This document shows, one piece after another, positions 1 through 64,000 of a DNA stretch of 64,000 nt. Each line of letters opens with the position of its first letter. The first letter of the stretch is position 1. The stretch spans positions 28,120-92,119 of the forward strand of contig CAZWOC010000016.1 in NCBI GenBank assembly GCA_964635655.1, read 5' to 3'. The notes beneath the pieces were generated by a model. It ran no database searches, was not told the origin of the DNA, and saw nothing but the letters and a program-made list of their open reading frames with translations. This DNA comes from an uncultured Rikenella sp. GTDB taxonomy: Bacteria > Bacteroidota > Bacteroidia > Bacteroidales > VadinHA17. The position numbers and the translations under genes were made by a program.

Positions 1-179
1 TCTCTGTGTTGATAAAATGAAGTTTAAGGAAGATTCCACGAGGCATTATAATTGTATTTTTACGACTGATGAAACTGCGCCGGAATATCTGCGCAAAGCG
101 TTGTTGGTAAATAAATTATCTGCAGGATTAACCTGGAGTCGAATTTTTATTTCAGGCAGCTTTAGGAAAGGATGAATAT

Positions 180-3100
180 ATGAACAGAAAGATATTAACG
201 GTCATTATGGTTTCTTTCATTGCCGCCGGAGCGGTTGTGAAAGGACAGGTTTCGTTTTCCGGGGAAGAGATAACCTCCCTGCTGAACAACGGTTATGATA
301 TGTTTGGCAAGGCAAAATATGCAGCTGCAATCGGACTTTTTGACAAGTGGCTGGATACTGAGAAGACCGGCAACAGGCTTCAGAGAGCAGATGCGGAGTA
401 CCATGCCGCACTTGCATCGATGCGGATTACGGCTCCTGATGCCGAATACAGGATGCATAGGTTTATCAGCGCGAATGCCGAAAGTCCCATGCTCAACCAG
501 GCCCGGTTCGAATCAGGCCGCTTCTGCTATCAGCAGCGCAATTACTCATGCGCCATAGAATGGTTCGAACAGACTGACCGCAACATGCTGTCAGAGAAGG
601 AACTCCCCGAATACCTTTTCAAACTGGGATACTCACACTACCGAAGGGGTGATTCGAAGAGGGCCCAGATGCTTTTTGCCGAACTGACCGATGTCGACAC
701 CGATTACACTCCGCCGGCCATCTATTACTATTCGGCAATCGCCTACGAAAACGGTTTTTACAAAACCGCACTGGAAGGGTTTGAACGGCTTAAGGGTGAT
801 GAGACATTCGGAAGCATTGTTCCTTTTTACATAACCCAGATCTATTACCTCGACAAGAACTATGACGGGATACTCGAGATGGCTCCTGCTCTCATCGATC
901 ATGCGGGGAAGACCAGGGAGACTGAGCTGTACCGCTTCATTGGCGATGCTCATTTCCAGAAGGGCAATTACACTGAAGCCATTCCGTACCTTGAGAAATT
1001 CATTAAAGACACCAGGCTCAGCGACAGGAACGACAAGTATGAGCTGGCTTACAGCTATTACCAGACAGGGGCCACGGAGCAGGCCGCCAGACTGTTCAAC
1101 GAGGTGGTCGGAAGAAGTGACATCCTGACGCAGAATGCATATTACATGCTCGGTTCATGCTATCTGAAGGCCGGTGAAAAGAAGAAGGCGCAGATGGCTT
1201 TCTCGGCAGCGGCCGGCATGAACTATGACCCTGATGTGCAGGAAGAGGCGCTCTTCAACTTTGCCAAACTGGCTTATGAGAATTCTTACGCTCCTTTTGG
1301 CGAAGGCATCGACGCACTTCACAATTACATCCGTACATACCCGAATTCAGAGCATGTGTCTGAAGCATATGACTACCTGATCTCCGCATATATGAGGCTG
1401 AAGAACTACCAGGCGGCACTCAATTCACTTGAAAAGATCAGCAGCAAGGACGAAAGGCTGAAGGAGGCATACCAGAAAGTGACATATTTCCGCGGTATTG
1501 AACAGTTCAGGAACAAACAGTATTCAGATGCTGTGTCAATGTTCGGCAAATCACTTACATACAGGGAAAAGAATCCTGATCTGCATGCCCGTGCACTCTA
1601 TTGGAGAGGTGAAGCGAACTACCGCACCGGGAATAACGATGCAGCAGTCGCCGACTGGGAGACCTTCAGGAAACTGCCGGGAGCATCATCCATGGCTGAG
1701 TATGACCTTATCGACTATAACCTCGGTTACGTCTGGTACAACTCGGGAGAATACCAGAAAGCATTGCCGTATTTCATGGCATATGTCAACAAGGCTGACC
1801 GCAGGGAGAAACCTGACATGGTCATCGATGCACAAAACCGGATAGCCGACTGTTATTACATCAGGGCTGATTATGCCTCGGCAATATCTTATTATGACAG
1901 GGTGATCGATTACTGCAAGACCGATGCTGATTATGCAATGTTTCAGAAGGGATTTGCGCAGGGTCTCAGCAGTGATAACCAGGCCAAGATCACGACCCTC
2001 ACCGGGTTGATTAACAAGTTTCCTAAATCAGCGTATGTCCCGAACGCACTGTTTGAGAGGGGCAGGGCATATGTGGCGCTTGATCAGCCGGCCAGGGGAG
2101 AGGCTGACTTTACAAATATTATCGCATGGTACACCGGCAGCCAGTTTGTTCCGCCGGCAATAGTACAGCTGGGACTTATCTACTATAACGCAGGAGAAAA
2201 TGAGAAAGCTGTCGCTCAGTTCAAGAAGGTAATTGAGAACTACAGAGACACCCCGGAAGCACGAAACGCTGTAAACGGTCTCAGGAACGCCTATACGGAG
2301 ATGGATGATGTGGAGTCTTTCTTCGCATATATGAAGAATGTGGAAGGGATGGGAGATATCGAGGCCTCTACCCGTGACTCCATGCTTTACATCTCAGGAG
2401 AGAACCAGTACGTCAAGGGAAACTGTGACAGATCTTCAGAAATATTCAGGAACTACCTTAATGAGTTTCCTGCAGGGAGTTTTGCGACCAACGCCAGGTT
2501 TTATCTTGCTGATTGTCTCAACAGGTCAGGCAAGTCAGACGAGGCTCTTGATCTTTACCTGAAGGTTGTGAGCGTCGGGAACAACCAGTTTATGGAACAG
2601 TCGTTGCTCGGTGCCGCTTCTATCACCTTCGGGAAGAAGGATTATCGCGGTGCCTGGATGCTTTATGAGCGGTTGGGAAGTGAGGCCTCCAGCCCCGAGA
2701 ACCGGCTTTATGCATATATGGGAATGATGCGTTCAGCCTCTTTCCTGGAGGAAGACGGTAATGTTATTGCCTCAGCGGAACTGGTTCTGGGTTCGGAAAA
2801 GCTGACTGAAGACCTGGCCCGTGAGGCTACCTTCCTGACGGCAAAGGCAAATCAGCGTCTGGGCAATGATGCCGAAGCCCTGGATGACTATCGCCGGGTG
2901 GCACAGGAGGTTGCCACCGTCTACGGGGCTGAGTCCAAGTACCGTGTTGCAGAACTCCTGTGGATCTCAGGCGATATCACCGGTGCAGAGAAAGAGGCCA
3001 ACCAGTTTGTTGACATGAGTTCACCCCATGCTTACTGGACAGGCAAGACCTTCCTGCTGCTCTCTGACATAGCAGTAAAGAAGGGAGATACCTTCCAGGC

Positions 3101-3227
3101 CAGGGCCACGCTGCAAAGCCTGATTGACTACTACACTGTCAGCAATGACGGCATTGTTGACGAAGCAAAGGCCAAACTGGCGGCCCTTACGGCAGGACAA
3201 CCTTCAGAAACTGAACCGGCAAACTGA
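180..3227 (+). CDS. Large tetratricopeptide-repeat (TPR) protein with N-terminal signal/anchor segment
   Basis: Uninterrupted 1015-aa ORF with an N-terminal hydrophobic stretch (ILTVIMVSFIAAGAVV). TPR-like helical units recur throughout, e.g. YLFKLGYSHYRRGDSKRAQMLF, ALYWRGEANYRTGNNDAAVADW, LGLIYYNAGENEKAVAQF. Specific function cannot be inferred. Confidence 0.8.
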   Translation: MNRKILTVIMVSFIAAGAVVKGQVSFSGEEITSLLNNGYDMFGKAKYAAAIGLFDKWLDTEKTGNRLQRADAEYHAALASMRITAPDAEYRMHRFISANAESPMLNQARFESGRFCYQQRNYSCAIEWFEQTDRNMLSEKELPEYLFKLGYSHYRRGDSKRAQMLFAELTDVDTDYTPPAIYYYSAIAYENGFYKTALEGFERLKGDETFGSIVPFYITQIYYLDKNYDGILEMAPALIDHAGKTRETELYRFIGDAHFQKGNYTEAIPYLEKFIKDTRLSDRNDKYELAYSYYQTGATEQAARLFNEVVGRSDILTQNAYYMLGSCYLKAGEKKKAQMAFSAAAGMNYDPDVQEEALFNFAKLAYENSYAPFGEGIDALHNYIRTYPNSEHVSEAYDYLISAYMRLKNYQAALNSLEKISSKDERLKEAYQKVTYFRGIEQFRNKQYSDAVSMFGKSLTYREKNPDLHARALYWRGEANYRTGNNDAAVADWETFRKLPGASSMAEYDLIDYNLGYVWYNSGEYQKALPYFMAYVNKADRREKPDMVIDAQNRIADCYYIRADYASAISYYDRVIDYCKTDADYAMFQKGFAQGLSSDNQAKITTLTGLINKFPKSAYVPNALFERGRAYVALDQPARGEADFTNIIAWYTGSQFVPPAIVQLGLIYYNAGENEKAVAQFKKVIENYRDTPEARNAVNGLRNAYTEMDDVESFFAYMKNVEGMGDIEASTRDSMLYISGENQYVKGNCDRSSEIFRNYLNEFPAGSFATNARFYLADCLNRSGKSDEALDLYLKVVSVGNNQFMEQSLLGAASITFGKKDYRGAWMLYERLGSEASSPENRLYAYMGMMRSASFLEEDGNVIASAELVLGSEKLTEDLAREATFLTAKANQRLGNDAEALDDYRRVAQEVATVYGAESKYRVAELLWISGDITGAEKEANQFVDMSSPHAYWTGKTFLLLSDIAVKKGDTFQARATLQSLIDYYTVSNDGIVDEAKAKLAALTAGQPSETEPAN

Positions 3228-3249
3228 TTTCATTGTACAGTACAACGAG

Positions 3250-4950
3250 ATGAAGAAGATGAGAGTAAAGTATTTTATGACGGCAGCGGCTCTGCTTTTT
3301 GCACTGACAACCGCCGCCCAGACAGAGGATGAGTCGATAAAAAGAACAGTCACCCTCTATAATCCGTACAAGCCGACTCTTCATGAGGTAACCAAACGGG
3401 CAATGCTTCCGGCAGATGATGACACCGCAACGGTAAACATCAGATTCAACTACGACTTCACTCCGGGCTCTTTCGTTCCGGAATACGAAGTCAGTCCGAT
3501 CAAATCGGCGGTACTTACACCTGAACCTCTGCCGGAGCTTAAAAAAGGATATGTCAGCCTCGGATTAGGCACCTATCTCTCGCCTTTCCTGGAGGTGAGT
3601 ATCTCAAACGGGAGGTCTGCAAAAGGCACTGTCGGCCTCTTTACACGTACATACGGATCGGCAGGCAAGATAGAACTGGAAAATGACAGGAGGGTTCATG
3701 CCGGGTACCTGGACAACCAGGCACTGTTATACGGCAAGAATTACTTCAGGAAAAGCAGGCTGGATTCTGACATAGATTTCAGACAGATGACACGTCACGC
3801 TTACGGGTACAATCCTGATGTCACCGGGTATGACCCGGATAAAAAAGATATCAGATCACTCTATTATGATGTGACCGGGAAGGTCAGGTACTTTACGATG
3901 GAGCCTGACTCAAGTGATCTCAACTGGGACGCCACCCTGAAGTATAACATGTTTACAAGGAAAGGTGACGGGCTGCAGCATAACCCGGGCCTTGCTTTAA
4001 GCGCCGGAACAGAAATGTTCGGGATGTATGCAGGAGTTAACGCAGGGTATGATCTGTATCTCTTTTCAAAGGATATTGACACAAAATCAAGAAGTCTGCT
4101 GACCCTCGCTCCGTATGTCACGAAGGGCAACGAGGAATGGCGGTTCCGGTTCGGGCTGAAGATGGCTGCCGATATCAAGGAGAATCATGATCCCCTCGTA
4201 GGCGGGGATAAAAAGCTTTACATGCATTTTTATCCTGATGCGATGTTTACATTCAGGATAATCCCGAAGTTCATGAGGTTCACTGCAGCTATCGACGGTT
4301 CACTTGAAAACAACCAGGCCCGGAATACTGCCTATCTCAATCCATGGATGCTGCCAGGCGACACATTGTACAATCTCCGCAGTACTGACAACGAACTCCG
4401 CATTTCAGCCGGATTGTCGGGTTCTGTGAATGTAAATTCATCATACGCTTTCGATGTCAGCTACACCCTCTTCAAGGATATGCTTCTCTTTATGAATGAC
4501 ACTCTGGGCTACGGCAACTACTTCGTGCCTGTATATTCAGACGGAAGCCTCCTTAAGGTGCACGGCGAAATCTCCGTCCCGCTGAACTCCCAGCTTACCC
4601 TGTCCCTGCTTGGAAACTGGTACGGATATGACATGTCAGGCCAGGAGCATGCATGGCACAAGCCTGGCTGGGACGGTACGGCAAAAGGTTCATATAACCT
4701 GAGGAACAAGATCGTCGCTTCTGCTGAACTTACATTTACCGGGGAAAGATATGCAAGGGTAATGGCACCTGAAGAAACAGTAAAACTGCCATTCCACCCC
4801 AACCTCAATATGGGTGTTGAATACAGGTATACACCCGAAATATCCTTCTGGATAAAGTGCAACAACATTTCCTACAACAGGTATTTTGAATGGAACTATT
4901 ACCCTTCAAGGAATTTCATGCTCCTTGGCGGAATTTCATACAGTCTGTGA
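3250..4950 (+). CDS. Putative outer-membrane beta-barrel protein (unknown family)
   Basis: The ORF-track frame starts at 3124, but the ATG at 3250 gives a classic signal peptide (MKKMRVKYFMTAAALLFALTTAAQ). The rest is rich in alternating aromatic/polar beta-strand patterns with Y/G/N/D turns. It lies 22 nt after the TPR gene, so it is probably co-transcribed. Confidence 0.7.
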   Translation: MKKMRVKYFMTAAALLFALTTAAQTEDESIKRTVTLYNPYKPTLHEVTKRAMLPADDDTATVNIRFNYDFTPGSFVPEYEVSPIKSAVLTPEPLPELKKGYVSLGLGTYLSPFLEVSISNGRSAKGTVGLFTRTYGSAGKIELENDRRVHAGYLDNQALLYGKNYFRKSRLDSDIDFRQMTRHAYGYNPDVTGYDPDKKDIRSLYYDVTGKVRYFTMEPDSSDLNWDATLKYNMFTRKGDGLQHNPGLALSAGTEMFGMYAGVNAGYDLYLFSKDIDTKSRSLLTLAPYVTKGNEEWRFRFGLKMAADIKENHDPLVGGDKKLYMHFYPDAMFTFRIIPKFMRFTAAIDGSLENNQARNTAYLNPWMLPGDTLYNLRSTDNELRISAGLSGSVNVNSSYAFDVSYTLFKDMLLFMNDTLGYGNYFVPVYSDGSLLKVHGEISVPLNSQLTLSLLGNWYGYDMSGQEHAWHKPGWDGTAKGSYNLRNKIVASAELTFTGERYARVMAPEETVKLPFHPNLNMGVEYRYTPEISFWIKCNNISYNRYFEWNYYPSRNFMLLGGISYSL

Positions 4951-5029
4951 GGTTACCGAAACATTGAAAATTGTTCATAATTTCTTATGATTTGTTGCCT
5001 TTTTTCAGGGCAAAACCGGCATATTTTAC

Positions 5030-5037
5030 TACCTTTG
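5030..5037 (+). promoter_or_regulatory. Candidate Bacteroidetes -7 promoter element (TACCTTTG) upstream of gyrB
   Basis: Exact match to the TAnnTTTG consensus, 69 nt upstream of the gyrB ATG. No convincingly spaced -33 TTTG was found. Confidence 0.4.
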
Positions 5038-5081
5038 TGTGATTTTATAAAAAACATATTATCAGGCTGTTAATAGTATAA

Positions 5082-7085
<2,004 letters not shown>

Positions 7086-7088
<3 letters not shown>

Positions 7089-7134
7089 GCAGGCGGTAGA
7101 CAGCAGGCAATAGGCAGCAGGCAACAGGCAGAGG
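7086..7134. repeat. Degenerate tandem heptamer array (GCARYAG-like, about 7 units) starting at the gyrB stop codon
   Basis: Read in 7-nt register: taggcag gcggtag acagcag gcaatag gcagcag gcaacag gcagagg. The short direct echoes ggcagagg and gcaatagg recur at 7188-7195 and 7207-7214. Confidence 0.7.
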
Positions 7135-7218
7135 TGAAGCATCTGCTCTGTTATGGGGATGAAGTTCAGGGGAGTAGCCATATTGCGGCAGAGGCAATAA
7201 GAAAACGCAATAGGTAAA

Positions 7219-8661
7219 ATGTCACAAAGCGGCCAGCCCTCCTTCAGGAAGAGTCTCACCCTTATTGACTCCTCTGCTCTGATCATAGGCTCGATGATCG
7301 GTTCGGGAATATTCATCGTAAGTGCTGATATGTCAAGAATCCTCGGTTCTCCGGGCTGGCTCCTTGTTGCCTGGCTGATCACAGGCTTCATGACAATAAT
7401 GGGAGCCCTGAACTTCGGCGAACTGGCCGCCATGATGCCAAAGGCCGGAGGTACTTACGTCTATCTGCGCGAAGCTTATAACCCCCTTACCGGATTCCTT
7501 TACGGATGGACTCTCTTCATGGTTATACAGACCGGAACCATTGCAGCTGTGGCTATGGCATTCGGGAAATTTTTCGGAGTCATCATTCCATGGATCAATG
7601 AATCAAACATACTTTTCCGGTTCGGGCCGGTAAAATTCTCTTCAGTGCACCTGGTGGCAATCGGGTCACTCGCCCTGCTGACGTGGATAAACTCCAGGGG
7701 CATCCGGACAGGCAAACATGTCCAGAATGCGTTCACCTTTACAAAAGTGCTCATACTACTGATGCTGCTGGTGGCAGGTTTCATCTTTGCCGGGTCGGAA
7801 GGCATACGTGCCAATTCAGAATATTTCTGGCAGGCAGCATCACTGGACAGAGACACCGGGCTGGTCAGCCCGATCACAGGGGGAATGATCGTCGTTGCCC
7901 TGGCCATGGCAATGGTAGGTTCGCTGTTCACCTGCGATGCATGGACAAACGTTACATTTGCTTCGGCAGAGGTTGTAAATCCGAAACGGACACTGCCACT
8001 AAGTCTCTTCTGGGGAACTCTCATCGCCTTCACCCTTTTCTTTCTTACAAATATCGTTTACATCAAGGTGCTGCCGCTTCGCGGGATGCCTGACGGTGCA
8101 GAAGTGATCGAAAGAGGAATGGCCTTTGCCGTCAATGACCGTCTCGGGACTGCCACAATCTCATCAATCTTCGGAGATTATGCGGCCGTCATCATGGCCG
8201 TACTCATTGTAATTTCAACATTCGGATGCAATAACGGACTGATCCTGTCGGGAGCCAGGGTTTACTATGCAATGGCTGCCGACAGGCTCTTTTTCCGGCA
8301 GGCCGGAAGACTCAATCAAAAGTCCGTGCCTGGCAACGGGCTGTGGATACAGTTCGTATGGGCTTCACTGCTGTGCCTTACGGGGTCATACTCCCAACTA
8401 CTTGATTACGTTGTATTTGCAGTACTTCTTTTTTATGTTCTCACTATACTCGCAATTTTTGTACTGCGCATCAGGAAGCCGGATGCAGAAAGGCCGTACA
8501 AAGCCTTCGGATACCCGTTCATTCCGGCATTATACATACTGATGGCTGCCACGATAATGATCATACTGCTTATTTACAAACCTGCTTTCACCTGGCCCGG
8601 GCTCATAATAGTCATTATCGGGATACCCGTATACTATATATGGCGACGGTTAAACAAATAA
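7219..8661 (+). CDS. Amino acid permease (APC superfamily transporter)
   Basis: 480 aa with about 12 hydrophobic segments. It has an N-terminal GSGIF-type motif (LIIGSMIGSGIFIVSADM) and overall APC-like organisation. Confidence 0.85.
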   Translation: MSQSGQPSFRKSLTLIDSSALIIGSMIGSGIFIVSADMSRILGSPGWLLVAWLITGFMTIMGALNFGELAAMMPKAGGTYVYLREAYNPLTGFLYGWTLFMVIQTGTIAAVAMAFGKFFGVIIPWINESNILFRFGPVKFSSVHLVAIGSLALLTWINSRGIRTGKHVQNAFTFTKVLILLMLLVAGFIFAGSEGIRANSEYFWQAASLDRDTGLVSPITGGMIVVALAMAMVGSLFTCDAWTNVTFASAEVVNPKRTLPLSLFWGTLIAFTLFFLTNIVYIKVLPLRGMPDGAEVIERGMAFAVNDRLGTATISSIFGDYAAVIMAVLIVISTFGCNNGLILSGARVYYAMAADRLFFRQAGRLNQKSVPGNGLWIQFVWASLLCLTGSYSQLLDYVVFAVLLFYVLTILAIFVLRIRKPDAERPYKAFGYPFIPALYILMAATIMIILLIYKPAFTWPGLIIVIIGIPVYYIWRRLNK

Positions 8662-8679
8662 TTCAATATTCAGTCAGAA

Positions 8680-9603
8680 ATGCTACAGAACGACAACAAA
8701 ACCGGAGGAGAATCGACTAACCTCAGAACACTAAACCCAGTCACAGACTGGATCATCCGCCTTCTGAAAGGAACACTCGTAGGAATAGGTGCAATACTGC
8801 CCGGATTGTCGGGGGGAGTGCTTGCTGTAATTTTCGGCATATATGAACCATTGCTGAAATTTCTTGCAGATATAAGAAAAGACTTTGTTAAGAACGTGTT
8901 GTTTCTCATCCCCGTCGTGATAGGAGTGGCATTCGGTATATTCCTTTTTGCCATTGTGGTTGAAAAGGCATTTGGGAAGTATGCCGCAGCTTTTGTCTGT
9001 CTTTTTATCGGGTTCGTCATCGGTACATTTCCGTCTCTATATAAGACAGCAGGCAAGCAGGGAAGGAGCAGAAAGGATATTGTAATTCTGATCATATCCG
9101 CACTGGCCATATTTGCCCTGATGATGATCGGCGAGCGGCAACTGGTTGACGTTGCGCCGGGTATAGCTGCCTGGTTTGGTTCCGGATCTCTGATTGGCCT
9201 GGGATTGATTGTTCCCGGAATGAGTCCTTCAAATTTCCTGATCTATTTCGGCCTTTATGATAAGATGGCTGCAGGTATACATGATCTCGATATGACAGTT
9301 ATAATCCCCCTCACCCTGGGAGTGATTGCCTGCATTCTGCTGTTTGCAAAGCTTGCTGCCTGGCTTTTCAGAAGGTATTATTCAGGGATGTATCATTTTA
9401 TCCTTGGGATGGTGCTTGGTTCATCAATTGCAATATTCCCGGCAATAGTGTTCCCGGCTTTTGGTGCTGAAAGTCTGTCAGCTTCAGGGCTAAGCTATGG
9501 CGGTACTGTTGTCTTCTGCCTTTTAATGCTGGCTGCCGGCTCCATAGCATCGTGGCTGTTCAGCAAGGTGGAGGAAAAGTATCCGAGGGAGGATCTTTTT
9601 TAA
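8680..9603 (+). CDS. DUF368-family integral membrane protein (family implicated in polyprenyl-phosphate recycling)
   Basis: The motif ILPGLSGGVLAVIFGIYEPLL matches the remembered DUF368 signature PGVSGGT..GIY..L. A second half-repeat is present (IVPGMSPSNFLIYFGLYD). The protein is polytopic. Confidence 0.75.
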   Translation: MLQNDNKTGGESTNLRTLNPVTDWIIRLLKGTLVGIGAILPGLSGGVLAVIFGIYEPLLKFLADIRKDFVKNVLFLIPVVIGVAFGIFLFAIVVEKAFGKYAAAFVCLFIGFVIGTFPSLYKTAGKQGRSRKDIVILIISALAIFALMMIGERQLVDVAPGIAAWFGSGSLIGLGLIVPGMSPSNFLIYFGLYDKMAAGIHDLDMTVIIPLTLGVIACILLFAKLAAWLFRRYYSGMYHFILGMVLGSSIAIFPAIVFPAFGAESLSASGLSYGGTVVFCLLMLAAGSIASWLFSKVEEKYPREDLF

Positions 9604-9660
9604 GCCGGGTAAGGCCCCTGGCATAAAACCTTAATATGACCCCGGGGAAGCAGGAGAGAC

Positions 9661-10947
9661 CTACTCGGTCAGCTCGCCTGCCAGCAGACGCAATCCTATT
9701 TCCGATATTTTTGCCTGGTAGAGTGCTGTAAGTCTCCTGTTTATTGCGTTCAGGTAGTTCCTCTGGTATTCCCTGAATTCAAGTCCTGACAATGAGCCGA
9801 GGCGGTAACGCTCCATCGCAATTTCAAGTGAAGCCCTGGCTACTTCGGCGCTCTGGGTCTCAAAATCAGTGACAATAATATTATTGCGGTATGTATTGTA
9901 CAGCAGGTCAAGTTCGCCGAGTATTTCATTTTCGATGTCAAGGTATGACAGTCTGCTGCTTTCGGCTTCGATCTTCGCGTTTGCCATCCGGCGGTTGTTC
10001 TCCAGCCCTGTGAAAATGTTCCATGAAAGATTGAATCCCCAGTTCAGGCCGTTTGTCTGGCTGTATGACGATGCCTCCCAGGGATACTCGTTGCGGGACA
10101 GGTTGTATCCGGTGCTGAAGCTTATAGTGGGATATCTGTCGGCACGTACCAGTTCGATGTCATACTGAGAGATACGCTCTCCCTGGCGGGCCAGTATCAA
10201 CTGGTTGTTGCAGGCGAGGGTACGCTGGCGGAGTGAATCAATATCAATCGCAGGAGCCATCATGATTGTGTCATTGACGTTGAAATTGATCTCATGCCCG
10301 GCATTGAGCAGGTTAGTCATCCGGATATAGGCACTGATGACAGTCTCCTGCTGTGAAAGAACAGCTGAGCTGTCAGCATTGAGGTCTATTCTTGCCTGCT
10401 GCAGGTCAAGCCCTGATATCACCCCCAGGAGGTATTTTTCCTCGGCGTTTTCATATCTTGCCCGCGACAGAGCCAGGGATGTAAGTGCCGATTCCATCCT
10501 GTTCTGCTGCACAATAATGTTATAATATTCCGAGCAGACCCGCATGATCAGGTTTTCGACGTTGATTTTCACTCTCTGGCTGCTCATTGCCAGCAACTCC
10601 TTTTGTCTGCTGTAGTCTGTGAACATCCCGAATCCGTCAAAAAGTCTCCAGTTCAGTGACAATCCGGCATTATAAGCGTTGGTCCTGGTTTTGTCAGTAC
10701 CGGTTGCGGAAGAGGCGGTATTATTTGTTGTCTGTGACTGCCGGCCCGTCCCTGTCAGAGTCGGAAGGAACGGGCTGATTGACACATTGTTATCTGCGAT
10801 TGTCTCGTCGTTCCTGCTGATTTTGAGTGAATAGTTGTTCTCAAGGGCCTGCATTATTGCCTCATCGAGGGTCATTGTCTTCTGTGCCCCGGCTGCCAGG
10901 GGAAGTATGAACAGTAGTATTATTGATTTAATCCTGAGGTTGCTCAT
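9661..10947 (-). CDS. TolC-family outer-membrane efflux protein (last gene of the RND operon)
   Basis: The ATG at 10947 gives the signal peptide MSNLRIKSIILLFILPLAAGAQ; the ORF-track start at 11046 lies inside the pump gene. The sequence has a two-fold repeated OEP-like coiled pattern. It overlaps the pump stop codon by 20 nt. Confidence 0.85.
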   Translation of the reverse strand: MSNLRIKSIILLFILPLAAGAQKTMTLDEAIMQALENNYSLKISRNDETIADNNVSISPFLPTLTGTGRQSQTTNNTASSATGTDKTRTNAYNAGLSLNWRLFDGFGMFTDYSRQKELLAMSSQRVKINVENLIMRVCSEYYNIIVQQNRMESALTSLALSRARYENAEEKYLLGVISGLDLQQARIDLNADSSAVLSQQETVISAYIRMTNLLNAGHEINFNVNDTIMMAPAIDIDSLRQRTLACNNQLILARQGERISQYDIELVRADRYPTISFSTGYNLSRNEYPWEASSYSQTNGLNWGFNLSWNIFTGLENNRRMANAKIEAESSRLSYLDIENEILGELDLLYNTYRNNIIVTDFETQSAEVARASLEIAMERYRLGSLSGLEFREYQRNYLNAINRRLTALYQAKISEIGLRLLAGELTE

Positions 10948-13900
10948 TGATATTTTTTTCTGCAGTTTTTCTTCCGGCCAGGTAGCTGTAAATTGATGGC
11001 ACGACAAACAGTGTAAGGAATGTGGCGAAAAACATACCGCCGACAACTGTCACACCCATTGTGATGCGGCTTTCTGAGCCTGCACCAGTGGCAAGAACCA
11101 GCGGCATGGTGCCGAGTATTGTTGTAAGACTGGTCATGAGTATCGGGCGGAAACGGGATACTGACGCCTCGCGTACCGCATCCATGACGCTCAGTCCGGC
11201 CTGCTGCCTCTGGTTGGCAAATTCAACTATAAGTATTCCGTTCTTTGCAACCATCCCAATCAGCATTATAAGTCCTATCTCGCTGAAAATGTTGAGTGTC
11301 TGGCCAAAGATTACCATTGTTAAGAGGGCTCCGATGAGTGCGAGGGGTACTGTCACAAGGATAATTACCGGGTCACGGAAGCTCTCGAACTGGGCAGCAA
11401 GCACCAGGTAAATGAGTACCAGTGCAAGAATAAACGCAAACAGAAGGCTCGATGTGCTTTCGACAAAGTCCTGTGAGTCACCTGACAAGGCAGTGCTGAA
11501 GTTTTCGTCCAGTACCTTGTCTGCAATCCTGTCCATCTCCTCGATACCTTCACCCAGAGTATGTTTTCCCTCGAGACCTGCCGAGACTGTCGCAGCCACA
11601 AACCTGTTGTACCTGTAAAGTTGCGGCGGGAGGCTGTTTTCCCGTATTTCCACTATGTTGTCGAGCTGTATCAGCTGGCCTCTGTCATTTCTCACATAGG
11701 TACTTGTAAGATCATAGGGGTCATTTCGTTTCGACTTGTCAAACTGGCTGAAAATCTGGTACTGTTTCCCGTCGAGGATATAATATCCGATTCGTTGTTC
11801 GCTCATTGTAAGCTGCAGAGTCTGGGCTATACTCTGCACGTTGACGCCCATCATCGAGGCCTTCTCCCTGTTGATCATGACGGTGAGCTCAGGTTTTGTA
11901 AATTTCAGGTTCACGTCAGAAGCTGAGAAGTAGGGGCTTTCCGATGCGAGTGCCATGAAATCAGGGATTACCCTTTTCAGGTCATTGAGGTTCTTGGCCT
12001 GGATGACGTATTGCACCGGCAGACCCCCGCGACGCGCACCGAAGGTTTGCTGCTGTGATACTATTGTCTGTGCACCGGTGTATTGTCTCAGGACAGGGGA
12101 GAGGGCTTGAGCTATCTCCTGCTGTGAGCGTTTCCGGTCTTCCTTGTCGACCAGCCTGACCCTCATGTTTGCCGAGTTGACGCTCCCCATGCCAACCATC
12201 ATCATTATGTTGTCACTCTCGGGTACCTGTTCCTTAACCACCGGGGCAATCTGATCCATATATGATGTCATATACTCATATGTCGCCCCTTCGGTCGCCC
12301 TTGCATTGATTGTGACATAGCCGCGGTCCTCCAGAGGAGCCATCTCTGAGGGGAGGAGTGACCACATCCATGCAATAAGCCCCCCGGATACAATAATTAT
12401 TATGAACGCCAGGTACCTTTTTTCCAGGAATTTCGTAATTGCCTTACGGTAGAAATTGATCATGCCGGCAAAGAAGGGTTCAGAGAAACGGTAGAAGCGT
12501 CCTTCCATGGCGTTGTGCTTCAGCACCCTCGACGAGATCATGGGTGTGAGTGAAAGAGCCAGGAATGCCGAGATTCCGACAGCGCCAACTATCACAAGGC
12601 TGAATTCCCTGAAGAGCCTGCCGGTGACGCCCTGCAGAAACACGATGGGCAAGAATACAGATATAAGTGCAATTGTTGTCGCGATGATTGCGAAGTAGAT
12701 TTCCTTAGATCCCTTCAGTGCTGCTTCCATCGGTGTCATGCCGTGTTCCACCTTTGTGTAGATGTTTTCCACAACCACAATGGCGTCATCGACAACGAGA
12801 CCGATTGAAAGGACTATTGCAAAGAGGGTCAGGATGTTGATTGTAAAACCGGCAATATACATCACGAAGAAAGCTCCGATGAGTGCGACGGGTATTGCAA
12901 CCACCGGGATGAGAGTTGTTCTCCAGTTCCGGAGGAAGAGGAAAATTACAAGTACAACGAGCATGAAGGCGATAAATATAGTATTCTTTACCTCCTTGAT
13001 CGACTCTCTGATATAAAGTGTATTGTCAAAAAGCACCTCCATCGTAATATCTTCAGGAAGTTCCTTTTCCAGCTGTTTGAGAAGTATCTGCGCATTGTCA
13101 ACGATATCAATGTAGTTGGCTCCCGGCTGGGGTACAAGTACCACGTTTACAGATGGTTTGCCGTTACTAAGAAGGTGGGAGCGTATGTTTTCGGCATCAA
13201 TCTCTGCAACTCCGATATCGCTGAATTTAACAACCCTGTCGCCGTTTTTTGCAATTATCAGGTCATTGAACTCATCTACAGTACGAAGCCTGCCGAGGGT
13301 TCTGATTGTCAGTTCTGTATTATCGCCTTCGATTCTTCCTGAAGGCAGTTCGACGTTTTCCCTGGTTACTGCGGTTCGTACATCGAGAGGGGTGAGACCG
13401 TATGCTGCCAGCCTGGCCGGATCCATTTTCATCCTTATTGCTAGCTTCTTTGAACCCCAGACTGACACTGCACTTACGCCTGAGATAGTCTGCAGTCTTT
13501 CCTTGAAGTTGAGTTCGGCATACTGGCTGACATCAATTATTGACCTTGTGTCGCTCCTGAGTGTTACTGCGAAGATTGGCTGCGCGTCGGCGTCGGCTTT
13601 CTGAACTACCGGAGGATCAACATCCTGGGGCAGGCGGCGCATTGCTCCGGAAACCTTGTCACGGACGTCGTTCACAGCCGTTTCCATGTCAACTTCCAGT
13701 TTGAACTCAACAGTTATGCGTGATGAACCGTCACTGCTTGAACTTGAAATTGAACGAATCCCCTGAACACTGTTTATTGCCGACTCGAGGGGTTCAGTTA
13801 TCTGGGTCTCCATTACATCTGAGTTGGCACCCGGGAAAGAAGTGGATACAGTCACAACAGCCGGGTCAACGCTCGGGTAATCCCTTACGCCGAGGAAAGT

Positions 13901-13987
13901 GTAACCGATACCTCCCATGATAAGTATTACCAGGGCCATAACGGTTGTGAGTACCGGTCGTTTTATGCTTAATGATGAAAGACTCAT
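10928..13987 (-). CDS. RND efflux pump, inner-membrane transporter (AcrB/HAE1-like)
   Basis: 1019 aa with 12-TM, two-large-loop RND organisation. The N-terminus is typical (SIKRPVLTTVMALVILIMG), and conserved VVDDAIVVVENI and ILIVEFANQ segments are present. Confidence 0.95.
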   Translation of the reverse strand: MSLSSLSIKRPVLTTVMALVILIMGGIGYTFLGVRDYPSVDPAVVTVSTSFPGANSDVMETQITEPLESAINSVQGIRSISSSSSDGSSRITVEFKLEVDMETAVNDVRDKVSGAMRRLPQDVDPPVVQKADADAQPIFAVTLRSDTRSIIDVSQYAELNFKERLQTISGVSAVSVWGSKKLAIRMKMDPARLAAYGLTPLDVRTAVTRENVELPSGRIEGDNTELTIRTLGRLRTVDEFNDLIIAKNGDRVVKFSDIGVAEIDAENIRSHLLSNGKPSVNVVLVPQPGANYIDIVDNAQILLKQLEKELPEDITMEVLFDNTLYIRESIKEVKNTIFIAFMLVVLVIFLFLRNWRTTLIPVVAIPVALIGAFFVMYIAGFTINILTLFAIVLSIGLVVDDAIVVVENIYTKVEHGMTPMEAALKGSKEIYFAIIATTIALISVFLPIVFLQGVTGRLFREFSLVIVGAVGISAFLALSLTPMISSRVLKHNAMEGRFYRFSEPFFAGMINFYRKAITKFLEKRYLAFIIIIVSGGLIAWMWSLLPSEMAPLEDRGYVTINARATEGATYEYMTSYMDQIAPVVKEQVPESDNIMMMVGMGSVNSANMRVRLVDKEDRKRSQQEIAQALSPVLRQYTGAQTIVSQQQTFGARRGGLPVQYVIQAKNLNDLKRVIPDFMALASESPYFSASDVNLKFTKPELTVMINREKASMMGVNVQSIAQTLQLTMSEQRIGYYILDGKQYQIFSQFDKSKRNDPYDLTSTYVRNDRGQLIQLDNIVEIRENSLPPQLYRYNRFVAATVSAGLEGKHTLGEGIEEMDRIADKVLDENFSTALSGDSQDFVESTSSLLFAFILALVLIYLVLAAQFESFRDPVIILVTVPLALIGALLTMVIFGQTLNIFSEIGLIMLIGMVAKNGILIVEFANQRQQAGLSVMDAVREASVSRFRPILMTSLTTILGTMPLVLATGAGSESRITMGVTVVGGMFFATFLTLFVVPSIYSYLAGRKTAEKNINEQPQD

Positions 13988-14026
13988 TGGAATCCGGAGG
14001 TTTTAAGATGGCACAATGTCACCTGT

Positions 14027-15223
14027 TCATTCAGTAATATTTACCCTGACTGCCATGTTCGGCCTGAGTTGCATCAGGCCGGTGGTGAGTACCGTATCGC
14101 CTGCTGAGAGTCCGGAAAGAACCTCGATCATTGAAGCGGTTCTTGCCCCGGTAACCACAGGGACCAGGTCAGCTCTGCCATTGCGCACCACCCAGAGCTT
14201 CTTTTCATTCATTTCAGGAACTATTGCCTCGGTAGGCACCTGGAGGGCGTTAGCCTTCTCGTCAGTGATCAGGGTAAGAGAAGCAAACATCCCGGGCACA
14301 AGCTTTCCGGCACGGTTGTCAAAACGCGCCCTCAGGCCGATTGTACGGGTTGTCTCATCAATTCGGTAGTCGACCGCATAAACAGTTGCAAAGAACTCAT
14401 CAGGATACCCCTCGGTCTCAAAAGATATTTTTTTGTTCATAAGGTCTTCTGAGACATATTTTTCCGATACGGCGAAATCAAGTTTGAGAATAGACTGGTC
14501 AACCAGGTGGGCTATCTTAACCTGCGGAGTGACATAGGTTCCCTCACTGACATACCTGAATCCAATAACACCGTCAAACGGAGCACGGACTTCTGTTTCG
14601 GCAATCCTGACTTTAAGCAGGTTGATGTCAGCAAGGATCACATTATAGTCTGTCTGAAGCTGGTCAAATGCTTCGCGGCTTACTGCGTCCTTTGAAAGGA
14701 GAACCCTCTGACGCTCGAGTTTCTCTGAAAGCATCTTTTCCTGTATCTCTGAACGACGGAGCTGTGCCTGCAGGTCATCATCATAGATCTTGACAAGGAG
14801 GTCACCCTTTTTAACCCTGGTACCCTCTTTGAAGTATACGGCAGTCACTTTTCCTGAAACCTTGCTGACGATATCAACTTCTTCATTTGCAATAAGCGAA
14901 CCGGCTGATCTTATCCCGTTAGTCAGGTATGAAGGTTTTGCGACCTGGCCGGTAACAGGCAGCTGACCCTGTCCACCGGGGCGCTGACCCTGTCCCTGTT
15001 GTCCGCCGGCGTTTTGTGCCGGTCCGTTCATACCGCCTGCGGGCTGACCCTGTCCCTGCTTCCCGCCCTGGCCCTGGCCGGGTGCGGCTGATTGAGCAAC
15101 CGCATCAACACCACTTTTTTTCAGGTCACGGTTACCCCAGAAGCCAAGCCGCGGGCCTGCAAACCAGATAAGTAACACAAGCGGAATGCTGGTCCACAAA
15201 GCTATTCTAGTACCTTTTTTCAT
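14027..15223 (-). CDS. RND efflux periplasmic adaptor (membrane fusion protein) with G/Q-rich low-complexity linker
   Basis: N-terminal anchor, coiled-coil hairpin region and the adaptor motif EVRAPFDGVIG. It sits immediately upstream of the RND pump. Confidence 0.9.
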   Translation of the reverse strand: MKKGTRIALWTSIPLVLLIWFAGPRLGFWGNRDLKKSGVDAVAQSAAPGQGQGGKQGQGQPAGGMNGPAQNAGGQQGQGQRPGGQGQLPVTGQVAKPSYLTNGIRSAGSLIANEEVDIVSKVSGKVTAVYFKEGTRVKKGDLLVKIYDDDLQAQLRRSEIQEKMLSEKLERQRVLLSKDAVSREAFDQLQTDYNVILADINLLKVRIAETEVRAPFDGVIGFRYVSEGTYVTPQVKIAHLVDQSILKLDFAVSEKYVSEDLMNKKISFETEGYPDEFFATVYAVDYRIDETTRTIGLRARFDNRAGKLVPGMFASLTLITDEKANALQVPTEAIVPEMNEKKLWVVRNGRADLVPVVTGARTASMIEVLSGLSAGDTVLTTGLMQLRPNMAVRVNITE

Positions 15224-15254
15224 CTTCAGGAATTGTAATCAATCTATTGACCCG

Positions 15255-15262
15255 CAAAATTA
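15255..15262 (-). promoter_or_regulatory. Candidate -7 promoter element (TAATTTTG on the minus strand) for the efflux operon
   Basis: The reverse complement of caaaatta matches TAnnTTTG, 32 nt upstream of the adaptor start codon at 15223. Confidence 0.45.
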
Positions 15263-15420
15263 GGCGTTTATTCAAGTAATTATGTTAAAGTATATTAAAT
15301 CAAAACAGCGACACTGAAATTAATCCGCTGCAACCGGCTTGAATGCACCTCAATAATCCAGGGTGAATCAAACCTTTGACTATGCCTGGTTACGTAAAAG
15401 AACCCCGGGTTGAAGTCACC

Positions 15421-16854
15421 TCAGTATTTCAGTAAAACCTCTTTTACAAGGCACTCCATATAATCGGTTATTGTCCTTGACGGAACGTTGAAACCGTTGG
15501 CGAATGTTGTGAATGCTATCCTTCTGCCGCCCATGGTTGTAAAATAACCGGCAAATGATTTTGCGCTCGTAATTGTCCCGGTTTTTGCCACAACTCTCCC
15601 TTTAAACAACTGATCCCTGAAATAGTTTTTCATTGTACCGCTCACCGCACCTTCGGGCAGGGATGAGATGAAAGTCCCGGCACAACTGCTGTTGTTCATG
15701 TAGACGAGGAGCCTTACTGTCATCAGCGCGCTTATATTATTGTTTGAAGAGAGACCTGATCCGTCGAGCATCACTGCCTCATACGGTTCACAGCCTATTG
15801 AATCGAGGAATTGCTTTATTACGGCTGATCCTGCGCTGAAAGTCCCCTGCCCGAGCATCTTATAGCCGAGATGTTTCCTCAGTGCCTCGGCATACATGTT
15901 CACACTCTCATGGTTGGTGACCCTGACAATCTCCGCCAGAGCCGGTGACAGGGTTTTGGCCACTTCCTGACCGGCTGACCTGTCAAGCGGTACACGGAAT
16001 GAGGATGGCAGGCCGTCAATTCTTATGCCGGAAGACCTCATTACGCCATCAAGCTTTTTTACCAGTGCGAGGGGAGGGTCGGAAATTGAAGCCCTGAGTG
16101 CAAATGCACTGTCAGCCGGAACACTGCCTGTGATCCATGCCATTTCAGAATAGGGGGCGTTGTACAAATCACCCCTGTCAGTCCGGCCTGACGATACAAG
16201 GTAGTTAGTGAGTGTTATGTCTCTTCCCCAGTCCTGTACTGAATCTATTAAAGCCGGTTCTCCCTCGGCCTTACCGGAAACATAAATATTGTAAGTGTTA
16301 TCATTTATGTTGATGTCGTACACCCCGGCTCCGTAGTACTGGCCGAGATCACCCCATGCCCATCCGGAAGGAGCCGGATCAAAGTCATAAATGGATTCAG
16401 CCGCCGCCACCCGGCCACGTACACGTTTTATTCCTGCCTCGCGGAGCGCTTTTACCCATATCCCGGTTACATCGCCGTAATGATCCGGGAAGTATTCAGA
16501 ACCCAGGGCCGGATCACCTCCGCCGCATATGACTACATCACCGTCGAGAACTCCCCTGCGCGGGTTAAAATTGCCGGACATCCAGAGACTGGTTTCAAAC
16601 CGGTATTCAGGTCCGAGGAATAACAGGGCGGCTGAAGTGGGATACAGTTTCATCACTGATGCTGATGCAAGATTTCTGTCTTCATCATGGCTGTAAATAA
16701 TCTCACCGGTTACAGCATCGGCAAAGCAGATTGACCATGAAGTTCCTGTCAGTGTCGTGTCTGCCAGAATGGAGTCCATGACCTGCTGTTGTCCGCTTAT
16801 GCTTGTTGTCATTACGGCGGACAGAAACAATAAAATAGGTAATCCCGGTTTCAT
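15421..16854 (-). CDS. dacB: D-alanyl-D-alanine carboxypeptidase/endopeptidase (PBP4, peptidase S13)
   Basis: Signal peptide present. SxxK motif SVMK (ASASVMKLYP), DGSGLSSNN (S-x-N region) and KTG motif (AKTGTI). Confidence 0.88.
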   Translation of the reverse strand: MKPGLPILLFLSAVMTTSISGQQQVMDSILADTTLTGTSWSICFADAVTGEIIYSHDEDRNLASASVMKLYPTSAALLFLGPEYRFETSLWMSGNFNPRRGVLDGDVVICGGGDPALGSEYFPDHYGDVTGIWVKALREAGIKRVRGRVAAAESIYDFDPAPSGWAWGDLGQYYGAGVYDININDNTYNIYVSGKAEGEPALIDSVQDWGRDITLTNYLVSSGRTDRGDLYNAPYSEMAWITGSVPADSAFALRASISDPPLALVKKLDGVMRSSGIRIDGLPSSFRVPLDRSAGQEVAKTLSPALAEIVRVTNHESVNMYAEALRKHLGYKMLGQGTFSAGSAVIKQFLDSIGCEPYEAVMLDGSGLSSNNNISALMTVRLLVYMNNSSCAGTFISSLPEGAVSGTMKNYFRDQLFKGRVVAKTGTITSAKSFAGYFTTMGGRRIAFTTFANGFNVPSRTITDYMECLVKEVLLKY

Positions 16855-17879
16855 ATATTTTTATTCTGTTCCAGTGTTGAAAGCAGTCCGCATGCGGCAT
16901 TTATGTCCTGCCCGCGGCTTGCGCGGATTGTGGTCAGGATGCCCTTTGCATTGAGGCTGTCGCGGAAGGCCTCCATTTCGCTCTGACCGGGACTTCTGAA
17001 TTCGGATCCCGGGATGTCATGAAAGCGTATCAGGTTGATCCGGCATCTTATTCCGTTCAGGATACGTGCCAGTTCCCTGACATGTGCAGGAGTGTCATTC
17101 AGGCCCTTGAATACTATATATTCAAATGAGACTCTTCTTTGCCTTCCAAAATCGAATTCCCTGATTGTGTCGAGCACCTCTCTTACAGGGTGTGCCTTCT
17201 GTGCCGGCATAAGTGACTGGCGTTCTGCGTCAAAGGGAGAGTGAAGGCTGACAGCCAGGTGGCATCTGCTCTTTTCGAGGAATTCCTCTATTTTACCTGT
17301 AATTCCTATAGTGCTGACCGTGATGCGTGTAGGGCTCCACCCGAAACCCCATGCCGAGGTCAGAATATCCAGGGTACGGAGAACCTCATCAAGATTGTCA
17401 AGGGGTTCTCCCATTCCCATAAAAACAATATTGGTGAGAGAATCATGTTCCGGGATGCTGCGGAACTGATTCAGGATCTCATTTGAGGTGAGGTTTCCCT
17501 GGAACCCCTGCCGCGCAGTCATGCAGAAGCGACAACCCATGCGGCAGCCCGACTGTACCGAGAGGCATACTGTGGCACGTTCACGGTCTGGTATAAAGGC
17601 TGTTTCAACGAAACGGTTGCCACTTAAATTGAAGAGGTATTTCTTTGTCCCGTCGCTGCCGGCGGCAACTGAAACAGGAGGGGTCAGCCCGGTCTCAAAT
17701 TCGTTTTCCAGAAGCCTGCGTGTGGCGAGGGACAGGTCTGTCATCCCGCTTATTTCAGGAGCACCTCTCCGGTACAGCCACCCGGCAATCTGCTTTGCAG
17801 CATAAGGAGGGAGCGAGAAGGCTTTTACGATATCAGAGAGTTCTCCCAGTGTGCGGCCAAACAATCTTTTCTTTTCCAT
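16851..17879 (-). CDS. rlmN: 23S rRNA/tRNA adenine-C2 methyltransferase, radical SAM
   Basis: CxxxCxxC radical-SAM cluster motif CRMGCRFC, plus GMGEPL and the C-terminal catalytic Cys region (INAACGLL). Its stop overlaps the dacB start by 4 nt. Confidence 0.93.
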   Translation of the reverse strand: MEKKRLFGRTLGELSDIVKAFSLPPYAAKQIAGWLYRRGAPEISGMTDLSLATRRLLENEFETGLTPPVSVAAGSDGTKKYLFNLSGNRFVETAFIPDRERATVCLSVQSGCRMGCRFCMTARQGFQGNLTSNEILNQFRSIPEHDSLTNIVFMGMGEPLDNLDEVLRTLDILTSAWGFGWSPTRITVSTIGITGKIEEFLEKSRCHLAVSLHSPFDAERQSLMPAQKAHPVREVLDTIREFDFGRQRRVSFEYIVFKGLNDTPAHVRELARILNGIRCRINLIRFHDIPGSEFRSPGQSEMEAFRDSLNAKGILTTIRASRGQDINAACGLLSTLEQNKNI

Positions 17880-18697
17880 CAGATACGGTACTCCGGGTTG
17901 TCAAGGTCACTTGCCGGGAGGATTTCTGTCTCTCCGCTGAAGACAAATGTCGCCGGTCCTGTCAGATAAATATCCCTTGCCCCATTTTCCTCAAGGGTGA
18001 ACCGTACTGAGACCCTGCCGCCCCTGGCTGTCACTTCGGTTTCTGATGTGACAATTTTTCCGGTGTATGCTGCCGCAATGGCAGATGCAGTGATTCCGGT
18101 TCCGCAGGCAAGTGTTTCATCCTCTACTCCCCGTTCATAGGTACGGACATTCAGTTTTCCGTCCCTTATGCTTACGAGGTTTACATTCACTCCGTCAGGA
18201 GCATACGTCTGTGACCAGCGCAGTGTTCTTCCGAATGTGACCATGTCGGTTTTGGAATTGTCTTCGGTGAAGACAACAAGGTGGGGGACGCCTGTATTTA
18301 TAAGGATTCCGTCAGGAGCAAAAATCACCTTTTTTACATCCGGAATTGAAACTTCAATAATTCCGTCGCCTGCCGGTCTTGCTGCATGAGGGCCGTCGTC
18401 AGCCAGGAATGTCAGGTTCCGGAAGCCCGTAATATTTCTCATTGCGAAGTGTGACGCACATCTGGCGCCATTTCCGCACATGGCTCCGCGTGAACCGTCT
18501 GAGTTGAAAAAGTTCATCCTGAAATCGTACCCGTCGCACTCTTCTATGAGCATGAGACCATCGGCCCCGATGCCGAAATGACGGTCACACAACTTCCTGA
18601 TAAGCAGAGCGTCAGCATGGTCAATAACTGACGGGCTGTTTTTCAGAATGACGAAATCATTCCCGGCTCCCTCGTATTTGTTAAAGATAATTTTCAT
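17879..18697 (-). CDS. dapF: Diaminopimelate epimerase
   Basis: Two catalytic Cys motifs (MCGNGARC and LACGTG), an N-terminal GAGNDF motif, and a length of 272 aa. Confidence 0.93.
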   Translation of the reverse strand: MKIIFNKYEGAGNDFVILKNSPSVIDHADALLIRKLCDRHFGIGADGLMLIEECDGYDFRMNFFNSDGSRGAMCGNGARCASHFAMRNITGFRNLTFLADDGPHAARPAGDGIIEVSIPDVKKVIFAPDGILINTGVPHLVVFTEDNSKTDMVTFGRTLRWSQTYAPDGVNVNLVSIRDGKLNVRTYERGVEDETLACGTGITASAIAAAYTGKIVTSETEVTARGGRVSVRFTLEENGARDIYLTGPATFVFSGETEILPASDLDNPEYRI

Positions 18698-18862
18698 TCC
18701 GTTAAAGTGAAGTTAATTATCTTAGAATGACCCCTTAAGTTTGTTAAAAATTCGAAAATTTGTAAAACATTTTGACTGTGTCATGGTTGTAAAGATATTA
18801 ATCTTTTGGGCAGGCACGCAATTTGTTGAAACAGTGGAACAGAAAACAGTACAACAATAAAC

Positions 18863-20317
18863 ATGAAAGCTATGAAAGGTAAAGGGTTGATAACTACGTT
18901 GCTGGTTGCACTTTTCGGTGCTCTGGCAGGTCTTTTCATCTACACCAGGTTTCTTGACAGGGATAAACTGGTGACCGGGAGCGACAAGGAGAATAAAATG
19001 ATCGAGGAGAATGCAAGATATACCTCGCTTGTACCGCAGTCGGGTGTTAATGATTTCACCTTTGCAGCTGAACATACTGTTCATGCAGTAGTTCACGTAA
19101 AGACCAAGGCTACAGTCAGTTCCTCGTATTCTAATCCGCTTTATGAATTTTTTTACGGTCCGGGTTCAGCCAAACCGAGGGAGGTCAGAGGCTTTGGGTC
19201 AGGTGTTATAGTGACAGGTGACGGTTACATTGTAACCAACAATCATGTTATTGATGAAGCTGATGAGGTTGAAGTTACACTGAATGACAAGCGTACTTTC
19301 CAGGCTGAGGTTGTGGGGCGTGACCCGAGCACTGATATAGCAGTCCTTAAGATCAAGGCGAAGGACCTGCCCTACATAAGGTTCGGAAACTCTGACGCCA
19401 TCCGTCTTGGAGAATGGGTGCTTGCAGTGGGCAACCCCTTTAACCTTACTTCGACTGTTACAGCAGGCATTGTCAGTGCAAAGGGAAGAAGCCTTGGCCT
19501 GCTCGACAACCAGTACAGGATCGAATCATTCATACAGACCGATGCTGCCCTTAACCAGGGCAACAGCGGCGGTGCTCTTGTGAATGTGCAGGGTGAGCTT
19601 ATAGGCATTACAACTGCAATAATATCTCCCAGCGGGGCATATGCCGGCAACTCTTTTGCAGTTCCGACGTCTATTGTAAGGAAGGTATATGAAGATATAA
19701 AGGAATTCGGAGAGGTACAGCGCGGACTGCTGGGTGTAAACATTACAGATGTGACTGAAGATCTGGCCAGGCAGGAGAATCTCAAGGAGATAAAGGGTGT
19801 CTACCTGTCGGGAGTTGTTGAAGACGGTGCAGCCAGGGCGGCTGGTCTTGCGGAGAAGGATGTAATCATCGCCATCAACGGTGAACCGGTGGAGACAACG
19901 GCAGATTTGCAGGAGAAGGTCAGCCGGTTCAGACCAGGAGACAAGCTTGAGGTAACTTATCTCAGAAAGGGAAAAGAGGATAAAAAGACAGTGGTTCTCC
20001 GCAATATTGAGGGTGGAACCGGCGTTGTAGCTCCCGGGGCAACATCCTCAACAGTGTTCGGTGCCACATTCGCGCCGCTCACTGCAGGCGAAAAAAGTCA
20101 ATATAAAATATCTGGCGGTGTAAGAATCACGTCGATTTCTGATGGCAGGTTCCGTGACCTCGGCATTTCGAGGGGAACAGTCATAATAGACGTGAACGGA
20201 GAAAAAGTTAACAGCGGATCTGATGTCCGCAAGGCAACAAATGATGAGAAAAATCTGACGTCAGTCGAAGGATTTACGCCAGACGGAACATACTTCAAAT
20301 ACCAGACAAGGAGGTAG
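18863..20317 (+). CDS. HtrA/DegQ-family periplasmic serine endoprotease with two PDZ-like regions
   Basis: Trypsin-fold triad context (TNNHVI, DIAVLKI, GNSGGALVN), followed by PDZ-type segments. An N-terminal anchor is present. Confidence 0.9.
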   Translation: MKAMKGKGLITTLLVALFGALAGLFIYTRFLDRDKLVTGSDKENKMIEENARYTSLVPQSGVNDFTFAAEHTVHAVVHVKTKATVSSSYSNPLYEFFYGPGSAKPREVRGFGSGVIVTGDGYIVTNNHVIDEADEVEVTLNDKRTFQAEVVGRDPSTDIAVLKIKAKDLPYIRFGNSDAIRLGEWVLAVGNPFNLTSTVTAGIVSAKGRSLGLLDNQYRIESFIQTDAALNQGNSGGALVNVQGELIGITTAIISPSGAYAGNSFAVPTSIVRKVYEDIKEFGEVQRGLLGVNITDVTEDLARQENLKEIKGVYLSGVVEDGAARAAGLAEKDVIIAINGEPVETTADLQEKVSRFRPGDKLEVTYLRKGKEDKKTVVLRNIEGGTGVVAPGATSSTVFGATFAPLTAGEKSQYKISGGVRITSISDGRFRDLGISRGTVIIDVNGEKVNSGSDVRKATNDEKNLTSVEGFTPDGTYFKYQTRR

Positions 20318-20422
20318 AATTGAGGGGTAAAACTTAAAGGCCGGGAAATCAGGGGATTGTCTTCAGGGACAACCCCCTTCCGGATATACTTAATTTAATT
20401 TGTATTATAACTATTTAAGCAG

Positions 20423-20430
20423 TAACTTTG
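20423..20430 (+). promoter_or_regulatory. Candidate -7 promoter element (TAACTTTG) upstream of rpoD
   Basis: Exact TAnnTTTG match, 29 nt upstream of the rpoD ATG (20459). Confidence 0.5.
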
Positions 20431-20458
20431 CGAAAATTTTTTCGAAGGGGTAAAAAGA

Positions 20459-21319
20459 ATGAGACAACTTAAAATTACCAAATCCATAACCAACCGCGAA
20501 AGTGCGTCGTTGGACAAGTATCTGCAGGAGATTGGTAAAGAAGAGTTGATATCGGTTGAGGAAGAGGTAGAGTTAGCACAGAGGATCAAAAAAGGTGACA
20601 GGGCAGCACTGGAGAAGCTTACAAAAGCAAATCTCAGATTTGTTGTTTCTGTGGCCAAGCAGTATCAGAATCAGGGACTTAGCCTTCCGGACCTCATAAA
20701 TGAGGGTAACCTCGGCCTTATCAAGGCTGCAGAAAAATTTGATGAAACCAGGGGGTTCAAATTCATATCATACGCTGTATGGTGGATCAGACAGTCGATT
20801 CTTCAGGCTCTGGCTGAGCAGTCGAGGATTGTCCGTCTGCCCCTGAACCAGGTTGGGTCACTGAACAAGATAAACAAGGCGTTTGCCAGGTTTGAGCAGG
20901 AGAACGAACGTACTCCTTCACCGGAAGAGCTTGCCGAGGTGTTGGATCTTCCGAAGGAAAAGGTGGCAGACACACTCAAGGTGTCAGGCCGTCATGTGTC
21001 AGTTGATGCTCCGTTTGTGGAGGGTGAGGACAACAGCCTGCTGGATGTGCTTACGAATGTCGATTCGCCCATTGCTGACAAGATGCTTATTGACGAATCG
21101 CTCTCCAAGGAGATTGACCGTGCACTTGCAACACTTACAGAACGGGAAAGGGACATTATACGCTATTTCTTCGGCATCGCATGTCAGGAGATGACGCTTG
21201 AGGAGATCGGTGAAAAATTTGGTCTGACCCGTGAAAGGGTAAGACAGATTAAGGAGAAGGCCATACGCCGGCTGCGTCATACATCGCGCAGCAAACTCCT
21301 GAAAGGATACCTGGGTTAG
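20459..21319 (+). CDS. rpoD: Primary RNA polymerase sigma-70 factor (short Bacteroidetes type lacking region 1.1)
   Basis: Region 2 ([10 protein letters not shown]), region 3, and region 4.2 HTH ([28 protein letters not shown]). The 286-aa length is typical of the Bacteroidetes housekeeping sigma. Confidence 0.93.
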
Positions 21320-21348
21320 TATTCTCAGGCACAAGTAAACAGAAGGAA

Positions 21349-21372
21349 GGGGTGCCGCCAGCGCCCCTTTTT
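21349..21372 (+). terminator. Rho-independent terminator after rpoD
   Basis: 7-bp GC-rich stem GGGGTGC/GCGCCCC (one G-T wobble) with a 5-nt loop, followed by TTTTT. Confidence 0.7.
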
Positions 21373-21418
21373 CATTTGTACTATAGTCCAAACAATTTAC
21401 CGGGCAGGATAAAAGCAA

Positions 21419-21446
21419 ATGAGCCCGGGGATTCGGGCTCATTTTT
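21419..21446. terminator. Strong hairpin terminator, probably bidirectional
   Basis: Perfect 9-bp stem ATGAGCCCG/CGGGCTCAT with a 6-nt loop. It is followed by TTTT on the plus strand and by a TTGCTTTT tract on the minus strand, downstream of the response-regulator gene. Confidence 0.65.
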
Positions 21447-21634
21447 GTGGCCGCTTTTGATGCGGACCTGGGGGGAAGAACTGCTTCATACGGATATGGC
21501 TTGATTGAGAAATTCAATTACCATATCACAGTGTAAAAATAACTCAAATGATTATCAGGTCTGCACTGTCAGCCGTCTCAACCAACAGATTGTTATCCTG
21601 AAACGACAGACCGCCCCGGCAATCCAACAGAATT

Positions 21635-22378
21635 CTATTTTCCTGAAAATCTTTTTACAAATTCGTTCTTGTATGAGTCTCCGAGAAAGGCCTTGAGCCC
21701 CTCCGAGAGGAGTATTTCTCCCTGCCTTGTGTATCCGGTGACATGGTCCAGGCTGACGAGCCATGAGTGATGCACACGCAAAAAATCCTGATCCTCGAGA
21801 AGACCGTCGAAATGCTTCAGATTTTTGGAACTGACCACCTTCCGGTTGCCTGACAGGAAAAGAATTGTGCAATAGCCGTCAGCCTGGCACATTATTATGT
21901 CAGCCACCCTTAGTACTTCAAATCCCCTGACATTCGGGATTATCAGGGTTGACTGCTTCGGCGTGTTGTTTTTCAGGTTGGCCAACAGCGAGTTGATTAT
22001 CTCAGAGCTGAGACCGGGTGTGCTTGCTGACCTGACTCTTGCCACTGCCTCGATCAGCTCATCTATCTTTACAGGTTTCAGCAGGTAATCGAGTGCGCTG
22101 AATCTGAAAGCTTTGATCGCATATTCTGAATAAGCAGTCACAAAAATGATCTTGAAATCGATTTTGCCGAATGCGTTAAGGAGATCAAACCCGGTGCCGT
22201 CAGGCATCTCAATGTCAAGAAAGACAAGGTCGGGAGTTGTCTTCTGGATCGCACTCATAGCTGTTTTTAAAGTAGATGCCTGCGCCACCACTTCGACATC
22301 AGGGCAGTATTCGTTCAGGTAATTCGCAATTACATCCCTGGCCAGTTTTTCATCGTCAACAATTACAGCCCGTATCAT
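21635..22378 (-). CDS. LytTR-family response regulator
   Basis: Receiver domain (IVDDE..., phospho-acceptor context DLVFLDIEMPDGTG). The C-terminal LytTR DNA-binding region includes FLRVHHSWLVSLDHV. Confidence 0.9.
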   Translation of the reverse strand: MIRAVIVDDEKLARDVIANYLNEYCPDVEVVAQASTLKTAMSAIQKTTPDLVFLDIEMPDGTGFDLLNAFGKIDFKIIFVTAYSEYAIKAFRFSALDYLLKPVKIDELIEAVARVRSASTPGLSSEIINSLLANLKNNTPKQSTLIIPNVRGFEVLRVADIIMCQADGYCTILFLSGNRKVVSSKNLKHFDGLLEDQDFLRVHHSWLVSLDHVTGYTRQGEILLSEGLKAFLGDSYKNEFVKRFSGK

Positions 22379-22429
22379 TTTCAGTTTAGTTAGGAGTAAA
22401 AAAATCGTTCATCTGTACCTGGTCTGATG

Positions 22430-25400
22430 TCATGGGATAATCGGAATATCAATTTCCACCCTCGTGCCTGTCTCCGGACGGTCAGACCAGATATCGGAGA
22501 AAGTAATCCGGCAGTCAGTCAGCAGGATATTGTTTATGATTTTAAGTCTCTCGGTTGCAAGGGCAATTCCCCTTGATTTTTTCGGCAGGGTCTTGTCTTT
22601 CATTGCTTCGGACCGGGTTCTCCCCACCCCGTCATCCTCAACTGTGCATTTGAGTGCTGAGTCCTTCATAAAAAACCTTATTCTGATCAATCCTTTGCGT
22701 CCGTTAAGACCCATTACACCATGCCAGATTGCATTTTCCACAAAAGGCTGAACCAGACCCGGTGAAACCTTTACGACATCTGCCATGACCTCCTCCTCTG
22801 TCTCAATAGAATAATCAAACTTATCACCGAACCTGAGATGCTCAATCTTAAGATAATCTTCAAGAGAATCTATTTCAACACTTAGTCTTACGAAATCTTC
22901 ATTCATATTATTCAGGACAGTCCGGATCAGTTTTGAGAAATCAGCAATATACCTGTTGGCCGAAAGCCGGTCATTATTCGAGATGAAGTAATTTATCGAA
23001 TTCAAAGCGTTAAAGATGAAATGAGGGTTCATCTGGGCTCTGAGAGCCTGGTGACGGAGCATATCCCTTTTCTGACGCTCACGCTGATTCAGCTGAGTGA
23101 TTATATTCCACGCCAGTACTGTTAAGAGTAAAATGACCAGGAAAGGCAATACCACCCTGAAAAGTGTTGTCTGGTAAAAGTAGGGTCTGATGCGGATAGT
23201 CAGGTCTCTGTTCAGGCTCCATGAGCCGTTTAAATCGGTGGCTTCAATTCTGAGGTTATACCACCCCGGCGACAATCCTGAAAAACTGATGTTCCTGTCG
23301 GTGTGATCAGTATGGTGCCAGTTGGCATCTTCTCCTCCCAGCCTGTACCTGTACCTTATTATTTCAGGATTACGGTATTCAGAAACCACAAATGACAGGT
23401 GAAAGTTGTCATCTCCCTTGTCAAGGAAGACAGTGTCCTTTTTATAGACAGGCTTGTCGAAAATTTTATTCATTCCTGACACGTCAAGTTCCTTGATAAT
23501 GATCTTTGGTTTTGTATGCCATCCGGTTCCGTGAAGGACTTTCAGGGGGTCAAACTCAACAGCTCCGCCCACACCACCGAAAAGAAACTGGCCGTCTTCA
23601 GTTATCCATGAGGCATCAGAGTTGAACTCATGTATCGGAAGCCCGTCGTTTTCACTGAATGACCTGATAAGCCCTGTTACCGGGTTGATCACCGACAAAC
23701 CCTTGTTGGTTGAAACCCACATGTTTCCTTCCGGGTCCCTGAGAATGTTGTATGTTGTATTGTTAGAGAGCCCTGTTGCGGTTGTATAAAATGTTCTTTC
23801 ACCGGTTGAGGGATTGAACCGGCAGACACCTGTCCCGAGAGTTGCGATCCATAGTTCCCCGTTCTCGTCCTCGCATATATCCTCATAATTTGTGACTCCC
23901 TGGGCCAGTTTCAGAAGCTCGTGCTCTCCGGTGTCAAGATTGTATCTGAGAAGGTAACTGTAACTGCATCCGGCCCAGAGGATATTCCCCTGCCTGTAAA
24001 AGGTGAAAATGTAGACAGAGTCCTGGATTGTGTACAGGCGTTTTGTTTCTCCCGTCAAGGGGTCATATTTTACTATTCCGTCATCACTTATCAGTATTTT
24101 TCCGTCCCTGTCATAGCATATAGTATGATTGATTTTGGCAGGATAATGTTTTTCAACCCGTCCGGTTTTGATATCGTAGTGCAGCAGCAATTTGTTGAAA
24201 TAACCAATCCAGATGGCCCCTGTGTCAGGCAGGAAGGCCCTGGGGTGCCATAGATCCTCTATTTCCTGTTCATTAAGGATGATTTTTTTCTCAGCTGTAC
24301 CATTACTGTCTATTCTTATAAGGTAATTTCTGTCCCTGGCGGCAATCCACAATGCCCGTTCTTCATCCCTGATTATTCCGAAGACGTTGAGGACACTTGA
24401 TTTTGCCGGAAAGGGATTTATATACCTGAACTCATGGGGAGTGAAAACTACCTTCACCACACCCGAAGGTGTCCCTCCCGATCCTGATTTTGAGAACCAG
24501 AGCAGACCGGGGTCCTGCATGAAGCAGGCTGAAGGAAGACCGCACGTCTCCGTGGGAATTGTGACTGTTGAATCTCTTCCGGGGAAACTTATATGCAATC
24601 CGGTATCATGATTGTAGAAGACCACCGGCCGGTCACCTGCAAACCTGATCCTCCCGAAATCATCGCCGTATTCGGTGAATCTGCAGGCAGCCTGATCATA
24701 CCGGAATAATCCGGTCATCGATGCGAGCCAGAGGTTGCCCAGGGTGTCGTTTACAATCGCACCATTCCCGACGAAGTTAAAAAAGGTTCCCACTCTCCCC
24801 GGAAGCCTCCTCAATTCATTCCTGCTTTTTATTGAAGCGTATCTTTCCCCGGTTGACCGGTCATTGCCCAGTTCAAGGCTTATTACATCAGAACCGGTCA
24901 GCCATGGGTCGCCGTTCTCGCTGAATATCAGGCTATAACTAAAAAATGGCATTGCCGGGTTTTCATCAGTGCCAGGTTTCCATGGGTAATAAAGTGTCTC
25001 TCTGGACACCGGGTGATACTTCAGTATGCCATGCTCCAGCACAATCCATATATAACCGTCGGGTCCGCTGTTGAAACATACCAGGTCATTTAACGAATGG
25101 CTGCCAATGGACTTTAACCGGCTGAATTTACCCGTGGAGCGGTTAAACAGGGTAAACATCGCGTTGTCAGTTGCCAGCCAGAGGTTGTCGTAGTTATCTA
25201 TGACCACAGTGCTGACGGCAAAGTAAGGTATTGTGTTACTGTCAGCGGGATCATGGAAATAATTGACGAAATCTGTCCCGTCATATCGGGTCAGACCGTC
25301 CCATGTAGCCATCCAGATGAAACCACTGCTGTCTGCCGTGATTGTTTTTACCAGGTCATGTCCGATGCCGTTCCCGGAGTTGTAATGTGTGATTACATAA

Positions 25401-25483
25401 CCCTGACCACTGGCGCAAGGCTTCAGACCTGTGAGCAGGATCGCCGTGCAGAACAGCAGTACTGAGCAGTGTGTCAGGCGCAT
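22430..25483 (-). CDS. Sensor histidine kinase: periplasmic beta-propeller repeats plus Y_Y_Y-type domain, TM segment, LytS/YehU-type kinase core
   Basis: 1017 aa with repeated WIAT/WLAT..GL propeller units. One TM segment (VVLPFLVILLLTVLAWNII) precedes the His-kinase motif LRAQMNPHFIFNALNSI and an HATPase region. It sits directly upstream of the LytTR regulator. Confidence 0.88.
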   Translation of the reverse strand: MRLTHCSVLLFCTAILLTGLKPCASGQGYVITHYNSGNGIGHDLVKTITADSSGFIWMATWDGLTRYDGTDFVNYFHDPADSNTIPYFAVSTVVIDNYDNLWLATDNAMFTLFNRSTGKFSRLKSIGSHSLNDLVCFNSGPDGYIWIVLEHGILKYHPVSRETLYYPWKPGTDENPAMPFFSYSLIFSENGDPWLTGSDVISLELGNDRSTGERYASIKSRNELRRLPGRVGTFFNFVGNGAIVNDTLGNLWLASMTGLFRYDQAACRFTEYGDDFGRIRFAGDRPVVFYNHDTGLHISFPGRDSTVTIPTETCGLPSACFMQDPGLLWFSKSGSGGTPSGVVKVVFTPHEFRYINPFPAKSSVLNVFGIIRDEERALWIAARDRNYLIRIDSNGTAEKKIILNEQEIEDLWHPRAFLPDTGAIWIGYFNKLLLHYDIKTGRVEKHYPAKINHTICYDRDGKILISDDGIVKYDPLTGETKRLYTIQDSVYIFTFYRQGNILWAGCSYSYLLRYNLDTGEHELLKLAQGVTNYEDICEDENGELWIATLGTGVCRFNPSTGERTFYTTATGLSNNTTYNILRDPEGNMWVSTNKGLSVINPVTGLIRSFSENDGLPIHEFNSDASWITEDGQFLFGGVGGAVEFDPLKVLHGTGWHTKPKIIIKELDVSGMNKIFDKPVYKKDTVFLDKGDDNFHLSFVVSEYRNPEIIRYRYRLGGEDANWHHTDHTDRNISFSGLSPGWYNLRIEATDLNGSWSLNRDLTIRIRPYFYQTTLFRVVLPFLVILLLTVLAWNIITQLNQRERQKRDMLRHQALRAQMNPHFIFNALNSINYFISNNDRLSANRYIADFSKLIRTVLNNMNEDFVRLSVEIDSLEDYLKIEHLRFGDKFDYSIETEEEVMADVVKVSPGLVQPFVENAIWHGVMGLNGRKGLIRIRFFMKDSALKCTVEDDGVGRTRSEAMKDKTLPKKSRGIALATERLKIINNILLTDCRITFSDIWSDRPETGTRVEIDIPIIP

Positions 25484-25594
25484 CGGTCGGTTATGTATGA
25501 TATATACAAAAATAGTAAAAAGATTATATCCGTCTTACCTGGTGCCGGCTGTATTAAAAGAGCCCGGCAACGCATCCTGAATGCCCCTAATTAC

Positions 25595-25602
25595 TATTTT
25601 TG
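25595..25602 (+). promoter_or_regulatory. Candidate -7 promoter element (TATTTTTG) upstream of uvrB
   Basis: Exact TAnnTTTG match, 60 nt upstream of the ATG at 25662. It lies inside the ORF-track 5' extension, which supports the downstream start. Confidence 0.4.
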
Positions 25603-25661
25603 CCTTACCGGCAGCAGAAAGACCGGGATATTCATCAGGTTACAACGTTTACAGCCACGAA

Positions 25662-27674
25662 ATGGAATTCAGCCTTGTATCAGACTTCACACCTTCCGGC
25701 GACCAGCCCGAGGCAATACGTCAGCTGACGGAAGGGCTGGTTCAGGGGATCCCGTTCCAGACACTACTCGGGGTGACAGGTTCGGGGAAAACATTTACAA
25801 TAGCAAATGTGATTGCACAGCTCAACAGGCCTGTCCTGGTGCTGAGCCACAACAAGACCCTGGCAGCACAGCTCTATGGTGAGTTCAGGGAGTTTTTCCC
25901 GCAAAATGCGGTTGAATATTTTGTGTCATACTACGACTATTATCAGCCGGAAGCCTATCTCCCGGTTACGGATACATATATCGAAAAGGACCTGGCTATA
26001 AACGATGAGCTTGAAAAACTCAGGCTCAGTGCCACTTCGTCACTCCTGTCGGGAAGGAGGGATGTAATTGTAGTGTCTTCAGTCTCGTGCCTGTTCGGTA
26101 TTGGTAATCCTGACGACTTCCGTTCGAACACAGTTCATGTTATAAAAGGGGCAAAGGTAAGCCGGACACTCATCCTCCGTAAGCTTGTAGACAGTCTTTA
26201 TTCACGTAATGAAATAGAATTCACACACGGCACCTTCCGTGTGAGGGGTGATACGGTTGATGTTTTCCCGGCATATGCCGATCTTGCACTGCGGATAGTC
26301 TTCTTCGGTGATGAGATCGAGGAAATATCCACCTTTGATCCGCTTTCAGGTCAGCATCGCGATGACCTTGATGAATATGTTATTTATCCTGCTAATCTTT
26401 TCGTCACCACGAGGGAACGGATTAACAGTGCTGTGTCACGAATCCAGGATGACATGGTTCTCCAGGCGAAGCACTTTCGTGATACCGGGCGCCCTGAAGA
26501 GGCAAAACGTATTGAGCAGAGGGTGCAGTATGACCTTGAGATGATCAAGGAACTTGGATACTGCAGCGGGATAGAAAACTATTCGCGGTATTTTGACGGC
26601 AGGGAGCCCGGCACCAGGCCATTCTGCCTGCTCGACTGCTTTCCGAAGGATTTCATCACCGTAATTGACGAAAGCCATGTCACAGTTCCTCAGATAAAAG
26701 CAATGTACGGTGGCGACCATTCAAGGAAGCAAACCCTGGTTGAGTACGGGTTCCGCCTGCCCTCTGCCCTTGACAACAGGCCGCTCAGGCTGGAAGAGTT
26801 TGAGGCACTGACGGGGCAGACAATCTATATGAGTGCAACCCCGGCAGAGTATGAGATGGTGAAGAGCGAAGGAGTATTTGTCGACCAGGTCATAAGACCT
26901 ACAGGGCTTCTTGACCCTTCAGTGGAGGTACGGCCAAGCCGGAACCAGGTAGACGACCTGATGGAGGAGATTAGGAACCGGGCGGCAAGAAATGAAAGGG
27001 TGCTTGTGACCACAATGACCAAGCGGATGGCTGAAGAACTGAATAATTACCTTGCCAGGTTCAATATCAAATCACGCTACATCCATTCTGATGTGGAGAC
27101 ACTTGAGAGAGTGGAAATTCTCGAGGGGCTGAGGTCAGGTGAGTTCGACGTGCTTGTCGGAGTAAACCTTCTACGTGAGGGGCTTGACCTTCCGGAAGTG
27201 TCACTTGTAGCTATACTTGATGCTGACAAGGAGGGATTCCTGAGGTCAGGAAGGGCGCTCACGCAGACTGCCGGCAGGGCGGCCCGTAACTTAAACGGTC
27301 TCGTGGTGATGTATGCTGACAGGATCACCGGATCAATGCAGGAGACGATCAATGAAACCAGGAGGAGGCAGGCAAAGCAGATGAAGTACAATGAAGAAAT
27401 GGGCATAACTCCCCGGCAGGTGGTGAAGAAGGGAGGAGCCATGCTTAAAGGCCTCAGCAATAAGGGTGTGGCAGTTCGCGCATATACCGGTCCGGAACGG
27501 GTGGATGTGGCAGCAGACCCTGTTGTCAGATACATGTCAAGGGAACAGCTTGAAAAAGCGGTGGAAAAGACCCGGAAAGCTATGGAAAAGGCTGCTGCTG
27601 CACTGGACTTTATTGAGGCAGCAAGGCTGCGCGATGAGATCGAGGGAATGAAAAGGCTCGCAACCGAAAGATGA
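25662..27674 (+). CDS. uvrB: Excinuclease ABC subunit B
   Basis: The start MEFSLVSDFTPSGDQP is the canonical UvrB N-terminus. Also present are Walker A GVTGSGKTFT, the beta-hairpin region YDYYQPEAY, helicase motifs, and a C-terminal UVR domain (FIEAARLRDEI). Confidence 0.97.
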   Translation: MEFSLVSDFTPSGDQPEAIRQLTEGLVQGIPFQTLLGVTGSGKTFTIANVIAQLNRPVLVLSHNKTLAAQLYGEFREFFPQNAVEYFVSYYDYYQPEAYLPVTDTYIEKDLAINDELEKLRLSATSSLLSGRRDVIVVSSVSCLFGIGNPDDFRSNTVHVIKGAKVSRTLILRKLVDSLYSRNEIEFTHGTFRVRGDTVDVFPAYADLALRIVFFGDEIEEISTFDPLSGQHRDDLDEYVIYPANLFVTTRERINSAVSRIQDDMVLQAKHFRDTGRPEEAKRIEQRVQYDLEMIKELGYCSGIENYSRYFDGREPGTRPFCLLDCFPKDFITVIDESHVTVPQIKAMYGGDHSRKQTLVEYGFRLPSALDNRPLRLEEFEALTGQTIYMSATPAEYEMVKSEGVFVDQVIRPTGLLDPSVEVRPSRNQVDDLMEEIRNRAARNERVLVTTMTKRMAEELNNYLARFNIKSRYIHSDVETLERVEILEGLRSGEFDVLVGVNLLREGLDLPEVSLVAILDADKEGFLRSGRALTQTAGRAARNLNGLVVMYADRITGSMQETINETRRRQAKQMKYNEEMGITPRQVVKKGGAMLKGLSNKGVAVRAYTGPERVDVAADPVVRYMSREQLEKAVEKTRKAMEKAAAALDFIEAARLRDEIEGMKRLATER

Positions 27675-27771
27675 GAGCCTCATTGCAGACAAGAAAACTG
27701 ACAATCTGCCGTTAGATAATTGTTTAGAATATTTCCGCGACGAGTGTCCGGCCAAAGACATATCTGCATGT

Positions 27772-28575
27772 ATGCGTAAAACTCTGTTACTGATAGTCAC
27801 GACAGCCATTCTGGTTACCGCCTGCACAAAGTTGCCCGAACCGGAGCCGGTTGACAATCCGAGGGTGGTCATACTGATGTACCACCGTATCACTGAAGGT
27901 GAGGCTGGCAACCTGTATGAAAGGAGTGCTGCTGAGTTTGAAAAAGACCTGGTTTACCTGCGTGACAACAATATCAGGGTAATCGACTTCAGTGAGCTGG
28001 AATCAGTTGTTTCCGGTGAAAGGGAACTGACCACCCATGCTGCAATCATAACTTTTGATGACGGTGACCATTCATGGTATACGCTTGCTGCCCCGTTGCT
28101 CAGGAAGTACAGGATGAAAGCGACATTCTTTCTCTGGACCTCACAAATGGGGAAGAACTCATTCCTTACCTGGGATGAGGTCGGAAGACTCAACAGCTAC
28201 ATGCTTGACGGCGGGGTCAGGCCGTTCACGTTCGGATCACATACAATGTCACACCGGTACCTGATGAATATGAAAGCAGCTCTTGGCGGAGGTGCATCTT
28301 TTTCCGAATTCCTTGATGAAGAGCTTGGCGGATCCAGGAGGCTGATTGAGAATAATATAGGCGGCACTGTGAATGCCCTGGCCCTCCCATACGGTGACGG
28401 AGCCGGTGATCCTGATATTATCGCAGCTGCCCGCCGGCACGGGTACAGGTATATCCGTACCTCGGAACGTAATGTGACGGGAACTCCCGCTGCTGATCTT
28501 TTCAGACTGCCCAGCCTCCCGCTCCTGGATGATACACAACAGGAACTTATCGGTGATTATTTAGGGATTCAATAA
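27772..28575 (+). CDS. Polysaccharide deacetylase (NodB-homology) family lipoprotein
   Basis: Lipobox (ILVTAC). NodB motif 1 ITFDDGDHSWY, with later His motifs (GSHTMSH). Confidence 0.8.
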   Translation: MRKTLLLIVTTAILVTACTKLPEPEPVDNPRVVILMYHRITEGEAGNLYERSAAEFEKDLVYLRDNNIRVIDFSELESVVSGERELTTHAAIITFDDGDHSWYTLAAPLLRKYRMKATFFLWTSQMGKNSFLTWDEVGRLNSYMLDGGVRPFTFGSHTMSHRYLMNMKAALGGGASFSEFLDEELGGSRRLIENNIGGTVNALALPYGDGAGDPDIIAAARRHGYRYIRTSERNVTGTPAADLFRLPSLPLLDDTQQELIGDYLGIQ

Positions 28576-28603
28576 TTGATTTTCCTGCTAACCCTTTTAA
28601 CCA

Positions 28604-29239
28604 ATGAGAAACAATAAAACCACAGAGTGCTGCCGGTTCAGATCTCACCCCTGGCACGGGATCGATATCGGGATATCTGCTCCTGAAATAGTTATGACCT
28701 ATGTCGAAATGGTTCCCACAGATACCGTAAAGTACGAGATGGACAAGGTCTCAGGATACCTGAAACTTGACAGACCTCAGCGCTATTCAAACGTAGTGCC
28801 TGCACTCTATGGCTTTATCCCCAGGACCCTGACAGGACAGGAAGTTGCTTCCAGAACAATGGAAAAGACAGGATTGGAAGCAATAAAGGGTGACGGTGAC
28901 GCCATGGATATCTGCATCCTGACCGAAAAGGATATCACCCACGGAGACATCCTCGTACAGGTCAGACCTATTGGTGGATTCAGGATGATAGACGGTAATG
29001 AGGCTGATGACAAAATAATTGCGGTCCTCTATAATGACGCAGTGTACGGCGGGTTCAGGGATATCAAGGATTGCCCGCAAATTGCAATAGAAAGACTCAG
29101 GCATTATTTCCTTACATATAAGGACCTTCCGGGGGAAAAGAGAATGGTGACAATTGCAGATGTGTACGATGCCGCGGAGGCAAGGGAGGTTATTAAACGC
29201 TCAATGGCAGACTATGCCATTGCGTTCCCTGAAATGTGA
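28604..29239 (+). CDS. ppa: Inorganic diphosphatase (family I-like)
   Basis: HPWHG N-terminal motif, acidic metal-binding cluster GDGDAMDICIL, VKYEMDK segment, and DDKIIAV. Confidence 0.8.
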   Translation: MRNNKTTECCRFRSHPWHGIDIGISAPEIVMTYVEMVPTDTVKYEMDKVSGYLKLDRPQRYSNVVPALYGFIPRTLTGQEVASRTMEKTGLEAIKGDGDAMDICILTEKDITHGDILVQVRPIGGFRMIDGNEADDKIIAVLYNDAVYGGFRDIKDCPQIAIERLRHYFLTYKDLPGEKRMVTIADVYDAAEAREVIKRSMADYAIAFPEM

Positions 29240-29371
29240 AAATCATCCTGACAACCACTGTTATGTCATCTGTATTATGGGTTTCCGTAGTTTCATTGAC
29301 GAACATACGTATAAGTTGATGACCGTGCATTTGTTTTTGATAAAGGGTTATGAACTGGTTTTCCTATAGTC

Positions 29372-29379
29372 TAATTTTG
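29372..29379 (+). promoter_or_regulatory. Candidate -7 promoter element (TAATTTTG) upstream of the SiaC-like gene
   Basis: Exact TAnnTTTG match, 53 nt upstream of the ATG at 29432. Confidence 0.4.
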
Positions 29380-29431
29380 TAAAGCATATTTTACCTTGTG
29401 GTAATTGTTTTAGATGGGAAGAACTAAAATA

Positions 29432-29893
29432 ATGGAAAAACTGACTGACTTAATCATCGAGAAGACGCCAAAGACGCCGCAAATAGAGCTGAAATACAGC
29501 AGCGGGGAGCTTTCAATTGCGGGCAGGTCACTGCCGGAAAATGCCACAAGGATTTATGAACCGGTGCTTGAATGGATAAGCAAGTATATAATACAGCCTC
29601 AACCGGTGACCAACCTGAGACTCAGTGTCGAGTATTTTAATACTTCCTCCTCTTTGTGGTTATCCAAGATAATGAAGACCCTTACCAGGATAAACAATCC
29701 TGATTACAGGTTGATGGTTCACCTGTATATTCCACTTGAAGAGTATGATGACATGAAACTCTACTCTGATGAGAGGGATACTTTCAACCCGATTACCGAA
29801 ATTCTCCAGGACTCCATCCCCGAAGTAAGTCTGAAGCTTTATGCCACAGATGACAGATCGAAGGTAATCCGCGACGCAATCGTACTGTTCTAG
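29432..29893 (+). CDS. DUF1987 / SiaC-like small regulatory protein
   Basis: LIIEKTPKTPQIELKYSSGELSIAGRSLPENATRIYEPVLEWISKY matches the remembered DUF1987 N-terminal pattern (T..TP.v.f....G.l.i.G.S.PEN....Y.P...W). The start is taken at the second ATG (MEKLTD); the ORF-track start is 29414. Confidence 0.65.
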   Translation: MEKLTDLIIEKTPKTPQIELKYSSGELSIAGRSLPENATRIYEPVLEWISKYIIQPQPVTNLRLSVEYFNTSSSLWLSKIMKTLTRINNPDYRLMVHLYIPLEEYDDMKLYSDERDTFNPITEILQDSIPEVSLKLYATDDRSKVIRDAIVLF

Positions 29894-30123
29894 AGAGAAT
29901 GCCTGTCAGGCAGCTGCTTCTGACAGCAGGTTATCTGAATTTTAGTCCACCAATACCCGCCATTAGTCAAAACCGGAACTCTTTTGACAAAAACCCTGTT
30001 TCGGGTTACGAGTTCCGCGTTTATTCAAGTGAACCGGCCGAACTTCATGACCAGACTTTTCACAGTGGCTCCAAGTGACCGTAAAATGAGACTTTGCGAT
30101 TTGTTTTACATTTCCTGTGCAAG

Positions 30124-30131
30124 TATATTTG
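30124..30131 (+). promoter_or_regulatory. Candidate -7 promoter element (TATATTTG) upstream of a small ORF and the lipoprotein gene
   Basis: Exact TAnnTTTG match, 34 nt upstream of the ATG at 30165. Confidence 0.35.
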
Positions 30132-30164
30132 GAATGAAAAGCATGCCAAAATAATCATAAGGGA

Positions 30165-30299
30165 ATGAAGACATATTACCAGATTTCATCGGATGCAACC
30201 GGGAAAGTGCTGCTCCGAAGGCGAAAAATAGCCAAGGCGCTTCGCTGGTGGCTGAATGAACACGGATATACATATAAGTATACGTTCTATTCGGCTTAG
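30165..30299 (+). CDS. Possible 44-aa basic, aromatic-rich small protein (hypothetical)
   Basis: Hand-translated ORF below the track's size cutoff: MKTYYQISSDATGKVLLRRRKIAKALRWWLNEHGYTYKYTFYSA. A promoter-like element sits at a suitable distance upstream. There is no homology evidence. Confidence 0.25.
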   Translation: MKTYYQISSDATGKVLLRRRKIAKALRWWLNEHGYTYKYTFYSA

Positions 30300-30364
30300 A
30301 TTTCAGGGTGAAGGTACAGTCTGAACCCGGATCCGGGATGTAAATGTATCAAACATGAAATGAG

Positions 30365-30763
30365 ATGACACTAAAAAACCTATTGTTACCGGCCTTATTA
30401 ATTGTGATCGCTTCCTGCAGCACTTCAAACAAGGCTGTCACCGAACCGGATGAGGACCGTTTATACGTCACCCGCATGTATATCGGTAATTATCAGGATT
30501 TCAGGCATACAGCACCGGAGCAGTTTGGCGATCCGCACCTGATCTGGATCAAGACTTCCAGTGACAGCACGTTTGGCAAAATATCAGCATACGGCAGGGA
30601 ATGCAGTTTCAACGAAGGGGAGCGGTTGTATCTGAGGAGGAAGTATGTCACACCGGGCATTTACGGTTACTGGATGTACCAGATCGAGAATGACTCCTCT
30701 GTCTTCTACCGCGTCTGCGAGTACCAGAATGACAAAAAGGTGCTTGTTCAGAGCTGGTACTGA
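30365..30763 (+). CDS. Small lipoprotein, unknown function
   Basis: Signal peptide with lipobox (LLIVIASC). 132 aa, with no recognisable motifs. Confidence 0.6.
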   Translation: MTLKNLLLPALLIVIASCSTSNKAVTEPDEDRLYVTRMYIGNYQDFRHTAPEQFGDPHLIWIKTSSDSTFGKISAYGRECSFNEGERLYLRRKYVTPGIYGYWMYQIENDSSVFYRVCEYQNDKKVLVQSWY

Positions 30764-30891
30764 ACGGCAATGTCATTTATTCCCTGATTCCGGGGGAAAT
30801 TCCTTATTTCTTACCTGTCTGCCAGTATCTGCCTGAGTTTCTTATGACAGCAGTCACGGTTAATTCTGATGATCCTGTCTGCGCTTAAAAA

Positions 30892-30929
30892 CAAAAACCC
30901 ACCCGCCTGATTCGGCGGGTGGGTTTTTT
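30892..30929. terminator. Bidirectional rho-independent terminator
   Basis: Perfect 10-bp stem CCCACCCGCC/GGCGGGTGGG with a 6-nt loop, flanked by an A-run (aaaaacaaaaa) on the left and TTTTTT on the right. It sits between the 3' end of tRNA-Pro (minus strand) and the lipoprotein gene (plus strand). Confidence 0.85.
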
Positions 30930-30935
30930 GCTCAG

Positions 30936-31010
30936 TCGGGATGCCGGGATTTGAACCCGGGGCCCCTTGCCCCCCAGACAAGTACTCTAACCGGGCTGAG
31001 CTACATCCCG
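30936..31010 (-). tRNA. tRNA-Pro (anticodon GGG)
   Basis: The reverse complement folds as a cloverleaf: acceptor CGGGATG/CATCCCG, D-arm GCTC/GAGT, anticodon arm CTTGT-CTGGGGG-GCAAG (U33, GGG, G37), T-arm CCGGG-TTCAAAT-CCCGG, discriminator A. CCA is not encoded. Confidence 0.9.
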
Positions 31011-31025
31011 TGCTTTTAAGCGGTG

Positions 31026-31033
31026 CAAAATTA
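31026..31033 (-). promoter_or_regulatory. Candidate -7 promoter element (TAATTTTG on the minus strand) for tRNA-Pro
   Basis: The reverse complement of caaaatta matches TAnnTTTG, 15 nt upstream of the mature tRNA 5' end. Confidence 0.45.
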
Positions 31034-31117
31034 ATTAACTATTCCGATTATCCAAAAAAAAGCTCAGGCCTGCTGTGCAGCCTATCTTCGGTAAGCATAA
31101 CAAGGAAAGGATTTATT

Positions 31118-31125
31118 TATATTTG
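31118..31125 (+). promoter_or_regulatory. Candidate -7 promoter element (TATATTTG) upstream of the DUF362 gene
   Basis: Exact TAnnTTTG match, 41 nt upstream of the ATG at 31166. Confidence 0.4.
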
Positions 31126-31165
31126 TTCGTCGATAAATTAAGTTATCCAATCACAGATTTAAACC

Positions 31166-32371
31166 ATGAATCAGGTCAACCGTCGTAACTTTCTCCGCCT
31201 GGCAGGAGCAGGAGCCGCTGCCGCTGCTGCAGCACCGGTAGCACAGGCAATGAACTCCGCAATTACACCTGCTGCAGGAGTCTCGAATTCTGAAACCGCC
31301 GCTAAGCAGGCTCAGCAGGCCAAACCTGCAACCAACATAGCAGACGCGGCAAAAATTGCCCGAGGACCAAATTCAATGCCGGGACTCTATCCTGGTCTTG
31401 TAGCGGTGGTTAAAAACACCCGGTCAGTGAAGGACAATGCCATCGTTGAACAGGAGGTTTATGACATGATCGCCCGCTCGATGCTGGAACTGACAGGTGA
31501 GAAAAAGCTGAAGAAGGCATGGCGGAAATTTGCAGGACCGGGTGAGAGAATAGGCCTGAAGGTTAACCCTGTGGCGGGCAAAAGCCTGAGCACAAGCCAT
31601 GAGGTTGTCAGGACCGTAATCGCCCAGCTTGAGGAGAGCGGAATAAAAAGATCACAGCTTACCATCTGGGACCGGCGTGAGTTTGAACTTACAGATGCCG
31701 GATTCACACAGGAGAATTACCCGGATATACGGATCGTCGGTACAGAACAGATGGACAAGGACGGCCTCTATTACGGTAAGGACGGCAAACTGTACGGTGA
31801 GCACATGATTGACCGTGACTGGTACTACTGGGCAGATGTGGAGGGTGAATATGACGAGTACACAATGCCGTACATGGTCAATGGCGGCAAGTATTCATAC
31901 TTCACTAAAATTATTACTCAGGAGCTTGACAAGATTATCAACATCCCCATCCTCAAAAATGCGGGGATGACTGTCACCCTTGCCCTGAAAAACCTTGCAT
32001 TCGGCTCTGTCTCCAACACCGGCAGGCTTCATGCACAATTGTGGAATGAGACCTGTGCACAGGTATGCGCCTTTGCCCCGGTACGTGACAAGGTCGTGCT
32101 CAATATCGTTGACGGTATCAAGGGCTGCTTCAACGGCGGTCCCGGAGCCAACCCGCAGTTCTTCTGCAATTATCATACAATAATGGCAGGTACTGACGCT
32201 GTTGCGGTTGACCGGATCGGATACGACATTGTCCTGGCAAAGAGAATAGCCGAAGGGTTACAGAAAGAGGGAACTCCGCAGGCCCTGGAGTTCATGCTCC
32301 AGGCAGAACGTCTGTCACTTGGAATTGCTGACAGGACAAAAATTGAGTTGAAGGAAGTTGTACTTGGTTAG
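31166..32371 (+). CDS. Tat-signal (twin-arginine) exported DUF362-like protein
   Basis: The N-terminus MNQVNRRNFLRLAGAGAAAAAAAPVAQA is a textbook Tat signal (RRxFL plus an A-x-A cleavage site). The body has the IGLKVNPV and VVLNIVDG segments remembered from DUF362. Confidence 0.65.
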   Translation: MNQVNRRNFLRLAGAGAAAAAAAPVAQAMNSAITPAAGVSNSETAAKQAQQAKPATNIADAAKIARGPNSMPGLYPGLVAVVKNTRSVKDNAIVEQEVYDMIARSMLELTGEKKLKKAWRKFAGPGERIGLKVNPVAGKSLSTSHEVVRTVIAQLEESGIKRSQLTIWDRREFELTDAGFTQENYPDIRIVGTEQMDKDGLYYGKDGKLYGEHMIDRDWYYWADVEGEYDEYTMPYMVNGGKYSYFTKIITQELDKIINIPILKNAGMTVTLALKNLAFGSVSNTGRLHAQLWNETCAQVCAFAPVRDKVVLNIVDGIKGCFNGGPGANPQFFCNYHTIMAGTDAVAVDRIGYDIVLAKRIAEGLQKEGTPQALEFMLQAERLSLGIADRTKIELKEVVLG

Positions 32372-32385
32372 AAGCAGTGTTTGGA

Positions 32386-33186
32386 ATGAAGAGATTTTCG
32401 CCTGTAATAATGTCGGCTGCAATGGCAGCGCTTATTACAGTATCAGCAGGGGCTCAGTCAAACCTCTTTCCACGGGCTCTTTCAGGAATGAACGGGGTGG
32501 AGTCAGCACAAAGCCGCACTTTTACTGAAACATCGCTTTACGGTTACATTAACGGTGGCGCTGAGTTGTATCTTGAATACGGATTTGACACTCTTTTAGT
32601 GACCGAGATAGTCATTGAGGGTAATGACATCAAGTCCGAGATCTACCGGATGAAGGATCCGGAGGCTGCATTCGGTATTTTCTCCGTTTCACGCTTCCGG
32701 TGCAATGGCGGTGAGAAGCTGACGGAGCACCTCTGTAGTTCAGCTTACCAGTTGCAGTTCTGCAAGGGCCCCTATTATGTAAGCATTATAAATGATACCG
32801 GCAGTGAAGCTGACCAGAAACGGTCAGCTGACCTCGCAAGGCTGATCATAGAAAATATTGCTGAACCACCTTTCAACCCCGGCGCTTTCTATGCCGGGAC
32901 CGTTGACGAGGAAACCATGCGGGGAGCCGTGCTTGTAAGAGGGCCTCTCGGTGTATATAACGGCATTCCTGTCCTGTCAGAGAAGCTTGGAAAGGCAAGT
33001 GAATACAGCGCCCTGCTTATAAGACACGGTCAGGACACAATCGCTTCACTCCGCTTCAACAGCGAAAATTCGGCAGAGCGGTTCCTGAGTAACCTGAAGT
33101 TGTCAACCAACAATAAAACCAGTGCACTGAGCAGTGACTCAACTGTTTCAGTGGTATCACCCAGACACATTATAGTAACTTTTTAA
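32386..33186 (+). CDS. Exported hypothetical protein, likely partner of the DUF362 protein
   Basis: The ATG at 32386 gives the signal peptide MKRFSPVIMSAAMAALITVSAGAQ. There is a 14-nt gap after the DUF362 stop. It contains the segment LYGYINGGAELYLEYGF. No family is assigned. Confidence 0.6.
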   Translation: MKRFSPVIMSAAMAALITVSAGAQSNLFPRALSGMNGVESAQSRTFTETSLYGYINGGAELYLEYGFDTLLVTEIVIEGNDIKSEIYRMKDPEAAFGIFSVSRFRCNGGEKLTEHLCSSAYQLQFCKGPYYVSIINDTGSEADQKRSADLARLIIENIAEPPFNPGAFYAGTVDEETMRGAVLVRGPLGVYNGIPVLSEKLGKASEYSALLIRHGQDTIASLRFNSENSAERFLSNLKLSTNNKTSALSSDSTVSVVSPRHIIVTF

Positions 33187-33206
33187 TTGTACGTTCAATT
33201 TATTGC

Positions 33207-33214
33207 TATTTTTG
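33207..33214 (+). promoter_or_regulatory. Candidate -7 promoter element (TATTTTTG) upstream of trxB
   Basis: Exact TAnnTTTG match, 25 nt upstream of the ATG at 33239. It lies inside the TTG-initiated ORF-track extension, which supports the ATG start. Confidence 0.45.
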
Positions 33215-33238
33215 CGTCTCGAAACCAAAGATAGCATT

Positions 33239-34231
33239 ATGCAGTTTTTCAAACCGCTCGAAACGGCAGGGGAAGAGAAGAATCAACCTGCCACAGCCAC
33301 AGAAAAGGTAAGATGTCTTATTGTAGGCTCAGGCCCGGCAGGGTACACTGCTGCAATTTATGCAGCCCGCGCCAACCTGAAGCCTGTGCTTTATACCGGG
33401 CTGCAGCAGGGCGGACAGCTTACAACCACCACCGAGGTTGAGAATTTCCCGGGTTATGCCGAGGGTGTCACGGGGCCTGAGATGATGGAAGACCTCAGGA
33501 AGCAGGCTGAGAGGTTCGGAACAGAAATACGGTTCGGCATCGCCACCTCTTCGGATTTCTCAGGCAAGCCTTTGAAGGTGACCTTTGACAACAGTCTTGA
33601 GATAGAGGCAGAAACAGTTATAATCGCAACAGGCGCTACCGCGAAATACCTTGGGATACCGGCTGAAACAAAATATGCCGGCATGGGTGTATCAGCCTGT
33701 GCTACATGCGACGGCTTCTTTTACCGCGGGAAGGATGTGGCTGTAGTCGGGGGAGGAGACACTGCATGTGAAGAGGCAAGCTACCTTGCCGGTCTTTGCA
33801 GGAAGGTTTACATGATTGTGAGACGTGATGTGCTCCGTGCCAGCAAAGCTATGCAGCACAGGGTGATGACCGCTCCAAATATAGAGATCCTGTGGAAGTG
33901 CCAGGTTGAGGACCTTTTCGGCACACAGGGTGTTGAAGGCGCGGTGGTCGTACGGGGCAGGGGAACACCTGAAGAGTCGAAGTTCAATATTGGCATTGAC
34001 GGATTCTTCCTTGCGATAGGGCATACGCCGAACTCAGAGGTGTTCAAGCCATGGATTGAAACAGATGAAACAGGATATATAATTACAGAACCGGGTTCGA
34101 CACGCACCCGTGTACCGGGTGTCTTCGCCGCAGGCGACGTGGCTGACCGCGTATACAGACAGGCTGTTACCGCTGCGGGAAGCGGTTGTAAGGCAGCCAT
34201 AGACTCTGAACGTTATTTATCAGAACTGTGA
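33239..34231 (+). CDS. trxB: Thioredoxin-disulfide reductase
   Basis: FAD motif GSGPAGYTAAIYAARA, redox-active CATCDG, NADPH motif GGGDTACEEA, and C-terminal GDV..R.YRQAVTAAGSGC. Confidence 0.95.
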   Translation: MQFFKPLETAGEEKNQPATATEKVRCLIVGSGPAGYTAAIYAARANLKPVLYTGLQQGGQLTTTTEVENFPGYAEGVTGPEMMEDLRKQAERFGTEIRFGIATSSDFSGKPLKVTFDNSLEIEAETVIIATGATAKYLGIPAETKYAGMGVSACATCDGFFYRGKDVAVVGGGDTACEEASYLAGLCRKVYMIVRRDVLRASKAMQHRVMTAPNIEILWKCQVEDLFGTQGVEGAVVVRGRGTPEESKFNIGIDGFFLAIGHTPNSEVFKPWIETDETGYIITEPGSTRTRVPGVFAAGDVADRVYRQAVTAAGSGCKAAIDSERYLSEL

Positions 34232-34274
34232 ACAGGATATTATTAATACTTTAAAAGGGGGATAAACGCTTATC

Positions 34275-34661
34275 ATGCGAAACTTTAGAAAAACATTTAA
34301 CATAAACGCCGAACCTTCAGATATTTACGCGGCACTTACAAATCCTTATACAATTGAACTGTGGTCGGGTTACCCGGCTGTAATGCCTGCAAAGGCAGGG
34401 GAGGAGTTCAATATGTGGGACGGGGATATCTGCGGACGGATAATTGACCTTGTGCCGGACAGGAAGGTTGTCCAGGAATGGTACTTCGGCGACAGGGAAC
34501 TTGAATCACAGGTTACAATCACTATTAACGGCAACGGAGGCGGAACCGTGGTCACGGTTGAGCATACAAATATTCCGGTAGAGGATTATGAAAATATTGC
34601 CGAGGGTTGGAACGAGTATTACATGGGGGCCATCAGGCGGTTTTACAATCCCAATTTCTGA
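34275..34661 (+). CDS. SRPBCC-superfamily protein (AHSA1/START-like)
   Basis: 128 aa with the AHSA1-like pattern (ELWSG..., GDICGRIIDLVPDRKVVQEW, TVVTVEHTNIP, AEGW). Confidence 0.7.
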   Translation: MRNFRKTFNINAEPSDIYAALTNPYTIELWSGYPAVMPAKAGEEFNMWDGDICGRIIDLVPDRKVVQEWYFGDRELESQVTITINGNGGGTVVTVEHTNIPVEDYENIAEGWNEYYMGAIRRFYNPNF

Positions 34662-35335
34662 TTCTTCACAATATCACGCACATCTTCGAGTCCGCCCGTA
34701 ATAAGGCCTGAAATACCGGTGTAACATTTGGTCCTCGACTTTTCCGAGACAGCCTCTGCCCATCGTGGCAGCCATGAAAGCATTTCATCGTTTATGAAAG
34801 CGAGCAGGTCACGGCCGATCATTGCTTTGATCTCATAGTCATCCTCTGTCAGGTATTTTTCGATCAGAAGGTTGACAAAGAGGAGCTGAATGCCAAGATG
34901 GTCAGCCTCCAGGCCGGACTCTTCGCTTAGCCCGTATCCGTATCTTTTGTAAATGTTGCCTATCTCACGGATATGATCTTCGGCTGAAATCCCGGTTTTC
35001 ATCCAGCGGGATGCTGCAGGATAAGCCTCTGAATCCAGGTGGCCGCCAAGCAGTGAGATGTAATTTTTGTCTGTTGCAGCATGACACTGTTGTTTCAACG
35101 GACAGGGAGATCTGAGAAGCCTGCTGGCCTGCTCAAAACGGCTGTTGGTGCTTTCCAAAGGCAGGTTCCTCAGAAAACCTGCATCACACAGATGAGGAAG
35201 GTCACTTTGGCCTGGTGTCATTGAAACAGATCCACCGAGGAAGAGAAAAAGTGCTGTATAGGCCTGAAGAAGCTCATCAGGTGTATTGGTGCTTTTTATG
35301 CCGACTGGCATCATGTTGTCAGATTTGGTATTCAT
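34643..35335 (-). CDS. TorD/DmsD-like redox-enzyme maturation chaperone (tentative)
   Basis: 230 aa, cytoplasmic-looking and all-helical. The motif EADHLGIQLLFVNLL resembles the conserved E-x-DH-(I/L)..L.F motif of the TorD family. The assignment rests on this motif only. Confidence 0.4.
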   Translation of the reverse strand: MNTKSDNMMPVGIKSTNTPDELLQAYTALFLFLGGSVSMTPGQSDLPHLCDAGFLRNLPLESTNSRFEQASRLLRSPCPLKQQCHAATDKNYISLLGGHLDSEAYPAASRWMKTGISAEDHIREIGNIYKRYGYGLSEESGLEADHLGIQLLFVNLLIEKYLTEDDYEIKAMIGRDLLAFINDEMLSWLPRWAEAVSEKSRTKCYTGISGLITGGLEDVRDIVKNQKLGL

Positions 35336-35427
35336 TCCACAAACGTGATTCTGATAAAAAAGTTCAGAAACGAATGGAACAAGGCATCTTCTTATTCAAA
35401 AACGAGGTGTCACAACACCCTGCAGCA

Positions 35428-38241
35428 TCAGAAATCATCCCTGGCATTGCCGCGAATGCGGAAATTGTACGAAAATACGAAAAGAGGCCGTCCGAAGATG
35501 CTCATCTCATATCCCCTGATAATACCGTCTTCTGTTCTGAAGAAGACTGAGTACGGGTTATAACGGCCAAGTACATTGTAAACGGTAAACGTTATTGATG
35601 AGTGGTTTAACTTGACGGCTTTCAGGTTGCCGTTGAGGGTGGCGGCAAGGTCAAGCCTCATGTAATCAGGGATACGGTACTCATTTCTGTCTGAAAAATA
35701 AACCTGGTGCATGTCGTCATACCAGTAGAAGGCAACAGGATAGGTTACAGGTCTGCCGGTATTATATACAAAATTGCATGTCATGTTGAATCTTCTCGAG
35801 AAGCGGGAATTCAGAACTATCTTCAGGTCATGCGGTTTGTCATAATCTGCCGGGAAATAATTTCCGCCGTTGACTTTTTCAATATCATATTTTCCGTCAA
35901 CCTTGAGAAAAGTCCTGGAATAGGTATAGCTGAGCCATCCGGTCAGGTCGCCGCTCTGCTTTTTTATCATGAACTCAATGCCGTAGGCTTTGCCGTCAGC
36001 CCTTATTACATCGGTTTCAAGGTGTTCGTTCATCAGCAGGGAAGCACCTCCCTTGTAATCGAGAACATTCCTGAGGTCCTTATAGTAAGCTTCAAGGCTG
36101 GTCTCAATCGCCTTTCTGCCCAGGGTGTGGTACAAAGCCAGTGATACCTGGCCACTTCTCTGAGGTTTTATATACTGGTCACTTAATTTCCATGTATCTG
36201 TAGGTGAGATGGATGTTGTGTTGGAGATCATATGAATGTACTGGAATACCCTCTGGGCTCCCATTTTCACTGACAACTGCGGAGCGACGATAAGCCGGGA
36301 TGAGAACCTGTATTCAAGCCGGGGATAGACCTTCAATACTTCTCCCCTTTGGTAATAGACCGTATCTGAGATGGTTGATTCTGAAAGCGGGAGTCCTTCA
36401 AGGTAGTGAAATACCTGCCTGGGTCCGAATGAAGTAAAGAGGGTGGTGCGGAGTCCCGCTGACAGAGACAGCAGAGGAGTAACCTCATATTCATCACTGA
36501 GGTAAAATGAGGGTTCCAGGGCTCTTTCGTCCTGTATGGTTTTCAGTGACACCGTCGAGTAGATTCCTGATGGTTTTAACCTGCCAGGCATCAGTGAATA
36601 AAACGTTGCGTCTGTACCGAACTCAATCTTATGTTTTACTGAATGATAATAAAGGAATTCTGCACGAAGGATATTCTGATTGAGCTTGTAGTTCATTGTG
36701 CCCGACAGGGCTGAGTCGTTCTTTGTGTCGAGCCTGTACCAGTAATTGCTCAGAATTGCAAACAGTTGTAATGAAAACTCCTGGGAAAATTTATGGTTCC
36801 ATTTCAGAGTTGATGCCAGGTTTCCGTAGTAGAAAGCCCTTTCCTTGTAGTAGTCAAAGTTGTCGTTGCTCAGATAAGCGCTCAGGGTGAGGGTGTTTTT
36901 GTTATCAACCTCAGTTGTGACAGAACCCTGGAGGTCATAAAACCGTGCCGAGCTGTTCTTCAGTCTGTAATCGCTGAGCAGGTCAAGTATCCAGTCTGAG
37001 TATGTTGTTCTGGCTCCGGCAATGAAAGTGCTGTTGATCTTTTTCAGCGGTCCTTCAGCCATGATCCTGCCTGTCATCGGGCTTATTCCCCCGCTGATCT
37101 TTACCTTCTCACTGTTGCCTTCAGCGGGGATTATCTCAAGGACTGAAGAAAGCCTGCCGCCGTATTTTGCCGGCATACCACTTTTATAGAGTACAACATC
37201 ACTTACCATGTCAGAGTTAAAGGCAGAAAAGAATCCGAAAAAGTGGGATGGATTTATTACAGGAGCATTATTCAGAAAAACCAGGTTCTGGTCAGTACTG
37301 CCGCCCCGGACATTAAAGCCCGCCGATGCCTCCCCGACGGTCTGCACCCCGGGCAGCAGCAGCGAGCTCTTGAGCACGTCGGCTTCGCCAAGCCCCATGG
37401 GTATCTGTTTAAGCATCCTGATGTTGATCTTTTCAATACCGGTCCTGACATCCCTGACGTTGCTTCGGCTGCCTGTTATTACAACAGCCTCCACCTCACT
37501 TGTGCTTTCCTCCATAGTAACGTCAAGGGTTCCGCTGGAATGAATCAGGACATTCCTCCTGGTTGATTTCATGCCTATCATCCTGAAGTCGATCTGGTAC
37601 TGGCCTGCCGGAAGTGTCAGAGAATAATAGCCTGCATCATTTGTCATTACTCCGGTTCTGAGCTTCTCAACATAGACGATCACACCACCAATATGTGAGC
37701 CGTCACTTATGTTTGTAACGTTACCTGACAGCACGGCAACGCCTCCCTTTTTGCCTGACACCTGGCGACCGATCCTGAAAAGCCGGAATTCTTCACTGAT
37801 GCCGGCTTCCGCCACCGGTGACGGTGCCTGAAGCTGCAGCGCAGCTTCAGCTTCCCCGGAGACCCTTGCCAGATGATCAAGGTATACCTCCCGGAAGTTT
37901 GTCTTTACTGCATAGCCCTTCGTAAGTATTACCCGGTTGTCTTCCGTGATGAAAAAAGAGAATCCGTCCTTTCCCAGAGTCTTATTCATCAACTGATTAA
38001 ATGAAAAATTGTCAGAATTGACAGATAGTGTAAGTGAATCTGTCCATTTATCGGAATAAAATATTCTGACGGGAACAATGCTTTCAACCGTGTCAACGAA
38101 CTGACTGAATAGTATACTGTCAAAGCGTATGCTGATCCTGTCTTCCTGGCCAAAGCTCATAAGATACGAGGGAACAAGGAGAATAACAATCAGTAAGATC
38201 CTTATCCGTTTAATCCTTTTCTTCATCAAGTGTACGCTCAT
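35428..38241 (-). CDS. TonB-dependent outer-membrane receptor with N-terminal STN-like signalling domain and carboxypeptidase-regulatory-like domain
   Basis: 937 aa with a signal peptide. STN-like segment (ISIRFDSILFSQFVDTVESIVPVRIFY...FFITEDNRVILTKG). CarboxypepD_reg-like segment (GNVTNISDGSHIGGVIVYVEKLRTGVMTNDAGYYSLTLPAGQYQIDF). Plug region (VVITGS...QTVGEASAGFNVRGGSTDQNLVFLNNAPV). Long beta-barrel ending in a terminal F. The start could alternatively be 38226. Confidence 0.85.
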   Translation of the reverse strand: MSVHLMKKRIKRIRILLIVILLVPSYLMSFGQEDRISIRFDSILFSQFVDTVESIVPVRIFYSDKWTDSLTLSVNSDNFSFNQLMNKTLGKDGFSFFITEDNRVILTKGYAVKTNFREVYLDHLARVSGEAEAALQLQAPSPVAEAGISEEFRLFRIGRQVSGKKGGVAVLSGNVTNISDGSHIGGVIVYVEKLRTGVMTNDAGYYSLTLPAGQYQIDFRMIGMKSTRRNVLIHSSGTLDVTMEESTSEVEAVVITGSRSNVRDVRTGIEKINIRMLKQIPMGLGEADVLKSSLLLPGVQTVGEASAGFNVRGGSTDQNLVFLNNAPVINPSHFFGFFSAFNSDMVSDVVLYKSGMPAKYGGRLSSVLEIIPAEGNSEKVKISGGISPMTGRIMAEGPLKKINSTFIAGARTTYSDWILDLLSDYRLKNSSARFYDLQGSVTTEVDNKNTLTLSAYLSNDNFDYYKERAFYYGNLASTLKWNHKFSQEFSLQLFAILSNYWYRLDTKNDSALSGTMNYKLNQNILRAEFLYYHSVKHKIEFGTDATFYSLMPGRLKPSGIYSTVSLKTIQDERALEPSFYLSDEYEVTPLLSLSAGLRTTLFTSFGPRQVFHYLEGLPLSESTISDTVYYQRGEVLKVYPRLEYRFSSRLIVAPQLSVKMGAQRVFQYIHMISNTTSISPTDTWKLSDQYIKPQRSGQVSLALYHTLGRKAIETSLEAYYKDLRNVLDYKGGASLLMNEHLETDVIRADGKAYGIEFMIKKQSGDLTGWLSYTYSRTFLKVDGKYDIEKVNGGNYFPADYDKPHDLKIVLNSRFSRRFNMTCNFVYNTGRPVTYPVAFYWYDDMHQVYFSDRNEYRIPDYMRLDLAATLNGNLKAVKLNHSSITFTVYNVLGRYNPYSVFFRTEDGIIRGYEMSIFGRPLFVFSYNFRIRGNARDDF

Positions 38242-38995
38242 AGAATCGCAGGACTGATGTTACCGAATGCTTATCCGCACGTTTTATTCTGATTTTATTT
38301 TCTGAGAGGAAATGGCTTACTTCTTTCGACCTGCTTCCGAAGAGCAACAAAAAGTCTTTCCTTCCACTTATCATCGAATAATGTTCACCGGTTTTTGCAA
38401 AGCCTATGGGTTTATACGAGTATTCATCTACACCCTGCAGTTTATAGTGAACAGACACGTGTTTAATCAGGTACTTACAGAATCCGTCATATGCCACTTC
38501 ATAATATCCGTCTCCCAGGTTGAACCCCGGCTCTGTCGTGGCCGAGAAATACCTGAAAACGAGAGTGTCGCCCATAAAGAACAGTTTAAATCCGGGGACA
38601 TTGTCACTGTTAAGTGAAACCTGGTGGACCGTATTGTCAAAAACAAGACTGTTATCTGTACATATGACTTCGTCCAGGTAAGTGTCATACTGAAGGTCAA
38701 TTTCCGTGTACTCCCTCGTCCGGTATATCAGCGAAGCCGTTCGCTCTTCACCGGCTCTGAGGAGGGGATTGACAGCGGATCGGTAGTAATTCTGTCTGTA
38801 ATCCTTTCCGTTTATAAAATCCTTTTCAATTCCAGCTTCAGCAACATAAAGCGAGTCGAGATCACTCAGCTGTTCATTTGCCATCATTATAAAGAAGCTG
38901 CTGTTATCTGCCATTACAGGCAGATCAGATGCCTGGGGTGATACCCTGACCGCAAGCATCATCATCATCAGAGTCGTATAAATGGTCTTTGTCAT
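38210..38995 (-). CDS. Exported hypothetical protein (261 aa) upstream of the TonB-dependent receptor
   Basis: Signal peptide MTKTIYTTLMMMMLAVRVSPQA. No recognisable motif. It overlaps the receptor ORF by up to 32 nt, suggesting co-translation. Confidence 0.6.
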   Translation of the reverse strand: MTKTIYTTLMMMMLAVRVSPQASDLPVMADNSSFFIMMANEQLSDLDSLYVAEAGIEKDFINGKDYRQNYYRSAVNPLLRAGEERTASLIYRTREYTEIDLQYDTYLDEVICTDNSLVFDNTVHQVSLNSDNVPGFKLFFMGDTLVFRYFSATTEPGFNLGDGYYEVAYDGFCKYLIKHVSVHYKLQGVDEYSYKPIGFAKTGEHYSMISGRKDFLLLFGSRSKEVSHFLSENKIRIKRADKHSVTSVLRFYERTLDEEKD

Positions 38996-39023
38996 ATAAA
39001 CATGAAACCTGACAGAGGGAAAA

Positions 39024-39031
39024 CAAATTTA
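39024..39031 (-). promoter_or_regulatory. Candidate -7 promoter element (TAAATTTG on the minus strand) for the 261-aa protein / receptor operon
   Basis: The reverse complement of caaattta matches TAnnTTTG, 29 nt upstream of the start at 38995. Confidence 0.45.
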
Positions 39032-39129
39032 TACTTTAATAAGCATTTTCAGCCGGTAATCGGGTCCCTGCGGCCAATTATAAGCAAATTAATAATAAAT
39101 TTAGGCAGTGCCAAAATCATTTCAATTGA

Positions 39130-39137
39130 TAAGTTTG
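39130..39137 (+). promoter_or_regulatory. Candidate -7 promoter element (TAAGTTTG) for the divergent DUF4249 operon
   Basis: Exact TAnnTTTG match, 24 nt upstream of the ATG at 39161. Confidence 0.45.
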
Positions 39138-39160
39138 TCATTTGACGGACACAGTTTAAG

Positions 39161-40399
39161 ATGAAAACTGTCTTCTTACAAGGTACAAGGGGGAAGCATG
39201 TGTTCTTTCCGGTGTTACTCTGCCTGATGCTGAGTAATTGTATCCGTCCTTTTTACCCTGATCTTGAGAAGTATCAGTCACTCCTTATAGTTGACGCCAG
39301 GCTGACGGATGAAGAAGATGTGCCTGCCTGTGTCAGGCTTTCACGGACATCCGACATGCCTGATGAAAAGCCGAGGATGGTTGAAGGCGCCATAGTCACG
39401 ATGACTGACAATCTTGGAAACAGTACCTCTTTTACGGAGGTCTCCGACGGGGTTTACAAGACTGATAGCACTTCATTCACAGGCATACCTGGCAGGGAGT
39501 ATTCGCTCAGGATCATTACGCCGGACGGGAAAGAGTACGCCTCAGATCCGTGTAGTCTCGCCCGGGGACGTAAAATTGACAATGTGTATTTTGAAAAAGC
39601 GAGCCGGACCCTGGATAACGGTGAGTTTCAGGAGGGCATCATGATATTCGCCGATGCCCTGGAATCAACTGAGAATAAATGTTTCAGGTGGTCTTACGAG
39701 GAATGGTGGAAGTTCACGGTGCCATACCCGGTCACCCATATGTTCATCGATGAGCATAATGTGGTTAAAGTGCCGGTGGAAAATGAAACATGTTATGCCA
39801 GAAGGAAACCGGAGCTGCCCGAAATTGAATCAGTCAATCCGGACCTGAACAGTGAGACTGGAAGGAAGCCAGTGCTCTTTATCGCTTCCGCCAATTCAGA
39901 CAGACTGCTTCTCAGGTACAGTATCGAAGTAAGCCTTTTTACAATTTCCGATGAGGAGTATGAGTTCTGGAGGCTGGTGAAGGAGATCAATACAAGCGGA
40001 GGTGATATTTTCGACAGGCAGCCTTTCCCTGTAATGACGAACATATACTGTGCGAATGATGCTGAAGAGAAAGTCCTTGGATACTTTCAGGTGTGCGGAG
40101 CGTCAAGGAAGAGGATATACATAACACCCGGAGAGATTGAACCACTGGGTTTGCCTGAGTTTGAATACGGCTGTGTTCTGACAAAGAAAGGTCCGCAGGA
40201 TTATCTTTCTGAACAACCTCCCTCTTTTGACTTTATCTACAGAAGTTTTACGGCAATGGGGTACAACTTCATTTATCCTGACTACCTTATAGAAGCATTT
40301 CAAATACTTGACAGGCTGGTTTTTGCAACAAAGGAATGTTCGGACTGTTCGGTTAACGGTGCGTCTGTGCCACCTTATTTCTGGATTGATAGTGAGTAA
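39161..40399 (+). CDS. DUF4249-like lipoprotein
   Basis: Lipobox (CLMLSNC), then RPFYPDLEKYQSLLIVDARLTDEE...VRLSRT. This matches my memory of the DUF4249 N-terminus (beta-sandwich lipoproteins usually adjacent to CarboxypepD_reg TonB receptors). Confidence 0.65.
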   Translation: MKTVFLQGTRGKHVFFPVLLCLMLSNCIRPFYPDLEKYQSLLIVDARLTDEEDVPACVRLSRTSDMPDEKPRMVEGAIVTMTDNLGNSTSFTEVSDGVYKTDSTSFTGIPGREYSLRIITPDGKEYASDPCSLARGRKIDNVYFEKASRTLDNGEFQEGIMIFADALESTENKCFRWSYEEWWKFTVPYPVTHMFIDEHNVVKVPVENETCYARRKPELPEIESVNPDLNSETGRKPVLFIASANSDRLLLRYSIEVSLFTISDEEYEFWRLVKEINTSGGDIFDRQPFPVMTNIYCANDAEEKVLGYFQVCGASRKRIYITPGEIEPLGLPEFEYGCVLTKKGPQDYLSEQPPSFDFIYRSFTAMGYNFIYPDYLIEAFQILDRLVFATKECSDCSVNGASVPPYFWIDSE

Positions 40400-40413
40400 T
40401 TTTGACTGTGGTT

Positions 40414-42807
40414 ATGAACCCGGGCAGGAATAAAAGAGGCATGACAATAAGAATACGGGTGGTTGCAATATCAGCCCTTTTATTTTTATCGGCGTTAAGT
40501 TCCTTATCACAGTCTCCGGATCAGTTGCCGGTAATCAATACCACGGGTGGATTTTCAGAGGAATTATATATACGCACTGACAGGGATATATACATTTCGG
40601 GTGAACAGGTTTTTCTGAAGATATTCTGTGTGAGCAGGCTTACCCGCCGGGCATCAGGTATCAGCCGTGTGGTCTACATAAATCTTCTTGACAGTCATAA
40701 CAATCCGGTGATCAGTCTGAAGGCACGCATTTCAGGTATGTCCGGGACAACAGGCTTTACCCTTCCTGACACACTTGAAACCGGTAACTACCACATAGCC
40801 GGCTCCACCAGGTGGATGCAGAACTTTTCGCCGGAACTTTACTCCTACAAGATAATCACTGTAATCAATCCTTTCAGGAACCTCGACAGCATTAAAACCA
40901 GACCGGAAGAGGGGAGACCTGACAAGGTGATTTTCTTTCCTGAAGGTGGCTCAGTTATTCCCGGAGCTGCCAATGTAATCGGGTTCAGATGCCTCGATTC
41001 AAACATGAAGCCTGTCGGCTTCAGGGGTGTCGTCTCCGACGGTTCAGACAGCATTCTGTGTCATGTCCGGTCTGATAACAACGGATTCGGTATTATAAGA
41101 ACGGATGTACCCTCAGCCGGGAAGCTTTATCTCCGGTCTGTCAATGAGGATGCAGGAACTGAGAGGCATGAGTTACCGGCTGCGCGCTATTCCGCTGTGG
41201 CTATTGCAGTTATGGATGATACGGAACATAACGTTTACAGGGTGAGGATCAACTCCGGCCCCGGCTTCAGTCCGGGTAACAGAGTCCTGAGCCTGAGGTA
41301 CGCCCCCGTGTCAACGCCCTCATTATTACTGGCCGCTGATATTATTGCAAAAGAAGAGATCATGATTAGCCATGATGCCCTGCCTGAAGGCCTGGCTTTC
41401 ATGTACCTGGCTGATGAAAACGGAGAAGTGATCACAGGCAGATGGCTTTGCAACAGCCGGGGAAGAGTAATAAATATTTCGGTTAAACCAGACCGTGAAA
41501 GTTACAGTGCCCGCGACAAGGCTGTCATTGAGGTGTATGCCGAAGACAGCTCCGGCAATCCTGTAACAGGTGACCTGTTGCTTTCCGTAGTACGCCGGCA
41601 AAGCATTGAAGAGTCCCGGGATGTTGCCGGATACGGACTTCAGATATCCGGATTACCCGGCAGAAATGACAGCTGCGGGATTTACGGCAATAATGACAGA
41701 CTGCTGTTTTATCAGAATGACGCTGCAGAACCGGGCGATGACGGCCACAGACAGGTTATTCTGCCTGAACCCGACGGTCATATTATCAGTGGCAGGGTGA
41801 TGAAAACCGGAACCGGGGAGCCGTTGGCAGGCAGCGACATTGTTCTCTCCTTTGTCGGGAAAAAGGCGTTGTGCAAATTTGCTGAAACAGATACTGCCGG
41901 CAGGTTCATGTTCATCTCAACAGAGGAGGGCATCCGGGAGATGGTTATTCAGCCACTGGATTCAGATACCGTTGGCTATTACACAGAGCTTGATGACCCA
42001 TTCCCCGGGACCTTCAGCAAGACTCCCCCCCGGGAGCTGAGCATCGATACAGGAATGCTTGACATGATAAACAAAGCTGTCATAAGCATGCAGGTAAAAA
42101 GGGTATATGACCCGTTGACAGAACGTGCCACAGCAGCACCGGGAGGGAATGAAGAATATGATTTTTACGGACAGCCTGAATACGTCACGGATATGTCAGC
42201 GTTCATACAGCTTGCCACTCTCGGCGAAGCTCTTAAGGAACTTGTTCCGGGTGCGGTCTCTGCTAATGAGAAGGGGAAGGCAGTCATAAGGACTGTCAGA
42301 AAATACAATGACCTGGTTGAGGTATGGGATCCGATCGTGATTGTCGACGGGGTGCCGGTGCCTGATCATGAGAAAGTGCTCGGAATACCCGGCGATAAGA
42401 TCGCGATTATAAAGGTGCTTAACGGTGAGTATTTTATTTCAGGATTAGTCCTTGGAGGGGTGATTGACATCAAGACCTATGACGGGGATCTTTCTGTTAT
42501 CCGCTTTGACAAGCCTCTCTTCAGACAGGAGTATCACGGACTTACCGGGGGGACAGGTTTTGTCTCACCTGATTACTCTCTTCCTGCCAGTAAGGAGAAC
42601 CGTATGCCTGATTTCCGGAATACACTCTATTGGGATCCGGAGCTAAGCACAGACAGTAACGGCCGGGCTGTGGCGGAATTTTTCACATCCGATGAACCAG
42701 GTGACTATCTTATTCTTGTCGAAGGTTTTAGCTCTGACGGCATATACGGAAGGGGCACAGGACATCTTGTAATAGAAAGCGACAGCAACAACAGGCAGCA
42801 GCACTGA
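40414..42807 (+). CDS. Large exported multi-domain protein: MG2-like and beta-sandwich repeats, carboxypeptidase-regulatory-like domain, C-terminal plug-like segment, no obvious beta-barrel
   Basis: Signal peptide (MTIRIRVVAISALLFLSALSSLSQS; alternative ATG at 40441). MG2-like TDRDIYISGEQVFLKIF. FFPEGGSVIPGAANVIGFRC motif. GRVMKTGTGEPLAGSDIVL...DTAGRFMF (CarboxypepD_reg-like). Plug-like PIVIVDGVPVPDHEKVLGIPGDKIAIIKVLNGEY...GGVIDIKT. The protein ends about 120 aa later. Confidence 0.6.
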   Translation: MNPGRNKRGMTIRIRVVAISALLFLSALSSLSQSPDQLPVINTTGGFSEELYIRTDRDIYISGEQVFLKIFCVSRLTRRASGISRVVYINLLDSHNNPVISLKARISGMSGTTGFTLPDTLETGNYHIAGSTRWMQNFSPELYSYKIITVINPFRNLDSIKTRPEEGRPDKVIFFPEGGSVIPGAANVIGFRCLDSNMKPVGFRGVVSDGSDSILCHVRSDNNGFGIIRTDVPSAGKLYLRSVNEDAGTERHELPAARYSAVAIAVMDDTEHNVYRVRINSGPGFSPGNRVLSLRYAPVSTPSLLLAADIIAKEEIMISHDALPEGLAFMYLADENGEVITGRWLCNSRGRVINISVKPDRESYSARDKAVIEVYAEDSSGNPVTGDLLLSVVRRQSIEESRDVAGYGLQISGLPGRNDSCGIYGNNDRLLFYQNDAAEPGDDGHRQVILPEPDGHIISGRVMKTGTGEPLAGSDIVLSFVGKKALCKFAETDTAGRFMFISTEEGIREMVIQPLDSDTVGYYTELDDPFPGTFSKTPPRELSIDTGMLDMINKAVISMQVKRVYDPLTERATAAPGGNEEYDFYGQPEYVTDMSAFIQLATLGEALKELVPGAVSANEKGKAVIRTVRKYNDLVEVWDPIVIVDGVPVPDHEKVLGIPGDKIAIIKVLNGEYFISGLVLGGVIDIKTYDGDLSVIRFDKPLFRQEYHGLTGGTGFVSPDYSLPASKENRMPDFRNTLYWDPELSTDSNGRAVAEFFTSDEPGDYLILVEGFSSDGIYGRGTGHLVIESDSNNRQQH

Positions 42808-42858
42808 CAGCAATGCAACATCCCTGGAATCTCTGATACCTGTCGCCGGCAGAGCGGT

Positions 42859-43371
42859 TTATTTCTCCGCTTTCTCAAGTCCCTCAAGCTCCTTCATGCC
42901 CAGGTTATCTGACAGGCCGGCGATTGTTTTCATGTCAAGGTCACCCTGAATGGATACCACCGAGCCCCCTATACCGCCGGTGACCATCACAAGCTCGGCT
43001 ATCCTGCCGCCTTCTTCACGAATCATGAAAAAGACCTGGCCGTCCTGCTCCTTCACCGTCATCAGCTCCTCATATCCGTTACGCCTCAGACCGGGCATCA
43101 ACTCTTTCACGAAGCTTATACCCCGGACCGCCATTGTGCTGTCGATACTCAGGATGCGGATCCCCTTGATTCTTGTCACCAGGTTGCGGAACTCTTCGTC
43201 TTCAGTATCGATCCTCGAGAGGAGGCTGAACATCCTGGAAGAGATGTAGACAGAGGTAAAGCCATCCTTTCCGTCATATTTCGTGAACAGGTCATCCACG
43301 GGGCTCTTCTGTGCACAGAGCGAAGCTGACAGAGCTGTCAGCAGTAGTAATATGAGCACATGTTTATTCAT
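42859..43371 (-). CDS. DUF4252-like exported protein (copy 2, operon-distal)
   Basis: Signal peptide, then VDDLFTKYDGKDGFTSVYISSRMFSLL and later ELMTVKEQDGQVFFMIRE. This matches the remembered DUF4252 pattern and is paralogous to 44475..44984. Confidence 0.7.
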   Translation of the reverse strand: MNKHVLILLLLTALSASLCAQKSPVDDLFTKYDGKDGFTSVYISSRMFSLLSRIDTEDEEFRNLVTRIKGIRILSIDSTMAVRGISFVKELMPGLRRNGYEELMTVKEQDGQVFFMIREEGGRIAELVMVTGGIGGSVVSIQGDLDMKTIAGLSDNLGMKELEGLEKAEK

Positions 43372-43945
43372 ATCGTGTTTTCTGGTTTATTTCTTTTTCA
43401 TCCTGTACTGCGACAAGTTCATCGAGGTAATGAAGCCTGGAGAGATTTTTGCCTATGATGTCGCCAAGCCTGTCAAGTCCTTCCAGTTCCTGCGGTTTTT
43501 TGGCAATGGTTCCGACCTGTCCCAGTTGGGCGGCGCCACTGTTCATCTTTCCTGAAACGTCCAGCAGGATGTTTCTTACCTCCGCCATGGCTATTGCCGG
43601 GTCACTGTAGGTGTCTTCCGGCTGGCCGGGGATTGCAAGGCGGAATGCCAGCCAGATTCCTGTCACTATTGCTGCCGCGGCAGCAATGCCGGTGATAAGG
43701 CGGAAGAGGCTGCCTGTTGGTTTCAGGGCTGCCTTTCGGTGTGTTACGGCTTCGAGCTTGTCAGCAAACCCTTCGGAAGGCACGGGTGCCGGCCCGGCCA
43801 TTTCAGCAAGGAAGAGCAGTTCTCTCCTCAGGTCTTCTGGCAATAGCGGATCACTGAGCGAATTTTTCAGCTTCAACTCCTCCTCTTCGGTGGTTTTACC
43901 TTCAAAATACCTTTCGAGCAGTTCCCTTATCTTCTCCTGTTCCAT
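43364..43945 (-). CDS. Single-pass membrane protein, putative anti-sigma factor of the adjacent ECF sigma
   Basis: The ATG at 43945 gives MEQEKIRELLERYFEGKTTEEEE, a typical N-terminus for Bacteroidetes ECF-linked membrane proteins. There is a central TM segment (LITGIAAAAAIVTGIWLAF). It overlaps the sigma gene by 44 nt and the next gene by 8 nt. Confidence 0.6.
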   Translation of the reverse strand: MEQEKIRELLERYFEGKTTEEEELKLKNSLSDPLLPEDLRRELLFLAEMAGPAPVPSEGFADKLEAVTHRKAALKPTGSLFRLITGIAAAAAIVTGIWLAFRLAIPGQPEDTYSDPAIAMAEVRNILLDVSGKMNSGAAQLGQVGTIAKKPQELEGLDRLGDIIGKNLSRLHYLDELVAVQDEKEINQKTRYE

Positions 43946-44447
43946 AACCGTATATCCTTTCCAACTCCTCCCTGACCTGTTTCCTGGCCCTCGAAATAAC
44001 AGTCCTGAGTGCAGTGACATTTGTACCCAGCACTTCGGCAGTCTCTTCGTAAGAGTATCCCTCCATGTCACGCATTATAACCGCGCTTCGTCCGGGCTCC
44101 TTCATCCTGCCGACTATTACCGTGATCAGTCGTGCCGCTTCGCGCCTCTCGTCTGCCCCGGTATTTCCGGATCGCATTTCTTCAGCCGTTACTGTTTCCG
44201 CGAGAGGTACAATCTTCCATCGTTTTCTTCTTCTAAGCATATCGATGCAGCAGTTACGTGTCACTGTGGTGCACCATGCAGCCACGCTGGCATAGCTCCT
44301 CTTTCCGTTTCTCTCCGCCCACAGTTTCATCATAACCTCCTGTACCGCATCTTCAGCTTCTTCCCTGTTGTTCAGGAAGCGAAAGGCGAGGGCATAAAGC
44401 CTCCGCCCCTCCGGCAGTACCGTTTTCCTGAACTCTTCGGGGGACAT
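43902..44447 (-). CDS. ECF-type RNA polymerase sigma-70 factor
   Basis: 181 aa with region 2 (AEDAVQEVMMKLW) and region 4 HTH (YSYEETAEVLGTNVTALRTVISRARKQVRE). Confidence 0.9.
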   Translation of the reverse strand: MSPEEFRKTVLPEGRRLYALAFRFLNNREEAEDAVQEVMMKLWAERNGKRSYASVAAWCTTVTRNCCIDMLRRRKRWKIVPLAETVTAEEMRSGNTGADERREAARLITVIVGRMKEPGRSAVIMRDMEGYSYEETAEVLGTNVTALRTVISRARKQVREELERIYGYGTGEDKGTARKVF

Positions 44448-44474
44448 TTTTTACTTTACTATTCACCAAAGTTA

Positions 44475-44984
44475 TCATTTGTCTCCGAACTCGAGTCCTT
44501 CGAGAATGGCAATCCCGTCTCCGTTGCTTACCAGCTGTGATGCCTCCTCACGGGTCAGATTACCCTCAAGCTGGATGACAGCCTCTTTTTCTCCATCAAT
44601 GATCAGGAGCAACTCATTTACAATATCCCTGTTCATCCTTGCAACGAACCGGATGTCAGCGCCGTCATCCCTTACTGACATGAGTTCATCGTACCTGCCC
44701 CTTCTGATCACCCCTCTGATCTCGGAAACAATGCTCTCCGAGGCAGGTGTTGCAGCCTTGTCTCTGACCACCAGCCTGATGGAGGTCACCTTGCTCAGAG
44801 GATTTCCATGCCTGTCAGTGTTGTCGCTGTCACCAAGGAAATTCAGAAGACTGCCGTTGATAACGACCGACGTATAACCGTCGCGGTTGCTGTATTTGCT
44901 GAAGAAATCATCAAGAGAGGTCCTCTGTCCGGATAATGCGGCGGCAATTGTAACTGCGGCAATTGTAAGTAACATTCTTTTCAT
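44475..44984 (-). CDS. DUF4252-like exported protein (copy 1, operon-proximal)
   Basis: The ATG at 44984 gives the signal peptide MKRMLLTIAAVTIAAALSGQ, followed by LDDFFSKYSNRDGYTSVVINGSLLNFL and ELMSVRDDGADIRFVAR. It is paralogous to 42859..43371. Confidence 0.7.
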   Translation of the reverse strand: MKRMLLTIAAVTIAAALSGQRTSLDDFFSKYSNRDGYTSVVINGSLLNFLGDSDNTDRHGNPLSKVTSIRLVVRDKAATPASESIVSEIRGVIRRGRYDELMSVRDDGADIRFVARMNRDIVNELLLIIDGEKEAVIQLEGNLTREEASQLVSNGDGIAILEGLEFGDK

Positions 44985-45019
44985 AGCTGTCCGTTTTTTA
45001 TTGTGTTTACTGAGTCTAT

Positions 45020-45044
45020 GACGAACAGGGGCAAAAAACATTAC
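45020..45044 (-). promoter_or_regulatory. Candidate ECF-type promoter (GTAAT-N16-CGTC) upstream of the DUF4252/ECF operon
   Basis: The minus strand reads tGTAATgttttttgcccctgttCGTCatag, 36 nt upstream of the 44984 start. This resembles the AAC-N16/17-CGTC ECF autoregulatory promoter layout. Confidence 0.35.
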
Positions 45045-45203
45045 AAAATTTTTTCACTATCTGAAAAAGTGTTGATATCTGTTGAAAATTCCGGGAAGGT
45101 TTCCGGGTACAGAGGTGTTATTTTTATCCGTTGAATAATTAATAAATATACGTAATCGGGCTTGCCGGTTTAACAAGTTTAATCAAAACAGAATATTTGC
45201 CAA

Positions 45204-47150
45204 ATGACAGCATCTGAAGCGATTGCCCTGATGAAAGAGTCCGGGGTCACACTTCCTGAGGAGATAAGCCTTATTGCCGGAAGTTCTCCGTCCGCGGTTT
45301 TCTTCAATTCTTCGTCTGAAATCCTTGAAGCTTCGTTTCCCGGCAGGGGAGACCTGACATTCGAAGTTAAATATGACATTCCGGGAAGAGGTGAGGTCAC
45401 GGAAGTAAAGCTTCACCGTGTCACAAACGGGCTATCTGCAAACTATACAGAGCCTTACATGAGACGACGTGACCCGGAGACAATGCTCATCGGTGACGAG
45501 CGGCCGACCGACAAGAGGAGGTTTGAGGATGAATATGGTTATCCTTTTTGCAGGCTGAAGAATGAGACCATTGAATGGCTGAAAGGGCAGGAGGTCGGGA
45601 TGTTCCTCTGTTTTGCAGGCAACTGGCCAATCGGTGCCGGCGGCATTGTTGTAACCCCGCTCAACGCATCGTTTTTTGCTTTCGGGCTATCGCTCCTGCA
45701 GAGGATTATTTCTGTTGATCAGCTACCTGAAGGATTCAGGGTGGAATCTGTCGTCTACGTTGCACCTCCCTTCCGTCACACGCATTTCATGGGACGCCAG
45801 GTTGTTGTACACAACAGGCTTGAAGGTCTTCATGAGATGTTTGCCTATAACCTGTATCCGGGCCCGAGTGCCAAGAAGGGATTCTACAGTGTCCTCCTTG
45901 ACAAGGGAGAGGATGAAGGATGGCTTACAACCCACTGTTCAACGGTTCAGGTTGTGAGTCCGTATGACAACGTGACCACGTTCATGCATGAGGGGGCCAG
46001 CGGGGGAGGCAAGAGCGAGATGATACAAAACATTGTACGTGAGCCGAATGGCCAGATACTGATTGGCCAGAATATAATGACAGGTGAGCGGCGGGTCATA
46101 TCAATCCCGTTCTTCTGTTCGTTTCATCCGGCAACTGATGACATGGCGCTCTGCCACCCTTCTTACCAGAGTAACAACGGCAAGCTGACTGTAGCTGATG
46201 CCGAGAATGCATGGTTCATCAGGGTTGACGGAGTGACCGGTTACGGTGACGATCCGTTTCTTGAAAAGATCACGATCAACCCGGCAGAGCCGTTGCTCTT
46301 TCTGAATATTGACACCAGGCCTGACGGTACGGCATTGATATGGAACCACACGGAGGATTCACCCGGCAAACGGTGCCCCAATCCAAGGGTAGTGCTTCCG
46401 CGAAGGATTGTCCCGGGTGTGATCAACAGACCGGTCACCGTCGATGTCCGCAATTTCGGGGTAAGGATGCCGCCTTGTACAGCAGAGAAGCCCACTTATG
46501 GTATTGCGGGGCTTTTTCATATACTTCCCCCGGCGCTTGCATGGTTATGGCGGCTTGTGAGCCCCCGCGGATATGCCAATCCCAGCGTCACCGGCAACAG
46601 CGATCTCGAGAGTGAGGGTGCAGGGTCATACTGGCCTTTTGCAACCGGTAAAAAAGTACGGCATGCAAACCTCCTCCTGGAACAGATAGTCAATACTCCC
46701 AGAGTCAGATACACTCTGACACCAAACCAGCACATCGGGGCATGGAAGGTGGGGTTCAAGCCACAGCTGCTGATGAGGGAATACCTGACACGCCGCGGCA
46801 ACGCTAAACTCAGGGCAGATCAGCTCAAACCTTCAAGGTGTTCACTGCTTGGATATGAACTCAACTACCTCACAATCGAGGGTTCTCCTGTACCCACCCG
46901 GTTTCTCAAGGTGTACCGGCAGGCAGAGGTGGGTGAAGAGGGCTATGATGCCGGTGCCGCCATTCTCCAGGACTTTTTCCGCAGGGAGCTGGAGGGATTT
47001 CTCTCGCCTGACCTGGCCCCGCTGGGACGAAGGATAATAAATGCCTTCATGGAGGGGTGCACTGTTGAGGAGTACGCCCGGATACTTCCGATGGAATACC
47101 AGTACTCGTTTCTTACGATTAATGACCATAACCAGCAGGGGGCCGTGTGA
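45204..47150 (+). CDS. Uncharacterised 648-aa protein (DUF4914-like) with P-loop and PEP-carboxykinase-like motif order
   Basis: Uninterrupted ORF with the Walker-A-like motif HEGASGGGKSEM. The downstream motifs run in the same order as ATP-PEPCK (see findings). The family name is recalled from memory, not searched. Confidence 0.7.
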   Translation: MTASEAIALMKESGVTLPEEISLIAGSSPSAVFFNSSSEILEASFPGRGDLTFEVKYDIPGRGEVTEVKLHRVTNGLSANYTEPYMRRRDPETMLIGDERPTDKRRFEDEYGYPFCRLKNETIEWLKGQEVGMFLCFAGNWPIGAGGIVVTPLNASFFAFGLSLLQRIISVDQLPEGFRVESVVYVAPPFRHTHFMGRQVVVHNRLEGLHEMFAYNLYPGPSAKKGFYSVLLDKGEDEGWLTTHCSTVQVVSPYDNVTTFMHEGASGGGKSEMIQNIVREPNGQILIGQNIMTGERRVISIPFFCSFHPATDDMALCHPSYQSNNGKLTVADAENAWFIRVDGVTGYGDDPFLEKITINPAEPLLFLNIDTRPDGTALIWNHTEDSPGKRCPNPRVVLPRRIVPGVINRPVTVDVRNFGVRMPPCTAEKPTYGIAGLFHILPPALAWLWRLVSPRGYANPSVTGNSDLESEGAGSYWPFATGKKVRHANLLLEQIVNTPRVRYTLTPNQHIGAWKVGFKPQLLMREYLTRRGNAKLRADQLKPSRCSLLGYELNYLTIEGSPVPTRFLKVYRQAEVGEEGYDAGAAILQDFFRRELEGFLSPDLAPLGRRIINAFMEGCTVEEYARILPMEYQYSFLTINDHNQQGAV

Positions 47151-47252
47151 GCCTCCCGGTCTGATGACAGGCGCCAACAGGAGGTGGGGCATGTGAGCCC
47201 CCCGGTCTGATGACAGGCGCCAACAGGAAGGGGGGCTGTGAGCCCCCCCCCC
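47146..47252. repeat. 45-46-bp tandem repeat (2 full copies plus a partial copy) ending in a C10 homopolymer
   Basis: Copies start with tgtgagcc at 47146, 47192 and 47237. Copies 1 and 2 are identical at 37 of their first 38 positions. The C-run grows from cctccc to C6 to C10 (47243-47252). Copy 1 overlaps the last two codons and stop of the 45204..47150 gene. Confidence 0.85.
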
Positions 47253-47308
47253 TGTGTGATATCCGTCCGCAGACCGGACAGTTGTCCTGTCTGAAAACCA
47301 GGCAACTG

Positions 47309-48556
47309 TCAGTTTCTGAAGTCAGCCATCTCGTTTGTCGGATAAGCGTTTGTCTCAAGCTTCTTCTTGACCTCCTTGAATGCCTTTATCGTGTAATTGA
47401 CATCCTCCATTGTATGGGCGGCAGTCGGGATGATCCTGAGCATAATGACCCCCTTGGGAACCACCGGGTATATTACAACCGAGCAGAAGATACCGTAGTT
47501 TTTGCGCAGGTCCTTGATGAGGTGGGTTGTTTGTGCCAGTTCCCCGTTGAAGAAGACAGGAGTCACTGGTGACTGTGTTTTTCCGAGATCGAAGCCAGCC
47601 TCCCTGAATCCCTTCTGGAGAGCATTTGCAATCTGCCACAGTTTTTCGCGAAGCTCCGGGTGATTCTTTATCATTTCCAGGCGTTTGATTGCGCCTATAG
47701 TCATTGCCATTGGCAGTGACTTGGCATAAATCTGTGAGCGGAGGTTGAACCTGAGGAAGCTTATTACATCCTTGTCGCCTGCAATGAATCCGCCTATTCC
47801 GGCGAAGCTCTTTGCGAAAGTCGCGAAATAAACGTCTATCTGGTCCTGCACTCCGAAGTGTTCGCCGGTGCCGGCTCCGGTTTTACCCATTGTTCCGATG
47901 CCGTGGGCATCATCAACGAGGAGGCGGAAGTTGTACTTTTTCTTGTAGGATACTATTTTGTCCAGTGCCCCCAGGTCGCCTGCCATGCCGAACACACCCT
48001 CGGTGATGACGAGGATGCCTCCACCGGTCTCTGCAACGATTTTCTGAGCATGCTGAAGCTGCTTTTCGAAGCCTTCCATGTCATTGTGCGGATAGACAAA
48101 CCGTTTTGCAAGCACCATCCTTAGCCCGTCCATGATGCAGGCATGTGATTCCGAATCATAGACGATGACATCATGTCTTCCTGCAAGGCAGTCTATTGTT
48201 GAGACCATCCCCTGGTAACCGTAGTTGAGGAGGTAAGCAGCTTCTTTTCCGACAAATTCAGCAGCCATCTGTTCGAACTTCTCGTGCATGGTGGTTTGGC
48301 CTGACATCATCCTGGCACCCATCGGGTATGCAAGTCCGTACTGTGCTGTGGCTTCAGCGTCAACCTTTCTTATTTCCGGGTGATTTGCAAGTCCGAGGTA
48401 GTTATTGAGACTCCAGTTAAGGACCTCCCTACCCATGAATTTCATACGGGGGGCTATTTCACCCTCAAGCTTCGGGAACATAAAGTATCCGTCTGCCAGT
48501 TCCTGGTACTGTCCGAGCGCACCACGGTTCTTTCTGATCTTGTCGAAAATATCCAC
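47309..48556 (-). CDS. PLP-dependent alpha-oxoamine synthase family acyltransferase (Kbl/BioF/Spt-like)
   Basis: NNYLGLANHPEI motif, the DDAHG Asp/His pair, and the PLP-lysine context ATFAKSFAGIGG. 415 aa. Substrate (glycine, serine, alanine, cysteate) cannot be told by eye. Confidence 0.85.
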   Translation of the reverse strand: MDIFDKIRKNRGALGQYQELADGYFMFPKLEGEIAPRMKFMGREVLNWSLNNYLGLANHPEIRKVDAEATAQYGLAYPMGARMMSGQTTMHEKFEQMAAEFVGKEAAYLLNYGYQGMVSTIDCLAGRHDVIVYDSESHACIMDGLRMVLAKRFVYPHNDMEGFEKQLQHAQKIVAETGGGILVITEGVFGMAGDLGALDKIVSYKKKYNFRLLVDDAHGIGTMGKTGAGTGEHFGVQDQIDVYFATFAKSFAGIGGFIAGDKDVISFLRFNLRSQIYAKSLPMAMTIGAIKRLEMIKNHPELREKLWQIANALQKGFREAGFDLGKTQSPVTPVFFNGELAQTTHLIKDLRKNYGIFCSVVIYPVVPKGVIMLRIIPTAAHTMEDVNYTIKAFKEVKKKLETNAYPTNEMADFRN

Positions 48557-48584
48557 GTCAAGTATTGTTTTTGATTATTGCCCG

Positions 48585-48592
48585 CAAAATTA
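48585..48592 (-). promoter_or_regulatory. Candidate -7 promoter element (TAATTTTG on the minus strand) for the alpha-oxoamine synthase gene
   Basis: The reverse complement of caaaatta matches TAnnTTTG, 29 nt upstream of the start at 48556. Confidence 0.45.
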
Positions 48593-48723
48593 TTAAAACA
48601 TTGATCCTTGACAGTACCTATTTATACCTATTTGTTCCTCTGAATTAACACTCTCTTAACTACTCAGCGTTGATTATTAGTGCACTTTTGTATCAATTTG
48701 GCTCTGTCAATGAAAAAAAATAG

Positions 48724-48731
48724 TAATTTTG
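48724..48731 (+). promoter_or_regulatory. Candidate -7 promoter element (TAATTTTG) for the bamD-rpoZ-coaBC cluster
   Basis: Exact TAnnTTTG match, 17 nt upstream of the ATG at 48748. Confidence 0.45.
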
Positions 48732-48747
48732 CGCAACATTTCCGGGT

Positions 48748-49566
48748 ATGAAGGTCAGACCGATAACACTTTTAATGCTAGCTCTCATCGTCACATCATG
48801 CGGTGAGTATGAAAAACTTCTCAAGAGCACTGATAACGAGCTCAAAAGGGAGAAGGTCTTCGACTATTACGATGATGGCAAATATATAAAGTCAATTGAG
48901 CTTCTCTCCCAGATACTGCCACGCTTCAGGGCCACCGACCAGGCTGAACAGCTTAACTGGATAAATGCCCAGGCTCATTACAGGATACGTGATTACATGA
49001 TGGCAGGTCAGTATTACCAGGAGTTTGCAGACACCTACCCCGGCAGCAACAATGCAGAAGAGGCTGCCTATCTTGCGGCACTGTGTGAGTACTACCAGAG
49101 CCCAAGGGCGGAGCTTGACCAGACAAACACCAGGAAAGCAATAGAAAGCTTTACAATATTCATGCAGAGATACCCGACGAGCACCCGTACTGACGACTGC
49201 AAGGCGAGGATTCTCGATTTGCAGGAGAAACTGGTTGAAAAATCGTATCTCAGCGCCAGGCTTTACTATGACCTGAAAGAGTACAGGGCTGCAACGGTCT
49301 CACTGGCAAACAGTCTCAAGGAGTATCCTGATACAAAGTACCGTGAGGAACTGATGTTCCTTAAGCTGGATGCACTTTACCTCTTCGCTGCAAACAGCAT
49401 CCCTGAGAAAAAGCTTGAACGCTACCAGACAACACTGGACGAGTATTATTCGTTTATAGAAGAGTTTCCAAAGAGCAGGTTCTCAAAGGAAGTATCAAGG
49501 ATCTTCGAAAGCACGGCGAAGTACCTGAAGGTTGACACTACCGTGAAACAGACTGAAAGTAACTGA
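48748..49566 (+). CDS. bamD: Outer-membrane protein assembly factor BamD (TPR lipoprotein)
   Basis: Lipobox (LIVTSC), TPR-like helices, 272 aa. It has the conserved Bacteroidetes context bamD-rpoZ-coaBC. Confidence 0.8.
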   Translation: MKVRPITLLMLALIVTSCGEYEKLLKSTDNELKREKVFDYYDDGKYIKSIELLSQILPRFRATDQAEQLNWINAQAHYRIRDYMMAGQYYQEFADTYPGSNNAEEAAYLAALCEYYQSPRAELDQTNTRKAIESFTIFMQRYPTSTRTDDCKARILDLQEKLVEKSYLSARLYYDLKEYRAATVSLANSLKEYPDTKYREELMFLKLDALYLFAANSIPEKKLERYQTTLDEYYSFIEEFPKSRFSKEVSRIFESTAKYLKVDTTVKQTESN

Positions 49567-49582
49567 AATCATCTATAAGAAT

Positions 49583-49918
49583 ATGGATTACAAAAAGACA
49601 TCGGCATCCTACACAACAATCACAAGGAATATTGACAAGTTCGACGCCTCAACGGGAAATATTTACGAAAGTGTCATCGTCTGCAACAGGAGGGCAAACC
49701 AGATCTCCGTCGAGATGAAGCAGGAATTGAACTCGAAGCTCGAGGAATTTGCTTCGTTCAATGACAACCTTGAGGAGGTGTTCGAGAACAGGGAGCAGAT
49801 CGAGATATCCAAGTTCTACGAGAGGCTGCCGAAGCCAACTCTCATCGCTCTTGCCGAATTTGAGGATGGCAAGATCTACTACCGTAACCCTGATAAGGAG
49901 CAGAAGCCGAAGAAATAA
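49583..49918 (+). CDS. rpoZ: DNA-directed RNA polymerase subunit omega
   Basis: 111 aa with the core NIYESVIVCNRRANQI, resembling the omega motif. Its position between bamD and coaBC fits. Confidence 0.75.
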   Translation: MDYKKTSASYTTITRNIDKFDASTGNIYESVIVCNRRANQISVEMKQELNSKLEEFASFNDNLEEVFENREQIEISKFYERLPKPTLIALAEFEDGKIYYRNPDKEQKPKK

Positions 49919-49927
49919 GGTCATCAC

Positions 49928-51139
49928 ATGCTTGAAGGCAGGAAAATACTGCTTGGAGTCACCGGAGGTATAGCAGCTTACAAGGCTGCCGTTATCATCC
50001 GGTTGCTTGTTAAGGAAGGAGCCGAAGTAAAGGTTTTAATGACCCCTCTTGCAAAGGAGTTCATTACACCGCTGACACTTGCAACCCTTTCAAAGAATCC
50101 CGTCCTTGTCGATTTCTTCGATCCTGAGGACGGGCGCTGGAACAGCCATATCGATCTTGGAATGTGGGCTGACCTGTTCCTTGTCGCTCCGGCTACTGCC
50201 AACACGATGGGCAAGATGGCGTCAGGAATAGCAGACAATCTGCTTCTTACAACATATCTGTCAGCCCGTTGTCCGGTTTTCATCGCACCTGCGATGGATC
50301 TTGACATGCTCGCCCATCCGGCTACTGTCAGCAACATTGAAAGGCTGAAGTCGTTTGGTTGTCATTTTATTGAACCTGACACAGGTGAGCTTGCCAGCGG
50401 ACTGGAGGGCAAAGGCCGCATGGCCGAACCGGAGGTGATAGTGAAGGAGCTGAGAGAGTTCCTTTCAAAAAAAAAAATAACTGAGCTTCCGCTGCATGGC
50501 AGGAGGGTCTTCATCAATGCAGGCCCCACGGTTGAACCGATAGATCCGGTCCGGTTCATCAGCAATTATTCTTCAGGGCGAATGGGTATTGCCCTCGCAG
50601 ACACGGCAGTCAGGCTGGGCGCTGATGTTACACTGGTATTGGGTCCGGTGAGTGTCAGACCAAAGGAAAAAAAGGTCACTGTCGTGCCGGTAAAAACCGC
50701 CGCTGAGATGAAAGAAGCATCCATTAAGGCTTTCGCGTCATGCGATATTGCAATACTGGCAGCCGCTGTGGCTGATTTTACGCCTGAGTCAACCTCCCCG
50801 ACCAAGGTAAAAAGAGGGGACACCGACCTTATTATAAGGTTGAAACCTACTGAAGACATAGCTGCCTGCCTTGGAAACATGAAAAAGAAGGGGCAGTTCC
50901 TGGCCGGTTTTGCACTTGAGACAGACAACGAGGTTACAAATGCAAAAGGCAAGATGCAAAGGAAAAACCTCGACATGATCATCCTGAACTCGCTTAGGGA
51001 CGAGGGGGCCGGCTTCGGGCACGATACCAACCGGATCACAATAATTGACAGAACCGATAATATTGATAAATTTGAACTGAAATCGAAGGACGAAGTCGCT
51101 TCGGATATTTTTGACAGAATCATTTCACTCACACGCTGA
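49928..51139 (+). CDS. coaBC: Bifunctional phosphopantothenoylcysteine decarboxylase / phosphopantothenate-cysteine ligase
   Basis: N-terminal flavoprotein motif ILLGVTGGIAAYKA, PATANTMGKMASGIADNLL, and C-terminal DFP-domain ISNYSSGRMG and AAAVADF. Confidence 0.95.
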   Translation: MLEGRKILLGVTGGIAAYKAAVIIRLLVKEGAEVKVLMTPLAKEFITPLTLATLSKNPVLVDFFDPEDGRWNSHIDLGMWADLFLVAPATANTMGKMASGIADNLLLTTYLSARCPVFIAPAMDLDMLAHPATVSNIERLKSFGCHFIEPDTGELASGLEGKGRMAEPEVIVKELREFLSKKKITELPLHGRRVFINAGPTVEPIDPVRFISNYSSGRMGIALADTAVRLGADVTLVLGPVSVRPKEKKVTVVPVKTAAEMKEASIKAFASCDIAILAAAVADFTPESTSPTKVKRGDTDLIIRLKPTEDIAACLGNMKKKGQFLAGFALETDNEVTNAKGKMQRKNLDMIILNSLRDEGAGFGHDTNRITIIDRTDNIDKFELKSKDEVASDIFDRIISLTR

Positions 51140-51145
51140 CCCGCA

Positions 51146-52078
51146 ATGAATCAACAGATTAAAGGATTGCTTCTCATGGCGGCACTCCTGGTGCTGACTG
51201 CCAGGGGCAGTGTCATGTCGCAGGAGCTGTACTGCAATGTGCAGGTGTCGGCACAAAAGATCCAGGGCTCGAACCGTGAGGTTTTCCAGAACATGCAGCG
51301 TGATATATATGAGTTCATGAACAGCATGGTCTGGACCGACAATGTTTTCAGCTTCTCGGAGAGGATAGAGTGCAACCTGCTGATCAACCTCGATGACCAG
51401 CTTTCTGCTGACGAATTCCGCGGCACGATACAGGTCCAGCTCAGCAGGCCGGTTTATAACACAACCTATGAGTCAACTGTCCTTAATTTCGTGGACAATA
51501 ACTTTCAGTTCAGGTATGTTGAGTTTCAGACACTTGAGTTCAATCCGAACAGTCATACAAGCAACCTCGTATCTGTGCTGGCCTATTATGCCTACATGCT
51601 TATAGGCATGGATTTCGATACATATTCACAGGGAGGAGGTACTCCCTATTTCCAGGTTGCTGAAAAGATTGTCACAAACGCCCAGAATGCCCCTGAACAG
51701 GGATGGAAGCCGTATGACGGATCAAGGAACAGAAACCGTTACTGGCTGGTCAAGAACATTCTCGACAGTGAGTACGCCGGCGTCAGGCAGTTTCTTTACC
51801 TGTATCACCTCAGAGGGCTTGACAGGATGGAATCAGACATGACACAGGCCAGGACAGAGATTTACGAGAGCCTCAGACGTTTGCAGGAGGTCTACCGCCG
51901 CAGGCCTGATCCGTTCATGTACTATATGACAGTGGTGCTTGAGGCAAAAGCCGACGAGCTGGTAAATATCTTTTCCCAGGGCTTTCCGGAAGAGAAGAAC
52001 AGGGTGGTACAGATCCTGACCGAGATCGATCCGGCCAACGAGACAAAATATCAGAAGATATTGTCGGCCAACAGTTAA
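51146..52078 (+). CDS. DUF4835-family exported protein (family recently linked to type IX secretion as PorD; recalled, unverified)
   Basis: Signal peptide present, 310 aa. It occupies the conserved Bacteroidetes position between coaBC and recN. Assignment rests on context plus recollection of family size and position. Confidence 0.55.
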   Translation: MNQQIKGLLLMAALLVLTARGSVMSQELYCNVQVSAQKIQGSNREVFQNMQRDIYEFMNSMVWTDNVFSFSERIECNLLINLDDQLSADEFRGTIQVQLSRPVYNTTYESTVLNFVDNNFQFRYVEFQTLEFNPNSHTSNLVSVLAYYAYMLIGMDFDTYSQGGGTPYFQVAEKIVTNAQNAPEQGWKPYDGSRNRNRYWLVKNILDSEYAGVRQFLYLYHLRGLDRMESDMTQARTEIYESLRRLQEVYRRRPDPFMYYMTVVLEAKADELVNIFSQGFPEEKNRVVQILTEIDPANETKYQKILSANS

Positions 52079-52088
52079 TCAGCTGCTG

Positions 52089-53747
52089 ATGCTTCGCAGA
52101 CTCACAGTAAGGAACTACGCAATCATAAGGGAGCTGGACATGGAGTTCGGCGAAGGTTTTACAATTATTACAGGTGAGACCGGCGCCGGCAAATCAATTC
52201 TTCTCGGCGCCCTGGGACTGGTACTGGGTGAAAGAGCCGACACCTCCGTGCTGCTCAGCCAGGATGAGAAGTGTGTTGTTGAGGCCTGTTTCAACATTGG
52301 CGGGTATAATCTCACTGAGCTTTTTAAAGCGAATGATATAGATTACGATGAAGAGACTATTCTCCGGAGGGAAATAGCTCCTTCCGGGAAATCGAGGGCT
52401 TTCCTGAATGATACACCGGTCAACCTGCCAGTTCTTAAAGAATTGGGAAGCAGACTGATAGATGTTCACTCACAGCATGAGACACTGCTGCTTGGCAGTG
52501 GTTTCTTCCAGATGCGTGTAGCTGACGCCTATGCCGGCACTTCGGGCCTTGCTGTGGAGTATTCCGGGGCATGGGCACGGTATCTTGCAGCCAGGAGAGA
52601 CTATGAGACGGCGGCTCTCAACCTTGAGAAGATAAAAGCTGATTTCGACTACTATTCTCACCAGCTTGATGAATTCAGGGCTGTGAAACCTGTTCAGGGC
52701 GAGCAGGAAGTACTTGAGAAAGAGCAGGAGCTGCTATCGAATGCCTCTGAGATCAAGGAAGCCCTGACGGCAGTGGCAGCTGCCCTTGGTGGTGAAGATA
52801 TATCAGCGCTTTCACTTCTTCGTTCTGCCCGGACAGGCTTGTCACGGATTGCCGGCTGGCTGCCCGAAGCAGCTGAGCTTGAAAAAAGGCTGGATACACA
52901 GTTCATCGACCTGAATGACATAGCATACGAAGTGGAGAAGCTCAATGACAGGGCATCTGCTGATCCGGGAAGGCTTGAGTTTGTAACACAGAGGCTTGAT
53001 TCGATCTACTCGCTTATGCAGAAGCACCACTGCCGGGATCTTGATGAGCTGTTGACTGTGCAGCGGAAGGTTGAGGAGGCTGTGGCTGCCTCATCTGATA
53101 CTGACGAGAAGCTTGATGAGCTGAAGAAGAAAAGGGATGCTGCACTGGACCAGGTCAATAAACTTTCTGAGCAGCTCTCTGCGTCAAGGAGAAAAGGAGC
53201 AGCTCCCCTGTCTGCAGAGATTACGGGTATGCTACACAGGCTGGGAATGCCACATGCACGGTTTGAGACAAGGATCAGTCCTCTCCGGACCCCGGGTCCG
53301 TCCGGCATAGATGACATCAGGTTTCTTTTCAGCGCCAACAGGCAGGTTGAGCCTGAAGAACTTGCGAAATGCGCCTCCGGCGGTGAACTCTCAAGGGTGA
53401 TGCTCTGTCTTAAGTCGGTACTTGCCAACAGTTCAGGGCTGCCTGCAATAATCTTTGACGAGATCGACTCAGGTGTTTCCGGTGAGGTGGCATCGATGGT
53501 GGGAGCTATTCTCGCTGACATGGGCAGGAGCATGCAGGTGATCAATATTACACATCTGCCGCAGGTCGCCGCACGAGGTAAGATGCACTATCATGTTTAC
53601 AAGGAGGAGGGTGACCACTCAACAATAACAAGGGTCCGTTTGTTAAAGGACGAAGAGAGGGTAAAAGAGGTGGCCAGGCTTCTCAGCGGAAGCACCGTCA
53701 CCGAGGCTGCAATGCACAATGCCCGCGAACTGATGAAGGACAACTGA
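52089..53747 (+). CDS. recN: DNA repair protein RecN
   Basis: Walker A GETGAGKSIL, long coiled-coil middle, SMC signature SGGELSR, and Walker B IIFDEIDSGVSG. Confidence 0.95.
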   Translation: MLRRLTVRNYAIIRELDMEFGEGFTIITGETGAGKSILLGALGLVLGERADTSVLLSQDEKCVVEACFNIGGYNLTELFKANDIDYDEETILRREIAPSGKSRAFLNDTPVNLPVLKELGSRLIDVHSQHETLLLGSGFFQMRVADAYAGTSGLAVEYSGAWARYLAARRDYETAALNLEKIKADFDYYSHQLDEFRAVKPVQGEQEVLEKEQELLSNASEIKEALTAVAAALGGEDISALSLLRSARTGLSRIAGWLPEAAELEKRLDTQFIDLNDIAYEVEKLNDRASADPGRLEFVTQRLDSIYSLMQKHHCRDLDELLTVQRKVEEAVAASSDTDEKLDELKKKRDAALDQVNKLSEQLSASRRKGAAPLSAEITGMLHRLGMPHARFETRISPLRTPGPSGIDDIRFLFSANRQVEPEELAKCASGGELSRVMLCLKSVLANSSGLPAIIFDEIDSGVSGEVASMVGAILADMGRSMQVINITHLPQVAARGKMHYHVYKEEGDHSTITRVRLLKDEERVKEVARLLSGSTVTEAAMHNARELMKDN

Positions 53748-53818
53748 GGTGCACAGTTAAACGACAACTGAGGATTCCGGTTGAAAGAAATAGCTTAAAC
53801 AAAAGGAAACAAATCATC

Positions 53819-54655
53819 ATGATCACAAACCTGCTCGAGGGCAAGAAAGGAATCATTTTCGGAGCCCTGAACGACAAATCGATTGCCTGGCATGTTGCCG
53901 AAAAGGCTTATGCCCAGGGCGCGAGGCTTGTCCTTACAAACGCTCCGGTCGCCATTCGCATGGGAACTATAGCCGAACTGGGTGATAAAACCGGCAGCGA
54001 AGTAATCTCCGCCGATGCTACCAGCATGAAGGATCTTGAGGTACTCTTCAGGCGTTCCATGGAGATATTTGAAGGCAAGGTTGATTTTGTGCTGCACTCC
54101 ATCGGGATGTCTCCGAACGTACGCAAGGGTATTCCGTATGCTGAAAGCAGCTACGAGAACATGCTCAAGACACTTGATATCTCGGCACTGAGTTTTCACC
54201 GTATCCTGCAGACAGCATATAAACTTGATGCAATCAGGGAATGGGGCTCGGTGATTGCACTGACCTATGTCGCCGCACAGCGGACGCTGGCGGGTTACAA
54301 TGACATGGGTGATGCCAAGGCATTGCTTGAGTCGATTGCCAGGAGCTTCGGTTATATCTACGGCAAGGAGAAACATGTGAGGATAAACACTGTGTCCCAA
54401 TCGCCAACGGCCACCACCGCAGGGGCCGGGATAGCCGGTTTCGATTCACTGGTCGATTTCTCCGACAGGATGTCGCCCCTGGGCAACGCCGACGCCTCGG
54501 ACTGCGCTGACGTCTGCATAACCCTCTTCTCTGACCTGACAAGGAAGATTACCATGCAGAACATCTTCAATGACGGCGGCTTCTCGAGCATGGGTATGAG
54601 CGAGAGGGCCATTGAACAGTACAATAAAAGCTTCAGGGAGTGTCCTGATAAGTAA
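53819..54655 (+). CDS. fabI: Enoyl-[acyl-carrier-protein] reductase (NADH), FabI type
   Basis: N-terminal GxxxxxSIAW dinucleotide-binding motif (GALNDKSIAWHV), catalytic Y-x6-K (YNDMGDAKALLE), 278 aa. Confidence 0.85.
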   Translation: MITNLLEGKKGIIFGALNDKSIAWHVAEKAYAQGARLVLTNAPVAIRMGTIAELGDKTGSEVISADATSMKDLEVLFRRSMEIFEGKVDFVLHSIGMSPNVRKGIPYAESSYENMLKTLDISALSFHRILQTAYKLDAIREWGSVIALTYVAAQRTLAGYNDMGDAKALLESIARSFGYIYGKEKHVRINTVSQSPTATTAGAGIAGFDSLVDFSDRMSPLGNADASDCADVCITLFSDLTRKITMQNIFNDGGFSSMGMSERAIEQYNKSFRECPDK

Positions 54656-54753
54656 AAACACCTATCCGGGGTGGTATAAATACCTCTTTTGACAGTGCTC
54701 TGCTTTTCAGGCAAGGTGCTTTGTTTATTTTTGGTTACCCAAAACCAATCGCC

Positions 54754-56037
54754 ATGCTTTTAGCAGTATTCCTGATAGTTTTTTATTTTACGTTTCCGCT
54801 TGTACTGATATGGATGTGCAAGAAATGGAGCATCCTTCAGAAACTGGGGACGATAGTACTTGCATACGGATTCGGACTGATCATCGGTACTGCAGGTTTC
54901 TTCCCTAAGGGCAGTGACGGGTATCGTGCAGCACTGCAGGGTCAGGCTGTAATGAGTACTGCCCGGCTTGACCAGCTGATTGCGGAAGGGAAGGCAGTTC
55001 AGAATGACCGGACTGCAAATAAGATTGCCGGGATACAGGACAAGGTCTACACTGTTTCCCTGCTTGTCGCTTTTCCGCTGCTTCTGTTTTCGCTAAACCT
55101 GAAGAGATGGCTCAAATTTGCGAAGAAGGGTTTTGTATCGATTGGTCTGGCCCTGGTGGCAGGTCTTGTAATGGTTACTGCAGGTTTCTTCATATGGAAA
55201 GACACTTTTCCTGACACATGGAAGCTGGCAGGCATGTTTGAAGGAATATATACCGGCGGAACTCCGAACTTTGCCGCCCTTAAACTAATATTGGATGTTG
55301 ATGCCGAGCGGTTTGTCGTTCTAAATACATATGACATGATCGTGGGAGCCTTCCTGGTGCTGTTCTTTGTGACCGTTGCACCACGGATATTCAGGGCTTT
55401 TCTTCCCAAATTCAAGGAAGAAAAAGGGGCGGTTGTGGATGACGAACTTGTGAAACAGGAGACAGAGGGTCTGGATGATTTTTCAGGCATGCTTGATAAA
55501 CAGCGGGCATGGCCGCTTCTGAGGGCTTTGCTGATGAGTATTATTATAGCCGGTGTCGGAGCTGCCGTCTATTTTCTTATCCCGGTTGAGATGCAGCAAT
55601 ACAGGATGGCCGGGATGGTGCTTACAATTACAACCCTAGGGATACTTGCTTCACTGTACAGGCCTATTAATCAGATAAAGAAGACATTTCAGCTGGGTAT
55701 GTACCTGATACTTGTATTCTCACTTACTGTTGCTTCGATGTCTGATCTGCGGACAATGTTTACAAAAGGAATGATGGACCTGGTTTTATTTATTTCCTGG
55801 TGTTACTTCGGATCCCTGTTCCTTCACATAATACTGGCCAAAATATTCAAGATAGACGCTGATAATTTCCTCATAACAGCCACGGCATTTATTTTCTCAC
55901 CGCCGTTTGTTCCGCTGGTCGCCAATGCGCTTAAAAACAAGGATGTGATTGTAACCGGGATAGCCGGGGGAGTCATTGGCTATACACTTGGCAACTATTT
56001 CGGCACCACTCTTGCATTTTTCCTGGAGCGGTTCTGA
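54754..56037 (+). CDS. DUF819-like polytopic membrane protein
   Basis: About 11 hydrophobic segments. The motif IYTGGTPNFAAL resembles the remembered DUF819 signature (GGS.N.AA). The ATG at 54754 is preferred over the TTG at 54721. Confidence 0.6.
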   Translation: MLLAVFLIVFYFTFPLVLIWMCKKWSILQKLGTIVLAYGFGLIIGTAGFFPKGSDGYRAALQGQAVMSTARLDQLIAEGKAVQNDRTANKIAGIQDKVYTVSLLVAFPLLLFSLNLKRWLKFAKKGFVSIGLALVAGLVMVTAGFFIWKDTFPDTWKLAGMFEGIYTGGTPNFAALKLILDVDAERFVVLNTYDMIVGAFLVLFFVTVAPRIFRAFLPKFKEEKGAVVDDELVKQETEGLDDFSGMLDKQRAWPLLRALLMSIIIAGVGAAVYFLIPVEMQQYRMAGMVLTITTLGILASLYRPINQIKKTFQLGMYLILVFSLTVASMSDLRTMFTKGMMDLVLFISWCYFGSLFLHIILAKIFKIDADNFLITATAFIFSPPFVPLVANALKNKDVIVTGIAGGVIGYTLGNYFGTTLAFFLERF

Positions 56038-56044
56038 CAGGAAA

Positions 56045-56183
56045 GGTCTGAAGGTCCAAAGGTCTAAGGTCTGAAGGTCGTGGATGGCATTAATTTACAT
56101 TACCCCTGACCTTCAGACTTTCAGACCCTCAGACCCTCAGACCTTCAGACTTTCAGACTTTCAGACTTTCAGACTTTCAGATC
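56045..56183. repeat. Inverted arrays of a tandem octamer (4 x GGTCTGAA-like, 27-nt AT-rich spacer, 9 x TTCAGACY) filling a convergent intergenic gap
   Basis: Left arm 56045-56079: ggtctgaa ggtccaaa ggtctaa ggtctgaa ggtc. Right arm 56107-56183: tgacc, then ttcagact ttcagacc ctcagacc ctcagacc ttcagact x4 ttcagatc. 56068-56079 pairs with 56108-56119 over 12 positions, one of them a G-T wobble. The array ends 1 nt from the minus-gene stop codon (56184-56186) and starts 8 nt after the plus-gene stop. Confidence 0.9.
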
Positions 56184-57527
56184 CTAAAACAGAAAGTTGA
56201 GTCCGATATAAAACTCCATGTCGCCGTCCTGTTCCTTCAGCGCCTTGCCGATGTCTGCGGAGATTATGAAGTTTTCGTTCATGACGAGCTTCAGACCGAG
56301 GCCTGCAGCCATGTGAAGTTTATCCTTACCCCCGATGTAATAATCTGCTACGTTTTCTTCACCTTCAAGATAATCTTCCAGGTCATTAACATCCACATCT
56401 ATCAGTGAGGTCACAGCGCATGCATCGAAGAAATAGTTCGTTCCCAGGTACCAGTTCTGGTTTATAAACTTAAACCGGACCATTTTCCAGCGAAGTTCTG
56501 CGTTTCCGTAAGCGAATCCGTCACCGATGACCCTGTTTCTGAGCAAACCTCTGATAGTCTTGCTGCCACCAAGGCCTTCTGAAAGGGCCCCTCTCAGCTC
56601 TGAAACGATAACCTGCCCCTGGTAGTAGAAGGGTACGTCACCGAACAGTGTTTGCTGGTATCCCAGCCTGTAGGCGAAGCTGAGATCGTTCTCCTTGAGG
56701 GTGAAATACTGTCTCCAGGTGAAATAAAATTTTCCGAATGTCGATTCTGCACCAAGGAATTCCGGTACAACCTCTATCCCTGTCTCTGCCCATATGCCGT
56801 CCATGGGGCACGCCCGCTGATCGCGGGAATCAAATGAGATGCCACCCTTTATCCCGGTAATCCAGCCTCCGTCAGCTTCGTCGGATGTCAGCAGCCCTGA
56901 ATTTTTGTAATACCCGTATAGTGTAGGTTCATCCGGATCAAGATATTTGGGATCTTCCGGATCCTTGCCCTTATTGAACTTGTCAACGTTCAGGTCTTTT
57001 ACCTTGAAGTTTTGTATGCTCAGACCGGCATTCCAGTGCCAGTTGTTTTCACCGATATTTCCGATAAAATCATTTTTAAACCGGAAAAGGTGTCTCTGCA
57101 TTGCATAGAAAAGACGACTCCTGTAGTCAGGATTCAATTCGTCATCCACCCATGCCTTATTGTAAACGGATGCAAATCCGTTAAAACCGTAGAAATCATA
57201 TGCAAAATCGGGCATATAACTCAGGTCGACAGCATACCTGATCCCCTTGATGAGGTAGTCGGAGTCATACATCACCCTGAGGATAGAGCTTCCCTTTGTG
57301 AAGGTCGAAGCTTCAACATAAATTCTATGGTAATAGTCGGGGTATATTGATCCGTCACCGTAGTCGAACAGGTTAACCAGTGCTCCGTACTGAAATCCCT
57401 GGTCAGTGCTGTAGGTGACGGCGGGCAGAGCTCCGAAGTTCCACCCTGTCTTGGTCTCCTGGGCCATCATGGATGTGGTGAGGAGTCCGGCAATCATGAT
57501 AAAAGTGAGTTTTTTCATAGGTTTCAT
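56184..57527 (-). CDS. Outer-membrane beta-barrel protein, Omp85/BamA-like surface-antigen family without POTRA (tentative)
   Basis: Signal peptide (MKPMKKLTFIMIAGLLTTSMMAQ). Alternating beta-strand pattern with the C-terminal barrel signature EFYIGLNFLF. Confidence 0.6.
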   Translation of the reverse strand: MKPMKKLTFIMIAGLLTTSMMAQETKTGWNFGALPAVTYSTDQGFQYGALVNLFDYGDGSIYPDYYHRIYVEASTFTKGSSILRVMYDSDYLIKGIRYAVDLSYMPDFAYDFYGFNGFASVYNKAWVDDELNPDYRSRLFYAMQRHLFRFKNDFIGNIGENNWHWNAGLSIQNFKVKDLNVDKFNKGKDPEDPKYLDPDEPTLYGYYKNSGLLTSDEADGGWITGIKGGISFDSRDQRACPMDGIWAETGIEVVPEFLGAESTFGKFYFTWRQYFTLKENDLSFAYRLGYQQTLFGDVPFYYQGQVIVSELRGALSEGLGGSKTIRGLLRNRVIGDGFAYGNAELRWKMVRFKFINQNWYLGTNYFFDACAVTSLIDVDVNDLEDYLEGEENVADYYIGGKDKLHMAAGLGLKLVMNENFIISADIGKALKEQDGDMEFYIGLNFLF

Positions 57528-57618
57528 TTTTGTAAGGAAATCAAAGTTAAAGAAAAATGATGCTCATATCCTAATTATTTTAATATTGCTACATTAGTGG
57601 ACTTTAAAAACCGGTGCC

Positions 57619-58860
57619 ATGAGCCTGATCATATATAATACGGGAATGCTGGTGCAGACCAGGGAAGAGCATGTGGCTTTCACTGCTGGTAAGGATATGG
57701 CTGTTCTGCCTGTGATTGAGAAGGGATGGCTTTTGATAGAGGATGGAATCATTGCAGGTTTCGGCCCTCCGGATACAATGCCTTCATTCAGCAATGCAGT
57801 TCCCGGGCTTGACGCCGGAGGCGGATTCGTGTTCCCTTCATTCTGTGATCCGCACACTCACCTTGTATATTCCGGAAGCAGGGAGAAAGAGTACACAGAC
57901 AAGATACGCGGGCTGTCATACGAAGAGATAGCAAAGAGGGGAGGAGGCATCCTGAACTCCTCAAAACTCCTGCATGATACATCAGAGGATGAGCTCTTCC
58001 GGCAGTCGATGGAAAGAGTCAGGGAGATCATTTCTACCGGCACCGGTGCCGTGGAGATAAAGAGCGGGTACGGCCTGACAACCGAAGATGAGCTTAAAAT
58101 GCTCAGGGTAATAAGGAGGATAAAGGAGTCATCGCCTCTGACCATCAGGTCGACTTTTCTCGGGGCGCATGCAGTGCCGGCTGAGTACCGTGATAACCGG
58201 AAGGGATATGTAGACCTGATTGTTGACGAAATGATTCCTGCCGTAGCTGCCGGGCGGCTGGCTGATTATATTGACGTTTTCTGTGACCGGGGATTCTTTA
58301 CAGTGGAAGAGACTGCCCGCATTCTCGAGGCCGGCGCACGACACGGCATGCGCCCGAAAATCCATGCCAACGAGCTCGACTTCTCAGGCGGGATACAGAC
58401 AGGAGTTAGGCACGGGGCACTTTCAGTTGACCACCTTGAGTTCACCGGTGACGATGAGATAGCGGCGCTGCTGGGAAGCGGAACAATGCCTACACTGCTG
58501 CCGGGAGCTGCCTTCTTCCTTGGCATGACTGACCCGCCGGCAAGGAAGATGATTGATGCAGGACTGCCGCTTGCGATGGCAAGTGACTACAACCCCGGCT
58601 CATCACCCTCAGGTAATATGAAGCTGGTTGTCTCACTGGGGTGCATCAGACTCCGGCTTCTTCCTGAGGAGGCGATAAATGCCGTCACAATTAATGCGGC
58701 TTATGCCATGGGCCTTTCTGAAACGCACGGATCAATCACTGTGGGCAAAAAGGCGAATCTGTTCATTACGAAGAAGATACCTTCATACGAGTATTTACCC
58801 TATGCATATGGCAGTCATCTGGTGAAACATGTCATTTTGAATGGGGAGATTTATAATTGA
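57619..58860 (+). CDS. hutI: Imidazolonepropionase
   Basis: Amidohydrolase metal motifs CDPHTHLVYSG, KIHANEL, VDHLE and ASDYNPGSSP. 413 aa. Confidence 0.92.
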   Translation: MSLIIYNTGMLVQTREEHVAFTAGKDMAVLPVIEKGWLLIEDGIIAGFGPPDTMPSFSNAVPGLDAGGGFVFPSFCDPHTHLVYSGSREKEYTDKIRGLSYEEIAKRGGGILNSSKLLHDTSEDELFRQSMERVREIISTGTGAVEIKSGYGLTTEDELKMLRVIRRIKESSPLTIRSTFLGAHAVPAEYRDNRKGYVDLIVDEMIPAVAAGRLADYIDVFCDRGFFTVEETARILEAGARHGMRPKIHANELDFSGGIQTGVRHGALSVDHLEFTGDDEIAALLGSGTMPTLLPGAAFFLGMTDPPARKMIDAGLPLAMASDYNPGSSPSGNMKLVVSLGCIRLRLLPEEAINAVTINAAYAMGLSETHGSITVGKKANLFITKKIPSYEYLPYAYGSHLVKHVILNGEIYN

Positions 58861-59027
58861 GTTATCGGTTATCGGTTATAGGTTATCGGTTATTTAGGAA
58901 TTGACTTTGACAAACTGACAACCGGTAACCGACAACCGACAACCGATAACCGACAACCGACAACCGATAACCGACAACCGACAACCGACAACCGATAACC
59001 GACAACCGACAACCGATAACCGATAAC
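58861..59027. repeat. Inverted arrays of a tandem heptamer (5 x GTTATCG-like, 24-nt spacer, 15 x AACCGAY) filling the entire hutI-ftcD spacer
   Basis: Left arm 58861-58895: gttatcg gttatcg gttatag gttatcg gttattt. Spacer 58896-58919. Right arm 58920-59024: aaccggt, then aaccgac/aaccgat units with a 21-nt gac-gac-gat super-period. 58861-58877 is perfectly complementary to 59011-59027 (17 nt). Confidence 0.92.
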
Positions 59028-59030
59028 ACT

Positions 59031-60725
59031 ATGACTTCAAACCGACTAATTGAATGTGTTCCCAACTTCAGCGAGGGGCGCGATATGGAAAAAATAAAGC
59101 AGATCACCGATGAGATTGCATCTGTAGAAGGCGTCATGCTGCTTGACATCGACCCGGGAAGGGATACCAACCGTACTGTGGTGACCTTCGTGGGTGAACC
59201 TGAGGCAGTGTGTGAGGCCGCTTTCAGGGCAGTCAGGAAGGCTGCACAGGTCATTGACATGTCGAAACATACAGGCGCCCATCCCCGCATGGGAGCAACG
59301 GATGTTTGTCCGCTTGTACCCGTCTCGGGTGTGACGATGGAGGAGGCTGCCGGGTATGCCCGGGGGCTTGCACGAAGGATAGGTGACGAGCTTTCACTGC
59401 CAGTATACTGTTATGAGTCAGCCGCCTTTACGGAGATCAGGAGAAATCTGGCAAACGTCAGAGCAGGGGAGTACGAGGGGCTGAAGAAAAAGCTGGAAGA
59501 TCCTGCATGGAAGCCCGACTTTGGGCCTGCCCGCTTTGATGCAGGTGCGGGGGCTGTGATTGTGGGAGCGCGCGATTTCCTTGTGGCGTTTAACGTAAAC
59601 TTAAACACTACTTCAGTCCGGAGGGCAAATGCAATCGCCTTTGATGTCAGGGAACGCGGCCGTGAAAAACGTGAGGGCAATCCAATCACCGGCAAGGTGG
59701 TAAAGGACCCGGAAGGTAATCCTGTCATGATACCCGGAACACTTAAATCGGTAAAGGCAATAGGCTGGTATATACCCGAATACGGCTTTGCGCAGATATC
59801 AATGAACCTTACAAATATAGGAGTGACCCCGGTCCATGTTGCTTTTGACGAGGTATGCAGGAAGGCAGAGGAGCGCGGTGTTCGTGTTACAGGCTCGGAG
59901 CTGGTGGGACTCATTCCGCTTAATGCGATGCTTGAAGCCGGAAGATATTTCCTCCATCGTCAGCAACGCTCGGCCGGTGTCCCGGATGAAGAACTGATAC
60001 GGACTGCTGTAAGGTCGATGGGTCTCTCGGAGCTGAAACCATTCAATCCTGAAGAAAAGATCATTGAATATATATTAAAGGATAAGCATAAAAAGAAGCT
60101 TGTTGATCTCTCCCTGGCCGCATTTGTTTGGGAGACCTCATCAGAGTCACCTGCACCGGGCGGCGGATCCGTCGCAGCCACTATGGGTGCTCTTGGGGCA
60201 GCCCTGGGCACGATGGTAGCCAACCTCTCGGGACACAAGAGAGGATGGGATGACCGGTGGGATGAGTTTGCCGCATGGGCTGAGAAGGGAGTGCTGTTAC
60301 AGAAGCGTCTCCTTGAGCTGGTGGATGAGGATACAGAGGCATATAACAGCATCCTCAGCGCTTTCGAACTGCCAAAGAAGACAGAAGAGGAGAAGGCTGT
60401 CAGGGCTGCAGCGGTGGAGGCCGCAACCCTTAATGCTTCACTTGTTCCGTTGACAGTGATGAAGGAGGCTTTTAAAGTCTTCGACCTCCTGAAGGAGATG
60501 ACTGAAAAGGGCAATCCTAATTCTGTAACTGACGGCGCTGTTGGCGTGCTTGCAGTCAGAGCATGCATCAGGGGTGCATTTTTGAACGTAAAGATAAATG
60601 TCAAGGGGCTGAAGGACAGGGCAAGGGCAGAGGAACTGACTGCAGAAGCCTGTGAAATTGATAATAAGGCTGCAGCCATTGAAGCAGAGATAATTGAACG
60701 GGTGTCTAAAACCCTTGCATTGTAG
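59031..60725 (+). CDS. ftcD: Bifunctional glutamate formimidoyltransferase / formimidoyltetrahydrofolate cyclodeaminase
   Basis: The N-terminal motif LIECVPNFSEGRD is diagnostic of formiminotransferases. The C-terminal roughly 200 aa form an all-helical cyclodeaminase-like domain (SSESPAPGGGSVAA). Confidence 0.9.
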   Translation: MTSNRLIECVPNFSEGRDMEKIKQITDEIASVEGVMLLDIDPGRDTNRTVVTFVGEPEAVCEAAFRAVRKAAQVIDMSKHTGAHPRMGATDVCPLVPVSGVTMEEAAGYARGLARRIGDELSLPVYCYESAAFTEIRRNLANVRAGEYEGLKKKLEDPAWKPDFGPARFDAGAGAVIVGARDFLVAFNVNLNTTSVRRANAIAFDVRERGREKREGNPITGKVVKDPEGNPVMIPGTLKSVKAIGWYIPEYGFAQISMNLTNIGVTPVHVAFDEVCRKAEERGVRVTGSELVGLIPLNAMLEAGRYFLHRQQRSAGVPDEELIRTAVRSMGLSELKPFNPEEKIIEYILKDKHKKKLVDLSLAAFVWETSSESPAPGGGSVAATMGALGAALGTMVANLSGHKRGWDDRWDEFAAWAEKGVLLQKRLLELVDEDTEAYNSILSAFELPKKTEEEKAVRAAAVEAATLNASLVPLTVMKEAFKVFDLLKEMTEKGNPNSVTDGAVGVLAVRACIRGAFLNVKINVKGLKDRARAEELTAEACEIDNKAAAIEAEIIERVSKTLAL

Positions 60726-60960
60726 TCTGGTTAAAGATCATAAAATCAGAGCCATAGGACTTTTTTTATCTCCTGCTTGCCAGGGCATTTAGGTGTGCCG
60801 GAGGGTCATTTCGTTGCCCTTTCTCAGGCATAATGCCCGTTTCCGGGATGTATTGCACAGCATGATTTTTTAGTGTTAAGTATTGCTTATAAGGAAATAA
60901 TGCTTATTTTGCACTTGTGAGTGATTCACAATAACCCTTATTAACCTAAACTATTAATGT

Positions 60961-63900
60961 ATGAAAAAGATCCTAATGTTTTTTGTACTGGCATTTGTCA
61001 CTGCAGCTTTTGCGCTTGGACAGACAGTACAGATTTCGGGTACTGTAACAAGCCAGGAAGATGGCCTTCCGATACCCGGAGTTTCGGTAACAGTTAAGGG
61101 CACTACAGTCGGAGTCCTGACAGGAGCCAAAGGTGATTATGTCATCTCTGCCCCCCAGGGAGCCAGAACTCTTGTCTTCAGCTTCATCGGGATGAAGAAG
61201 CAGGAAGAGGAGATTGCCGGCAGAACAAGGATTGATGTTGTCCTTGCCCCTGACCTTGTAGGTCTTGATGAGATCGTCGTTACGGCGATGGGTGTGTCAC
61301 GTGAGAAGAAATCACTTGGATATGCTGTTCAGGAGATCAACACATCTGACATAGCCCGTGCAGGTAACCCTGATATAGGTACCAACCTGTCAGGAAAGAT
61401 CGCCGGTGTGGAAGTCAGACAATCTTCAGGGATGCCCGGAGCTCCTGCATTGGTGCTCATCAGAGGTGCACGCTCATTCAGCGGCAATAACCAGCCTCTT
61501 TATGTGGTTGACGGTATGCCTATCGCCAGTGGCTCCGATTACAGCCAGGGTGTTACTGGTTCATACTCTTCAGCCAGGTCACTTGACCTTGACCCCAACA
61601 ACATTGAATCAATCAACGTTCTGAAAGGTCAGGCAGCAGCTGCCCTGTACGGGATGCGTGCATCAAACGGCGTAATTGTCATTACGACAAAATCAGGTGC
61701 TGCAGCAGCCAAAGGGATTCCAACTGTAAGCCTGACATCATCCTATACATCAGACCAGGTTGCAGTTCTTCCTGAGGTGCAGCAGACATGGGCACAGGGA
61801 TATTACAGGGGAGCTACCACCGATGAGTCTGACCTGCGTTTTTATGCAGCCAACTCCTACTCATGGGGCCCCAGACTGTCAAAACTGCCTGATGATCCGA
61901 ACTACGGAGGAAACACCAGGGAGCACCCCGGACAGTGGTTCGATCCTTACAAGAACGCATGGGTAACTCCGCAGGCTTTTAACAATCCGGCCAACTTCTA
62001 TCAGAAAGGTGGTACATGGTATAACGGTATCAGCATTAGCAATTCACTTGGTGCTGCCAACTATCTGATCGGACTCAGTTCCACTGATCAGAATGCAATT
62101 GTCAAGAACTCGGGAATGAAGAGATATACTGCAAACATATCGGCTTCAACAGCACTCGGAGACAAGTGGAAAGCAGGCTTCACAGGCAATTATACGGATG
62201 TGTCTCTTCAGAAGCTTCCTTCAGGAAATGACAGCTGGCTATTCACAGTGGTGGGTGCACCTGCTTCATATGACCTGATGGGTACACCATATCATCAGGA
62301 GGGGGCTCTCGGGGAATACCGCCAGATCAGCTACCGCAGAGGCACAGTGGGAGAGAACCCGCTCTGGGCACTGGAAAACAATAAGTTCCTGGAGCAGACA
62401 AGACGTTTCTTCGGAAATACTTACCTGGAATACAATCCTGTAGCATGGCTTAATGTCAGGTACCAGTTCGGTGTTGACTCATATACGACAGATAACGAGA
62501 ACGTATATGAAAAGGGTAGTACAGCTGCTGGACAGGGATTGCCCACAGCTACACAATATCCGACTCCTTCCAACCCGGTATTTGCTTATGTGGCACCGGT
62601 TGGCGGGTCAATCAACAACTACGGTGTGATGCGTTCTGCCATCAACTCCCTGTTGAATGTAACCTTCAACAAGGATCTTACAGAAGATCTTAACCTCCTT
62701 GTTATTGTCGGTAACGAGTTCAATGATTCAAGAAGCAGGTCCTGGACAATGACCGGTACCGGTTTTGTCACCCCCGGATGGCAGAATATGTCCAATACCA
62801 CAACCCAGACTGCTGATGAGGGCAAAAGCCGTGGAAGATCAGTTGGTACATACGGTAACGTGGCCCTTTCATTCAGAAGCATGATTTATCTGAACGCAAC
62901 AGGAAGGTATGACATCGTTTCAAGCATGCCAAGGGGTGCACGGTCATTCTTCTACCCGTCAGCTTCTTTAGGCTTTGTCTTTACAGAACTGCCGGGCCTG
63001 AAGGATAACAAGGTACTTCCTTACGGTAAGATCCGCGGTTCATTTGCACAGGTAGGACAGGCAGGTTCATATAACGAAAAGATATATTATATGGGCGGTG
63101 CCGGAAGCGGTTTCCTCAGTGACGGTATCAGCTATCCGCTCGGCGGTGTCAGCGGTTTCAGACCTGACGCAACTCTCTATGACCCGGATCTGAAACCACA
63201 GAACACATCTAACTGGGAACTTGGTCTTGAACTTAAATTCTTTGACAACAGGGTAGGTCTCGACTATACTTATTCAGACCAGACTGCCACAGATCAGATA
63301 TTCTCTGTTCCAATGGCCGGATCAACAGGGTACGGTTCATTCGTGACAAACGCCGGAGAGATGACATCGAAGGCTCATGAGTTGATATTCTACTTCTCGC
63401 CTGTCAGAACCAATGACTTCGAGTGGAATGTAAATATGAACTTTACAAAGATCAGGAATGAGGTTGTCTCTCTTGCCGAAGGAATTGAAAGCGTATCCCT
63501 GGTTGGTTTCACAACACCCAACGTAAGGGCATATGCCGGTTACACTTACCCGACAATTTACGGTGAGACGATGGCCAGGGATGAAGATGGGAATATCCTT
63601 ATCGATGATGATCCTGAAAGTTATTACTATGGTATGCCCATGTCAGGTGGTTCAGGCAAGATCGGAGACGTTTCTCCTGACTTTACAATGGGTCTGACCA
63701 ATACCCTGACCTATAAATGGATTTCACTCAGTGCTCAGTTCTACTGGAAACAGGGAGGCGACATTTACTCTGGTACCAACCGTCTGATGAACCTTTACGG
63801 TTCTTCAAAGGCAACAGAGGATCGCACTTCCACCTGGCAGTATAAGGACATGCTCAATGCCAAGGGTGTAGGCGTCAAGGCTACAAGCGGTGCAGTTAAT

Positions 63901-64000
63901 GATATCACCCGCGGCGGTCCCAATGATATCTGGGCTTACGCTGACTTCTTCAATGATATAATGGGTACCATCGATGAGATGAACGTATACGAGAACTCAT
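60961..64000 (+). CDS. SusC/RagA-family TonB-linked outer-membrane protein (3' end beyond the window)
   Basis: Hand translation from the ATG at 60961 stays open to the window edge, and the ORF track lists no long ORF in any frame across this stretch. Signal peptide MKKILMFFVLAFVTAAFALGQ. CarboxypepD_reg segment ISGTVTSQEDGLPIPGVSVTVKGTT. TonB-box-like DEIVVTAMG. Plug PLYVVDGMP...IESINVLKGQAAAALYGMRASNGVIVITTK. Confidence 0.9.
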   Translation, partial: MKKILMFFVLAFVTAAFALGQTVQISGTVTSQEDGLPIPGVSVTVKGTTVGVLTGAKGDYVISAPQGARTLVFSFIGMKKQEEEIAGRTRIDVVLAPDLVGLDEIVVTAMGVSREKKSLGYAVQEINTSDIARAGNPDIGTNLSGKIAGVEVRQSSGMPGAPALVLIRGARSFSGNNQPLYVVDGMPIASGSDYSQGVTGSYSSARSLDLDPNNIESINVLKGQAAAALYGMRASNGVIVITTKSGAAAAKGIPTVSLTSSYTSDQVAVLPEVQQTWAQGYYRGATTDESDLRFYAANSYSWGPRLSKLPDDPNYGGNTREHPGQWFDPYKNAWVTPQAFNNPANFYQKGGTWYNGISISNSLGAANYLIGLSSTDQNAIVKNSGMKRYTANISASTALGDKWKAGFTGNYTDVSLQKLPSGNDSWLFTVVGAPASYDLMGTPYHQEGALGEYRQISYRRGTVGENPLWALENNKFLEQTRRFFGNTYLEYNPVAWLNVRYQFGVDSYTTDNENVYEKGSTAAGQGLPTATQYPTPSNPVFAYVAPVGGSINNYGVMRSAINSLLNVTFNKDLTEDLNLLVIVGNEFNDSRSRSWTMTGTGFVTPGWQNMSNTTTQTADEGKSRGRSVGTYGNVALSFRSMIYLNATGRYDIVSSMPRGARSFFYPSASLGFVFTELPGLKDNKVLPYGKIRGSFAQVGQAGSYNEKIYYMGGAGSGFLSDGISYPLGGVSGFRPDATLYDPDLKPQNTSNWELGLELKFFDNRVGLDYTYSDQTATDQIFSVPMAGSTGYGSFVTNAGEMTSKAHELIFYFSPVRTNDFEWNVNMNFTKIRNEVVSLAEGIESVSLVGFTTPNVRAYAGYTYPTIYGETMARDEDGNILIDDDPESYYYGMPMSGGSGKIGDVSPDFTMGLTNTLTYKWISLSAQFYWKQGGDIYSGTNRLMNLYGSSKATEDRTSTWQYKDMLNAKGVGVKATSGAVNDITRGGPNDIWAYADFFNDIMGTIDEMNVYENS

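Follow-up and report, generated by a model that had tools for sequence, protein, structure and literature searches.

In an uncultured Bacteroidales genome, the gap between the convergent stop codons of a DUF819-family membrane protein gene and an Omp85-superfamily outer-membrane protein gene is filled by mirror arrays of a single family of short repeat units. This gap (the Omp85 gap) holds one example of a class of fast-changing intergenic arrays, built from units of 7-8 nt, that is found throughout the lineage. The reading preferred here, to which a probability of about one half is attached, is that the arrays form an STRR/LSSR-like hairpin, maintained by slippage and by copying between the arms, and serving as a putative bidirectional 3'-end element without a U-tract. 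Together with its orthologues, the locus amounts to a natural experiment, in which a fixed site accepts interchangeable units, a canonical terminator takes their place in one lineage, and array orientation tracks stop and start codons. It offers two testable claims, namely that mirror arrays are bidirectional 3'-end hairpins and that orientation decides whether the RNA is folded or open. Such arrays also break short-read assemblies at gene ends, where they can pass for errors.

Organization of the Locus

The features of the locus within the window, which is the whole 64-kb stretch of DNA analysed, are collected in Table 1. Read directly from the sequence, the repeat arrays and their spacer make up the whole 146-nt gap between the two stop codons, and the inverted octamer arrays between convergent stops described in an earlier note on this DNA are present as observed, both by reading and by TRF. 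The unit is 8 nt long with one 7-nt variant. The short arm reads GGTCTGAA GGTCCAAA GGTCTAA GGTCTGAA GGTC, and the long arm is composed of GACCTTCA, GACTTTCA, two copies of GACCCTCA, GACCTTCA, four copies of GACTTTCA and a terminal GATC. On the plus strand, the long arm is the C-rich complement (GACYYTCA), while on the minus strand it is (RGTCTGAA)9, located directly 3' of the Omp85 stop codon; this codon, TAG, appears as CTA at 56184-56186 of the plus strand and adjoins the long arm without a gap.

Some details of the earlier description required correction. The linker after the DUF819 stop codon, given as 8 nt, has 7 nt, and the spacer, given as 27 nt, has 28 nt with an A+T content of 61%. 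The identities proposed for the two flanking genes are both matched by Pfam. Only one GGTCTGAA-type locus is found within the 64-kb window.

Table 1. Coordinates of the Omp85 gap, its flanking genes and the other array sites in the window
Feature	Position	Strand	Basis and remarks
DUF819-family membrane protein gene	54721-56037	+	ORF list; Pfam PF05684, E = 3e-27; stop TGA 56035-56037
Linker CAGGAAA, 7 nt, from DUF819 stop to first repeat unit	56038-56044	.	Sequence
Short arm, ~4.4 units, G/U-rich form	56045-56079	+	Sequence; TRF span 56043-56079, period 8, 4.8 copies, score 53
Spacer/loop, 28 nt: GTGGATGGCATTAATTTACATTACCCCT	56080-56107	.	Sequence; loop enclosed by the innermost pairing
Long arm, 9 full units + GATC (9.5 units)	56108-56183	+	Sequence; TRF span 56108-56181, period 8, 9.2 copies, 92% matches, score 106
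Omp85-superfamily outer-membrane protein gene	56184-57527	-	ORF list; Pfam PF01103, E = 5e-16
hutI-ftcD locus: (GTTATCG)x4.7, spacer, (AACCGAC/AACCGAT)x16.4	58861-59027	+	TRF, sequence
Degenerate TAGGCAG-type heptamer array, ~6 units	7089-7131	+	TRF, sequence, Pfam gyrB matches, context
A/C-rich (AAACAGTA)x4.2 array, ending 1 nt before ATG at 18863	18829-18861	+	TRF, context

The Same Gap in Related Bacteroidales

The gap was compared across 44 non-redundant related Bacteroidales sequences with 66-94% Omp85 identity. The assembled genomes of this lineage of uncultured Bacteroidales carry the label Rikenella or Rikenellaceae, and its source habitats are anaerobic digesters and sediments, with the SRR8925806 community as an example. 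Arrays of 7-8-nt units occupy the Omp85 gap in 37 of the 44 relatives, flush with both stop codons, and among the 31 loci having at least two arrays, 30 hold complementary ones, complementarity being defined as at least 10 of 14 positions. The unit varies by species and includes GGTCTGAA, TAGGCAR, AGTCGGC, GTTATCG, GCGGTCWY and ATTTGCG, with copy numbers ranging from 3 to more than 30 and spacers from 10 to about 50 nt. The arrays are kept even at 47% protein identity (L043), and most gaps neighbouring the Omp85 and hutI-ftcD gaps have none. On the DUF819 side, the orthologous array in L002, read in the Omp85 orientation, is (TTCAGACC)x4.9; the DUF819 gene of the window is 98.6% identical to the L002 copy and 43-46% identical to the DUF819 gene found at the same position in most relatives.

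The earlier note had reasoned that relatives free of comparable structures, together with an absence of length variation, would be consistent with a coincidence of replication slippage; the opposite is found, as relatives carry comparable structures in the same gap and these vary in length. Its proposed shared design, a short arm joined to a complementary arm two to three times longer, does not extend to the relatives, in which the usual arrangement is about 4 + 4 units and the longer arm is a coin toss (16 versus 14). L005, whose gap holds one 7-bp hairpin made up of a single AGTCTGA unit, is in keeping with the suggestion that slippage expanded a simple hairpin. A canonical bidirectional intrinsic terminator of the form A8-stem-T5 lies in the same gap in L031, and in L021 and L022 the two stop codons overlap and leave no gap at all, which indicates that the element is dispensable. 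The TAGGCAR allele, with a gap of 105-106 nt and a stem of about 30 bp, is kept in six species; the cores of its stem are invariant with almost no compensatory change, a pattern that continuous homogenisation of the repeats would equally give. Compensatory change in this stem was dropped as a line of evidence because too few pairs vary.

The arrays are very unlikely to have been created or inflated by assemblers. Short-read contigs do often end within them (L080 at both ends, L015 and L086), so that exact copy numbers of the long arm are uncertain; L080, a contig of the independent Logan assembly SRR8925806, ends inside both the Omp85-gap array and the hutI-ftcD array, and an exact-protein look-up for the species of the window returned only one other contig, truncated in the arrays. 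The independent assembly of the same strain is, however, identical to the window in the flanks and first units, and dozens of independent genome and metagenome assemblies, produced by different studies, show the arrangement too. Genome and metagenome scans were both made with the Omp85 protein, and the metagenome scan returned nothing with more than 94% protein identity to the window. Chance is likewise a poor explanation, given that mononucleotide shuffles of all the sequence analysed from the relatives and the window yielded no period-7 or period-8 array for the close clade, compared with 135 real ones (106 of period 7 and 29 of period 8).

Array Change between Strains

Near-identical strains differ within the arrays. 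Between L008 and L104, whose Omp85 genes are 99.3% identical, the long arms number 19.2 and 16.2 units, the short arms 3.9 and 4.9, a change that fits slippage. Over 6554 aligned positions, L001 and L098 show only 8 differences. Two of these sit 2 nt apart in one arm; with these two substitutions, the arm in L098 matches the complement of the other arm perfectly over 22 nt, down to a mirrored irregular 7-nt unit, which fits copying between the arms. Additionally, alleles are wholly replaced between relatives at 95-97% identity of the flanking genes.

Folding Potential and Termination

The arm ends had been said to pair over 12 positions around a 28-nt loop, and this pairing was recovered as 14 nt with 93% complementarity and the same loop length; the many slipped registers predicted alongside it are also borne out, with nine further registers found, the longest of 27 nt. 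As RNA, the locus folds with -63.6 kcal/mol on the plus strand (z = -5.1) and -78.1 kcal/mol on the minus strand (z = -7.5), and in neither case did any of 200 shuffles fold as well. The DNA folds of the two strands reach -26.7 and -30 kcal/mol, and since the best DNA structure has an ensemble frequency of only 0.0002, many slipped registers compete.

One feature of intrinsic terminators, a stable stem-loop directly 3' of the stop codons, is found on both strands. At the array, neither strand has a U-tract or A-tract, the flanks being CAGGAAA and CTAAAAC, and the terminator scan detected no terminator-like site there, which rules out a canonical terminator at this position. Because it has no U-tract, the array hairpin is not a canonical intrinsic terminator, and as canonical ones (GC stem and T-tract) do occur elsewhere within the same window, termination at the array would have to be non-canonical. 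A known RNA family at the array is ruled out by Rfam, which at gathering thresholds identified one tRNA only in the whole window.

The convergent Omp85 gap and the co-directional hutI-ftcD gap differ in their structural potential. On its two strands, the Omp85 gap has median fold energies of -0.42 and -0.37 kcal/mol per nt, and long-range pairs take up 47% of its bases, compared with -0.15 kcal/mol per nt and 23% in the hutI-ftcD gap (Mann-Whitney p = 2e-12; like those for orientation below, these statistics take no account of common ancestry and draw mainly on two gaps). Complementary arrays are found in 30 of 31 loci of the convergent gap versus 5 of 11 of the co-directional one; in the latter, the inverted arrangement that the earlier note took to be general is the exception. 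Duplex energy averages -47 kcal/mol for arms paired within a locus and -31 kcal/mol for arms drawn from different loci. The idea of a bidirectional terminator is backed indirectly by hairpin potential and complementarity specific to the convergent gap and by the terminator in L031; the canonical intrinsic form does not fit, as the U-tract is missing.

Orientation of Arrays Relative to Stop and Start Codons

Just before the start codon, the hutI-ftcD gap provides 12 arrays, each with more C than G on the sense strand; of the 11 located just after the stop codon, 9 have more G than C (Fisher p = 7e-5). Self-folding follows the same division, with -0.028 kcal/mol per nt on the sense strand versus -0.113 on the antisense strand for arrays before starts, and -0.093 versus -0.029 for arrays after stops. 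The orientation that follows stop codons is thus G/U-rich and foldable, and the one that precedes start codons C/A-rich and unfoldable. This rule holds at four further independent loci and is not seen in the distant Bacteroidales loci.

Other Array Sites and the Shared Pool of Units

Array systems occur at four sites in the 64-kb window (Table 1). At the hutI-ftcD locus, the first array is flush with the hutI stop codon, the second ends 3 nt before the ftcD ATG, and a period-21 superstructure is present at 95%. The array at 7089-7131 starts with the TAG stop codon of gyrB and has no clear complementary arm.

The earlier note regarded the Omp85-gap and hutI-ftcD arrays as two independent arrays with unrelated units rather than as a dispersed repeat. 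Across species, this view fails, as both loci draw on one pool of units: the Omp85 gap of L027 carries GTTATCG/AACCGAC, the unit family of the hutI-ftcD locus in the window; TTCAGACC-type arrays are found in the hutI-ftcD gap of L007, L010, L012 and L034; and a (TAGGCAR)n-TAGTGTTGACAATGAT module is found at both gaps.

Several further observations and discarded candidates concern these arrays. Heptamer arrays of three species contain, at two loci, a small hairpin insertion (GGCCACC...GGTGGCTAAAAGC). The hutI ORF of some relatives runs into the TAGGCAG array and uses a TAG of the array as its stop codon. A TAG stop codon ends 59 of 74 array-abutting genes and 9 of 39 window genes; this comparison, bearing on whether arrays supply such stops, was left unused because two orthologous genes dominate it. 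Single-linkage clustering joins 89 arrays, and the proposal that single mutations link every heptamer family into one network was put aside because chance could produce this with about 40 units. In Bacillus, HutP sites have a (UAG-N4)3 spacing, which (UAGGCAG)n matches; a HutP-type antiterminator site after hutI was nevertheless rejected, because these arrays also lie 3' of gyrB and of the Omp85 gene, and families that lack UAG can take the place of the unit.

Proposed Mechanism and Competing Explanations

In the preferred reading, replication slippage would alter the number of units in each arm, while copying between the arms, by template switching on the folded hairpin or by gene conversion, would keep them mirror images, and whole alleles would sometimes be exchanged for another unit family from the shared pool. 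In either transcript, the G/U-rich arm would come first after the stop codon, followed by its C/A-rich complement, and therefore a long imperfect hairpin with many possible registers would form. Such a hairpin might keep transcription from running on into the antisense strand of the facing gene, hold back 3'-exonucleases, or do both, and the surplus of unpaired C-rich, G-poor units might provide a Rho loading site on the DUF819 transcript. The RNA would be the target of selection, favouring the foldable orientation after stop codons and the unfoldable one before start codons, where these Shine-Dalgarno-poor bacteria would need an open leader. This function would still not account for the use of arrays instead of a plain hairpin, nor for the recurring pool of units.

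The arrays could alternatively be a functionless by-product, arising when a seed hairpin or repeat at a site tolerant of insertions is expanded by slippage and mirrored by hairpin-templated synthesis, and persisting because it is harmless and mutates fast. This explanation is possible, if rather unlikely. It would accommodate the differences in copy number between near-identical strains, the full replacement of alleles at 95-97% identity of flanking genes, the near absence of compensatory change and the two relatives without any gap (L021 and L022); the arrays make up the whole gap, from which their flushness with the ORFs follows trivially, and heptamers are the commonest long simple-sequence repeat in many bacteria according to Mrazek 2007 as relayed in PMC4679880. 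It sits less well with the persistence of arrays in both gaps over 66-94% protein identity (47% in L043) when most neighbouring gaps have none, or with the constant length and stem of about 30 bp of the TAGGCAR allele across six species. Moreover, complementarity tracks gene arrangement (30/31 convergent versus 5/11 co-directional), and orientation follows gene ends, although a purely mutational process in DNA should not distinguish stops from starts. The same orientation, together with strand-specific foldability, points to RNA and makes it improbable that the arrays are paired DNA sites for a nucleoid-associated or regulatory protein, with opposite-strand rows binding an oligomer pair. For this, the paired repeats of Geobacter metallireducens (PMC2700814) are the closest architectural precedent, and a limited pool of units with invariant cores recurs across loci and species; however, the Geobacter proposal itself was never put to the test (PMC2700814), copy number runs from 3 to more than 30, and at least six unrelated-looking unit families interchange at one site, which would call for an equal number of binding proteins, or for none at all.

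It is also doubtful that the locus is a small mobile or recombining element, MITE- or REPIN-like, whose arms happen to be arrays and whose hairpin belongs to the element rather than to the host genes. The occurrence of the (TAGGCAR)n-TAGTGTTGACAATGAT module at both gaps, and in both orientations at the Omp85 gap (flipped in L099 and L084), would suit such an element, as would the wholesale replacement of alleles between close relatives, the replacement of the flanking DUF819 gene itself and the separate hairpin insertion within heptamer arrays. Neither target-site duplications nor fixed ends were seen, though, the boundaries being stop codons; no transposase was identified, short of a systematic search; the window has a single GGTCTGAA-type locus; and mobility alone would not account for the orientation rule. 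A more far-reaching version of the preferred reading, and a long shot, is that the arrays constitute a modular RNA-structure system, with G/U-rich arrays folding after stops, C/A-rich arrays staying open before starts and mirror pairs acting as tunable terminators, served in these Shine-Dalgarno-poor Bacteroidales by a dedicated factor, either a protein that binds array RNA or an enzyme able to write arrays or copy them. If true, such a dedicated factor would account for the small pool of units, the wholesale allele replacement and the recurrence of CAACTGA/TTGTCAG in cyanobacteria and Beggiatoaceae.

Comparison with Known Repeat Systems

Heptamer and octamer arrays have been on record since the 1990s, including STRR, TAACTGA repeats and paired Geobacter repeats, and to our knowledge no function has been accepted for them. 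Bidirectional intrinsic terminators sit at convergent genes, and in enterobacteria REP/BIME hairpins protect the 3' ends of mRNA. The Omp85 gap resembles the former in placing, directly 3' of two convergent stop codons, a hairpin that can form in either transcript, with L031 carrying the canonical form, but differs in the lack of a U-tract or A-tract and in a stem made of tandem units with many registers. REP units are imperfect palindromes of about 20-40 nt, occurring as inverted doublets in hundreds of dispersed copies and associated with a RAYT transposase, in contrast to the 7-8-nt, non-palindromic units of the window, whose arms are tandem arrays. A phase-variable contingency repeat does not fit either, the locus being wholly between two stop codons and not in an ORF or promoter.

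Precedents do exist in STRR hairpins, TAACTGA repeats and the paired tandem repeats of Geobacter; relative to these, the Omp85 gap differs in that mirror arrays fill a convergent gap at a fixed site with units that vary by species. In cyanobacteria, hairpin-forming 7-bp STRR lie between hupS and hupL, with proposed roles in transcript stability, translational coupling and termination, although their function is not established (PMC2670836), and the STRR units of Nostoc include (TTGTCAG)n and ATTGCGA (PMC2408588). The arrays described here are likewise short tandem intergenic units near gene ends with the capacity to form hairpins (z-scores of -5.1 and -7.5 in the Omp85 gap). L027 carries the (TTGTCAG)n repeat of Nostoc as (GTTGTCA)n, and a single base separates ATTGCGA from TTTGCGA, that is, the ATTTGCG unit of the clade; these shared units occur only at other loci and in other species of the clade, not at the Omp85 gap of the window. 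The host phylum also differs, Bacteroidales as opposed to heterocyst-forming cyanobacteria, the Omp85-gap unit is an octamer (GGTCTGAA) that is not an STRR unit, and its arms are separate mirror arrays filling the gap between two convergent stops.

LSSR, as defined by Mrazek et al. 2007 and relayed in PMC4679880, have units of 5-11 nt, exceed the length expected by chance and are dominated by heptamers. The Omp85-gap arrays fall within this range of unit size and length, but the class is descriptive, and membership says nothing of mirror pairing or of any tie to gene ends. In Geobacter metallireducens, 24 + 21 + 8 pairs (classes 1-3) of 3-5 tandem 7-9-nt repeats lie intergenically on opposite strands at variable spacing and are annotated as putative IHF/HU sites (PMC2700814). 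The 4.4 + 9.5 units and 28-nt spacer of the window, and the usual 4 + 4 units of its relatives, are similar in layout; the difference is that in Geobacter one consensus per class appears at 8-24 places in one genome and is read as protein-binding DNA, whereas in the clade the site is fixed, the unit changes by species, and RNA is the level to which the evidence points.

The TAACTGA heptamers are direct repeats known from Beggiatoaceae, cyanobacteria and five Bacteroidetes (MacGregor 2015; PMC4679880), where they form intergenic arrays of fixed orientation ending a few nucleotides before start codons; some Bacteroidetes have long arrays mixed with other heptamers, and a single inverted case is described (PMC4679880). 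They differ from the Omp85-gap unit, GGTCTGAA/TTCAGACY, which forms an inverted pair between two stops and not an array upstream of a start. The likeness is closer at the other sites: the hutI-ftcD units CAACCGA/TAACCGA are one base off, with the array 3 nt before the ftcD ATG, the array at 18829-18861 also ends just before a start codon, and L001 and L027 hold TAACTGA/CAACTGA itself.

Structure of the array pair

The inverted pair of octamer arrays that the earlier note had described in the 146-nt gap between the convergent stop codons of a DUF819-family and an Omp85-family gene (the convergent gap) is borne out by direct reading of the sequence, with small corrections only (see the table). 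Both arms are called by Tandem Repeats Finder, and the units of the long arm follow the order GACCTTCA, GACTTTCA, GACCCTCA twice, GACCTTCA, GACTTTCA four times, then GATC. An inverted-repeat search returned ten pairing registers across the gap, including the 28-nt-loop register already named in that note. The best structure in a DNA fold represents only 0.0002 of the ensemble, indicating that many slipped registers compete, and the RNA fold reaches -63.6 kcal/mol (z = -5.1) on the plus strand and -78.1 kcal/mol (z = -7.5) on the minus strand, matched by no shuffle on either strand. In our own scan of the 64-kb window, long arrays occur only here and at the co-directional hutI-ftcD locus.

Shuffled close-clade sequence contained zero period-7 or period-8 arrays, and an independent Logan assembly (SRR8925806) carries an identical Omp85 protein with matching first array units; the arrays are therefore real, and an origin as assembly artefacts is highly improbable. 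The Logan contig is 2.7 kb long, with both ends inside arrays (Omp85 gap and hutI-ftcD gap); short-read assemblies break at such arrays, and some caution is due over the exact long-arm length.

Array features in the window and in related Bacteroidales loci (L-numbers); positions are those of the respective sequence
Feature	Sequence	Position	Strand	Remark
DUF819-family gene stop, TGA	window	56035-56037	+	PF05684
Linker, 7 nt	window			between DUF819 stop and short arm
Short arm	window	56045-56079		GGTCTGAA GGTCCAAA GGTCTAA GGTCTGAA GGTC
Spacer, 28 nt	window	56080-56107		61% A+T
Long arm	window	56108-56183		9 full complement units + GATC
Omp85-family gene stop, TAG	window		-	PF01103; CTA, three bases directly after long arm
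hutI-ftcD array	window	58861-59027		(GTTATCG)x4.7 flush with hutI stop, then (AACCGAC/AACCGAT)x16.4
TAGGCAG-type degenerate heptamer array, about 6 units	window	7089-7131		flush with gyrB, starting at its TAG stop
A/C-rich (AAACAGTA)x4.2 array	window	18829-18861		ends 1 nt before ATG at 18863; unfoldable orientation
(CAGACCTT)4 array	L011			4 nt before a start codon; obeys orientation rule
Second convergent gap with mirror pair	L015			obeys orientation rule
Arrays after distant Omp85 homologue	L046	11237-11350		(GCAGTTT)x8.9 with (AACTGAC)x6.6
Arrays after distant Omp85 homologue	L043	11374-11488		(TAGGCAG)x3.4 with (CTATTGC)x5.9
GGCCACC...GGTGGCTAAAAGC insertion	L014	8560-8632		
GGCCACC...GGTGGCTAAAAGC insertion	L024	8230-8344, 11440-11510		
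GGCCACC...GGTGGCTAAAAGC insertion	L025	6830-6918		
46-nt unit x2.5	window	47137-47248		each copy with G6/C6 hairpin (AGGGGGGC...GCCCCCC)
GGTCTGAA-type units, convergent gap	window, L001, L008, L010, L018, L020			
TAGGCAR units, convergent gap	L004, L006, L009, L011, L012, L014, L099, L106			
AGTCGGC units, convergent gap	L013, L023-L025, L030, L035			
GTTATCG/AACCGAC units, convergent gap	L027			equal to unit of window's hutI-ftcD locus
GCGGTCWY units, convergent gap	L002			
ATTTGCG units, convergent gap	L015			

The same gap in relatives

A scan of species-representative genomes and metagenomes with the Omp85 protein returned about 60 loci (66-94% identity), all from uncultured Bacteroidales and many labelled Rikenella or Rikenellaceae. 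Tandem arrays of 7-8 nt are present in 37 of the 44 non-redundant versions of the convergent gap, mostly flush with both stops and usually consisting of about 4 units, a spacer and about 4 complement units, while the unit itself differs between species. The gap of L005 holds just one 7-bp hairpin built from a single AGTCTGA unit, and that of L031 an intrinsic terminator of textbook bidirectional form (A8-stem-T5); the stop codons of L021 and L022 overlap, leaving zero gap. The interchangeable units, together with the hairpins of L005 and L031, indicate that a hairpin rather than a sequence is kept at this site. The presence of an array pair and its hairpin potential are both maintained at a convergent gap.

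Arrays also directly follow the stop codons of Omp85 homologues with only 39% (L046) and 47% (L043) identity. Among distant Bacteroidales loci heptamer arrays are common, with 57 period-7 arrays in 1 Mb versus 2 in shuffles. Compared with the DUF819 genes that occupy this position in L001-L035, that of the window (54721-56037) is 98.6% identical to the copy of L002 and shares just 43-46% identity with the copies of most relatives; a distant paralogue seems to have taken the place of the gene beside the array.

Comparison with the hutI-ftcD gap and array orientation

The earlier note had also proposed that both loci share a design of a short and a longer arm, which does not hold across relatives, as the longer side is inconsistent (16 versus 14); all large expansions lie on the Omp85 side, in cases that are few and mutually related. 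In the window, the (AACCGAC/AACCGAT) array has a period-21 superstructure and ends 3 nt before the ftcD ATG. The hutI-ftcD gap of relatives is likewise filled with arrays, whose units come from a pool common to the convergent gap and which are non-complementary in most relatives, typically with (TAGGCAG)n on the hutI stop side and (AAATCGC)n on the ftcD start side. Complementarity between arrays at 10 or more of 14 positions was found in 30 of 31 loci at the convergent gap versus 5 of 11 at the hutI-ftcD gap. The median fold energy is -0.42 and -0.37 kcal/mol per nt on the two strands of the former versus -0.15 on the sense strand of the latter (p = 2e-12, ignoring shared ancestry), and long-range pairs involve 47% versus 23% of bases. 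In L009 and L010, the hutI frame enters the (TAGGCAG)n array and stops at one of its TAG triplets; given units of 7 nt, any frame meets a stop codon within three of them.

In this clade, arrays are oriented according to gene ends. C exceeds G on the sense strand in 12 of 12 arrays just upstream of the ftcD start, whereas G exceeds C in 9 of 11 just after the hutI stop (Fisher p = 7e-5, ignoring shared ancestry). Since RNA permits G-U pairs, an array self-folds in the G/U-rich orientation and not in the C/A-rich one: the energies are -0.028 (sense) and -0.113 (antisense) kcal/mol per nt for arrays before starts, and -0.093 and -0.029 for those after stops. The rule also holds at four further independent loci, namely the window's gyrB-side and 18829-18861 arrays, the (CAGACCTT)4 array of L011 and the second convergent gap of L015, and is not visible among the distant Bacteroidales loci; the gyrB-side array has no clear complementary arm. 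At the convergent gap, transcription of either gene passes through the G/U-rich arm before its complement, an arrangement that gives both transcripts a hairpin.

Changes in the arrays

Two kinds of change mark the array pair: shifts in unit number, and coordinated substitutions by which the arms stay matched. L008 and L104, 99.3% identical in the Omp85 gene, differ in their long arms (19.2 versus 16.2 units) and short arms (3.9 versus 4.9), with unit variants reshuffled, for which slippage is the simplest explanation. L001 and L098 show 8 differences over 6554 aligned positions, two of them 2 nt apart in one arm; with these two substitutions, the L098 arm and the opposite arm are perfectly complementary over 22 nt, including an irregular 7-nt unit mirrored in both. 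Arm-to-arm copying, through template switching or conversion, explains this matching better than independent point mutation.

Whole alleles can belong to different unit families at 95-97% flanking-gene identity (L027, L099 and L045; L086 versus L106), and a (TAGGCAR)n-TAGTGTTGACAATGAT... module is found at both gaps, at the Omp85 gap in both orientations. The TAGGCAR allele is stable: in six species the gap measures 105-106 nt and the stem about 30 bp, with invariant cores and almost no compensatory change.

The spacer between the TAGGCAR arms after the Omp85 gene points the other way in L099 and L084 than in other species, either through inversion of the stretch that the inverted arms enclose or through insertion of the module the other way round. 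Between L105 and L087, whose Omp85 genes are 99.9% identical, the hutI-ftcD gap differs in that about 110 nt of a hairpin-containing module (AAAGCTCGTAGAGCTTCAAGAATTGTA...) are duplicated in one of the two. Heptamer arrays at two different loci in three species are interrupted between units by a small hairpin insertion (GGCCACC...GGTGGCTAAAAGC), which exists in short and long forms and resembles small dispersed repeats that have been reported from heptamer arrays of Nostoc.

Known systems and possible function

Cyanobacterial short tandemly repeated repetitive sequences (STRR) are tandem 7-bp repeats forming hairpins between genes such as hupS and hupL, with proposed roles in stability, translational coupling and termination that are unsettled (PMC2670836). 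Among the intergenic repeats of Nostoc are (TTGTCAG)n and (ATTGCGA)n (PMC2408588), identical to, or one base from, units of this clade, and experimental work on Nostoc heptamers is still inconclusive (bioRxiv 10.1101/2022.06.06.494920). In Beggiatoaceae, cyanobacteria and five Bacteroidetes, TAACTGA repeats stop a few nt short of start codons (PMC4679880); the window's TAACCGA/CAACCGA array, which stops 3 nt short of the ATG, differs from them by one base in its unit. For the mirror architecture, Geobacter metallireducens offers the nearest parallel, with 53 pairs of opposite-strand arrays (3-5 tandem repeats of 7-9 nt) whose spacing varies, annotated as global-regulator sites without test (PMC2700814). 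At the DUF819/Omp85 locus, two tandem arrays of the STRR kind, or that of long simple-sequence repeats (LSSR, 5-11-nt units), mirror each other. The locus differs in sequence and taxon from STRR and TAACTGA repeats and, by lacking a U-tract, from intrinsic terminators, and it fits the loose LSSR definition and the architecture of the Geobacter pairs, which makes it a variant of a known but unexplained kind.

The earlier note's suggestion of a bidirectional terminator survives in part: judged from sequence, the hairpin may be a bidirectional 3'-end element without a U-tract (probability about 0.5). It would halt or pause transcription that runs on into the facing gene's antisense strand, block 3'-exonucleases, or do both; on the DUF819 transcript, the five C-rich, G-poor units in excess would remain single-stranded, and Rho could load there. 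Against this reading, a terminator scan found no U-tract at the array, canonical terminators are present elsewhere in the window, the element is dispensable in L021 and L022, and the orientation and hairpin statistics rest largely on two gaps and ignore shared ancestry.

That the arrays are a harmless by-product of slippage is rather unlikely; it would cover the copy-number changes and leave the dependence of complementarity on gene arrangement and the orientation at gene ends to be accounted for. Paired protein-binding sites on DNA, as guessed for Geobacter, would suit the architecture more than the interchangeable units, and a small mobile or recombining element would suit the module present at both gaps more than the orientation rule; both are improbable to a similar degree. 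Three things are new: the comparison across relatives, in which the site is fixed, the units are interchangeable and one lineage has a canonical terminator there; the orientation rule; and the differences between strains in both arms. Together they make the old question of the role of heptamer arrays testable.

Other observations in the window

The 3.3 kb downstream of ftcD (60726-64000) has no ORF of at least 90 aa and no Rfam match, and shows 65-72% nucleotide identity to relatives' DNA downstream of ftcD, where, in the two relatives checked, the counterpart sits among called ORFs; it may be a decayed gene or a poor assembly stretch. The 46-nt repeat lies where a DUF4914 gene and an aminotransferase gene converge; this further convergent gap folds to -86 kcal/mol.

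Follow-up and report, generated by a model that had tools for sequence, protein, structure and literature searches.

Complementary heptamer arrays in the hutI-ftcD spacer of an uncultured Bacteroidales bacterium, a further instance of long simple sequence repeats at gene 3' ends

The spacer described here lies in a 64-kb stretch of DNA from an uncultured Bacteroidales bacterium, analyzed over its whole length and referred to below as the window. The gene upstream of the spacer, hutI (57619–58860, + strand), encodes an imidazolonepropionase of 413 aa and ends in a TGA stop codon at 58858–58860 that abuts the first array. Only the general Pfam families Amidohydro_1 and Amidohydro_3 were matched by this ORF; its homologues in Bacteroidales MAGs, which are 86–99% identical, bear the source name imidazolonepropionase. 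The downstream gene, ftcD (59031–60725, + strand), encodes a formiminotransferase-cyclodeaminase of 564 aa, and its ORF matched all three of the Pfam domains FTCD_N, FTCD and FTCD_C with E-values of 1e-61 to 1e-72. The identities given to the two flanking genes in the original prediction were thereby supported. Further genes of relevance are a DUF819 gene (54721–56037, + strand; Pfam) with a convergent Omp85-family gene (56184–57527, - strand), and gyrB (Pfam gyrase B), the TAG stop codon of which is at 7086–7088. When the whole window was searched with the Rfam covariance models at the gathering score, the sole match was a tRNA at 30936–31010, and none was obtained at the arrays.

The hutI-ftcD spacer is occupied by two complementary tandem arrays. 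Tandem Repeats Finder (TRF) placed the short arm, 4.7 copies of GTTATCG, at 58861–58893 (+ strand; period 7, 92% matches, score 59); its first base directly follows the hutI stop, and it is G/T-rich in the mRNA sense. An A/T-rich loop of 19 nt, TTAGGAATTGACTTTGACA, spans 58894–58912 (+ strand) between the TRF limits and includes TGACTTTG, which in a motif scan corresponded to the Bacteroidetes -7 promoter box with one mismatch. The long arm covers the remaining 115 nt of repeats at 58913–59027 (+ strand) with 16.4 copies of AACCGAY (TRF: period 7, 88% matches, score 174, unit AACCGAC), and 3 nt separate its last base from the ATG of ftcD at 59031. C-rich and G-poor in composition (43% A, 37% C, 15% G, 6% T), this arm opens with two degenerate units, AACTGAC (the single unit of this kind, at 58913) and then AACCGGT, and is otherwise made up of AACCGAC and AACCGAT. 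The original prediction of a short array directly after the hutI stop and a complementary array reaching up to the ftcD ATG was confirmed by TRF and by the sequence; the two arrays stood, but the start of the long arm had to be moved from 58920 to 58913, and the loop from 24 to 19 nt. Perfect complementarity of the outermost 17 nt of both arms was also verified, and a search for inverted repeats gave pairs (I1–I17) involving the short arm, in agreement with TRF and the fold statistics. The proposed higher-order rhythm of the long arm is real, since its self-identity is higher at lags of 21 nt (96.3%) and 28 nt (95.9%) than at 7 nt (92.6%) and 14 nt (90.8%). The 64-kb window contains 17 AACCGAY dimers (0.05 expected by chance), every one of them in the hutI-ftcD spacer, and within the 1.4 Mb examined the loop sequence is confined to the hutI-ftcD locus, in contigs of the host species.

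An 8-mer version of this architecture, also announced in the original prediction, lies 2.7 kb upstream between the convergent DUF819 and Omp85-family genes. By TRF, its left arm comprises 4.8 copies of AAGGTCTG at 56043–56079 (+ strand), 5 nt after the DUF819 stop, and its right arm 9.2 copies of GACYYTCA at 56108–56181 (+ strand), 2 nt short of the Omp85-family stop. The two arms are complementary, and the element folds at -63.6 kcal/mol for the + strand and -78.1 kcal/mol for the - strand. A third, unpaired array of GCAGGCA/ATAGGCA heptamers starts right after the gyrB TAG (7089–7131, + strand; TRF). The AGGCAGT-type unit of the gyrB-adjacent array also follows hutI in the relatives L019, L021 and L022, where the arrays read (UAGGCAG)n. 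Arrays are thus present in only 3 of the 43 spacers of the window, which argues against a general association with gene boundaries in the genome, and most of the other convergent spacers are devoid of them.

Several known kinds of element were set aside. Stop codons interrupt all six frames of the spacer, in agreement with its predicted non-coding nature, and a 135-aa antisense ORF (58883–59290) proved to be antisense ftcD plus array and is not conserved in relatives. The units are contiguous and 7 nt long, as opposed to the 24–48-nt repeats with unique spacers of a CRISPR array, which the original prediction had likewise excluded. A G-quadruplex was rejected on the grounds that the GTTATCG, AACCGAY and 8-mer units lack GGG runs. 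As for an antiterminator site of the HutP type, the heptamer-periodic (UAG-N4)n of a Bacillus hut operon, the window units contain no periodic UAG and the same AGGCAGT-type unit is found after gyrB at 7089; the resemblance was therefore treated as a coincidence.

The arrays withstood a check for assembly artefact. An independent ENA assembly contains identical arrays and shows 1 mismatch over the 9 kb that flank them, and the array edges were matched by unitigs from six sequencing runs (Logan). Short-read unitigs break off inside the arrays, which are accordingly hard to assemble; analogous arrays are present in MAGs of relatives that were probably assembled from long reads, to judge by the names and sizes of their contigs. 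Being near-clonal, the other assemblies give no handle on copy-number variation within the population. A scan of metagenomes for the hutI-array junction matched one contig, belonging to the sister lineage L011, and no more strains of the host species.

The distribution of arrays, defined by a unit of 6–9 nt, was then compared among 20 close relatives, that is, loci with a HutI at least 77% identical. A total of 48 arrays were found at these 20 loci, 42 of which fall in two orthologous spacers, hutI-ftcD or DUF819-Omp85; the former carries arrays at 17 of the 20 loci and the latter at 11, against about 2% of the other spacers. Of 16 close relatives, 14 carry an array after hutI, compared with 10 of 58 among distant relatives. 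The unit sequences at the same spacer turn over completely between species, and the units of the clade, 7 and 8 nt long and free of G-runs, fall into at least 15 families. Comparison of the orthologous loci hence showed that arrays persisted at two spacers of the clade while their unit sequences turned over. Variation between strains, as originally predicted, is evident from L092, which has other unit variants and another loop at 98.5% identity of hutI DNA (its contig stops inside the long arm). The long arm of a sister lineage whose hutI DNA is 84% identical has about 11 units, and a lineage with 93% HutI identity has 8 degenerate units. The two arms covary, as L093 combines GTTATCA with AACTGAY where the window combines GTTATCG with AACCGAY. 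Units of AACTGAC also occur in L011, L020 and L093, in 3–4 copies in the latter two, and the HutI proteins of relatives possess variable, array-encoded C-terminal tails of 5–19 aa.

A wider survey of 1.4 Mb of related loci was dominated by arrays of period 7 (67 arrays) and period 8 (35 arrays). Although intergenic DNA makes up approximately 16% of the sequence, 87 of 107 arrays are intergenic, and many begin between -31 and +5 nt from a stop codon. Among neighboring arrays, 8 of 33 pairs are reverse complements, compared with 3.3% expected, or about seven times chance; together with the recurrence of arrays in relatives, this supports the earlier claim of an element class as opposed to chance. 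The arrays are also polarized with respect to the genes. In gene sense, G exceeds C in 26 stop-adjacent arrays and the reverse is true in 6, whereas C exceeds G in 16 start-adjacent arrays and the reverse is true in 4. Ordinary post-stop sequence displays no G/C skew; G is likewise scarce (16%) in ordinary upstream regions (-30 to -1). Start-adjacent arrays are A/C-rich throughout and single-stranded. In the close clade, arrays occupy 13 of 37 convergent, 16 of 171 co-directional and none of 31 divergent spacers, an association with 3' ends that is dominated by the two orthologous spacers and does not amount to independent statistics. Among distant relatives, 7 of 97 divergent spacers carry arrays, with no clear exclusion.

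With regard to transcription, a scan for sigma-70 promoter and terminator consensus sequences gave chance-level counts and no site in either of the two spacers, and the sigma-70 scan was replaced by an analysis of the clade-specific TAnnTTTG motif. This Bacteroidetes -7 box is enriched 14-fold in upstream regions of the clade and was found in none of the 16 orthologous hutI-ftcD spacers, which suggests that ftcD is probably co-transcribed with hutI. The spacer would then, as the original prediction had it, probably lie inside a bicistronic hutI-ftcD mRNA.

The folding of the spacer RNA was assessed against 200 dinucleotide-preserving shuffles, none of which was as good as the real spacer (minimum free energy -49.8 kcal/mol; shuffles -27.3 +/- 3.1; z = -7.2). 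A stable fold with many alternative registers was therefore borne out, but not the folding of the entire 170 nt into a single stem. The arms are unequal, with 5 versus 16 units, and about 33 nt can pair at once, leaving some 80–100 nt of the long arm single-stranded whichever register pairs; the "one long hairpin" is thus a stem of 33 bp that encloses a very large loop, or one of many shorter registers. In the predicted ensemble the short arm is 87% paired, and pairing of the long arm is predicted for its last 3–5 units alone. The thermodynamically best register joins the short arm to the ATG-adjacent units, and the predicted accessibility of the ftcD start site is 0.29, the second-lowest among 43 genes (median 0.45); these models are in line with the suggestion that the ftcD initiation region may be occluded. 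The antisense RNA of the spacer folds better than the sense RNA (-68.2 vs -49.8 kcal/mol), and the pairing may consequently reflect concerted evolution at the DNA level and not selection on the mRNA. Fold z-scores of the 16 orthologous hutI-ftcD spacers were at or above 0 in eight cases, all with other units (two of them about +3), between -2.3 and -1.1 in three, and below -3 in five, indicating that about half of the spacers have arrays without excess folding. Since the hairpin is not conserved across the clade, a stem between hutI and ftcD is not required. L020 and L023 possess arrays in the order C-rich, G-rich, C-rich, and mutually exclusive hairpins are possible in both.

The arrays are a further instance of a described phenomenon and not a new system. 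They belong to the intergenic heptameric/octameric long simple sequence repeats (LSSR) at gene 3' ends, the general class being that of Mrazek et al. (2007, as cited in PMC4692102 and PMC4679880): we found a tandem unit within the range of 5–11 nt, proximity to stop codons, the same flanking genes with variable arrays, and inverted pairs. In Xanthomonas, stop-proximal "tandemly inverted" heptamer arrays of varying length are retained next to the same gene neighbors (Rehm et al., 2015; PMC4692102). The (GGGAATC)n arrays of Xanthomonas and (GGGGAYT)n arrays of Nostoc are about 90% intergenic and are transcribed, and 70–75 convergent, stem-loop-capable array pairs were counted per Xanthomonas genome (PMC4692102). 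Head-to-tail 7-nt arrays that are mostly intergenic and lie near or overlap the stop of the upstream ORF are common to both genera and to our clade; shared with Xanthomonas, in addition, are the same flanking genes in related species and a wide variation in array length and sequence. Whereas Xanthomonas and Nostoc each rely on essentially one G-tract, G-quadruplex-type unit, the Bacteroidales clade has its many families without G-runs, and the absence of GGG places the arrays outside the G4 subclass of Rehm et al. Other differences are that the arrays of Xanthomonas and Nostoc were not reported to prefer a strand with respect to genes, in contrast to the G>C bias of stop-adjacent arrays and the G-poverty of start-adjacent ones seen here, and that those genomes hold roughly 100–200 sites, compared with a few persistent spacers in our limited sampling.

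A second comparison is with the TAACTGA heptamer repeats of Beggiatoaceae, cyanobacteria and five Bacteroidetes, which are located just upstream of start codons, mostly in the "forward" orientation, and for which a post-transcriptional regulon was proposed (MacGregor, 2015; PMC4679880). In the Bacteroidetes examples, long arrays are mixed with other heptamers and contigs often end in repeats (PMC4679880). Like these and the cyanobacterial STRR heptamers, the long arm is intergenic, forward and ends a few nucleotides (3 nt) before a start codon, and in each case some arrays overlap the upstream ORF. The unit itself, however, is AACCGAC/AACCGAT and not TAACTGA, the one dominant heptamer of that system, which comes in 2–6 copies per set in Beggiatoaceae; moreover, the BOGUAY genome was described as having a single inverted set, while the window has inverted pairs.

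The third system is hmw1A of H. influenzae, in which (ATCTTTC)n repeats in the 5' UTR fold into a hairpin cleaved by RNase III, with lower expression at higher repeat numbers (Rapun-Araiz et al., 2025; PMC12721329). A heptamer repeat is one arm of a long hairpin in hmw1A/hmw2A and would be so here, in the predicted fold of a probably transcribed spacer. About 10 repeats pair with a complementary G-rich non-repeat region in hmw1A/hmw2A, whereas both arms are arrays in the window; and the H. influenzae genes encode surface adhesins under host selection, as opposed to an intercistronic spacer of a catabolic operon. Of the models for a possible mechanism of the hutI-ftcD element, hmw1A has the best experimental support. 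The REP/BIME elements of enterobacteria are intergenic and stop-proximal, often located inside operons or between convergent genes, and their stem-loops can stabilize upstream mRNA. Stop-proximal intergenic stem-loops are common to these and to the present arrays; the REP, however, is a conserved palindrome of about 35 nt with hundreds of dispersed copies mobilized by RAYT, unlike our locus-specific units with no sequence common to loci.

Taken together, we favor, with a probability of roughly 0.55, a hypervariable LSSR pair born of slippage that would act as an intercistronic stem and a G-poor leader. Replication slippage, involving single units as well as 21/28-nt blocks, would create and remodel the arrays, and arm complementarity would be kept by template switching between the arms or by selection for pairing. 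Once transcribed within the presumed hutI-ftcD bicistronic mRNA, the G/U-rich short arm would pair with about 5 of the 16 A/C-rich units to form a duplex of about 33 bp, which might either stabilize the hutI message as a 3' barrier or allow processing by RNase III between the cistrons. The unpaired rest of the long arm would provide a G-poor, AUG-free and unstructured leader for ftcD. Such a leader would suit ribosomes that, in Bacteroidetes, rely for initiation on low mRNA structure and an A at position -3 and not on a Shine-Dalgarno sequence (PMC6847099); position -3 of ftcD is an A. Pairing register and unit number would set the degree of occlusion of the ftcD start, and a change in copy number would tune the hutI:ftcD expression ratio. 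The functional part of this proposal, be it stem, RNase III cut or leader, is inferred.

The most serious competitor, which we consider possible but rather unlikely, is a self-perpetuating neutral satellite: functionless slippage products that were seeded at a gene 3' end persist and drift, and selection removes only harmful versions, namely those that are G-rich or structured before starts, in promoters, or in coding sequence. The complete turnover of units between species at the same spacer would be expected of such products, as would the change of loop and unit variants within 1.5% of hutI DNA divergence and the lack of hairpin potential in about half of the orthologous spacers. Depletion of G before starts is clade-wide and not specific to arrays, the window has arrays in just the three spacers, and the fold is stronger in the antisense RNA, all of which fit drift as well. 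Against it stands the retention of arrays by the same two spacers (17 and 11 of 20 loci, others about 2%), a pattern difficult to account for unless selection or a very strong local mutational bias is invoked. Neutral products would also leave unaccounted for the 26 to 6 excess of G>C in stop-adjacent arrays next to unskewed ordinary post-stop sequence, and the inverted pairing of neighbors at about seven times chance.

It is improbable, in our judgment, that the elements are hairpin-dependent terminators or attenuators without a U-tract, perhaps requiring a factor, bidirectional between DUF819 and Omp85 and partial between hutI and ftcD, where they would lower ftcD relative to hutI. Both inverted pairs of the window start 0–5 nt after a stop, one of them between convergent genes; their stems are long and stable, the hairpin order in L020 and L023 is attenuator-like, and the 115-nt C-rich, G-poor long arm resembles a Rho loading site. 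Nevertheless, neither stem is followed by a T-run on either strand, which together with the negative consensus scan agrees with the original prediction that this is not a canonical intrinsic terminator. Efficient termination would also silence the next pathway step, given that none of the 16 spacers holds a promoter box of ftcD's own, and arrays without a hairpin are found in many orthologous spacers; most other convergent spacers of the window lack arrays.

Less credence still is due to the view that the units are binding sites of a nucleic-acid-binding protein, for instance ribosomal protein S1, a cold-shock protein or another repeat reader, and form a post-transcriptional regulon. The forward long arm ending 3 nt from the ATG is reminiscent of most TAACTGA sets (PMC4679880), related AACTGAC units are found in the first long-arm unit of the window and in L011, L020 and L093, and start-adjacent arrays are A/C-rich and single-stranded. 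That one clade should contain 15 or more unit families, and different ones even at a given spacer, speaks against a single sequence-specific reader; arrays are also rare genome-wide, and no candidate protein was identified. Finally, an assembly artefact or a MITE-like or REP-like mobile element inserted between the genes can hardly be credited: unitigs do break inside the arrays and inverted termini are a MITE hallmark, but the arrays are identical in two assemblies with edges in six independent runs, orthologous arrays exist in many relatives, including MAGs suggestive of long-read assembly, and neither the loop (1.4 Mb) nor the AACCGAY arrays (64-kb window) are dispersed beyond this spacer; target-site duplications and a second copy are likewise absent.

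Among the long simple-sequence repeats of bacteria, heptameric tandem repeats are over-represented most strongly, and their bias toward stop codons has been noted since 2007–2015, with functions assigned only at a few contingency loci of pathogens. To this the present locus adds a Bacteroidales case in which two spacers keep arrays across species as the units turn over, a gene-sense polarity with G-rich arrays after stops and G-poor ones before starts, and asymmetric complementary arms that bridge a stop to the next start in a probable operon. These three properties, persistence, polarity and asymmetric arms, render the choice between a neutral satellite and a regulatory rheostat directly testable. 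In its boldest form, which goes beyond the slippage-born stem and leader favored above and which we regard as doubtful, the arrays at a few fixed spacers would be selected cis-regulatory rheostats: a sliding duplex of the G/U-rich arm behind a stop and the A/C-rich arm ahead of the following start would be processed by RNase III or serve as a barrier, the gain and loss of units would set the expression ratio, and the unpaired A/C-rich units would be a Shine-Dalgarno-independent leader. If this were true, non-pathogenic environmental bacteria would possess in heptamer repeats a general, evolvable means of post-transcriptional tuning, and this would account for the excess of such repeats long observed near bacterial stop codons.

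The spacer between the hutI-like ORF (57619–58860, + strand; stop codon TGA at 58858–58860) and the ftcD ORF (59031–60725, + strand) holds two complementary heptamer arrays, a hypervariable pair that persists at this locus, and its sequence is as the original prediction described it. In Pfam the upstream ORF hits amidohydrolase families, and imidazolonepropionase is the name given to its close homologues in databases; the downstream ORF possesses all three FTCD domains in Pfam. On the + strand, the spacer displays the following features: (i) a short arm at 58861–58893, beginning at the base after the hutI TGA and reading GTTATCG, GTTATCG, GTTATAG, GTTATCG, GTTAT, (ii) an A/T-rich loop of 19 nt between 58893 and 58913, and (iii) a long arm at 58913–59027, composed of 16.4 copies of AACCGAY by TRF, with the first two units degenerate and the end lying 3 nt before the ftcD ATG. 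The outermost 17 nt of both arms are perfectly complementary. The higher-order rhythm of the long arm is also real, since its identity is 96% at lags 21 and 28 versus 91–93% at lags 7 and 14. All six frames contain stop codons, hence the spacer is non-coding. Comparison with known element types led us to reject a CRISPR array, a REP or MITE element, an Rfam family (none matched the spacer) and an intrinsic terminator, the T-run being absent 3' of the stem here and in the second element alike.

This second element, with an unrelated 8-nt unit, exists as proposed between the DUF819 gene (+ strand) and the convergent Omp85-family gene (- strand). Its left arm (56043–56079, + strand; AAGGTCTG, 4.8 copies) touches the stop codon of the former, and its complementary right arm (56108–56181, + strand; GACYYTCA, 9.2 copies) touches the stop of the latter. 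Arrays are present in three of the 43 spacers of the window; the third, of GCAGGCA/ATAGGCA-type heptamers (7089–7131), begins immediately 3' of the gyrB stop codon and lacks an inverted partner. Its AGGCAGT-type unit also occurs 3' of hutI in three relatives' loci (L019, L021 and L022) and at further loci of relatives, which indicates that unit families are common to unrelated spacers. A different kind of repeat, a 46-nt unit in 2.5 copies (47137–47248; 88% matches, TRF score 182), is located in the spacer that separates a DUF4914 gene from a convergent class I/II aminotransferase gene, and every copy contains a G6...C6 hairpin (AGGGGGGCATGTGAGCCCCCC).

The arrays are not an assembly artefact. 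Over 9 kb, the window and an ENA metagenome scaffold (L001/L007) are collinear and differ by one mismatch; both elements are present in the scaffold with every base identical. Logan unitigs of six other runs reproduced the array edges and then ended within the arrays, the behaviour expected of k-mer assemblies. Analogous arrays occupy the same place in relatives' MAGs, several of which are probably long-read assemblies, to judge from contig names and sizes.

HutI homologues of 86–99% identity came from MAGs of uncultured Bacteroidales, some of them bearing the label Rikenella or Rikenellaceae. TRF was run over 1.4 Mb in all, made up of 80 hutI loci from as many species, each extended by 10 kb in both directions. 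Periods of 7 (67 arrays) and 8 (35 arrays) dominated, and 87 of the 107 arrays with 6–9-nt units were intergenic, whereas by crude gene calls only ~16% of the DNA is. Neighbouring arrays were mutually reverse-complementary in 8 of 33 cases, versus 3.3% for random array pairs of equal period. An element class therefore exists, as had been suggested. Within the 20 closest loci (HutI ≥77% identical), two orthologous spacers hold 42 of the 48 arrays, with six elsewhere; 17 loci have an array between hutI and ftcD and 11 between DUF819 and Omp85. An array lies 3' of hutI in 14 of 16 close relatives versus only 10 of 58 distant ones. The longest array seen (AGTCGGC, 32 copies, 245 nt; L015, 8200–8444) is in the orthologous DUF819–Omp85 convergent spacer. 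Two loci at 71% HutI identity that lack a downstream ftcD (L033 and L034) carry tandem arrays of 16–19-nt units (AGTGAGCTAAAGTGACTAA-type) 8–82 nt after hutI.

Units have turned over in the hutI–ftcD spacer, where the families include GTTATCG/AACCGAC-type (window, L011, L016, L020, L023, L092, L093), AAATCGC (L012, L014, L015, L031), AGGCAGT 3' of the stop combined with GACTTCA-type 5' of the start (L019, L021, L022), and AGGTTTAT (L026, L027). The arrays evolve much faster than their flanking genes, as evidenced by three comparisons with the window. The strain L092 (hutI DNA 98.5% identical) has the short arm GTTATCG GTTATTA GTTATCA, an unrelated loop and a different long-arm variant pattern; L093 (84%) has ~11 long-arm units; and in the lineage at 93% HutI identity 8 degenerate units are present, in L011 and independently in L091. 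The anticipated length variability is thus borne out. The L093 long arm is rich in AACTGAC and its short arm in GTTATCA, indicating joint change of both arms. Despite the rapid evolution of the arrays, the arm-loop-arm layout is retained in this sub-lineage. In L020 (11348–11470) and L023 (2470–2602) the layout has three parts, a C-rich, a G-rich GTTATCG and a second C-rich array, of which the middle could pair with either neighbour in mutually exclusive, attenuator-like hairpins. In L026 and L027 (about 11254–11410) a short AGGTTTAT array is followed by GC-rich hairpins in place of more heptamer arrays; those of L026, AACCCCGAAGGGG(T/G) in three copies, are REP-type or terminator-type in appearance. 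In many species the hutI reading frame extends into the array, giving HutI a variable C-terminal tail of 5–19 aa, such as SNHTSHIANRNSQIS or FSRQSAGGSPQQC, after the conserved ...VILNGE(I/V) end (L012, L014, L015, L019, L021–L023; proteins P0006–P0060), so the arrays generate protein-tail diversity.

The spacer RNA is predicted to fold at -49.8 kcal/mol, versus -27.3 ± 3.1 for shuffles (z = -7.2). Since the arms have 5 and 16 units, ~33 nt would pair at any time, in many possible registers. In the predicted ensemble the short arm is 87% paired, preferably with the last long-arm units (58990–59027), which are its exact complements, while units 58927–58989 are 63–84% unpaired. From -20 to +10 around the ftcD start, the predicted unpaired probability averages 0.29, and only one of the 43 genes lies lower (median 0.45). 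Antisense RNAs fold more stably (58850–59040, -68.2 versus -49.8 kcal/mol; second element, 56030–56195, minus strand -78.1 versus plus strand -63.6), because unit variants differ by transitions, which appear as G-U pairs on one strand and as A-C mismatches on its complement. Among orthologous spacers, five were clearly more stable than their shuffles, with z of -3.0 to -6.2: the window, L011, L020 and L023 (GTTATCG lineage) and L027, which has a GC-rich hairpin. The z-score was marginal in L016 (-2.3) and L026 (-2.2); -1.1 in L031; and 0 or higher in the other eight, two of them near +3. The stem is therefore not a conserved requirement; what stays more constant is a G-poor array that extends to the ftcD start.

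Arrays lying no more than 15 nt from a stop codon have G>C in that gene's sense (26 cases versus 6), and those equally close to a start codon have C>G (16 versus 4). Ordinary upstream regions of the clade (-30 to -1) are likewise G-poor (16% G, 35% A), and ordinary post-stop regions show no G/C skew. Across the close-clade loci and the window, TAnnTTTG, the Bacteroidetes -7 promoter box, shows a 14-fold enrichment 5' of genes (2.76 versus 0.20 per kb in coding DNA), mostly 11–35 nt from the start codon, indicating that leaders are short in most genes, in contrast to the 170-nt array-filled spacer 5' of ftcD. As no exact copy is present in any of the 16 orthologous hutI–ftcD spacers, which together span 2.3 kb, ftcD is most likely translated from a hutI–ftcD transcript, and the operon context originally proposed appears right. 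The window's loop carries a one-mismatch copy, TGACTTTG, a possible weak internal promoter.

We propose that the arrays arose by replication slippage of single units and of 21/28-nt blocks, with arm complementarity upheld through inter-arm template switching or because pairing is selected for. In the bicistronic mRNA, the ~33-bp duplex directly 3' of the hutI stop might act as a 3' barrier, or else as an RNase III site at which the two cistrons are separated. The surplus A/C-rich units would leave ftcD with a leader that is G-poor, AUG-free and weakly structured and has A at -3, suited to initiation in Bacteroidetes, a process that mRNA structure and A at -3 tune and Shine-Dalgarno sequences do not affect (PMC6847099); register and unit number would determine the degree of start-codon occlusion. 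The closest experimentally supported model, by analogy, is H. influenzae hmw1A, in which (ATCTTTC)n repeats are transcribed as one arm of a 5'-UTR hairpin that RNase III cleaves, and more repeats lower expression (PMC12721329). The main rival, a neutral satellite whose arrays perpetuate themselves while selection merely filters them, we consider less likely. Still less likely are a terminator or attenuator that works on these stems without a U-run, an array of protein-binding units, and an artefact or mobile element.

In architecture the element agrees with the intergenic heptameric SSRs of Xanthomonas, which have 7-nt units, are ~90% intergenic, adjoin or overlap the upstream stop codon and form 70–75 stem-loop-capable "tandemly inverted" pairs per genome (PMC4692102). 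A further resemblance is to the TAACTGA repeats of Beggiatoaceae, cyanobacteria and five Bacteroidetes, whose ends lie a few nt 5' of start codons (PMC4679880). Unlike these systems, the present arrays comprise many unit families rather than one, have no G-quadruplex potential, show gene-sense polarity, are concentrated at few persistent spacers, and include an asymmetric pair spanning a stop codon to the next start codon within a probable operon. They do not depart in kind from the published cases; the novelty in the original prediction was overstated, while its non-coding, operon, variability and element-class claims stood. The clade provides a clean comparative handle on why heptamer arrays gather at bacterial stop codons.
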